DNA of 64,000 bases from Salpingoeca rosetta. Its lineage: Eukaryota > Protista > Choanoflagellata. Position 1 is the stretch's first letter; every line of letters begins with the position of its first letter. Position numbers and translations under genes: made by a program. This document shows, piece by piece, positions 1 through 64,000 of this stretch. Under the pieces are notes generated by a model that was not told the origin of the DNA, ran no database searches, and was given only the letters and a program-made list of their open reading frames with translations. Location: assembly GCA_033442325.1 (NCBI GenBank), contig JAWQFM010000007.1, positions 768,719 to 832,718 on the forward strand, in the 5' to 3' direction.

Positions 1-1558
1 TGGGAACAGCACGACATTGAATTGACACACGAAGCCAGCCGCCCACAAACACACACCCAGCCCACATCTGAGACCGCCCGGCCCACCACCGCCACCTGCT
101 CCTTATCGGACTCAACGCAAGCAACAGCGGCCTCCTTTGCGTCCATCGGCGAGCAAGGGGCCGTCCAAGAAACGTCCCTGCAGTTCTACCTCGCCAGTTC
201 GGAGCTCGGCGAGACCTCAACCGTCGACAGCGCAGAGTATCTGTCCATTGTCGGCGCTCAAACAACAGCCGGTGCAGCATCATCATCATCAACAACAGCA
301 ACAACCAGCAACAACAGCAGCAGGAACACGGCAACAGCAACAACAACAACAGCAACAACAACAGCAGCAGCGCCAGAGCCGCAGCCAGATCAGTTCGCCG
401 AGACAAACAACAAACCCAAGGCAACCATGAGCGAGAGCTGGTGGGAAGACGAATCACGCCGCAAGGTGCTGTGGGGAGTTGGCATCGTCCTGGGCGCATT
501 CGTTGTTATTGGCCTGCCCATCCTCTTCTCCAGCAGCCAGACTGTCGCCTTTGACGAGGTTGCCGTGCTGATTGACAACTCTGGCAACGTAGACCGAGCA
601 GTTGGGCCAGGCCGGTACTTTGCTGGGCCCGCTGGTCGCGCCATCAAGTTTCCGCGCTTCGATCGCACCATCGAGTACACCAGCGGCAACGGCGATGCCA
701 TCAATGTGCGCGTCCAGGACGGCCAAATCAGTGCGTTTGTGCGTTTGTTTGTATGTGCCTGTTTGTTTGCGTGATTCAGTGTATGATTCAGTGTGTGTGT
801 GTGTGTGTGTTCGATTCAGTGTGTGTTCGATTCAGTGTATGCGTGTGTGTATTTGTGTCTGTACACTTGCGTATGTGTCGCACACCGTTGTTGCTTTTGC
901 ATGTGTCCACCACCACCGTGGCCTGTCCACTTGTGACCGACGATTTCTCACCTCCATTTGTCACCACCACGACAACCTTGTTCTGCAACTCCACCCACAT
1001 TCCCCTCCTCGCACCCTCTCGTTTGTGCTGTGCAACGATCAGTTTTGCTTGATTTGTCGTTCCAGTTCCACATTCCGCAGGAGTATCTGGTGGACATTTA
1101 CCGCATCCACAAGACGGGCTTTGAGAGCACCTTGCGTGGCCTGGCCCGCGGCATCTTGCGTGATGTCGCCGCCAGCTATCCTTCCGAGACGTTTTACCAG
1201 AACCGCACGCAGGTCGAGGCCGAAATGCGCGCGCGCATGGAGCAGGAGGGCCGGGAGAGGTTCATTGAGATCACCGGCTTCCAGATCCGCAACGTGATTC
1301 TGCCGTCGCAGTTGAACCAGAGACTGATTGACGTGGAGATCTCCAAGCAGGACGCACGCCTTCGCCAGGAGGAGCTGGCACTCGATCGCATCAACGCCGA
1401 GGCAGCAGCAACGCAGCTGCGGCTGTCGACCGAGCGCACGCGCTACATCACCGAATACGAGCAGCAGACGGCGGTACTGGTGGCCGAGGAGGAGCAGCGC
1501 AGGCGCCGCATCGAGCAGCGCACAAACCAGTACGTCACGCCACGCCATGCTTGTTTGG

Positions 1559-1627
<69 letters not shown>

Positions 1628-2314
1628 GAGTGCACCTTATCTGCCTGCCGGTCTGGCTCAGTCAGCGACGTCCTCCCCTCTGGTGCTTCTCGTGCCCCAT
1701 CCTCAATCACACACAACACGAACCACCCACCCACCCCCGGCCGCATTGCGTGCAGGCTGTTGACGGAGCTGCAGGAGGAGAGCCGGCGCAACGTGTCGCT
1801 GTACGAGCGGGAGACAGACGTCCTTGAGGAGTCGTATGCGCTGCAGACGTCGCTCGAGACAGAGGAGACGCGCCGGCAGGTGGACCGGGTCCGATACGAG
1901 AGCGAGACAAATCTCACCGTGTACCGTCAGGAGACGGAGAACGTGCGGCTTGGCTACGATGAGCAGATTGCGCTGATTGATGAGCAGACGCGGCAGAATG
2001 TCACGCGCATCCAGGCCGATACGCAGCGGGAAGTGGAGGCGTTTGAGTACAAGGTCGCGCTGGCTGTGCTTGAGGCGCAGGTGCAGGCGCAGGTGCTGGT
2101 GGCCAAGGTGCGGGAGGACGCGGCTGTGCTGCAGGCTGACGCCATGGGCGAGGCCCTCAGCCAGCTGCCGCCGTCGGCGTACCTGGCAGAGACATATGCA
2201 AACAGCACCATGCCATATGTCACCTACATGGACGAGAGCCTGGACAACCTCCTCGGCCTCGCCGTGGGCGGTGCGTCATCGTTTGCCGCAGCCAACTCCA
2301 CAGCAGTGCCGTGA
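1..2314 (+). CDS. SPFH/band-7 (prohibitin/erlin-like) membrane protein with long C-terminal coiled coil; 5' end probably outside window; exons <1-730, 1043-1529, 1756-2314
   Basis: Frame 1 is open from base 1 (first in-window ATG at 427). A Ser/Thr-rich region is followed by a TM segment (VLWGVGIVLGAFVVIGLPILF) and SPFH-like motifs (VAFDEVAVLID...VGPGRYFAGP...IKFP, ILRDVAASY...FYQNRTQVE, ITGFQIRNVILP). Both GT-AG introns are phase-compatible. Confidence 0.85.
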
Positions 2315-2732
2315 GCTCTTGTGTGTGTGCGTATGTGTGTGTGTATGTATATGTGTGTGTATGTATATGTGTGTGTGTGTCTTTGCATGTGTGTGCGTGC
2401 GTGTGTGCGTGCGTGCGTTTTTGCATGTGTGTGTGTCTTTGCATGTGTGTACGCTTATTGTGTGTTGGTGGCAGCTTTACACTCCTCCATAATGTAACAT
2501 TATATTACATTATACTGTTCATCATCCTCCAACAAGAAACCTACTCCCAGCACACCCCCGCGAGATTGCAAAGAAGAAGGCGAAGAGCACACGGGAGCAC
2601 GGGGAGAAGGAAGGAGGGGCGTGTACTGCACAGCATTGTGTTTGCACCCACTGTCGCATCAGAAGAACCGCTGGGCGTGTTTCATCATTATTGTCGCATC
2701 AAATCTTTCTTTTGCACCAACAACCAGCAACG

Positions 2733-4031
2733 ATGGAAGCGCGAACTGCAACACCAACAACAGCAACAGCAACAACAACACCTGCACCAACAGCAACACC
2801 ACAGCAGTCCACGATAGCCATGCCCAGCTCCTTTGACAAGAAACAGAGCGAGGCCAAGGAGGCTGAGAAGGAGACCAAGGCGAAGCAGCATGCAGTTGCT
2901 GAAACGGTTGAGGACGATGACGAGGATGACGAGGATGACGATGACCTTGATGATGACGAGGAAGTGGACGAGGAGTTCAGGATTGTCAGCAACGCATTGA
3001 CACACCATGGGTGCTCCATGGACGACCTTTGGAACATTGGCACTGACATGACGTTTAAGGAGAATGACAGCGACGACGAACATACCAGTGCCACTTCTGG
3101 CAGGAGAGGTGCACCTGACACAAAGGCAGCGGGCGTGGGATCCACCGCATCAAGGACAGACGCAACCTCAAGCGGAGACTTGTCTGCAAGCAGTGCCGCC
3201 GCCAGCAGCAAGGGCAAGCACGGCGCTGGCACAAGCTCCGGCAAGCGAAATGCCTCAGCCTCATCCTCATCCAACGAGCATCCGGCAAAGCGCGGCATGC
3301 ACACGGGAGCGCGGGCCAGCAGTGGCAGTACCACCAACACTGCCAGCAGCATTACCATTGACTCGGACAGTGATGACAGCGACGATGAAGACTTGACGGC
3401 AGAAGAGCGTGCCAAAATGGCACAGCTCACCCATGCCTATCGCCAGCAACACAACTACGCAGCCTTCTACGCGAGGTGTGTGATTGTGTGTATGTGTGTG
3501 TGGGGGGGATTGTGTGTGTGTGTAGCAAGAGAGAGAGAGAGTGTGTGTGTGTGTGTGTGTGTGTTGTATGTGTGTAGGCATCCAGCCGGCCTCGTGTTCG
3601 CAGTGCACGCTTTGTGCTCGTGTTGCCTGTGTTGGTGGGGGTGTCACGCTGACGTTGTATGTCGCTGGCTTGTGCGTTTGGGACAATGCCCATTGCTTCT
3701 TCAACAGGGCGGAGCTGGAAGTGTTGAAGCAGCGGCAAGCATTGCAGCAAGCACAGGAGGCGCGCGAGCTGCAAGCACAAGACAGTACGTGCCAGAGTTT
3801 GAGTGTGATGGTGGCAGTGGGCAAGGGCATCCGTCGGCGTGTCTTTTCTGAGCATATGTGCTGTTCCACATCCATTGTGAATGGAAGGTCAATCCCGCCA
3901 CCACTAATTCATGTTGCTTTGCTCTGCGGCTGCTCCTTGATTGCTAGGGAGGCTGCCGGATACGGTGACCATCACCGCGCGAACGCGAAAAGGAACCAAG
4001 CAGAAGACACTGGGCAAGGTGTGTGTGTGTG

Positions 4032-4103
<72 letters not shown>

Positions 4104-4653
4104 CTTTTGGGTCTTTGGTTGTTGCCCCCTTCGCTCGCACGTGCTGCTGTCCATCATCTTCATCATCGTCGTCGTCGTCATCTCTGCTCATGCGCATGTG
4201 CACATGTGCTACACGTGTACGCGTTTGTAATGTGTGCATGTCGACGTGTGTGTTTGCGTGTGTGTCTGTGTCCCACTCGCTGTCGACACCTTCGGGTGGT
4301 GTTTTTGGCGCACAGGACGACGACTTTGCTCCTTTCTTCGCTGGTGAGTGTTCAGTTCACATGACACCACGGCCTTGCCATCCCATGTCACTTGCGCCAC
4401 ACATTTCCATTGTTGCCACTGCGCTCACCACCACCACCTCCACCACCACTGCTTGTTCACTGCGTCCCCAGAGCTGCGCGCGTATCTGGATGTCGGGGAG
4501 ATGCAGAAGCTCGTCGTCACATACGGCGATGAGGTGCACACACACACACAAACACACACGCACACACACACACACACACAAACACACACGCACACACACA
4601 CAAACACACACAAACACACAAACACAAACACACACGCACACACACACACAAAA

Positions 4654-4706
<53 letters not shown>

Positions 4707-5322
4707 CACCACACTTTTGTCCTGTTGTGTGACGCGTATGTACATGTGTATGTGTGAGCTTGCATGTGCATTTGGCAATGTGCCTGTCAATGTACGTGTC
4801 CACGTGTTGTGCGCCTATCGCAATGCCTCCCCTCCACCCAACCGGCGCTCATTCTTCTTTTGCCAACGCTTACGCATGTTCCTCTGCTGGGATGTGCAGG
4901 TTGTTCACGGCACTGACACGCCGACCTTGCTGCAGATGGTCCCGTCAAACCTCACCCTCGGTACGTGCAGACCATACACCGCCCTACCTGAACTGTTTAT
5001 TGTGTGTGCTGTTGTTGCTGTTGTTGCTGTTGTTGCTGTTGTCACTGTTGTTGTGCCTACTGTGTCAACAGGGATAGGGTTACGGAGTGCTCGCTCTCTG
5101 TGTGTCCTCACTGTCCAAATTGTGTATATTTCATGCATGTGTGTGTGTGTAGAGGCAAGAGTTGTGGATGAGGAGTTGGAAGATGACGATGAAGGTCGTG
5201 ACTGTGACGGTACCATCTGTCTTGATGACACTGCGGATCAAACTTCCACTGCTGCTGCGTGAGTACACATGTGATTGGGCGGAAGGGGGTTTGTTATCAA
5301 TAGCGCACTCATGTATGTGTGC

Positions 5323-5373
<51 letters not shown>

Positions 5374-6164
5374 GCACACATGTGCAGGCGTATGTGTTGG
5401 ATGTTGTCTGGATGCGGTTTTGTGTGAACGTCCTTGATGCGAACCATGGTGGTGCTGTGCATATCTTCTGTTGTGCTTCTGCTTTCGTGTCATCACAGTT
5501 TGGCTCATGCACCAATTCAATCTTGCGTGTGTGTACGCAGGCGAACAAAGAAGCGGCGAGGGGCGGTGCCCGTGCGCATGCGCGCGAAGACCAAGGATAA
5601 CAAGGAGATTGAGTGCACGTACTACCTGGACAAGGTCTTTTATGCCAACACCAAACGTCTTTGCGGTGCCTGAGGACTGTGAGCCGTACGCAACGTGATT
5701 GATGCAATCACACACACACACACGTACACACACACTCTCTCACTCACTCCTCACTCCCTCACTCCCTCACAATATCTCCCTCGCCCATGCCTACACATGT
5801 TGTCACACCACCAGGGGGAGGCCCTCGGTCCCATCATGGACGCATTCACGTCCGTGTGCGAGTCGACGCGCGCGCAGCTGCGCTTCCTCTTTGATGGCGA
5901 CGCCGTTGCTGGTTCGTGTGTGTATCTGTGTCTGTGTGTGTGTCTGTGTGTGTGTGTGTGTGTGTCTGTCTGTGTCTGGGTGTCTGGGTGTACGCACATC
6001 TTATACTCGTGGTTCACTACATGCTGTTGACTGTGTGCTATCCCTTCCCCTCGTTCGCCCTCGTCCCCACACCCTGCTCTCCCATGACAGATGCTGCCAC
6101 ACCAGTCACGCTTGACATGGAGCTTGATGACGAGAATGTCGTGGATGTGTTCTTCACTGCGTGA
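2733..6164 (+). CDS. Rad60/Esc2/NIP45 (RENi, NFATC2IP-like) protein: acidic disordered N-terminus plus two C-terminal SUMO-like domains; multi-exon
   Basis: The last exons encode GEALGPIMDAFTSVCESTRAQLRFLFDGDAVA-DAATPVTLDMELDDENVVDVFFTA*, a SUMO-like fold (LRFLFDG...TP..LDME..DVVDV) lacking a C-terminal GG. An upstream degenerate SUMO-like domain is spread over small exons (TVTITARTRKG..., DDDFAPFFA, KLVVTYGDE, VVHGTDTPTLLQM). Confidence 0.75.
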
Positions 6165-6288
6165 CATGACATATGACCACCATCACTCACCGCCCTGTTT
6201 GAGACGCTGACCATCCATTTGTCCCTTTTTCTTTTTGCTTGTAGATTGCAGCAGTGCCTGATGACATTGTGCATGTACATATATGTGT

Positions 6289-6363
<75 letters not shown>
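6289..6363. repeat. (GT)n microsatellite, representative of dozens of (GT)n/(CA)n tracts in introns, UTRs and spacers
   Basis: Directly visible. Similar tracts occur at about 1563-1624, 12223-12335, 13377-13490, 33288-33376, 46148-46242 and 50227-50323. Confidence 0.98.
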
Positions 6364-6364
<1 letters not shown>

Positions 6365-6993
6365 CTGCTAATTGATTGATGATGCCTAGCTGCGAGATTG
6401 CGTTCCAGATTGAAAGCGCTCAAACATGTGCGTTGTTTTGCTTTGTTTGTGTGCTCACAACTCATCGATGTATTTCGCTTTCTCTCAATGCCCTTCCTGC
6501 CTGTTATTGCACATTGTTGTTGTTCTCCTTCTGACCCCCTCAACCCTCCCCCCTCCCTCCAACTGTCACTTTGCTTCTCTTGGCAGTGCACCGTTCTGTC
6601 AGGTTGCGGTGTCGTTTATTTGAACAACAAATTGGCATCAGTGTACAAAATGCTCTCTGGAAACTCGAAAACAGTAAACATGTGTGGCGCATGGGAGTCG
6701 TCTCAACACAACCGTAACACTGGTCACATGCAGTGCAACGTGCCCTTGGCCAAAACATGACATCAACAAACACAAAACGCTCAGGGGCCCACACAGGAAC
6801 ACGTGTGTGCGCGCACAACAAGAAAACAAGGGAAGAAAGGAAGAGAGCATGTTCCTTTACGGTTCCACCCGCTTCAAATCGCAGGGCCACCTGACACACG
6901 AGTAGCGTCGTATGGTGGCCTGTAGGGTAGAGCGTGTGGCATGTGGTGTGACATGATGTGGCTGCTTGATGGCTTGACGACAGCCTTCCGCCT

Positions 6994-8928
6994 TCACACT
7001 GCGCTGACGGTGGGTGGCTGTGCCATGATATAAGTTGGCGAAGTGCCTGTCTCGCTGGCAGAGCGCGAGCGCTGTCGTCGGCGCCATGATGACGACGACG
7101 ATGATGATGACGATGATGACGAATGCGAGCAACCCATTGGCTGAGACGTTGGCTCTGCATGGGGTGGGTTCGGTGCAGCTCTTGGGCGACGCGAGGACTT
7201 TGTTGACCGCGGCTTGTCATCATCTGGCGAGAGCGGTGCGTGCAAAGGATCTGTGTGCTCCACTTCCAATGGCCTGAATGTCAGATTTGGGGGAATCAGG
7301 GAGGGGGTTGGGGGAAGGGTTGAAGAGTGAGTGAAGAGGGAAAGACAAGAGGAGGTGAGGAGTCATCACAAGACGAAAGTGGCGAGCGGGAAAAAGAAAA
7401 AGGCGTTCGTCACGGTGGTGCCATATCAAAGTGGAGAGCATGAAGGAACAACGTGAAAGACGTGAAGGAGCAACACAAGGTCGCAGAACAGCAGCACGGA
7501 GCACACTAACACGGGTTGCAAGAGGAGCAGACGTACGATTTGGCGGGAACTTCGTGGGCGTTGTATCTGGCTGTGGTGATGACAAGTGGATCTGCAAACG
7601 ATACCCGGCGACGCTCCTTCAGTCCTTCTGTCTTCTTGTTCTTGCTCTTTGTCTCTGGCTGTTGGGCTGACGCGGATGAGTGTGCAGGCGTGCGCGCGTG
7701 CGATGGCCACGATGAAGTCAGGTTGCGGTGCTTCGCCTGCTTGTGGGGCTGCTCACCCTCCTTGTGCCGCTGCTGCTGTTGCGCGCTGTTTGCATATTGC
7801 CGTTGGTGCTCGTGGTGCTGTCGCTCTAGCTGCTGCTCCGACTGGCGTGTTGGCAGCGCATAGAGGTTTGCCTGTGCGGATCTTGAGCGCCTGACACGAG
7901 GCGGTGAGAGCTGCTTCGGCGATGTTGCCTCGTCCGCGGCCGCATGTTGTCCGTGCAGCAGCTGGTGCTGCTTTCGCTGCTGCCTTTGGCGCTCGCGTTG
8001 TGCGCGTGCCAACAGGTCCAGGCCATGGTAAGATGAGGAGCGCTGGGAGATCATCGCAGCCGCTGCTTCTGGCTGCCTGTGCGCATACCGCTGCTTGTGC
8101 TGCTGCTGCTGCTGCTGCTGCTGCTGCGGGTGGTGATTGTGTTCGTTCTGGTGGTGGTCGAACGCGAATCGGGGCTGGATGCGCTGCCTTCGCATCCAGT
8201 ACCAGATGGCACGCAGTTCCTTGTCCTCCAGCACAGGCTGGCAGATGATGCAGGACGCACAGTCCAGTCCCAGCTCTCGCAAGTACACAAAGTACATGTG
8301 CTTGCACACAATGCCCTGAAGACGCGTACGCGTTTGTGGTGTGTGTGTGTGTGTTTGGAGCGGGTTGTAGTGGAGGCGAAGCACGCAGGCGTTGGGCGTG
8401 AGTAAGTCGTGATCATGTTTTGTGTGTGTGTGTGTGTTGGTAGGGGGGTGGGTGGTAATCCTGTAATCATTATACATGGTTTGAGACAGTTGCGCAACAG
8501 AGCGCGCACGGCAGCGTGATGAGGAACATACGTTGGAACAGTGATCTGCGCACGAGCAAGACGGGCGTTGCTTGAGCTGCACAATGAAGACGAAGCCTGT
8601 CAAGTAGAGAAAAATGCGTACATGCGTGATGAGGAACAATAGTGTATGTGAGAGAGGCAGACGTGAACGTGTATGACAGCGAGGTCGAGCAAGTGCACCA
8701 ACGGACTTGGCATACGCCTTTGTGTGGTGTGTGTGTGTGGCAGGACGCGTCAGCTTACCTTTGCTGTCCACGACGGAGAAAATGGCGTGATGGTGGCAGC
8801 CAGGCCGGCACATGCACCTGTGGATGACAAAGTGTGTGCTGTGAGCGACGAAAAACCGGGGAGGGAGGGGGGATAAAAGGCAGGCTACCATCTTCAACAC
8901 AAACGAGGACACACACACACACACATAT

Positions 8929-8960
<32 letters not shown>

Positions 8961-9267
8961 GCACGGCTACACACACGCACGGCTACACACACGCACGCAC
9001 GCACACGCACGCACACGCACGCACACGCACACACACAGATCCATAGACACACCTGTCAGAGATGGTGCTTGTCTTGACACGCATGGGTTGCTGGAGGGCG
9101 GTGGCAATTCGGAGCTTGTCCTCGTATGTTTGGCGCAGCTTTCTGCCAGCCGGTGCTGGTGGTTGGTGGTGTGTCACCAGCACATGCTTGTGCTTGCCGC
9201 TGGGCTGGACGGCGGCCATGTCCCCGCGCCGGCTCGCCGCTGGGTTCACGCTTACGCTGGCTTGCAT
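6994..9267 (-). CDS. SWIM zinc-finger protein (ZSWIM2/MEKK1-type SWIM region) with low-complexity C-terminus; about 5 exons
   Basis: Spliced exons give FSVVDSKG-FVFIVQLKQRPSCSCADHCSN-GIVCKHMYFVYLRELGL, i.e. CxC-x(n)-CxH. A phase-compatible last exon (PLEVEHTDPL...PTVSAV*) ends at 6994. Confidence 0.7.
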
Positions 9268-10089
9268 TTCGCGCGTAACTTCTGTCTGTGGCAGCTTGTG
9301 TGGCTGAGGTCAGGAGGTCCTCAAAGCAAATGGAGAGGGCGCGCGTCGGAGAGGCGAGATAAGTGCTGTGCGGTTGGGGGCGCTGGGAATAGCAAGTTTC
9401 AGTCGGGGCGGTCGTCGTTTGTGGTGTAAATGCAGCTGGGGGATGGAGCTGATGATTGATGGTGGTGGTGGATGCGCCAATCAGGCAGGCAGGCAGGCAG
9501 GCAGGTAGTCAGTCAGTCAGAGCAAACGAAGACGCGCGATCGCTCTGCTCCTCCACCACGCTGCCGTAAGTTTTTTTTGGTGGAGGTGGTTGTGGTTGCT
9601 TTGCGTTTGCTTCTGCCAGTGTTGTTTGCCGTGCTTGCGTGAGCGTGTCGCCAACACAAAGTCAAACAAGCTGCGAACCTGCGGGTTGAGCGAGAAGCGG
9701 AGAAGGTCCTACGCCACCCCTTTCTGCAAACAAAACGGGTTGCATCAGTTTGCAGCAACGTTTGTTCGGAAACAATGGAGGCCATCAAAACGCGTGCATT
9801 GGCAAGCGGGGTGGCGAACGTTTTCGAACATTGTCGAGACCCATCAGTGGCGAATCCAAGCGTTGCTCACGTTGCTTGCAGGCAACCAAGATTCCATGCG
9901 GCTTTAACAGTTTTAAGAACTGATCTCAGTTGAACAATTACTAGACTGAAATCAGTGGTGTGGAAGACTACAGCTGAATTCAGTTGTCGCAAACACTCAG
10001 CACACAACCAACACCACAACAGCAGAACACCCACACACCTCTCCTCTCATCACCTCCATCACCCTATCGCAGCAAAAACAGAAAGCGGC

Positions 10090-14439
<4,350 letters not shown>

Positions 14440-14968
14440 TTCGTCTGTGTGAGTGACATAGTGTGTATGTGTGCGAGGGTTTAGATCTCGTGAGCGTGTG
14501 GTGCCTCCTCTTCTTACTGCTGTGTCTCTCGTCTGCTTTCTCTTTCTCTCGTTTGTCATCAACACCACACGGTGCTCTCCTTTGGCTTGTGTGCGTTGCT
14601 GCTGCCCTGTGCTTGTACACTAGGTTCTACCCATGTCCTCTTGCGTGTGCACATGTGGACATGTGCCCTCTCTTTTGTTCGTATGTGTGTTGGTGGTCGA
14701 GTGCGGTGTGGAGTGCTGTGCTGTTGGAATACAAAGAAAAAACGAAACTGCCAAGTAGCTTACCCAAGTCGTGCTGTGTCGCTTGCAGCATTGGTTGTAT
14801 GATGTTTGTACAAGCAAGCGGGGTCCAACACACACACGCGCACACATCCGCACGCGCATGCTAGCAAGTAACAACTCAAGGCCCCTTCACGCCGCCACAC
14901 GGACGGGCAGACAGGTACACAGACAGAGAAAGAGACAGACAGTCAGACACACAGACATGGCGTGGTGT

Positions 14969-15452
14969 TTACGCTGCTTCTGTGGCGTCGACCTCTGTTG
15001 GGATGATGGCGAGACCGGACGTGGAGAGGAGAAACGCGAGCAGCACCTGCACACCGGCGACACCGACAGCAAACACAGACCCCTGCACGCAACACACGAC
15101 ACACACGACACACACGACACATACATACATACATACATGCATACATACATACATACATACATACATACATACATACATACATACATACATACATACATAC
15201 ACACAAGAGTAGCAAAGACGCATTTGGATGCGTGAGTGAAACACACGGTGAGTGCGCACGTTGCGCGTACGTGTATGCGTGTACACGCAGGGCAAAAGCA
15301 AACTGTTCTGTGCTTGTTGCATGTGCGAAAATGTGATTCGAACCTTTTTTGAGGCGGTTGATGCTGCGAGCGAACGGAACTGCGGAAGAACAAGGCGCAC
15401 AGACAACATGCGTGCAGGCAGACGTGAGTGTGTAGGTGTGAGAGCGTGCATG

Positions 15453-15486
<34 letters not shown>

Positions 15487-16154
15487 AGACGTATGTGCGT
15501 CTCCATGCTCGTGTGCGTGCACTGCATGCCGGACCGTGAAGTAGAAGAGAGCAGCAGCAACCCATCCGCACGCGAGATAGTACACCGTCGCCGATCGCGA
15601 GATGACCGTGGCCAAAATCGCAACAATCACGCTGGTGGTGGTGATGATATGACGGTGGTTGTGGTTGAGAGGCGGGTGAGAACAGGTGAGGATATGTACG
15701 CGATGGCTTTGCGCAGTCACTTTTCATGAGGGAGGGATGCAAACGAGAAGAGGAGGGCAGAAGTCAAGTGCAGCAAACGCCCATACACACATACACACAG
15801 AGGCACAGACACAGACAGACAGACACACACACACACACACACACACAGACAGACAGACACACACCCCAACACACAGACACACAACCACCAAGGGCACGGC
15901 TCACCTGACAAACTTGTAGGAGGTAAACGCCATGATGTCATACAAGGGAGCTTGGACCCCCAAGACAAACGATGCAAGTTTCGCAGCAAGGTTCTGGATG
16001 AAGGGGGGGGGGGTGGCCCAAAAAGGGTGCAGATGGTGGAACAGCAAAAACAACACACGTGAGCACAGGACAGCATGCAGTGTGTGCATTGTGCACGATT
16101 CTGCAAACAAGACGCTCAGGCGAGAGCCCGATAAGAGACACAGCACAACAAAGA

Positions 16155-16235
<81 letters not shown>

Positions 16236-16481
16236 GCACACGCGCGCGCACACGCGCGCACCTCGAAGACGAGGAGGCCGATGGTGGAGCTGCAGAGGAG
16301 GCTGAGCTGCTCGGCGTTGAAATTGCCGGTTGCGCCCTGCACCCAGCTGACGAGCAGGATGTATGTCACCAGCGCCATGGACGGGATGTACAGGTCGGGT
16401 GACCGCTTGTCCTCTCGTGGCGTCATCGCCTTGTCGTCCTTGATGCCCCGCTCCCAGCTCTATGATGTGAATGTGTGCGTG

Positions 16482-16547
<66 letters not shown>

Positions 16548-17593
16548 GCAGGAGGGGAAAGGCTTGCTGTACAGAGCAGGTGCAGACAGCTGCACACGTG
16601 TCAAGCACGCACTGGCACAGACACCCATACCCACAGACACACACACCCATACAGCAGGAGTCCACCTTCTGAAGGTACGGGAAGAGCAGTAGCTGCAATT
16701 TGAGGGCCACATATTTGTTGTCAACCTGAGACAGCACCCAACGCAACCCAGTGCCGTGTGAGTACAGCAGTGCTGGCTGCAACGTTTGTCGTCCCTTTCA
16801 CAGCAACAACACGCACGCATACGCACAGCGCAACTGCGCTTACATCAAAGTAGTATTTGAGCTGGTTCACGTTCACCATGCCTTGCACGCGCTGTGAGAC
16901 GTTACCCAGATGCCTGACGGATGCGGTGAAGCAAGCAGTGCAGCGTTGAGTGAGAGAATCGCAGATGCACAATGAAAACACATTCTCCCGTGCGCGCAAA
17001 AGCGCGCGTGTGTGTGTTTGTGTGTGCGTGTGTGTCCGAGCTGCACACGAAACTGACTGTTGAGCAGCGTAGGAGACGGCGCTGGTCATGAGAGGGCCTG
17101 TGCGTGGGATGACCAGCAGTGCATGTTCTCGTGAGCGTGACACTCAAACACGTGGAAACACGTCGGCGATGCTCTGGCACACAGACACCCTCCACCGTCC
17201 CATCGAACACAATCTAACTAACTCGCACTCACACCCACTCACACCTACCTTGGAGCGAGGATGGATCAAAGGGGTTGGTGATGGGCGGGGGTTGTGGCTG
17301 TGCAGACCCTGGCGGTGCCATGGGTGGTGGCTGCATGTGTTGCTGTTGTTGTTGCTGTGGAAAAGGCTGTTGCATGGGTGCCTGCTGAAAGCCGCCATGC
17401 TGTTGCTGTTGTTGACTGCTGTCAACATAAAACCCTGTGTGCATGTGTGTGTGTGTTGGTGGGTGGGTGATTGGGTGGGAGCGCAGTTCAACACACACGC
17501 ACAAACGCACACGCACAATTGCAAGGGACGACACCCGAGGCAAGGCATGCAGTCACAGTCAACCCATCATCAAAACCAACCCTGCTGGTCCAT
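14969..17593 (-). CDS. YIF1: YIF1 family ER-Golgi transport membrane protein
   Basis: Diagnostic motifs across exons: LKYYFDV-DNKYVALKLQLLLFPY, PREDKRSPDLYIPSMALVTYILL, DIMAFTSYKFV, followed by several TM helices. ATG at 17593, stop at 14969. Confidence 0.92.
15120..15200. repeat. (TACA)n tetranucleotide microsatellite in a YIF1 intron
   Basis: About 20 tandem TACA units, one interrupted. Confidence 0.95.
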
Positions 17594-17757
17594 CTTCCTC
17601 TCCTTCCTCTCTTGCTGCTTGCTTGCTTCTTGCTTGCTTGCTTGTCGTCTTTGGCTTGTGGTTGGCAGTTGCAGGGTGTGAGGTTAAAATTGCCTTTGGC
17701 CGTGGTCAATTTTGACATTGGGACGAACACACACGACGACAGACACCAACAGCGACG

Positions 17758-18466
17758 ATGCCAAAGAAGGGTGGCAAGAAGCAGCAGCAGCAGGCTGCGC
17801 AGAGCAGACCGCCAGCAGAGGCTGACCTGGAAGAGATTGACGATGACGACCACACAACACAGCAAGAGCAACAAGAGGAAGAGGAGGTGCGATGCACGTG
17901 TGTATGTGTCATGTGTGTGTGTAGTGTGTGTGTGTAGTGTGTGTGTGTAGAGTGTGTGTGTGTAGTGTGTGTGTGGTGCGTGTGTGTGCAGTGTGTGTGC
18001 ACGCGTGCAGCGCTCGTGTGGAGTGCGTGTTCCATGTGCACGTTTTCGTGTGTGTGTGTGCACGATGTTGATTGTGGCAGCTGGTCCATGTGGCAGCTCG
18101 TCCATGTGACAGGTGGTCCATGCGACACCTGGTGCACACACGCATATATCAGACTCATCACAGCTTGCCAAGCTCACCACTGAACGCCATGTTACCTCTC
18201 AACTCGGCTCTTGGAGCAGGCTCCCAAGCACGACAAGAGCAAGCAGGATCTCGCCCGCGTCAATGCCGGCGACGACCAAGACATGGGCTCTGAATCTGCA
18301 TCACAGGCTGCCGCAACACAGCTCAAACGCAACAAGCAGCGCGCAGAAGAAGCCGCCCGCAGGTGCGCCTTTGTGTGTTATGGCGTCAACGTTGAATTTT
18401 AGGGTTGGGGAGAAGAACAGTGCCAAGCTTGGGCACGCCGGCACCGTCATGTCTTAGCACAGACAC

Positions 18467-18544
<78 letters not shown>

Positions 18545-18826
18545 GCACACACACACACACACACACACACAGACGCACACACACACACACACGGACATAC
18601 ACAGACGCACACCCCCCCCCCCCTCACCCACTCGCCAACCAACTCTCTTCTCCGTGCTCATGCACACAATTGCAGGCAGAAAGAGCTTGCGAGTGTCAAG
18701 GTGAAGGAGGAAGACATTGACTTGATTGCGGAGCAGATGGAAACCACAAAGAAGCAGGCAGAACAGGTCTTGCGTGAGAACAAGGGCAGCCTCAAGGACG
18801 CACTCAAGGCCCTCCTCGTTCGGTGA
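17758..18826 (+). CDS. HYPK: Huntingtin-interacting protein K (NatA-associated, C-terminal UBA-like domain); 3 exons
   Basis: MPKKGGKK... APKHDKSKQDLARV... QKELASVKVKEEDIDLIAEQMETTKKQAEQVLRENKGSLKDALKALLVR* matches the HYPK C-terminal consensus. Confidence 0.9.
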
Positions 18827-19173
18827 TGTGATTGGCGTGCTTAGTGTCGTGTGCTGCTTCAGTGTTGTCGATTGGTGTGCGTGTTCTGTTGTGCTTGAGG
18901 TTGTGCATGCGCGATGGTGTAATGAGTTCTCTACAAGTACAAAGAACGAGCAAACGACGCAAGCAAGCAAGCTTGTGTTGCATGGAGAGGTAGCGTGTGT
19001 GTGTTGTGTGTGTGTTGTGTGTGTGTGTGTGTGTTGTGTGTGTTGTGTGTGTGTGTGTGTATGTGTGTGTGTGTGTGTGTGTGTGCTTTCATGTAGTCGG
19101 CGATTAGAGAGAATTAGACATCATGCGTGCGTGCTGCTCTGGCCATCAGGGTCTTCTCGGTGATGGCCTCGTC

Positions 19174-20136
19174 TCATTTCTGGGCACTGGCTGCGTGGCC
19201 AAGGGTTAGGTCTGACGATGAGGTCGGCACGATGTGTTGTGCTGCGGCTTTCAAGGCCTTGAGCGCCACGCGAACGGGGTGCTCGCGTTCAGCCAACACG
19301 CTGTTGAATGCTGCGTCAGTATCCTTGCAGATGACTTTCCCACTCAGCCCGCTCTGCTGCACCTCGTCCATGAAGGTGTTGTCCGGCACGAGTGCCGTAA
19401 ATCGCACGTCCACGGCCTTCACAACCGGCTCCGCAGCAATGCCGAGAACCAGGTCCCGCGCTTCCGCACCACGGAGATCGTTGTGTGCGAGAGTCACCAC
19501 CACCCCAGGCCCACCTATCGTCAGCGCCGCCCCCGTCGCTGGCGGCTGTTGCACGTCGCGAATACGCCGGAGTGTCGGCAGGAGCGCGGCCTTGTACGCG
19601 GCTGGGCCTTCGTCCCCTAGCCGGTTCCCGCTCAAGTCAATCCATTTGACACGGCGGCACCACTCCCTGTCGTGGGCGAGTTGCGTTAGGCGTCCAGCCA
19701 ACTCGTCGATGGGAATGGTCGTAGAGGTCTTGGCACAGCTGCTGGCGGCGCTGGTCGACTGAGGCTGCTGCCGCTGTTGCTGTTGTTGTTCGTGTTGCTG
19801 TGGGTGTGGGTGTGCTGGGGCCAGCGTCACTCTGCGATCAAGTGCGACGTTTCCGTAGTCGTCCAGCAGGTCGTCTGAGAGAGGCGGTGTCGCAAACAGC
19901 TCCTTGAGGGCGCGAGAAGTGTCGTCTGCGTCTGCCATTGAGGCCATGGCTTCTTCGAGCAGCTCCAGGTCGTCCTCGTTCATGTTATCTTCGAGGAAGT
20001 CCAGGAACACATCCGCTCCAATGTGCGGCAGGTGCTTTGGGTCCAAGTGCTCGACGATGCGCCGCAACACGAAGTTCCGCCTCACAGCCTCCGAACACCC
20101 GGCCCGCACAAAGGCGGCGTTGAACGCGGTATTCAT
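19174..20136 (-). CDS. Intronless hypothetical protein (~320 aa) with a degenerate leucine-rich-repeat-like region
   Basis: Clean non-repetitive ORF from ATG 20136. Contains VKWIDLSGNRLGDEG (RI-like LRR consensus), VVTLAHNDL and VKAVDVRFT. Confidence 0.65.
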   Translation of the reverse strand: MNTAFNAAFVRAGCSEAVRRNFVLRRIVEHLDPKHLPHIGADVFLDFLEDNMNEDDLELLEEAMASMADADDTSRALKELFATPPLSDDLLDDYGNVALDRRVTLAPAHPHPQQHEQQQQQRQQPQSTSAASSCAKTSTTIPIDELAGRLTQLAHDREWCRRVKWIDLSGNRLGDEGPAAYKAALLPTLRRIRDVQQPPATGAALTIGGPGVVVTLAHNDLRGAEARDLVLGIAAEPVVKAVDVRFTALVPDNTFMDEVQQSGLSGKVICKDTDAAFNSVLAEREHPVRVALKALKAAAQHIVPTSSSDLTLGHAASAQK

Positions 20137-20516
20137 AGCCGGGGGTGGAGAAAAAAGAATATGTCGTAGTGGGTGTAGCGTCGAGGGTGGAATGAATGTG
20201 ATTACACGTGATGTGATGTGACATGATGTGATGTGTGACAACACAACAGATGGAGAGCTTGCTTGCTTGCTTGGAAATATGTAGTCAGAGTTCTATCAAG
20301 TGAGGGAGGGAGGGGTAACCTTCACAGCAGGCGACATGCGGGGGGGGGGGATAACGAGCAAGATGGTGACACAAAGTCGTCACTGACAGACAGACAAAGA
20401 GACAGACAGACAGACACACAGGCAGAGACACAGGCACAGACACAGACACAGACACAGACAGGCACAGACAGACAGACAGACAGACACACACAGACAGACA
20501 GACACACACACAGATG

Positions 20517-21764
20517 TTAGTTGGCCGGCGCGAGGGCTGCAAAGGCAAGCTCCTCATATGGAGACGAGGAGCCGCGCTCATAGACAATACATGGTTCGCT
20601 GGCAGGCGTGTGGCCCATGACGGAGTACGCAGCAGGGCCGGGCCACAGCTGCTGGTACACGTGCCAGCGCATGTCATCTGAGGTGGCCACCTGCACCGTC
20701 ATGTTGACGCGGTGGGATGCCGAGTGCGGGTTGCTGAAGTAGAGGGCGCCACCGAGCCGGATCAGCCCTGCCGAGCAGACAGGCTCAATGAGCTGCGGTG
20801 CCCAATATGGGCCCTCCCACGTCACGCCGCCGTCGTGGCTGAGCGCATACGCACGGCAGCGGCACGCGTTGAGATGGCTGTTGCGCATGTTCAAGACAAG
20901 CGTGCCGTTCCAGAGTTGCACCACTTGGCACTCCTGCATCTGCGCAAACACTGAAGACGACACGTTGAAGGTGACGCCGCCATCGTCGCTGTACCACACG
21001 ACGGCGTTCATGCTGTGACCAGCATGGTAGCCCGTCGCCCCGCACCCCAAAATGCGAGCAGCTCTTTGCTGTCGCTGCAGTGAATGCAGTGGTTGCTGTT
21101 GCTTGCTCTCTGGCTCGTCTCCAACTGCGGCTGACGATGGGGGAACAACACCGCCTGCGCTGCGCGGTGCTGTGGCGAGTGCGGCGTGAGGCGGTGTGGA
21201 GAGCTGGATACCGGTGCCAGGCCCTGCCAGCACGCCTTCCCATGGGGCGAGGTTGACGCGCTCAATGCTGCTCCACGTCTTGCCGCCATTGCACGACCAC
21301 CTGTGCTGGTTGATCCACGGTTCTGGAAGGGTGGAGTTGACAAAGCCGACGACCAGCTTCGTCGCACACGCTGCAGAGCCCGGCTGCGAGACCACGGTGG
21401 CGTAGGGGTTGCGGTAGGTGTGGTTGCCCTTGTGGTTGCCAACGAGGCGGGCCAGCTCACTCCATGTCGTGCCATTGTCGTGGCTGCGTTTGTACACGAT
21501 GTCCTTGGGCGACTGGTCTGCACACGACGTGCGCCGCGCTTCCGCAAACACCAACATGGCGCCGTCCACAGTGGCGATCGTCGGCACGCGAAAGCACGAG
21601 TACGACGCCTCCCCTGCTCGAAACACCGTCGACGCTCTTCTCACCACCCCTGTAACAGCAGCCGTCGCCGCTGCCGTCGCCGTTGTCGTTGCTGTAACAT
21701 CCACCACAACTGCCACGGCCGCCACAGCCAGCAGCAGCAAAGCTTGTTGTGCCAGTGTCGCCAT
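20517..21764 (-). CDS. Secreted GH33 exo-alpha-sialidase (neuraminidase/Kdnase family), intronless
   Basis: Signal peptide (MATLAQQALLLLAVAAVAVVV); FRVP (FRIP motif); Asp-boxes SHDNGTTW, SCNGGKTW, SDDGGVTF, SHDGGVTW; catalytic-type residues in SCAD, QECQ, NMRN, HRVNM, AAYS and IVYE. Confidence 0.93.
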   Translation of the reverse strand: MATLAQQALLLLAVAAVAVVVDVTATTTATAAATAAVTGVVRRASTVFRAGEASYSCFRVPTIATVDGAMLVFAEARRTSCADQSPKDIVYKRSHDNGTTWSELARLVGNHKGNHTYRNPYATVVSQPGSAACATKLVVGFVNSTLPEPWINQHRWSCNGGKTWSSIERVNLAPWEGVLAGPGTGIQLSTPPHAALATAPRSAGGVVPPSSAAVGDEPESKQQQPLHSLQRQQRAARILGCGATGYHAGHSMNAVVWYSDDGGVTFNVSSSVFAQMQECQVVQLWNGTLVLNMRNSHLNACRCRAYALSHDGGVTWEGPYWAPQLIEPVCSAGLIRLGGALYFSNPHSASHRVNMTVQVATSDDMRWHVYQQLWPGPAAYSVMGHTPASEPCIVYERGSSSPYEELAFAALAPAN

Positions 21765-21877
21765 CGTCGTCGTTTGTAACTGGTCGGTTGATGTTGTTTG
21801 GGTTGTTGTGATGAAGATGGAAGTCTTGCATTCATCACACAACAACACTGCACACCCCAACAGTGCACACCACGGCG

Positions 21878-22230
21878 ATGGATGGCACGGGCAGTGCTGC
21901 GGTTGCGGAGCGAGGACAGCAAGGGCGGGCTGTACCCGCAGAGGCGGCAAAGGAAGAAGATGTGGTGGTGCAGTCGAGTGTGTTTCGCTTCTTTGGGGAG
22001 CTGTCGCTGGACAGCAGCGATGGCGGTGGTGTTGACGGTGATGCTTCCTCAGCAGCGAGAAGCGGCGATGACGCTCAGGATGATGACCACGCGCGCCACC
22101 TTCGAGACGGCGTGATCGCACTTCTGCAGACCCTCTCCACAACATTCGACCAGGGCGCCATCACCCCTGCAACCGTACGTGTAGATATGTGTGTGTGTGT
22201 GTGTAGCTGAGTGTGTAGCCGTGTGTGTAG

Positions 22231-22268
<38 letters not shown>

Positions 22269-23175
22269 GTGTGTGTGTGTGTAGATGTGTGTGTGTGTGT
22301 GTAGATGTGTGTGTGTGTGTAGATGTGTGTGTGTGTACATGTGTGTATAGATGTGCGTGTAGATGTAGTTGTTTGTGTGCGCTGGAAAGACTGGTGCTGT
22401 AACGGACACTCCATCGCTCACCATTCATTCTCACCAATTGTGGGGACAGTGGCATCAGCTGGCGCAAGGTCTGGTGGACGAATGCAAGGCGCGCTTGCGG
22501 GGCGACTACCTCGAGGCAGTGGAGGAGACACGCAAACGGTCAGTTAGAGAGGGATCCGTGTTGCGGGGTGGTGTCGCCGATCGTGATTGTGTCGTGTGTG
22601 AGTGTGCATGTGAGTGCGTGAGTGAGTGTGTGGTGAGTGTGCGAGCGTGTACGTGAGTACGTGCATGAGTGTGAGTGCGTAAGCGCACATGTGTGTGTGT
22701 GGGTGTGTGGGTGTTGCATTCTGCAGCCTGCTCTCATCGTTATCGTCTCGTCTTCTCTGATGTGGTGCTCCTTCGTGTGGCTTGTGGGACGCAGCTTGGC
22801 ACAGCATGTGCCGACGGAAGCGGTAAGATCATCCAGCCCATCACTGCACATGTACTTGCGCACTGTGGACAGATGGACAACCGTGTTCGCTTGCCTCCTG
22901 CCTGTCTTTGATTCTGACTGCTGCCTGCGCTGCGGTACTGTGTGCTGCTTTGCGTTCAGGTGGCCGGTGAGCCGTGTCACAACACAGCAATCGTCATATG
23001 TCCTCCATCCGAGCTGCATGCGTGTATCCAAGCCATTCGGTAAAGCGGCCGTATCGTGTGTGGCAATGATCTGACGCATTCCCACTGTCTCCATCGACTG
23101 CACCCACCCACCCACACACCCACCCACCCACACCCACACACACACACCCACACACACACACACACCACACACACA

Positions 23176-23247
<72 letters not shown>

Positions 23248-23646
23248 ATACTAATGAAGTACACTCTAAAAACAGCTTCCCCACATCCCTAGATCCACGA
23301 ACGCCTATCTCCCACCCGCACAAAAGAAATCAAGAACTCAGATAAAACGAATAGCCCCACGAATGTCTGCCAATGTATGCTATAACGACTCAATAAACAG
23401 GAGCCAGGGGCCCCGGAGTCCCGCTTCCGGTTCGTACGAGCTACTGAGGAACCTGAGCAGTACAGTTAATCAGACGCCACCCGAACCTCCGGCCAAGGAT
23501 CAGTACGAAGCTGAGCCCGCCGGAGTCTGGAAGAGTAGGCGATTCGNNNNNNNNNNNNNNNNNNNNNNNNNNNNNNNNNNNNNNNNNNNNNNNNNNNNNN
23601 NNNNNNNNNNNNNNNNNNNNNNNNNNNNNNNNNNNNNNNNNNNNNN

Positions 23647-23700
<54 letters not shown>

Positions 23701-24146
23701 CACACTGTTCCTGCTTCGCAGCCGCAAGTATGACAAGCGGCACGTGGACATCTGGCCGCCGCACATCACCCTCTTCTATCCGTTTGTGCAGCCCTCGCGA
23801 TGGCACGGTTCGTGAGGGCCCCTCCTGCGATGGTCACTGCAGCTGTAGCCATGTCTCACGTGCACATGTACCCGCAGAGTGGAGATGAAGTTAACGGGAA
23901 GAGGACAGGAACGAGACATGGCCGCACTTACATACAGACACACACACACGCACGCGCGCGCACGCGACGCAAGCCAGTTCTCACATTGATCATTTGATCA
24001 CATCACACATTGTGGGCAGAGGTAAAGGTGCGACTGGCGTCTGCGCTTCAGCGGGTGATGCCCTTCACGCTCAACCTCAACTCCTTTGGCTCCTTCAACC
24101 ACGTACGCTGCATGGATGCGCTCTCATGCTGTTGATGGTCCTCTCC

Positions 24147-24185
<39 letters not shown>

Positions 24186-24288
24186 CCCTCCCCACCTCTC
24201 TCTTTTTCACACGTATATATACACACACACACACACACACGTGCACACACACACACACACGTGCACACACACACACACACACACACGT

Positions 24289-24362
<74 letters not shown>

Positions 24363-24739
24363 ATACACACGCGCATGTGCAGGGAAAGCGGGGGCATGTG
24401 ACGTGGCTGCGGCCCGAGCCGAGCAGTGCCATTGAATCGCTGCACGCAGCAATGGTCGATACCCTCTCCCATATGGGCAGGTGGTCGAGGATGAAGCAGC
24501 CGCACATGACAGTGGCGCGGTCACAGCCAGCGCCCCTCACGCAAGAGCTGCAGCAGCACTGGACACCAATCCAGTTTGAGGGTGCGCGCGTGCGTGTGTG
24601 TGTGATTGCTTTTTGTGGTTCTGCGTGTTGCAGGCGAAGGGCCGCATGTCTTGATGTACCATTGTCGTCTCCCTGCCACTTGAATGGTGTGCTAGATGTT
24701 CAACAGGTGTTGTCATGCCCAGCTTCAGTTTAACACGTT

Positions 24740-24786
<47 letters not shown>

Positions 24787-27351
24787 AACGTGCGTGCGCA
24801 TTTGCGTGGCCACTGCTTACGCTGTGCATGTTTGGGCGTGTTTATGCCTCTGTGCTGCCACCGTTGCCAGTGGATCGCGTGTATCTGCTGCAGCGCACCA
24901 GCAGCAAGAGCCCGATGCAAGTCGTTGGCGAAATCCAGCTGGGCCGTGACAGTGGAAGTGATGATGACGGCGATGGTGGTGGTGACAGTGCACAGCAGGA
25001 GCAGCAGCAACGCCGCGGTGATGATGACGCAACTAACAGCGCTCTTCGCAGCCTCCTGCAGGTGTGTACGAGTGTAAATGCACGTGTATGCGAGAGAGAG
25101 AGAGTGTGTGTGTGTGTGTCCATGTGTGTACTTGTGCACCTGTGCGTCATTTACACATTGCCAGTGGATACAGGCGTGTGCATGTGGGTTTGCTGAGACG
25201 ACTCGGGAAATCAGCGTTGTTGTCAAACCACATCATTGGCTCACGTCAACACCACTTGCTTGAATGCGCATGCCAGGCGTTGAATGCATCCGTGCGAAGA
25301 GGAGTCATCACCCGCTCTCGAATGGTGCAGCTCAGACGGTACGCGCGTTTGACCTTCTGCCCTGTTTGGTTTGTTCTGCTGCTCTCGGCCTCTTTTCACC
25401 ACATGACACGTCCACACACACACACACATAACACACATAACACACATAGCACACATACACACATACACAAACACACACACACACATACACACACACATAA
25501 CACTCATACACACACACACACACTCATACACACACACACATTATCTCCCTTCAGGGCGCTGCTGCCGCCGCCACTCGCCGTTGCGGAGAATGACCGCCCG
25601 TCTGTGGAGGAGGAGATTGAGTTCGCTGCGCGTGTGTTTGAGTCTGATGGCGTGGAGGTGCAGGACGGCACCACCGTCATTATTACCGTCGATGGCAGCG
25701 GTGAGAATATGGCTGACATGTGGTGGGAGTGGGAGAGTGTGTGTGCGTGTGTGTGCTTGCGTGTGTGCTTGTGTGTGTGTGTGTGTGCTTGTGTGCGTGT
25801 GTGCGTGTGTGCGTGTGTGCGTGTGTGCGTGTGTGCGTGTGTGCGTGTGTGAATGTGTGAGTGCGTGCTTGTGTGTGTGTGTGTGAGTGAGTGTGTGTCT
25901 GTATGGGTGAGAGTTCAGCACTGGCGTCCTCATGCTGTCGCCCTTGGCATCAACGTTGCCTGCCTGCGTGCCACTGCCTGGGCTAGTCCTCCCCTGTCCC
26001 TCACTTGTTGCCCTTGTGCATTGGTGTGGGTCGTTGCGCGCGCGTCGCCTTTGCTTTGTTCACGCAGACGATGGTGTTCAGGCAGTTGTGGACATTTCCA
26101 TCGCATTTGACGATAACCATCCCAACGTCACTCCACGCGTCACCATCCACAGCGCACAGAACCTCACGGCTGCCCAGCAGGCCGTGCTGGCGCTTGTGCT
26201 GAACACACACACGGAGCACTGGTTCAACACACCGCTGCACCCGTTCGCCCCCGAGCAGTTTTTCGTGTTCAGCGTGTTTAACACAGCAGCGCACTTCCTC
26301 CGTGACGAGCAGAGCCGTCTTGGCACAGGTGCACGATGGTGACCCTGCCGTACCATATGATGTGATGTGATGTAATGCGATGTGTGTGTGTGTGTGTGTG
26401 GAATGCATCATGTGTTTGTGGTTCACTTCATAACAGCAGTGTGTGTTGCACAGATTGAATGCTCACGTTGTCGCGTCTGATGTTTGTTGGCCGAATTTTT
26501 GTTTTATTTCCAGTGCGAGCCGTCCACTCTGGCGGTAAGCCCTCCGTGACAGTCAACAACACCACCACCAACTACAACCACCTGCTCGAATGGAGAGACG
26601 TGAACACGAGCACCAAGCAGCAGGTGCGACAGACTGAAATGGTGGTTGACGCCAGGACAAGAGGCACCCATGCCTTACCACTTGTGTTTGTCGTCGTCGT
26701 CGTCGTCGTTGTTGTTGTTGTTGACTTGAACATAGGCGGCGTGCCTCGTTTGGATTGTCGTTGCCATCGCCACCCCCCATCATGGAACCTACCTCATCCT
26801 CCATCTCACAACTTGTCGCCACATTGATCTCAACTGCATCAATACTGTTCTGCTGCTTGATACATTGTGACACGACCACCAACCAGCTTGGGACACTCTC
26901 TGTCCGGGAATTGGACACGCTCGTCTATCGCGCTCTGCTCAAGCACATGCACACGACGTTGCGCAAGCCCACACGTGAAGGTGGACGCCAGCGCCGGTAT
27001 TCCGCTCGCCTGACACATGTCGAAAACGTCCTACACCCAACGTTGCTTGAGCGCTACAATGAGGCCGTGGCCAGGCTCCTTGACACGGGGGCTGTCCACG
27101 ACAGGTCGAACGCACATGCAGACGAGTATCCAGAGGAAATCAAGGTATTGAACGCTGCTGTTTCGTAGCGTACTAAGAAGGGGGCGTCTTTGCCTCGTGT
27201 GCTCGCAGGTGTATCGATGCAAATGAGTGCCGACCGACCACAATGGCAGGCACATTCACATGCACACACACACACACAAATGTACTCACTCACGCACGCA
27301 CACACACATGTACTCACTCACGCACACACACACACACATACACTCACACTC

Positions 27352-27415
<64 letters not shown>

Positions 27416-29161
27416 GCCAGACGCTGTTGCCGCGGTTGGCGTTCCATGGTACGTGCGAGCGAAATGTTGCCGAGAGCATTGCAAATCAGGGACTTGTCGC
27501 TCCCGGGGACTTTGACGACAGCGGACGCTACATCGGCATGAAGACAGGGTAGGATGCATACATGGACACATGTTTCTGATCCGTGTGCAATGTGATGCTT
27601 GAGTGTGTGGACGTGAGATGTGCGCACATGTTCACCATGTGAGCTGCTGTGTGCATGTGTGTGTGTGTGTGTCAGTGCCCTGTACGGTTCCGGCAGCTAC
27701 GTGTCGCCCAATCTGCTGAAGAGTCACTGGTATTCGTACCAGGACGCACGTGGACACGCGCAGGTCATATTCTGTTCCACTGCTTTGTACCACTTGGTGC
27801 TGTTGTTGTATGCACCGTGTCATCTTGAGCTTGGCCATCACGCTAACACGCAACCGAATTTACACCAATCATGCAAAACACACGCGCTGACATATCACAC
27901 GACGTACGATCACACGCACACACACAAACATACTCACTCACGCACACAAGCACACACGAACACATACATAAGCACACTCACACGCGCCCACACACACATA
28001 CATAAGCACACTCACACAAACACACACACACACACACACACACTCACTCACTCATAAACACACATGCACACCATCACTACCGCCCTGCAGATGCTGGTTG
28101 GCCTGGCCATCCCTGGCCGCTGTCGTCAGTTCACCGCCGATTCCATTTCCCAAATCAGACGTGACGGACTCGAAATCCACGATCTTGAGTGGTACGCGCG
28201 CACATGTGCAGCGATTACGGTGTGATTGTGATGGCGTGATTTGTGTGTGGTACCTTCGTCCTGCCGTGTCACGTTTGCCGCGTTTCACGCAATTGCCGCT
28301 GCCATCGCCACTGCGTGCCGTGTGTCTCCACCACAGCGACAGTCACACGGACCCGTCAAAGGAGGAGCTGATTCTGTACACATCCGACCTCTTCCTCCCT
28401 GTTCTCCTCATCGAATACGCACTCACGGATGAGCAAGTCAACCCACCCTCTGCCCCAGCCCTCAAAGGTGAGGCAGCAGACGCAAACGCTGGCTTAATTG
28501 TGGCTGCATGGGCCATTGAGAGGAATTGTCGACTGTGGTGAACACACGGTGAATTCTCTCCGATAGTAACCACGCTTTAACGGCAACGCCCCCGCCCCAC
28601 ACACGTGGCTGCATGTGTTTGCGTGCGCGTTCAGGGTCTGTGGAAGCACTCGACGATGTGCAGCAGTTTGCTGTCGCCCATCTCCTCTCCCTCCCACCGT
28701 CATCATCGTCATCATCACCATCATCATTGTCATCATCGTCGATGCCGGCGCACGGCGAGCCATCAGCGGCCAAGCAGCAGAAGCAGCAGAAGAAGAAGAA
28801 GCACGGAGGCAGCGCAGATGGCGAGAAGGGTGAAGTGAAAGGTGAGTGGAACAAGTTGATGGCGGCACTGGGTCCGCGGACGAAGCAAACACTGCAGCTG
28901 CAGCTCACACAGGAGCACTGGCTGCTCGAGCTGCGCCCCGCACTCTTCCAGCCCGCCACCATGCCGCTCCATGGTGGCGGCGGCGGCGGCGGTGCTCACC
29001 ACCACATGGTGTTGTGTCTGGCCCGTTTTCCGGACATCAAGGGCAGCATGCTTTCGGACCTTGCATCCGGCGTGGAGCTCCTCATTCGGTATCGGTGATG
29101 TTCGTGGTGGTCGTCAGTTCGTGGTGGTGTTAATTGGTGGTGGTGGTGGTGGGCACGCATC

Positions 29162-29192
<31 letters not shown>

Positions 29193-29522
29193 GCGTGTGT
29201 GTGTGTGTGTGCGTGTGTGTGTGTGTGTTGGTGCGCGCGAATGCACGAATGAAGAAACACACGTGACAGTGGTTGAGACGCAAAACCCTCCCTGCTGCTT
29301 GCCAACTCACGGTTGCTTACCACACATCGTACACCGCGCGTCGTGTCGTGTGCAGGCAATCTGGGGCGCATTCCGTGTCGGTTTTGGTGTTTGATGAAGC
29401 CAAGAACAAGACGCAGTGCCATCTCGCCCGCATGCCTGCAAGCAACGCGCTCTCCTGGCTCTCGTCCTCTGACTTCACAAGCACATTCAAGCACACGTCC
29501 ACACCAGCATCCACGTCATCAA

Positions 29523-29566
<44 letters not shown>

Positions 29567-32500
29567 CTCCTGGCCATGCCAGTGCAAGACGCGTTGGTTG
29601 AGGCAGCCTTGCGGGCACACGACACGCTGACTGCCAACATGCGCGCTGACGCATTTGCGGAAGCCGAAAAATGGCTGCACCTTGACCTATGCATTGCCGC
29701 TCGCGCATTCAAGGTTGTCGTGTGTTTGTGTTTGTGTTGATATGTGCGTGTATGTGCACGTGTGTGCGTGCACGTGTGTGTGTGTGTGCGCATGTGTGTG
29801 GATACCTCCCGCGCGCGCTCTCTCTCTCTCTGTCTGTCTGTCTGTCTGTATGTTGCATTCACGCCGTGCATGCACCGCCGGCAACGTTGTTTGCATGTCT
29901 TCAGGTGGAGATTGCGGATGGCGTGACCACCGCTGATCCCACCCGGACACAGCGGTTTGCGCTGCATCCCAAGGTCGACACTCTTCGTGCCTCCACGTCG
30001 CTACAGCGCAAGGTCACATACACCAGCATGGCAGTTTGGTTTGCACAGCCACGCCACACCGTTGTCTATGGTGGCTTTCAGGGCACTCAACACACAAAGC
30101 ATGCTGCCTGAGCTCGCAAACACACAAAACCCAACTCTGCAAAACACACTACAACAAATGTACACGCCGGGAAGCACTCGCCCCTCACCACTACACATTG
30201 CACTGACGTCATGTCTTTGTGCATGTTACTCAACACCAGGTGTTTGCGAGTGTTGAGAAGCGGTTTTCCACCAGCGCTGGCGGTGGCGACAATGGGGACG
30301 ACAGGACGGTGTCTTCCCTCAAGGAACTGCTGCCTGCAAGCACGTACCAGGCACAGCTGCAGCGGCGGGTGGACCTTGTTCTCGCTGCGTTCCAAGACGA
30401 TATCAAGCACACGTTGACGTTGTTTGTGCCGACACAACAACGGGCGTCTGGGACTGGCATCGCATTCACAGACGTGGAGCTCGCACGACTGCGCACCCGT
30501 CTGCAAACGTACGTACACCCACATCATGTTGGGGTGGGACATTGACCTTGAAGTTTTGTCAGCGTGTTTGCTTGCTTGCGTCGCGTCTTCAGCCCACATG
30601 TTCGGCTCTCTGCAACTGTTGTTGTTACAGCGCCATGATTTCTTGCTCATCATCACCACCACAATCTGTCGCTCCCCGCACGTTCCCCACATCCATTTCA
30701 CACACACATACACACATACACATACATACATACACACACATACACACACACGTACTGCGTGTTCGGTTGGCGAGCAGCAGTGGTGTGTCGTCGCTCCTGC
30801 TGTTGATTTCTTTGGGCAAAGGACTTCTCTCCCCGGAATACGTGCGCCTGAAGCTTGCACTGCAAACCGTCTCGCTGTATGAGCCCACACAGCACTACAA
30901 CGCAGCCAGGGCCAGCCTGCTTGTGCCCACCTTCAATGAGGCTGCCAGATTTGTTCGCCGCACCGTGGGTGCAACCCTGCACATCTCCGTCTCCTTTGCG
31001 GAAGAGGCGCTTGGATGGGGGATTGTCACGAGTCTTGTGCAGCGGCCTGATAGCCAGGCGACGGTGTGCGTTGACCGCTCAACGTCGTCTGTGTTCCTGC
31101 TGCTTCGCGGGCGTCCACCACGCGACGTGTTTGTGAACGGAATGCGTGTGCGTGTGCGTCTGTCTGCGCGACCAACACTGCTCAAGCAACTGCGCATCAA
31201 GCACAAGCCGCCGCGCCAGCAACGTCTCGAAGGCAAGGGTGCAAGTGATGGTGATGATGATGGTGATGATGGCGGTGGCGATGATGACAACGGTGGCGAC
31301 ACACAGGGGGTAGAGCACAACATCTCCTCATCATCAATGCTGACGACGGCTGCGCTTCACGCGCAAATCCTTCGTGCTCTCGGCACATTCACGTCGCAGC
31401 TGAAGGTGTGACGAAGGAGATGGATTGTTGTCAGTGGCGAGGTGCTTGATGCTATTGTGTTTGAAAGTATTTGGACTTGCTGCGACGGCTGTTTGCGTGT
31501 ATATGCGATTGTCATGGGGGAGTTTTGCTCGTGAACAAATGTACTTGCTTTGATGATCAAGGGCCTCACCAATGACACGAACACACACACATACACACAC
31601 ACACACACACATAGGCGGTTGCAACGCATCAGCACGATACTGTGCGTCTCGGGCTGTCATTTGTGCATTCGCTCGTCAAGCAGCTGCAGTCTGAGCCACT
31701 CAACATGGATGAACTGACGACGCTTGCGCCTGCAAGCCGCATGGGGGTTGTTGCTGATCGCAAGCGGTTCCTGACACATCTACAGCAACTTCTCAACACA
31801 ATTCAGTTCTGCTGCGACGCCGCCCTCGACCAGACACACACGCCTGCAGAGATACACACGTGGCTTGTCAAGGTATGGAGCCGGGGCGGGAGAAGGAGAA
31901 GCAGCTCATTGATGTGCGTGTGTGTGCTGAATGCTCAATTGCGTTGGTAATATCACAACTGTGCGTGTTGCTGGACTTCTTGGCCACGATACGCGTTGTT
32001 GTTGTGCCCGCATGTACTCATGCTCTCCCCCAACACGCACGCGTATGTGTTTGTTTGCAAGGCCTCTGAGATGAAGTACGGTGCGCGCGCGCTGAAGCGG
32101 TCAAACATCGCGTCCATATCTGTGCGCGACATTGTGACAAATCTCCACCACCGCACATCCAGGGTTGCCGCCATCACCGCGGCAGACACAGCAACAAGTG
32201 CCAGCCGAGACGTGTCACTGCACAGCAAGCTGTCGTGGCTCCAGCACCTGCAGCACATGGCACGCCACGCTGCCGAGCTCAGTGCACGGATCACGCCACG
32301 TGGGCGAACTCGTCATCGCATTCCCTTTACAACTGCGCAGCTGCTGTATGTTGCGGGCGTCACCGGTGCGCTCGTCCGCGTGCAGGGCAGCGAGGCCGCA
32401 AACGTCGATCCATGGGCGATCAAGGTGTGGCTGAGTCTGTGTGTGTTAGAGAGAGAAAGAGAGAGAGAGAGTGTGTGTGTGTGTGTGAGGGCGCGCGCGT

Positions 32501-33286
32501 GTGTGTGTGTGAGGGTGTGAGGGTGTGTGTGTGTGAGTGTGTGTGTGTGAGGGTGTGAGAGTGTGTGTTTGTTTGCGTGATTGTGTGTGGTTGTTATGTG
32601 TGTGCGCGCGCGGGATAATGCGAGTGAGTTGACTGTTTCTGCTCGTCTCCATGTCTTGATGATGAACCTGCAGTGTGTGTGTGTGTGTTTGATGGCGCAT
32701 AGCTCACATGTACGTGCATGTGTGCGCTCGCTTGAGTGTGCAGGTGATGGCGGTGTCGTGTGATTTCTCCGATTCGGCGAGCGCAATGTGTGCACTCGAC
32801 AGCAATGTAAGCAGACTCGCACAAGTGTGTGGATATGGACAGTGTTTCGATGTTCGTGGCCATCACTGTTATGTCAGGGCAACTTCATGTATCTTCTCCG
32901 TATTCACCCGCACAACACAACGCAACACATGCCCGAACAACACAACCCATACCCTAACAACACAACACAACGCACCCCAACACGACGCAACACATCAGGT
33001 TCCGCTGCATGGGCGGCGCCGAGGAGCGACGAGCAATCAGGATCATGATGATGATGATGGTGATGATGATGATGGTGATAGGAACGAGGTATTCAACGGC
33101 GTACTGCCGCTGTGCCCGCCAGAGGCTGCGTCCATTGCTCACGGCATTGTGGCCTCGAAGCTTATGCGCGCGTACCATGCTGTGCTGGTGACGCGTAACC
33201 CAAGCCTCGTTGTGGGCCAGCAGCGCATCGCTCTTCTCGCCATCGCCCTCGCACAGGCACTCCGCCAAACCATGCAGCCACAGCAC

Positions 33287-33379
<93 letters not shown>

Positions 33380-35425
33380 CTAGAGTGCGCGCTTTTGCAT
33401 GGAAACCGGTTTGTTGTGAGACGAACAACGGCCGTCTCGGCAGCTCGCTACTTTCTTTCTCGCTCCTCCCACAACCACATTCCTTGTCCTTTCTACGGTA
33501 TTCTACCCTGACTGTGTCGCGCCATCAACGTTTCACGGCAGAACGCCTGCCATGGTGGTAGTGCTTGCACGCATTGCGCACGACTTATGCCTGGAGATCC
33601 AGCGACGTGGTGAGTGCGCCCACTGGCGCGGAATTGTGCGCAAGCTCATGCAACCGATGCCTGGCCGGTTTCTGACGGAGGCTGAGGGGGATGACATTGG
33701 GAGCGTTGCCAAGGTTGTCGCTGCCGTCACCATCATGCTGCGCGATGTTGTGCGCGAGGGGATTGCAACGCCAACAGACACAGGTGTGCTCGCGCGCACG
33801 TATGCGTTTATGTGTACTTGTGTTGATGTTGTTATGTTTGTGTGTACGTGAGTTGGGTGGGGGGATGTGTGCGCGTGCGGGTGTTGCTTGCGCTCGCACT
33901 CATTCATTGTGCTCGAACATGACGAACACCGTGTATGTTTTGGTTCACAATGACACTGCACGATGTCATGTGCCAACAGCGGCGAAGAGCACACGTGTGG
34001 ACGACGCTGCCCTCGCTGTGTTGGCGGAAAGCGTTTCCCGCGGTGTCCGGATCTTTGTCAAGCAGAAGGTGCTGCTGTTGTGTGTGCGTGTGTTGTGAAT
34101 TGGGTGTGGTTTGAGCATGAACTCTCATGCGATGCGTGGATATCTCCTCTCCTTTTTTTTTTTTGTACGTCCAATCCCGTCCCACCCACACGTCATCTAC
34201 ATCACCACCACAATTAGGCGTTCCAAGAGAAGCGAAAGATGGCGTACGAAGACCTACAGCACCGGCTGTTGCAGCACACCCTCAACATCGATCCCGACGA
34301 TCACGTGCACGCGCGACTGGACGACGAGCCGGAGCCGGTGAGGACGTGTGTGTACTTGTGTACTTGTGTGTGTGTGTGTATGCTCGTGCGTGTGTGTGCG
34401 TGTGTATACTCGTGTGTGTGTGTGCGTGTGTGTGCGTGTGTGTGTGCGTGCTTATGTGTACTTGTGCGTGTGTGCGTGTCTGTGTGCGTGTGTGTTTGGG
34501 TCGTTCAGGGACCAAAGGTTAGATGTATGTGTTTGTTCTTGTGCGCAGTTTTGTGCATGCAGTCTGAATGAGGCGTGGATAGTGCTGTTGTCTCCTTGTG
34601 TTGTTGTGTTGCTTGTGCTTTACTGACGAGTGCACGCTGCTGTCACCATTCTTGCGCCAGCATGGCGTCCAACACGATGCGAGCTTTGATATGGAAAAGG
34701 CCAAACTCCGCAGCGGCAAGTTCTTCCGGCAGCGCTGGACAAATTGTCCACCACAGGCGGTTGTGGCCGCGTTTGGGTTTGTCAACGTCCTTCTCCGCAC
34801 GCTGCACAAGCACAGCCGCGGCGTCACTGTTGGCGATGATCACAACAGCCGCCCTGCCGGGAGCGGTGGTGATGGTGGTGGTGGTGGTCAGTCGATGCCT
34901 TTGGCAGCAGAGCTTGCGGCGTTTGCATGGCTGGCAAACGAGAGCGACGCGTCAGCGGCTGCGGCGCGGAGCGAAATTGCGCAGGCCATGGCGACTGTGA
35001 CGATGGCGTCATTTGCACACAAGTACACCCATGACGAGTGTGGTAGGTCGAGAATGAGGAATAGAAAGCAACAGCGGATGGGGGTGGGGGAAGGAGGGGA
35101 GACAGGGGATGAGGAAAGGTTGCTGGACAAGTGGGATGGCGGTGTGGCATGTCCCTGTGCTGACGCGAACAGCGTGTTGTCGTTTGCTTCAATCCACCAC
35201 TTGTGGTTGTCTTGTCGTGCCCGTTGCTCATCCTGTCTGCACGCCCCCCTTTCCTTTGTCATGTTTCCTCTCAGACCATTGGGACCTGCAAGTTGCACTC
35301 TTTGTGCAGGCGTTGCAGCGCCACTCCAGCAAGACCCGCCGGTACTGTCTATGTCTGTGTGTGTTGTGTGTGTGTGTCTATGTGTGCGTGCGTGCGTATG
35401 TGCGTGTGTATCTATGTGTGCGTGC

Positions 35426-35464
<39 letters not shown>

Positions 35465-36708
35465 ATGTGCTTCGTAGCTGCCAGTGGCGTGCTTGCGTCG
35501 TCGTGCGTTGAGCAACATTGCACCAACACCCCATTTTGTCACCTTCACCACAGAAATGGTCTGCCGAGTCTGCGTGACTCGCGTGCAATCATTCAGCGCG
35601 CAGCTGCCAGCGTCCGTCAATACAACTACAAGCGGTACGTGCACGTGGGCGCGGTTGCATCATGTGTTGTTGAATCAGATGTTACGTTGCGTGTACAGCT
35701 CAGTGAGTGCACGAGTTATGCTCCAGCTTACTGTGTCCAAAACGTCGTGATGCAGGGAGGTTGCGGCCAAGATCCAGCGCCTGCGCATTGCGTTCCTCCA
35801 AGGTGGGTGAACAACTCAGCCTACTTGTTTCTCCCAACAGTGTGTGTGCTTGTGCGTGCGTGCGTGCGTGCGTGCGTGTGTCTGTGTGTCTGTGTGCGTG
35901 CGCACATGTGTGTGTGTGTTCAACTCATTTCATGCGCTTCTCCTTGCATATCATGCTTGCAGGCAACGCCGCCGCTAAATTCCAGCTGAAGCTGCAGGAG
36001 CAGGACGAGTTCTTGCAGACGCATGACGGCGTTGCTCGCGTATGTTGAGGGCGTGGACGAGGCGAACAGCTCAGCCTTGGGCTGCGCTATTGCGAGCCGC
36101 ACATACACACACACACACATATATGTGCTCTTGTGCTCTTGTGCGTGCATTGCCTCACTGCTTACTGGTGGTGTTGGTGTGTACGTTATGTGCAGATGTT
36201 CACGCCCACGGAGGTTGCCGAATTCAACGCGACGCGCGCTGCTGACGACCAGATTGAGCTCACGAGCTCTGGACTGCCGAGGCACCACTGCGCCTTCCCC
36301 AAGGTGTGGTGTGCCGTGGTGTGTCGTGGTGTGTCGTTGTGTTGTGTTGTGTCGTGTTGTGTTGTGTCGTGTCGTGTTGTGTTGTATTGTGTTGGTCCTT
36401 CGTGCTGTTTGATGTTTGTGTGAGCCTTCCCACCCCCCCCTTCTTTGTCCACGCCTTGAGTGGTTCATCAAGATTCAATCATCGTCAATTCACGAGTGCC
36501 CTGGTGCGTGCTCACCGCTGGCACTGCAGTGTCCCCAATATCTGGTCAACCTGTCGACGGACCGTGATCGCGCGCTCGGGCTGCGTCAAGGTGTGTGCAT
36601 TGTGTGTGACATAGGACACAGATGAGAGGCTATGAAGACGACAGTCTGAGTGCTCGCAGTGTTTGCAGTGCTTGAGATGATGCCCCAGCTGTGCATTCCA
36701 CAGTGTAC

Positions 36709-36777
<69 letters not shown>

Positions 36778-37446
36778 AGACTCACAATGCACGGTTTCAC
36801 CAACGGGGGTGACGCAGGACTTGTACGGGCCACTTGTCAAAGTTGTTTTCTTCCAACGCTGCAGAACATCAAAAGGGCTCCACCTCTACCCCACCCCGTT
36901 TCCTCCNNNNNNNNNNNNNNNNNNNNNNNNNNNNNNNNNNNNNNNNNNNNNNNNNNNNNNNNNNNNNNNNNNNNNNNNNNNNNNNNNNNNNNNNNNNNNN
37001 NNNNNNACGCCACCCCGTTCCTCCACAAGTACGCACGAATTTGCGCGCGCGCGCGTGCATCGTCATGCTTTGTTGTTCCTGTTTGTGCTCGCTGTTCAAC
37101 TTGACCTCATCCCGTCACGCCATGTGCACTCTCTCGTTTGATTGCGTCCTTGCCGCAGGTCGAAGGACAAGGACACCTTCATTGCCCTCTCGCTCAACCA
37201 CCTTCCAGTGGATGTACGCGTACCGAAAGCACACACACACATGTGTGGACATGCGCGTGGTGTATGCGCACATGCGTTTGTCCAAGTCCATGCCCACACA
37301 ATAATACCTCACACGATGCGTACTCACGTTCGTTTGCTCTCCACCACCAACCACATTTGGTCTCGTAGGTCACGGACAAGACAATTCGACGACTGGCAGT
37401 CGAGGTCCTGGGGGATCTGTGGGGGGATGTACGCGGCAGCACGTGA
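21878..37446 (+). CDS. Giant multidomain protein (~39 exons, roughly 2,200 aa): 2H phosphoesterase + RWD + PARP-like ADP-ribosyltransferase (H-Y-E) + degenerate vWA + uncharacterised C-terminal region
   Basis: Exons traced with consistent splice phases from ATG 21878 to 36590 (one intron spans the 23547-23646 gap). 2H: [30 protein letters not shown] and [10 protein letters not shown]: [11 protein letters not shown]...[21 protein letters not shown]: [30 protein letters not shown]. vWA-like: DIKGSM, VSVLVFD. The last exons cross low-quality sequence and a gap, so the 3' end (…DVRGST*) is less certain. Confidence 0.8.
23547..23646. other. Assembly gap (100 N)
   Basis: N run inside an intron of the 2H-RWD-ART gene. 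Confidence 1.
36907..37006. other. Assembly gap (100 N)
   Basis: N run near the 3' end of the 2H-RWD-ART gene. Confidence 1.
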
Positions 37447-37490
37447 TGTGTGTGTGTGTGTGTGTTTGTGTGTTTGCGTTTGTGTGTTTG

Positions 37491-37570
<80 letters not shown>

Positions 37571-37922
37571 CGTGTGTATGTGTGTGTTTCGAGTTGTCTG
37601 CTGCACTGGTGGTTGCTTGGGTTGTTTTGATTCTTGTATGTGTGGGTTTTGGTTGCCGTGTGCTGGGATGATGGGATGATGCAGCATGTACAACTGTGAC
37701 CCTTTCTTGTCCTTCACACGTGTTTGTTGCTCGCTTGCCTGCTTGCGTTTGACTTGTCTGCACCACTGTGTTGCTTTGTCTCTCACACATGTGTACACGA
37801 TGAAATCGAAAACGACCACCACGACCATCACCATGGATCAACATACCGCCATACACGAGCAGTCATGTGTCACACAAGCCCCCAACAACACCCAGGGCCT
37901 CCCTCACTGTGCCTTTGCATTG

Positions 37923-39203
37923 TCAGACGAGCTGGCACGTGTTTGGGGACCAAGCAGCCAACCAAGCAAGCATGCCATCGTCGCCTTGGTCCCCAGCTGA
38001 TGATGGCGGTGTGGCACCAACGAGCTCGCGTGCGTGCACGCCCATGATGGCTTGAACAAAAAAGGCTGGGTCTAGTGATAGCCTGTCATCTTGCGCCTCC
38101 AGCAACCCCATATCCACGTGTTGTTGTTTTTGCTGCTGCTGTGCGACGTCGTCTTCGCTGCGCGGTGGGTGGTCGTTGTTTGCTTCCGGCTGCCACTGGA
38201 GCAGGGCGTACTGGTACGTGCCGCTTCGTTGCACGGTGCCTGTGTATGTGAAGGGAGGCGAGAGGGCTGGCGGTGGTGGCGGGAGCACGGTCACCTGGAG
38301 GTCGGCCTGGGTTGGCTTGCGCAGCAGGACCATGTCGTTGCCCGGCGAGTCTGGCATTGGGGCGACGCAGGCGCGGAAGTGATGTTGGCGCAAGTATGAC
38401 CGCAGCTGCTCGCGGGAGAGGCCCGTGCCGGCAATGGGGACGTGCCTGAGGAAGGCCATGCCACCTGGTGCCAGGAGATCGTACACTGCGCAGACGGCCG
38501 CGATGGGATCCACCAAGTGGTAGAAGGTGTGTGATGACCAGATGACGTCAAAGGCGCCTGTGAGGTCGCGTTGTGGCTCCTCAGCCAGGCTGCTCAGGTT
38601 GTCGATGTTGGCGACGCAGTAGGACGAGTCCGGCACAGCCGGCGTCGTGCTTGGCGAGCGTTCGTCCACGGCGGAGATGCCAAGCATGCGGTCAAAGGGC
38701 CAGCCCAAGGACGTGTGCAGGTGGGCTAGCAGACTTGCCGTGCCTGTTCCGAGATCCAGCAGCCGAGGGAAGCGCTGCTGCTCCGGTTGTGGTTGTGATT
38801 GTGCATGTGGGTGAAGGTAAGGTGGCTCCTTGCTGCTGCTGCTGGTGGTGGTGGTGGTGCTAGTGGTGCTGGTGCTGGCGGTGGTGATGGTGGCGGTGGC
38901 GGTGGCGTCACTTGCGTTGTGGCCGCACCCTTGTTGCTCCGTGCTCTCATCATCGACGTCGTTGTTGCCTGTGCTGTGTGTGATCCACTTTGCAAGGATG
39001 GCACTGAACAAGGCATCGGACGTGGTGTATCGCCCGTCTGCATCCAGATACAGCGTCTCACACCCCTCACCCGTGTACACCCATCCTTGTCCCACCTGTT
39101 GGTGTGCCTGTTGTGCTTGTTGTGCTTGTTGGTGTGCTTGTTGGTGCTGGGTGAACTTGGTGTCGCACGCCGCTTGCACAGAGGGCGGTCTTTGCTGCTG
39201 CAT
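37923..39203 (-). CDS. Class I SAM-dependent methyltransferase, intronless, substrate unknown
   Basis: Single long ORF with motif I RLLDLGTGTAS and FDVIWSSHTFYHLVDP...YDLLAPGGMAFL. Confidence 0.85.
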   Translation of the reverse strand: MQQQRPPSVQAACDTKFTQHQQAHQQAQQAQQAHQQVGQGWVYTGEGCETLYLDADGRYTTSDALFSAILAKWITHSTGNNDVDDESTEQQGCGHNASDATATATITTASTSTTSTTTTTSSSSKEPPYLHPHAQSQPQPEQQRFPRLLDLGTGTASLLAHLHTSLGWPFDRMLGISAVDERSPSTTPAVPDSSYCVANIDNLSSLAEEPQRDLTGAFDVIWSSHTFYHLVDPIAAVCAVYDLLAPGGMAFLRHVPIAGTGLSREQLRSYLRQHHFRACVAPMPDSPGNDMVLLRKPTQADLQVTVLPPPPPALSPPFTYTGTVQRSGTYQYALLQWQPEANNDHPPRSEDDVAQQQQKQQHVDMGLLEAQDDRLSLDPAFFVQAIMGVHARELVGATPPSSAGDQGDDGMLAWLAAWSPNTCQLV

Positions 39204-39615
39204 TGTGTGTGGTGCTTGTCTTGCTTGTTGTTGGTTGGTTGGATTGGTTGGTTGCTGCTCCTTTTTTTGTGCTGTCCTGACATGCTTGATGGGGGTTTCC
39301 AGAAGAGAGATGGCACGCGCATCTGACAAGAATTAGCGACGCAAATTCAGAAACCAATGGCATTCCTCAGCAAAGAAGGCGCACAAAAACAGCGCAAATT
39401 CGATTTCTGTCGACAAGTCTGGATGCAACAGCAAACATTGACGTAAATGGGAACTGTCGATGAAATCTGACACTCGCGAAATCGTGCACCACAACTTTGA
39501 GATTTGGGAGGATTCAAGAGGAGAAACCACGCACAAATATTCAATGCGGAAACTGCTGCGTTCACGCGATAATGCGAAATCAATTTTGCTTTGTTGTGTG
39601 TGTGTGTGTGTTTGT

Positions 39616-39740
<125 letters not shown>

Positions 39741-39893
39741 CTTGTGTGCATGCGTTGGTTGTTCTCTATTCTTCCTTCTGTTCCCCTCACTCCCCCCCCG
39801 TGCCTCTTCTTCTATCTTCTGCTGTCAGTTTATTCATTCATTGTGGTCGCACGCACACAGTAAGGCTCAAACTCCCCTCCCACCTTTGTCGCG

Positions 39894-40729
39894 TCACTGG
39901 GGCTTTGCCTGCTGCTGCTGCTGCTGCTTCTTCTTGGACGTGCCGCGGGCGCTGGCGACGTCGGTGCCTTCCTTGTTGCGAATGCTCCAGAACAGTTCCG
40001 ATGACAAGCTGCAATATGGGGTGAGGGCATCGAGACCCGCAAAGATGTGCGCCTTCTCCTCGTCCTCGCGCTGCCGCAGCACAAACACCGTGGGTAGGTT
40101 GTTTCGCGTCTTGACCACAAACGACTCCTCAATCTCCCATTTGCCAGTCATCCGCACAATCTCCACAAACAGCATGGCCTATGTAGCGTGTGTGTGCGCG
40201 TGTGTGTGTGTGTGTGTGTGCGTGCGTGTGTGTGTGTGTGTGTGCACGTGCGCGTAAGAGAACGACAGCACAACAAGGGTTTGCATGTGTGCACATGTGT
40301 GTGTTGTGTGTTGCTTTGTGTTGTGTTGTGTGTGTGTGTGTGTGTTGCTCTCTCTCTTTCTGTATGTGTGTGTAAACGATGAGCATGTGTGCATTCAGTC
40401 AGGGGGCACGCAGCAGCGCTTTGTGCAGCTGCCCGCTCTCATATGCATGCAGTCAGTACCTTGAGAAGAAACACGACCATCCGTCCACCTGGTCACGTTG
40501 AGCCAAACCAAAGGTTCATGCAGACACAAAGGAGTTGGCATGAGTGATAGCAGAGCAGGTACAAAGGCGCACACAACAAAGGGAATACGAACCTCCTCTC
40601 TACATCCTTCACACGCACACAGACAAACACACACACGCACACAGACAAACACACATGCACACACACACACACGTACACACACGTACACACAAACACACAC
40701 ACGTACACACACACACACACCCCGACAGA

Positions 40730-40766
<37 letters not shown>

Positions 40767-41919
40767 ACAAACACACGTGCACACCCCTACCTGGCTTGAT
40801 GATGCGTGCTGCGTCCTGGAGGAAGATGGTGTAGAGCTGCACGAGGTCGGTGGACTGGCCCGAGCGCACACCCCACGGCGGGTTGGTGATGATGGCGTCA
40901 AACGACGCAGGCTCAAACAGCTTCGTCAGCGTGCGCGCGTCTCCCTTGTGGAAGCGGCACTTGTCAAGCACACCTTCCATCTTGGCGTTCTGCGTCGCGC
41001 CCCGGATCGCCTTTGGGCTGTAGTCCACACCGTGGCACGTGATTGAGCCGCCGCTCGCCGCCAGCGCCTCAAGCAGGATCGTTGCAGACCCGCAGAAGGG
41101 GTCGAGCACCGTGGCGCCGGGGCCCACGCGCGCCAGCGCAAACAGGATGTACGCAATGTTGCTGCGCGTGGTCACGTGATTCACAAACGCCTGCTTGTGG
41201 CGGCGTGACAGCGTCTCCGCCGTCAGCTGCGAGCCAAGGAGCACCTTGTCTTCGCCCAGGGCAATCACACGCACATTCACATCGTAGTCTGTCATGTTTG
41301 CGGGCACGTGGTACCGCTCGTGCAGCGCATCCCCCGCCACGCGCGACAGCTCCTGGCTGGTGAAGTGCTTGTTGGGCGAATACCGCGTGCCGGTGACCCG
41401 GAACGTGCGTGGTGCGGGCTCACACATGCACCGCAGCACGTTCTCCTTGCGCCACAGCGCAGCGTGCAGGGCCTTGAGTGATGGGTGCTTGTCTGTCGCT
41501 GCAGCAACAGCGCTGTCCATGCTGGCCTCGCCCTCGCTCGGCTGCGCCTGCTCCGACAGCGACAGCGTCAGCTCAAACTCGAAGCGGATGATGTCGTGGA
41601 TCGACCGCAGCTGCTCGCACACCTCGAGCAGCGTGGCTTGTCTCTCTGTGTTGACCCATGCAGCGGGCACTGAGATGAGCACCAGGCTGAAGAACCCCCA
41701 CGGCCGAGGCGTCACTTGTATCGCGTCAGCATCCAATGCGCTCTCCTTGTGCTGTACGTTCCACTCGCGCAATCGCAGCTGCACTTCATCACACACGGGA
41801 TCCTCCAGTCCCATATTACCTACAGCAGGAGAGCGAGGGGAGGGATGTGAGGGTGAGGAGGAGTTGCAGATTTGGAGACGTGTGTGCTTGTGTGTTTGGT
41901 TGTGTGTGTGTGTGTTTGG

Positions 41920-41955
<36 letters not shown>

Positions 41956-42263
41956 TTGGTTGTGTGTGCATGCGTGTGCGCTCATGCGTGCGTGTGCGCT
42001 CGTGCGTGCGTGCGTGCGTGTGCGTGCGTGTGTGTGCGTTTACTTCTGTCTAGGTTTGGCATGTCGTGATGATGCATGCATGTTGCAAGCGCACCTTCGA
42101 GGATGAAGAGGGGAACAAACTTTGCTGGTGGTTGTTCGCCGCCGCTTGTTGTGTTCTGTGCTATGGCGCAGCCACCGCCCTTCTTGTCTTCATCGTCAGG
42201 GCAACATGGGCAGCGCTGCCACACTGCTCCCAACAGCGCGCTCGCCACCACAACAAACACCAT
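39894..42263 (-). CDS. THUMP-domain tRNA (guanine-N2) methyltransferase, Trm14/TrmN/THUMPD3-like (UPF0020); 3 exons
   Basis: [11 protein letters not shown]-terminal motif; THUMP region TFRVTGTR...[11 protein letters not shown]; methyltransferase motifs [34 protein letters not shown]. Start is either 42263 or the in-frame ATG at 41814. Confidence 0.85.
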
Positions 42264-42342
42264 CTCAACACGTGGGTGCTTCTTGCTTTTTGGTTGTGGA
42301 AGATCAATTGAAGACATGCATAAAAGTCACAGGAGGAAGGAC

Positions 42343-51217
<8,875 letters not shown>

Positions 51218-51241
51218 CTCTGCCAGTGCTTGTTGTTGGCT

Positions 51242-51248
51242 GTTGCCA
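51242..51248. promoter_or_regulatory. Candidate RFX X-box half-site GTTGCCA
   Basis: GTTGCCA lies 25 bp upstream of the ATG of the ciliary gene DNAI7/CASC1. RFX factors regulate ciliary genes through GTTGCC-type sites. A 7-mer can occur by chance. Confidence 0.45.
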
Positions 51249-51352
51249 AGTTGATTGTTAATTGCGCATCGAATTCACGCGCATCATTTTGAATCGGAAG
51301 GACTCACACGCACAACACATACAGACACTGCCAACACCCATCATCACACACG

Positions 51353-52333
51353 ATGACGGCAGCGACGATGAATGGCGGAGACGGAGCGGAGGAGGTGGTG
51401 AATCGGTCGTCGCTGGGCAAGGGGAAGCAGCCTGCACGCCGCCGCAGTGCACCGGGCATGACGCAGGAGGCGGTTCACAACGGCACGATGCTCCTGAACT
51501 TCTTGAGGCTGGCGCTGGCGTCGTTCTTCCTCGTGCCAGTGGCGTTGTACTTTCACTTGTGGTTGCTTGCTGGGGTTCTTGCCTTCTTCGTCTTCACGCC
51601 ACAGCTCGTGGGAAAGGTGCGCTGAGTCGTGTTACGTGCGCGAGCACACCCTGTGTTCATTGTTGTAGAGGTGGTGTCCCTGGTGAGTGTGTGTTATGGG
51701 TGATGGCGCTCTTCCACTGCTGGCAGCATGGCTGGCTACACCGCACACTGTCGTCTGCTCACGGCCTAATCCACCCCTACGCTGCGCGCGTGTGTCTGGC
51801 TGCCTGTCTGTTTCCCTCTCTGTCTCTCTGTCTCTGTGTGTCTCTGTCTCTGTCTCTCTGTCTCTCTGTCTCTCTGTCTCTCTGTGTCTCTGTGTCTCTG
51901 TGTGTCGTTGTACTGCCAATTACGTTAGGCCTGGACACATGTTGCGTACCGTAGTCCGCCAAGCAACGTGGAGGTGCTGTTCCACGGGTTCATCTCCAGC
52001 ATCACGAAGCGACCGAGCCTCAAGGCCAAGCGGCCACAGATCACCTACGCCTCTCGTATCCGGTGCGTGCTAGCGGCGAAGAGCCTCACAATTGACGTTT
52101 GTGTGGGCGTTTTACGCTGCAGTTGCAGGTGGTCACGTACACACTGCCAACCTGCCCACCACGCGCCGTGCCTTTGTGCACTGTTCTTGGTTTGTAACAT
52201 GCTATGCACGCTGCGCACCCATCTGCTGTAGGGTGGATGAGCGGGACTTTGCCCGCGTGTGCGAGCTCACGGGGTTTAAGGACGCCACGCTGGCCAAGCC
52301 AGGCATGGCAGCCTTGCCATACATGCACGTGAG

Positions 52334-52401
<68 letters not shown>

Positions 52402-54039
52402 TGGTNNNNNNNNNNNNNNNNNNNNNNNNNNNNNNNNNNNNNNNNNNNNNNNNNNNNNNNNNNNNNNNNNNNNNNNNNNNNNNNNNNNNNNNNNNNNNNN
52501 NNNNNNNNNNNNNNNNNNNNNNNNNNNNNNNNNNNNNNNNNNNNNNNNNNNNNNNNNNNNNNNNNNNNNNNNNNNNNNNNNNNNNNNNNNNNNNNNNNNN
52601 NNNNNNNNNNNNNNNNNNNNNNNNNNNNNNNNNNNNNNNNNNNNNNNNNNNNNNNNNNNNNNNNNNNNNNNNNNNNNNNNNNNNNNNNNNNNNNNNNNNN
52701 NNNNNNNNNNNNNNNNNNNNNNNNNNNNNNNNNNNNNNNNNNNNNNNNNNNNNNNNNNNNNNNNNNNNNNNNNNNNNNNNNNNNNNNNNNNNNNNNNNNN
52801 NNNNNNNNNNNNNNNNNNNNNNNNNNNNNNNNNNNNNNNNNNNNNNNNNNNNNNNNNNNNNNNNNNNNNNNNNNNNNNNNNNNNNNNNNNNNNNNNNNNN
52901 NNNNNNNNNNNNNNNNNNNNNNNNNNNNNNNNNNNNNNNNNNNNNNNNNNNNNNNNNNNNNNNNNNNNNNNNNNNNNNNNNNNNNNNNNNNNNNNNNNNN
53001 NNNNNNNCACACACACACACACACACACACAACAACGCACACCACACACACACACACACGCACGCATATACCACAACACACAAACACACATGCACACATG
53101 CGCGCACACAGCGCGCAAGCCAAAGGCGCCAAAGGAGCGGGCTGAGATTGCCGGGGAGCAGACAAACACATGGACCCTCCCACACAACATTGGGTGGCAA
53201 TATGCACGCTGCAGCGGCGACTACAACCCAATCCACATCCACCCGCTCACCGCAAAGCTGTTTGGGCAGCCAACGTGCATTGCCCACGGCATGTACACAC
53301 TTGCACGCGCGGTGGCGGGCGTCACCACCGCCACCACATCGTCATCATCATCGTCATCATCGTCGTCATCAGGGAGTGGCCTTGACTTGCGCTACCCAAT
53401 TCAGGCGGCAAACGAGTGGAAGCTTCCCCTGCGCATCCCCAGCAAGGTAGGATCATCTGCTAAATGTAGGCTCTGTGTGTTGTGTCGTGGTTGGTGTCTG
53501 CTGTGTGCGACATCACGGCAGCCCACGTGACGTACGTCATGTTGTTCTCCCACTTACTCCCTTGTTCACTCCCACGCATTCACGCACACACACACACACA
53601 CACGTACTCACTCACGTACACATACACTGTAACACACGCTGCTTTGACCCCGTTTCGCTGCTGTGCTGCTTGTCTTTCATGTCTTTCATGGTGTCAGGCT
53701 GCGCTCAAGTTCCACGTTGCAGACACCAGCGCAGAGCACGTTCGCGGGATCAGGCCTCGCACGGCCAGAGGGTGAGGCAACGTGTCTGTGTTGTGTGTTG
53801 CATGTTGTGTTCATGTGTGTGTTGCTGTGTGTGGGGGGGGGAGCGTTATGAGGGGGTTGTATGAGCCAGTGTAACTCATTGCGCTGCGCTGGCATATGGC
53901 CGATTTTCGTGGTATGTATTGCCGTTTGTTCAGGGACCCAACCAAGACGGGTAAATTTGCATCGTTCCTGGTGGAGTTTGGTGATGGGAAACCGCACAAT
54001 GCCGGCGCCATCTGGGCAGGCGACTCCACCTTCCTCTAG
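51353..54039 (+). CDS. MaoC-like (R)-specific hydratase / hydroxyacyl-thioester dehydratase (HTD2/HtdX-like) with N-terminal hydrophobic segment; middle exons lost in gap
   Basis: Hydratase-2 motif QYARCSGDYNPIHIHPLTAKLFGQPTCIAHGMYT, then WKLPLRIPS and C-terminal GDGKPHNAG...FL* at 54039. Confidence 0.85.
52406..53007. other. Assembly gap (~600 N)
   Basis: N run between (GT)n and (CA)n inside the MaoC gene. Confidence 1.
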
Positions 54040-54254
54040 CTTCATCAACACATGGATCCGCACATCACATCACACCACATCACATCACATCACGTCACAC
54101 GTCACACGCCACTACGCGTCTCATGTTCATGCATTCTTGCTTGCAAATTCTCGTTCGCGTTTCCTTTTCTCGCGTCCTCTTGTCGCTTCTCCTCACTTCT
54201 CCTTCTCGTTTGCTCACTTCTCCTTCTCGCTTGCTCGCTTCAGCCTCGCCATCC

Positions 54255-54350
<96 letters not shown>

Positions 54351-54480
54351 CAACAACAACTTTTCTGCGTTCGGAGCTGGTCATAGTCGATTATTGTTGA
54401 CAGTACTCGATAAATTTCATCACAACAGAACGTATGATCAGCGATGATGATGAGGAGAGAAAGGGGTGCAAGAGTGAGTG

Positions 54481-54520
<40 letters not shown>

Positions 54521-54658
54521 CGACGGAGACGAGATGAGGAGGATTGCTGCACTCGCTCACTTACTTTGTTTGCTTTTGTTCCTCAACCGCACACACTACA
54601 CGTCACGCCAGACATCACATCACACACCGCATACGCTGTCTCTTGCCTTTGTCCTTAG

Positions 54659-54790
54659 ATGGGAAACGTGTTTGGATCACACCAGAACCTCAACATGACT
54701 GCCAAGACCCTCGTCGAGAAGGCCCTCGCCAACAACACCGTCGTGGTGTTCTCCAAGACCTACTGCCCCTTCTGCACCCGCGCAAAGGTG

Positions 54791-54871
<81 letters not shown>

Positions 54872-55500
54872 TGTGTGTGCGCGTGTGAGTGTGAGTGTGA
54901 GTGTGTGTGGCAATTTTCGTCCTCGTCGCTTCACTGAATGTATGAGTGCCACTCACCCAAGGCTTGTGTCTCACTTGCGACTTATGACACCTCGTGTCTC
55001 ACTGTGTGCGTGCACTTGTTGTGCAGGCGGCCCTCAAGGAGAAGGGCATTGAGGCCCTCATCATCGAGCTGGACCAGGGTGAAGGTGAGCCATGACACTT
55101 ACCCTGCAACACTTACCCTGCAACACTCCCCCTGCCACACTCACCCTGCCACACTCACCCTGCCACACTTCCCCTGCCATGCTGTGCGTCGTGTCCTGCA
55201 CTCGTGCATGCTGGCGCGCTCAGTCAACTGCTTGCTTTCTGTCTGCAGCGTCACGGTCACCACCGTTGTGCACACACCTGCATGTGTCTCACCCTCGCAT
55301 GTTTTGCTCACACCTTGTTGATGGCAGTGACCTACGGCGACGAGAAGGCTGAAGGCGCTGATGTCCATGCCATCATCAAGTCCGTGTACGGCCACCGCAC
55401 CGTGCCTGCCGTCTTCGTCAAGGGCAAGCTCGTTGGTGGCTGCGATGAGACCCTGGCTGCCCTCAAGTCTGGCAAGTTCATGGAGCTCGTGAACGCGTAA
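54659..55500 (+). CDS. Dithiol glutaredoxin (CPFC); exons 54659-54787, 55027-55084, 55328-55500
   Basis: VVVFSKTYCPFCTRAK, IIELD, HRTVPAVFVKGKLVGGCDET; splice phases consistent. Confidence 0.95.
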
Positions 55501-56029
55501 GCATGCAACACCCGTCCCCTCTCGTTTTGTTTTCGCCAATTGTTTGCGTTCTCGTTGTCACTCTCCTCGTGATGCAAGCGCAGCACATGCAGGCACAGAT
55601 ACGCGTGCGTGTGTTGTCATGATTGCTCCATGGTTGAGTGTGTAGGCATGTGCCAGTTCTGTGCGCACCATCGCAATGCAACATCAGTAAATCCCCACAA
55701 GGAAGACCGACCCATCACCAACCACAACATCAGAACGCGCCCAAAGGGAAGCTAGTGACACTGGCATGCGGGTTGTGTGACAGTCAGTGAAGAGGCTTGT
55801 ACAGCGGCTCGTTTACAGCGTGTATCGCCAACGACACACCTCGCAGCGGACCATCATCAGCAAAGTCAGCAAGCAATCGAGGCGATAGGGTAATGTAACT
55901 GGGTCCCGGCGGCAAAAGGCAAGGCAGGACCTGCCTGCTAACACACACACACACACACACACACACATGCACACACACATGCACACACACATGCACACAC
56001 ACATGCACACACACACAAGTGGCTGCTAG

Positions 56030-57764
56030 CTAGTGGTAGATATCAGGCGGGTTTGTGAGCGAGGCAGGGACTTCGATGCCATACTCGCGCAGCTGGCGCA
56101 CAAACTTGGCGCGAACGTGTTCATACAAGGCATAGTCAATGGGGTCATCAGCAACGGTGAGCTCGTGTAAGTCGTCGTCGTTGGCAATGCGGAACTTGGA
56201 TGCGTAGCGGTCCGGGTCTGCCGGCCGGAGGTTGAGCACCTCGTGGTCATGGATGCGCCCGCCAAACATGCGGTGGAACAGACACGCGCTCGTGTTCCAC
56301 GCCTCAACCAGCCCGACAAACGCAAAGTGCTCGTCAACCCGCCGCTTTGCCTCCTCTGTGGCAGCCGGCGGCGGCGGTGGTGAGAAGGAGGGGGAATGAG
56401 GGGGAGAAGGGGGAGGAGAAAGGGAGAAAGAAAGTATGTGTGCGTGTGTGCGTGTGTGAGTGTGTGTGTGAGTGAGTGTGTGTGTGTGTGTAACCGAGAG
56501 CATCATGTGACAGTGTTATGTGCAATGAAACAAGCACGACTGCCGTTCACTTCACTCCACCACCACCACCACCACCACCACTGCGGATTACCGAGGTCGG
56601 CGGCCGTGAGCTCAAACTTGGAGCCGCAGTGCTGGCCCAGCACCATCTTCGTCTGGCACCCGCGCACACCTGGCACACAGGAAGGGGTGAGGGGGGTCGT
56701 GTTCATGCACAGCGGTGAGTTGGACAAGGGTCCAAGGGTATTAAATCCAAAGTGGGCAGCATTTACTCTCTGTTTGCCCACGCGGCGGCCTCTTTCCCGA
56801 ACACATACATGTGTCAATCAATTCCATCCATCCAACCAACCACCCATCCATCCATCCATCCATCCATCCATCCATCCATCCATCCATCCATCCATCCATC
56901 CATCCATCCATCCATCCATCCATCCATCCATCCAACCATTCCATGCATGCATGCAAGCACCTGGCCACGTCGTCCACTGCTTGAGGGACCACTGCTTCGT
57001 CTCCTCCACCATCTTTGCCCGGTCAGACAGCCCAAATGCGTGGCGCGCATGGTTGTACGCAGACCTGAGCCTGAATGGTGGGAGTGAGAGAGAGTGGTGC
57101 GAGTGAGAGAGAGTGTGTGTGTGTGTTTGTGTGTGTGAGTGAGTGTGCATGTGTGTGTGAGTATAAGGCCTCAAACAGCAGCAACAACGAGTGGCGTGAG
57201 CACTGGAAGAGCTACAAGCGCGTACGCGCGTACACACACATACACACACACACACGCACACACACATGCACCGAACACACGCACACACCGTGTGAGCGGG
57301 TTGCGGAACATGGCCATGATGTTGGCGTTGATGGTGAGCCACTTGCGGGTGACGGGGAAGTGCGTGTTGACAACACCAATGAGGTCACTCACACACATCT
57401 TCGTCTCGTATGGTACATTCTTCTGGTGAAAGAGCAGCAATGGCGGTTGGCCATAATGAGTAGTGTAAAGGTGCGTGTAACTGCACGAAATCAGCGGTGC
57501 TTACAACCAACGCACGCACACAGACACACACACACACACAGACACACACAGACACACACACACACACAGACACACACACACAGACACACAGACACAGACA
57601 CACACAGACACACACACACAGACACACACACAGACACACACACACACACGTACCCGCTTTGGCCTGACAAGGCCGTCGTGCGGCGCCCACGTGGAGAAGC
57701 CCTTGCACTTGCCGCCCGGATTGCACGGCTTGTAGCAGAACGAGCACGTGCGAGGGAAGTACTC

Positions 57765-57842
<78 letters not shown>

Positions 57843-58855
57843 CGTGTGTGTGCGTTGGAAGCGACGAGCACAGGCACAAGAATAGCAATGGCTGTTCTTA
57901 CTTCTCAATGGTAGGGGAGACACCGACAAGATGGAGGCTCTCGTCTGTGCCCTGACAGAGGTAGTTGTACAGGATGGACGTGAACGACGTGCCGCACCTG
58001 ACGAGGGAGATAATGAGAACAGGGGAAGCAAGTATGGCATGGCGATGAACGGTCAGTGCACGCTGCTGCGTCGTGGCGCACTCACATACACGCATACAGA
58101 GAGAGCGAGAGAGACAGAGAGACAGAGAGACAGAGACAGAGAGACAGAGACAGAGAGAGAGACAGAGAGACAGAGAGAGAGAGACAGGCAGACACACACA
58201 CAGACACAGACACAGACACACACAGACACACAGACACACACACAGACACACACGCACACACACAGACATACAGACACACACACACACACAGACACACAGA
58301 CACGCAGACACACACACACACACACACAGACACACACAGACACACGCAACACACGCAACACACGCAACACACGCAACACACGCAACACACGCAACACACG
58401 TACTTTGGAAAGTGGATCCAAGTTGCGTTGGGCAGTGCACGAGGTGGGTGCTTGGCTGGGCCCGTGATGCGACACATGCCATCAAACGTGGGGTCAGGGT
58501 AGTCTGGATAGAGTGCGTCGCTGGCCTGCAACCGCAGCAGCCTCTGGCCCAAGGGGGCAGTTGGCATCTCTGTTCCATGCCCGCACCTGCAGCTGGCGCA
58601 CTTCCACGGAAAGCCGACGTCATCCTCCCTGAAGCTGTCGATGTTCACGCTGCTGCCGTACGAGCACGCTTTGCCGAAGCAGGACAGGCCTGGTGCACAC
58701 ACGCAGTAGTCCTCACCGTGCAACTGCGAGTGCAGGAACACGGAGTTGCTTGGGCACGGCGCAGCATCGACGATGAGCAGGAGCCCGCCGCAGCTCACCA
58801 GCAGCAGTGCCAGCACGCACGCAACTCCAACACGCGCATGCCACACTGCCATCAT
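56030..58855 (-). CDS. Golgi/secreted-type carbohydrate sulfotransferase (Sulfotransfer_2 / HS6ST-Gal3ST-like) with Cys-rich N-terminal module
   Basis: Signal/anchor sequence; 5'-PSB loop WIHFPK-CGTSF; 3'-PB motif [13 protein letters not shown]; GCQTKMVLG; [17 protein letters not shown]; DPIDYALYE. Confidence 0.85.
56823..56933. repeat. (TCCA)n tetranucleotide microsatellite in a sulfotransferase intron
   Basis: Tandem TCCA units; produces the spurious DGWM/HPSI ORFs. Confidence 0.95.
58344..58399. repeat. (CGCAACACA)x~6 9-bp tandem repeat at an intron 5' end
   Basis: Directly visible next to the donor of sulfotransferase intron 1. Confidence 0.9.
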
Positions 58856-59072
58856 CACCACTCCCTGACTTCAATGAATGCGCGTCTCAGACGTGTCTTC
58901 CCTTTTTTCCTCTTGTTTGGTTCTTTTGCTTCTCTTGCTTGCTTGGTTGGTCGGTTGGTTGGTTGTTGTGTTTCGGGAAGACGAGAGGGGAGAGAAGGAG
59001 AAGTCGAGGGTGGCATGATGCGCTCAAAGCAAGAGTGCATGCACAGTGAACGGGAGAAGGACGAGACAGTGC

Positions 59073-59125
<53 letters not shown>

Positions 59126-59158
59126 TGTGTATGTGTGTGTGTGTGTGTGTTGCTGCGT

Positions 59159-59917
59159 TCACTTGGTCTCGAGGCTGAGCTCGATGTTGGCGCAGAAGAG
59201 GACGTCGCCGGCGTTGGTCTTTGCCTCAAGCGTCGCCTTGTAGTCGCCCTGCACACACACACACACACGCACACATGTTAGACGGTGGCAGGCAGGCATG
59301 GGTCCGTGCTGTGAAGAGATGGACTTGCAAGTGTGCTCAAAGGCACCCACACACCCACACACCCACACACACGCACGCACACGCACGCACGCGCACACAC
59401 CCACACACCCACACACCCACACACACCCACACACACCCGCACGCACACCCGCACGCACACACACACACGGCGTACGTACGTTGCTGAGCCAGCTTGGGAC
59501 GCTGGGGGGAAGGGCCGGGGCAGAGACGGTGGTGGTTGGCACGTTGAACTGCATGCAAAACGGGGATGAATGTGGTGAGAGTGAGAAGAAGAAGAACAGT
59601 AGGCATGTCACGTTGGATGTGATCGTTCATCGTGGAACCACGGGTGCAAGCATGTAGACATGAACGCAGGCACAGACACAGATGACAAACACGCTTGCAC
59701 ACACGTTGAAGGAGGTGAGCGGGCAGCGGCACGGGATGCCCATGGAAGGGAGGGGAGCAGGACAGTTGCCGTGGGGATCGACGGGGATCAGCTTGGCAAG
59801 GACCTTGCACAGGTCATCGTACGAGCTGAGCATACCAACACGCGCAACATGTGGACACAAGGTGGGTGGACAAAACATGAGCAATAGTGTGGGCGATCAT
59901 AAACTCACACACGCGCG

Positions 59918-59989
<72 letters not shown>

Positions 59990-60959
59990 CAACTCTCTCT
60001 CTCTCTCTCTCCATCACTCATCACTCACCAGGAGCCAATGTCGTCGACGCAGGGGATCTTGATCCAAACGCCAACCTTCTTCTCCAGCTTGACCTCGGCC
60101 TTGATGGGGGCATCAACCGTCGCGGCTGATGTGATGCAAGCAATCGTGAGTGGGGTCAGTGTCCAAGAGTAGAAGCGGAATCGAATCGGCACTTGCGGAA
60201 ATAAGGGGAGAAGAAACCTCGATACAAGATTCGAAATACGCATGTCACCCAAACATACACATTCGCAGCCATGCATGCTTGCGGTGAGCACTTACAAAGC
60301 GAGCCGGCGGCGGAGAAGGTGATGTTGCCAGGCAGCTTCTGCACTCATCGCCATGCACGAATAGAAGATGTGTGAGAAGAGCGAGAAGCGACGCACAAAA
60401 CAAAGGAAACACAAATCACACATGAATCATACGAAGATATGCCAACCCCTCTCCCTCCCCACACACACACCCACTCACACGCACATGTTGTACACGTACA
60501 ATGGGATCAGGGGAGATGGACAGCTTGGAAACGTGGGCAGGGGCGCTGGATGGGGCTGTGTCAAGGTGTGAAGGTGATGAGGTATATGTCGAATATCAAC
60601 AGAAGCATGGCAGTGAAAAAACATGCAACGTGTCCACCAAACACACACACACACAAACACAAACAACAACAACACACACACGCGCACAAACACAAACACA
60701 AACACAAACACACAACAACACAAACACAAACACAAACACAAACACACAACAACACAAACACAAACACAAACAACAACACAAACACAAACAACGTACCGCA
60801 GTCGGAGAAGCTGAAGGACTTCAGGGTGATGCTGGTAGGGTTTTCCTTGTGCAGGCGCATGACCGTGGGATCTGTGTGCAGGTGCATCTTCTGCACAGGC
60901 ACGCCGGCAGCCACTGCCACAAGCATGGCCGCCAGCACAACAGCAAACGCCGTGTTCAT
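59159..60959 (-). CDS. GM2A: GM2 ganglioside activator-like ML-domain lipid-transfer protein
   Basis: Signal peptide; FSFSDC; LSISPDPI-KLPGNITFS; KLEKKVGVWIKIPCVDDIGS; YDDLCKVL; CPAPLPSMGIPCRCP; PSWLSN-GDYKA, matching the GM2A Cys pattern. Confidence 0.9.
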
Positions 60960-61468
60960 CGTCGTCGTCGTCTTTGAAGCTTGGTGGGGAAGGGAGAGAT
61001 CTGTGTGTTTGTCAGTCAGTGGTGGAGGAAGTGTTTGTTGTGGTTTCGTGCTCCAGGAAAAGTGTAGGAAAATACGACCAATCGCCAATTGTGCCTGTTT
61101 TTGGCAACAGCAGCAGGTGGCGCTGATTGAAGAGATAGCAGCAGCCCACAAGAAGGCGAGTGCTGGTTGACCAGCACTTGTATGCGATGTGTATGTGTGT
61201 ATGTGTGTGTGTGTATGTGTGTGTGTGTGTGTATGTGTGTGTGTATGTGTGAATGCGTGTGTGTGTGTGTGTGTGTGTGTGTTTGACTGTGAGTGCATCC
61301 CTGCGTGTATGTGGTTGGTTTTTCTGTTCAAGGTGTTCTCTCATGTACGCTTCTTGCTTGCTAGCGCTTTTGATTGCCCCCTTCCCCTTTCCGCCACCTC
61401 ACCTCACCTTGCCTCTCTCCCACATCGCCCCGCCTCCACACACAGAAGGGGCTCTCGTTTGCACTGCT

Positions 61469-61879
61469 ATGTCGACACATTCCGCCGCCGTTGGGCAGCA
61501 ACAACAGCCTGCACTGGCAGCAGATGAGATTTTGCTGCTCCATGCGCCACCACCTGCCCTGCTCTGCCGCATCTGCCACGGGCTCTTGGTCGATCCAGTC
61601 ATCAGCGTCGCGTGCGGCCACACTTTCTGTCGAGCATGCGTGCAGCCGCCAGCAACACCGCGCAGCCGCCAGCAAGACAGGCGGCTGCCGCAGTCAACCG
61701 CATCGACGCCGGGACAGCTGTACACCCGTCCCCCTGGCCATGGCGATGGAAGCGACACGAACCGCACGCCATCGCAGCTCCGCCTCACCCAATCCATGAT
61801 GGATCCGCAACGGTCCGAGCACAGCTTTGGCAGCCCCACGGCTCCCGGTGGCATGTTGTCACCACCGCCACAACAACAA

Positions 61880-61918
<39 letters not shown>

Positions 61919-62274
61919 ACCTTGGAGCGTTCACATGGGGGATCTGCATCATCCCCACTCTTCTCTGCAGATGCACAGACCACCGACGTTGATGCTGCGC
62001 TTGCGAACGCAGACAGCGCACAACACAGCCAAGGTTATGGCAACGACGGCAACGGCGGCGACACTCACACTTCACCTCACGCACAGCAACGCAATGATGC
62101 TGGTCATGGTGGTGGACATGGTCACGGTCATGAGTATGATTCGCACAGCCAACACACGTCCTCCCACCCATCACACCCATCACACCCACCTCACCAACTG
62201 CAAGCATTCTCACCGCAACCTCAACCACGACTACTCTCATCAGCATCGCCGTCATCAGCTTCGCTGTCGTCCAT

Positions 62275-62322
<48 letters not shown>

Positions 62323-64000
62323 AGCGGCGGCCATCACGTGCCCGATCCACAACATCGTGCTACAGGGCACCCCGCTCGTCCCCAACATTGCCATTGAGGA
62401 GCAGGTCGCCTTGGTTGCCCTCTACTGCCCATATGTGACGGTGGTGGAGAGCGAGGAGGTGCCAGAGGACGCAGCACCCGTCTTCACGCGCTATGCGAGG
62501 CGCATTGGCTTCATCAGCTTCTCCAGCAAGTGCCGCTTCACAGGCACGCGTGCAGAGGTTGAGGCACACAGGTCCGCGTGCGCATGTGCGCCGCGGCCCT
62601 GTCGCAACAGCGAGCGCTGTGGCCTCATCCCTGCTGACCAGATGCACATGCACCTGGCCACGTGCCCTTACACCAAGTGTCGCAACAACGTGTTTGGCTG
62701 CCGGCAGCGGGGCCATCCAGCAGACATGGCGCACCACGAGAAGACGTGCATGTTTGCCAACTCGCCGCTGGCGCAGCAAGGGCGCATGCTCTCTGAGCTG
62801 GAGGCCGGCTTCCACATCCTGGCGGAGAACATGAAGAAGATTACCCGTCGCATATCTGCCATGGAGATGAAGCAGACAGGGCTGCAGCGGGCCGTAACCG
62901 CCACCAATGGCCAGCACGCCGCCACCGCAACACCATCGTCGTCATCCGCCACCGTGATACCGACACCAACCACAGATGGCCGGCCAATGATGACGACCAC
63001 CATGGCAGAGCAAGATGGTGTGGAGATCGCGTACGTGTCACCGGCAGCACGCGCGTTGGCGATATCGGGAACAGCCACGCCTCGTGGACCTGTCTCTTCC
63101 GTGGATGCTGTTCGCAATGGCGGTGCAATTGATGGTGGTGGTGCTCGTGTTGATGGTGGTGTGGATGGTGATGGCGATGTTGGCAACGCGGGTACCCGCG
63201 ACCCACGTGGAAGCCAGCAGCACTACTGGAACCAGCAGCAGCACCACCACGGTGGGCAGCGCGGAGGCCGAGGTGTTGGTGAGACACCTCTAACCGATGC
63301 CATGACAGTACCCTATCACCACCCTCAAGACCATCAACATCAGCAGCAGCAACGGCAGCAGTTTGGGGAAGTCGGGGAGGAAGACACTGCGCGCGGCCCG
63401 ATGTATGGGCAAGGTCGTGGTGATGCCAGCAGACCAACAATGGCAGCAGCAAGTGCCGACGTGCAATCCAACGGCACTGCGTCACCAGCGCCATCGTCAC
63501 AGGCTGAATCCATCACCTCCACCACCGCCACAAAGGGAACACGCAGGTCCGCCACAGCCGCCACTACCAGCGCTACTGCCGTTCAGCACTCGGCGCTGCC
63601 TGGCCAGCATGTGCGGGGCATGTTTCTCAAACCGCAGGATGTGTTTGATTCGCGCGGGTGCCTTGCTATGCCCTTCCACTTCCAGTGCATCGGCACATTT
63701 GGGGCGCACACGGGGCCCGTGTGGTGTCTGGCGGCATACGAGACGCTCATGTTCACGTCGGGATCGGAGGAGACAATCAACGTGTGGGATTTGGGCCGGG
63801 ACGAGCCCGCGCGTGTGCATGTGCTGGCAAGTCACACGGCGATGGTGCACTCACTCACGTGCAAAGGACAGCGCCTCTTCAGCGGCGACGCAGACGGCAT
63901 CGTCAAGGTGATGACGACACGTGTAGTGGGTTTGGTTGGGTCAAACTGGTTGGGTTGGTGGGGGTTGGCTGTTTGTGGTGCTTTACGCCTGCCATGCTGC
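61469..64000 (+). CDS. TRAF7: TRAF7-like E3 ligase (RING + TRAF-type zinc fingers + coiled coil + WD40); first exon 61469-63907, gene continues beyond window
   Basis: 813-codon exon absent from the ORF track. LCRICHGLLVDPVISVACGHTFCRAC ... CPIHN..LVPNIAIEEQV..LYCPY; zinc fingers (HRSAC..PCRN, HLATC..KCRN..GC..HEKTC); WD40 entry FQCIGTFGAHTGPVWCL...INVWD. Confidence 0.88.

Follow-up and report, generated by a model that had tools for sequence, protein, structure and literature searches.

The window analysed here, a 64,000-nucleotide stretch of the choanoflagellate Salpingoeca rosetta genome that matches scaffold GL832962.1, carries at positions 21878-36625 one real, expressed gene that has been wrongly split into three in GenBank. 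We propose, with a probability of about 0.7 for this reading including its inferred working, that the product of this gene, about 2,140 amino acids long, is composed of an N-terminal helical region, a YjcG-like 2H phosphoesterase domain, an RWD domain, a PARP4-like ADP-ribosyltransferase (ART) domain, a low-complexity linker and a module of ~1,100 amino acids; in the gene and domain architecture as such we have high confidence. This result repairs the reference annotation of a model choanoflagellate, where one gene stood as three, and defines an undescribed PARP subfamily that combines a PARP4-like ART with a ~1,100-aa module lacking any known relative; members occur in four or more choanoflagellates and among marine microbial ORFs. 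Literature searches found no paper that contained the gene identifiers or described 2H, PARP and RWD domains together, in agreement with the earlier note, which knew of no characterised protein with this architecture. The pairing of 2H and PARP was already visible in public Pfam matches on a 727-aa GenBank fragment, and the novelty lies in the complete architecture and in the family, not in that pairing.

The merged gene model lies on the forward strand, starts at the ATG at 21878 and comprises 35 exons and 34 GT-AG introns (31 with CAG acceptors), giving a CDS of 6,417-6,486 nt and a protein of 2,138-2,161 aa. RNA contigs and stranded reads (record 5 of the Logan contigs of run X5, 4,373 nt; contigs of run X4; stranded raw reads X15 and X16) joined the exons from 23807 to 29507 by 12 GT-AG junctions, 23807/24020 to 29088/29356. 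Across the 14 exons defined by RNA-derived junctions (24020-29719), one frame contained no stops and the other two contained 16 and 36, and this single open frame crosses the 2H, RWD and PARP parts. No RNA junctions were seen in these contigs and reads before 23807 or after 29507, where the exons of the merged model are based on homology and the GenBank model. The merged protein aligned in a single HSP with each of two complete transcriptome ORFs, from S. infusionum (2,230 aa) and Hartaetosiga balthica (1,971 aa); by blastp, one HSP was obtained against P0007 (residues 136-2152 against 124-2150, 826 bits) and one against P0005 (residues 134-1897), and P0015 is another full-length member. A crude codon-bias dynamic-programming model had added spurious exons at 23401-23534, at 26553-26740 and beyond 36590, and was overridden by the RNA junctions and the orthologs. 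Thus, the claim of the earlier note that one multi-exon gene joins the domains without a stop is borne out by the junctions, the open frame and the collinear full-length orthologs; of the extent that it proposed (21878-37446, with exons to 36590), the start stands, but the extension to 37446 does not, the annotated stop being at 36625 and homology being traceable only to about 36595.

Two assembly gaps and the two gene ends deserve attention. The first gap (23547-23646) lies within the intron at 23040-23721 and costs no coding residues: the flanking exons read CHNTAIV...IQAIR followed across the junction by 21 residues, collinear with two orthologs and with 0 residues missing. The second gap (36907-37006) follows the annotated stop and could hide part of a missing C-terminal tail of about 80 aa; a comparison of the ortholog tails with 36590-38600 gave no convincing match to this tail. 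At the N-terminus, about 130 aa (21878-22542; exons 21878-22174 and 22450-22542) were placed by homology only, and this region is conserved with the orthologs and includes an SSxFRF motif; its donor at 22542, for which no RNA junction was seen, is uncertain. At the opposite end, a conserved Cys/His motif, HHC..x..C.QYL..L..DRA (36283-36595), spans the last intron; judged by the orthologs, this intron ends more plausibly at the CAG acceptor at 36530 than at the annotated one (36461).

Profile comparisons confirm the predicted 2H phosphoesterase domain (aa 136-305; five exons, 22960-24945), which had been placed at about 22960-25000, and point to a YjcG-like type. Pfam PF13563 matched single S. 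rosetta exons with E-values of 2.5e-5 and 1e-8 (35.8 bits, cut-off 27) and the orthologs with E-values of 1e-21 to 1e-22 (75-80 bits), NCBIfam PRK13679 matched the ortholog, and among solved structures YjcG (PDB 2d4g, E 1.3e-6) comes closest. Both HxT motifs, HITL (23762-23773) and HMTV (24503-24514), are kept in all orthologs. The RWD domain (aa 364-499; 25555-26328, exons 25555-25700 and 26068-26328) stands where it had been proposed, and is confirmed by modelled fold. The Pfam RWD profile scored 14.9 bits (E 0.03) on the S. rosetta exon, short of its cut-off of 22.8, and had no match in the ortholog regions. With VIA, an AF2 model of the H. balthica ortholog region matched the GCN2 RWD domain with Z 11.4 (rmsd 3.1, 118 of 128 residues aligned), RWDD1, RNF25 and yeast GCN2 with Z 10.1, and other RWD domains with Z 8.7-10.1, which exceeds the values of most E2 and UEV entries (5.6-9.5); Foldseek returned RWDD3 and RWDD1, and an ESM Atlas feature search with this region gave nothing usable. 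An HPxxxP motif (HPNVTP, 26118-26135) is kept in four sequences; in the three examined further along (all but P0007), no Cys follows it.

The ART domain (aa 537-771; five exons, 26887-28467), earlier placed at about 26888-28430, is likewise confirmed by profiles, triad and fold as a PARP-type domain, specifically PARP4-like as judged by its best solved profile relative. An H-Y-E triad, with His in AFHGT (27439-27453), Tyr in GSGSYVS (27686-27706) and Glu in EELILY (28362-28379), is invariant in five members. A profile of the family found human PARP4 in the PDB (8swy, 8sx1 and 11jf) with E-values of 9e-7 to 2e-5, whereas the next family, PARP12, came only at 0.012 and PARP14 no better, and PDB entries name PARP4 a mono-ADP-ribosyltransferase. 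VIA on a low-confidence ortholog model ranked PARP10 (Z 11.2) and PARP15 (Z 10.5) above PARP4 (8.2-8.3). PF00644 scored 13.5 bits on a single S. rosetta exon and 26.8, 25.1 and 34.3 bits on the ortholog domains, against a cut-off of 26.7; six-frame genome searches with PF00644 and PF05773 did not list the locus because single exons score too weakly.

Downstream of the ART domain is a Ser/Lys-rich low-complexity linker together with an alpha/beta region of low conservation (aa 772-1079; 28635-30012). The earlier note had called a vWA-like domain here, at about 29000-29710, and this assignment was rejected: Pfam detected neither VIT nor vWA in the S. rosetta protein or the orthologs, PDB profile searches gave no match for the claimed domain, and profiles A3 and A4 in particular picked up neither the vWA nor the VIT domain of the full-length PARP4 deposited there, no DxSxS motif was visible in the region, and AF2, at low confidence (pLDDT below 50), gave about three strands followed by helices. 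The linker region may nevertheless hold a degenerate vWA. The remaining ~1,100 aa constitute a conserved module without known relative, in keeping with the earlier description of more than 1,000 aa of mostly helical sequence without assignment. Its opening exon (30778-31405, aa ~1169-1378) is conserved, has relatives in 11 representative proteins and was modelled by AF2 as short strands with pLDDT below 50; its best-conserved part, about 420 aa between 33209 and 36265, is all-alpha, is 44-50% identical to the orthologs and was modelled with pLDDT 65-90; taken as a whole, the AF2 models of this analysis are of low confidence (mean pLDDT 46.8 and 53.6). No convincing structural relative was found for this part, Foldseek, VIA and Atlas returning only generic helical matches to the C-terminal model (a three-helix bundle, Z about 11; the UBR4 E3 module, Z 9.5, rmsd 6.0; ARH3, E 0.37). 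PADLOC and NCBIfam contained nothing for the module, relatives were absent from IMG/VR and GTDB species genomes, and the ESM Atlas feature search gave nothing usable. The module does occur together with PARP in intronless high-GC metagenome ORFs; because 2H is missing from these relatives, which keep PARP and the C-terminal module, it is not essential to the core family. Region-wise searches for homologous proteins yielded nothing beyond the query, a single close ortholog or unnamed ENA proteins.

A different reading of the locus is the GenBank annotation itself (GCA_000188695.1), which lists three models, at 21878-23538 (218 aa), 24058-29098 (727 aa, with 2H and PARP) and 29576-36625 (PTSG_03571, 1,165 aa); were they three adjacent, separately translated genes, the ending of the RNA contigs at about 29507-29543, within a Ser-repeat exon, would fit. 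We regard this as highly improbable, since the first split falls at an assembly gap across which the exons read through collinearly with the orthologs, the joint 29088/29356 carries the 727-aa frame into the exon with the annotated start Met of PTSG_03571 with no intervening stop, in other choanoflagellates three transcriptome ORFs each run through all three parts, and the RNA contigs break in a (TCT)n low-complexity run. Low-complexity runs are a common cause of assembly breaks. Because the RNA joints keep one frame and full-length ORFs of other choanoflagellates align throughout, the three models are therefore fragments of one gene, and their separation is an annotation artefact caused by the assembly gap and the low-complexity exon. 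An internal promoter may, however, give a separate transcript of the C-terminal part alone.

With a single gene accepted, its product could still be a scaffold acting mainly through the RWD domain and the C-terminal module, its catalytic domains being relics. PARP families contain pseudo-enzymes, the TASOR pseudo-PARP was among the fold matches, and the Pfam PARP scores are close to the cut-off; we nevertheless consider this unlikely, as no full-length member has lost either HxT motif or the H-Y-E triad and the 2H and PARP domains, at 38-54% identity, are among the best-conserved regions, although the weak conservation of the RWD and linker regions has been counted in favour of a scaffold. Very unlikely, too, is the idea that we are dealing with a plain S. 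rosetta orthologue of vault PARP (PARP4) that carries a vWA after the catalytic domain. PARP4 is the best solved relative of the PARP profile, and a mid-protein catalytic domain with a long C-terminal extension is also the arrangement of PARP clade 5 (PMC2964712); however, Pfam scans of P0005, P0007 and the S. rosetta exons found no BRCT N-terminal to the catalytic domain, VIT and vWA were equally undetected, and the C-terminal module did not match full-length human PARP4 in the PDB set. Matches to BRCT, PARP, VIT and vWA sit instead, in this order, at a separate S. rosetta locus, on C18.

For the giant fusion protein that we favour, we tentatively propose a mechanism, which we think possible rather than probable. 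The PARP domain would move ADP-ribose from NAD+, as its intact triad and its closest solved relative suggest, and the 2H domain, with both catalytic HxT motifs intact, would probably hydrolyse a cyclic phosphate tied to ADP-ribosylation; one option is that 2H opens RNA 2',3'-cyclic phosphate ends and that the resulting phosphorylated end is modified by the ART, with the RWD domain and the C-terminal module serving as docking parts. A coupling of RNA-end or cyclic-phosphate processing to ADP-ribosylation is a reasonable hypothesis, and the logic of a 2H enzyme working with the ART Tpt1/KptA has been set out (PMC9503650). At the C18 locus a 2H match, 30% identical to the 2H of the giant protein, lies between the PARP and VIT matches; the presence of 2H and ART together at two places in one genome offers contextual evidence that enzymes of the PARP4 type may be linked to cyclic-phosphate or RNA-end chemistry. 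We speculate, and taken jointly this is unlikely, that the pairing has been fixed twice in S. rosetta, once in the giant protein and apparently a second time within the PARP4-like locus, that nucleic-acid ends bearing a phosphate or cyclic phosphate may be substrates of PARP4-type ARTs, or that these make ADP-ribose cyclic phosphate, with a dedicated YjcG-type 2H as partner, and that the ~1,100-aa module shared with intronless high-GC marine microbial ORFs is a new targeting or effector fold. If true, this would be the first mechanistic handle on vault-PARP-type enzymes, and the idea is testable with recombinant domains in S. rosetta, which is genetically tractable and close to animals.

The 2H domain shares both HxT/S motifs and a full-length profile match with Bacillus subtilis YjcG (2d4g; Pfam 2_5_RNA_ligase2), but it is embedded beside an ART in a eukaryotic protein of ~2,100 aa, whereas its bacterial counterparts stand alone, with a length of about 170 aa. 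The RWD fold is common to GCN2, RWDD1, RNF25 and Listerin (Z 10-11.4), with HPxxxP here where these have YPxxxP and with sequence similarity below the Pfam threshold. Earlier work had already connected PARPs with E2-fold domains, in PARP6/8-clade proteins with RWD or UBCc domains (PMC4245714, PMC2964712), but the S. rosetta PARP is predicted to be PARP4-like and not of that clade. With PARP4/vault PARP (clade 5) it shares the closest solved catalytic domain (8swy), the H-Y-E triad and an ART placed mid-way along a very long chain that continues in a large C-terminal extension; in contrast to PARP4, it has 2H and RWD at its N-terminus in place of BRCT, shows neither VIT nor vWA, ends in a module without detectable similarity and coexists with a separate PARP4-like locus. 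Finally, as with Tpt1/KptA and the 2H cyclic phosphodiesterase of tRNA splicing and RNA repair (PMC9503650), an NAD+-using ART is paired with a cyclic-phosphate 2H; here, however, the ART is PARP-type rather than KptA-type, and the two predicted activities reside on one chain.

The three adjacent plus-strand models annotated in GenBank at 21878-23538 (218 aa), 24058-29098 (727 aa, with Pfam 2H and PARP matches) and 29576-36625 (PTSG_03571; 1,165 aa) are best read as one gene, modelled with 35 exons and 34 GT-AG introns; we put the probability of the gene and its domain architecture at about 0.85. When a C-terminal exon was compared with 1.84 billion representative proteins, it matched P0001 (XP_004995302.1/PTSG_03571) of Salpingoeca rosetta itself, whose gene lies on GenBank scaffold GL832962.1, where the coordinates of this locus (L001) are those of the window minus 19,575; in the genome searched (55.4 Mb, 68 contigs), the window is C7:768719-832718. 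The earlier note had proposed a single multi-exon gene, and this proposal is borne out by RNA joints, a single open frame and collinear orthologs. Raw reads of two stranded RNA-seq runs, together with two sets of Logan contigs, were mapped on 23647-29646, and 12 GT-AG joints were listed from reads and contigs, from 23807|24020 through 29088|29356; exons 24383 to 29507 occur in order on a single 4,373-nt contig (X5, record 5). Almost all first mates of the stranded reads lie on the minus strand, which, given a usual stranded library, indicates plus-strand RNA. The RNA-derived junctions leave one frame free of stops, and the other two contain 16 and 36. The last RNA joint reaches exon 29356-29716, inside which the annotated Met of PTSG_03571 lies in the same frame with no upstream stop; the RNA contigs break off within this exon's (TCT)n Ser-repeat. 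Introns across the gene are short (121-682 bp) and (CA)n-rich, with CAG at nearly every 3' end. A single blastp HSP (136-2152 with 124-2150, 31% identity, 826 bits) aligns the merged 2,161-aa protein with P0007, a complete transcriptome ORF of 2,230 aa from S. infusionum, and a single HSP (residues 134-1897) likewise with P0005 of Hartaetosiga balthica (1,971 aa); P0015 (2,305 aa) is an additional family member.

The first GenBank split coincides with an assembly gap at 23547-23646. Exon 22960-23039, bounded by a CAG acceptor and a GTAAAG donor, and exon 23722-23807 were joined, and the reading across the junction (22 residues before it and 21 after) corresponds residue by residue to that of S. 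infusionum and H. balthica, free of insertions and deletions; because the flanking exons are collinear with both orthologs in this way, the gap is intronic. The N-terminal ~130 aa, which include an SSxFRF motif, can also be aligned with the orthologs, and the 218-aa model is therefore part of the giant gene. The donor near 22542 is uncertain, having been picked for phase only, and the start codon at 21878 is plausible. At 113 bp from this codon lies a divergent, intronless BNR/Asp-box sialidase-like ORF (20517-21764, minus strand; PF13088, E 5.8e-14). The 4,373-nt RNA contig overshoots the start codon at 21878 by ~1.4 kb, an overhang that would fit an unstranded contig continuing through this neighbour.

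At the 3' end, the annotated last acceptor, a GAG at 36461, appears doubtful from the alignment: it adds 23 aa absent from every relative, and an alternative CAG acceptor at 36530 gives 'HHCAFPK|CPQYL', in perfect alignment with them. The relatives run ~80 aa further after '...DRAL..R.G', and a search for this tail beyond 36595 found no convincing exon; the family profile match also ends near 36595. The gene end at 37446 given in the earlier note is not supported. Some of the missing tail could lie in a second gap (36907-37006), and a 426-aa methyltransferase gene annotated in GenBank (37923-39203, minus strand; PF13489) bounds the giant gene on this side.

Of the four domains proposed by the earlier note, three hold. 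Pfam 2_5_RNA_ligase2 finds two exons of S. rosetta, at E 2.5e-5 and 1e-8, as well as the orthologs, at E 1e-21 to 1e-22, both HxT/S motifs are retained, and the closest solved structure is Bacillus subtilis YjcG (2d4g, E 1.3e-6), which together support a 2H domain. An ART domain of PARP type is likewise confirmed. The Pfam PARP match scores around the cut-off in every member; the H, Y and E residues are invariant across members, the family profile matches human PARP4 (8swy) at E 9e-7, far ahead of PARP12 and PARP14 (E 0.012 or worse), and the fold resembles PARP10, PARP15 and PARP4. For the RWD domain the sequence signal is weak (Pfam E 0.03; RNF25 RWD E 1.3), and the assignment is carried by an AF2 model built on the corresponding H. 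balthica sequence (pLDDT 60-72), which matches the human GCN2 RWD domain with Z 11.4 (rmsd 3.1, 118 of 128 residues aligned) and six other RWD domains with Z 8.7-10.1, exceeding most E2 and UEV rows; the giant protein has HPxxxP at the place of the YPxxxP of RWD domains. The vWA identity was rejected, with some reserve on account of the poor model: no member has a Pfam vWA match, profiles match neither the vWA of full-length PARP4 nor any other, no MIDAS motif is visible in the proposed region, and the AF2 model there has a few strands and then helices (pLDDT <50).

A 30-nt piece at 27911-27941, in the intron 27764-28090, turns up in RNA contigs and in reads, flanked on either side by unrelated sequence, and is also joined on the opposite strand with 24582 (5 reads); a dispersed repeat or a chimera could account for it. 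Position 24415, exonic in the 2H domain, shows C>T in 4 of 7 reads of one stranded run (X16) and 0 of 8 of the other (X15), and 27929 shows C>A in several runs; these variants could reflect strain polymorphism or editing.

The corrected annotation draws attention to an uncharacterised C-terminal module (residues ~1170-2140), which is conserved (44-50% identity over the last 560 aa) and single-copy in the S. rosetta genome. Pfam, NCBIfam, PADLOC and PDB returned no relatives of it. AF2 predicts an all-alpha part of ~420 aa (pLDDT 65-90), for which structural searches gave nothing above generic helical bundles, and a conserved HHC..C motif near the protein end may bind metal. Part of the module (aa ~1191-1605) is located after leucine-rich repeats in P0009 (849 aa), and a stretch of ~80 residues (aa ~1198-1277) has 13 matching stretches in P0004 (2,574 aa), which contains a CPAF-like PDZ domain. 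The PARP core and the ~1,000-aa C-terminal module of the giant protein recur together in intronless ORFs of 1,700-2,190 aa (L003-L013; P0010-P0012, P0016-P0018) from marine (TARA, SOLA) and mixed-culture metagenomes, whose contigs have a GC of 62-73% and tightly packed adjacent genes; 2H was not detected in these ORFs, and searches of IMG/VR and GTDB genomes found no relatives.

Some PARPs ADP-ribosylate phosphorylated RNA ends. A second locus (L002, C18:459001-468900, plus strand) carries Pfam matches to, in order, BRCT (E 1.9e-12), PARP exons, 2H (PF13563, E 4.8e-22), VIT (E 2.3e-32) and VWA_3 (E 2.6e-5); its 2H is 30% identical to that of the giant protein over 165 aa (E 1e-12), with HIP as its first HxT motif. 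Two independent fusions of 2H with PARP4-type domains in one genome point to linked reactions, at nucleic-acid ends or on ADP-ribose cyclic phosphate, in which the RWD domain and the C-terminal module would be docking parts; we regard this mechanism as tentative and give it a fairly low probability. ADP-ribose cyclic phosphate is what the ART Tpt1/KptA produces (PMC9503650). Two PARP family surveys (PMC4245714, PMC2964712) make no mention of 2H together with PARP, and the literature searched does not name PTSG_03569, PTSG_03570 or PTSG_03571; the 2H and PARP Pfam pair on the 727-aa fragment is already public in databases. Human PARP4 gives no match in the 2H profile search, and the second locus looks like a true PARP4 (vault PARP) orthologue with 2H inserted between PARP and VIT. 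The giant gene is real and is a new variant within the PARP family.
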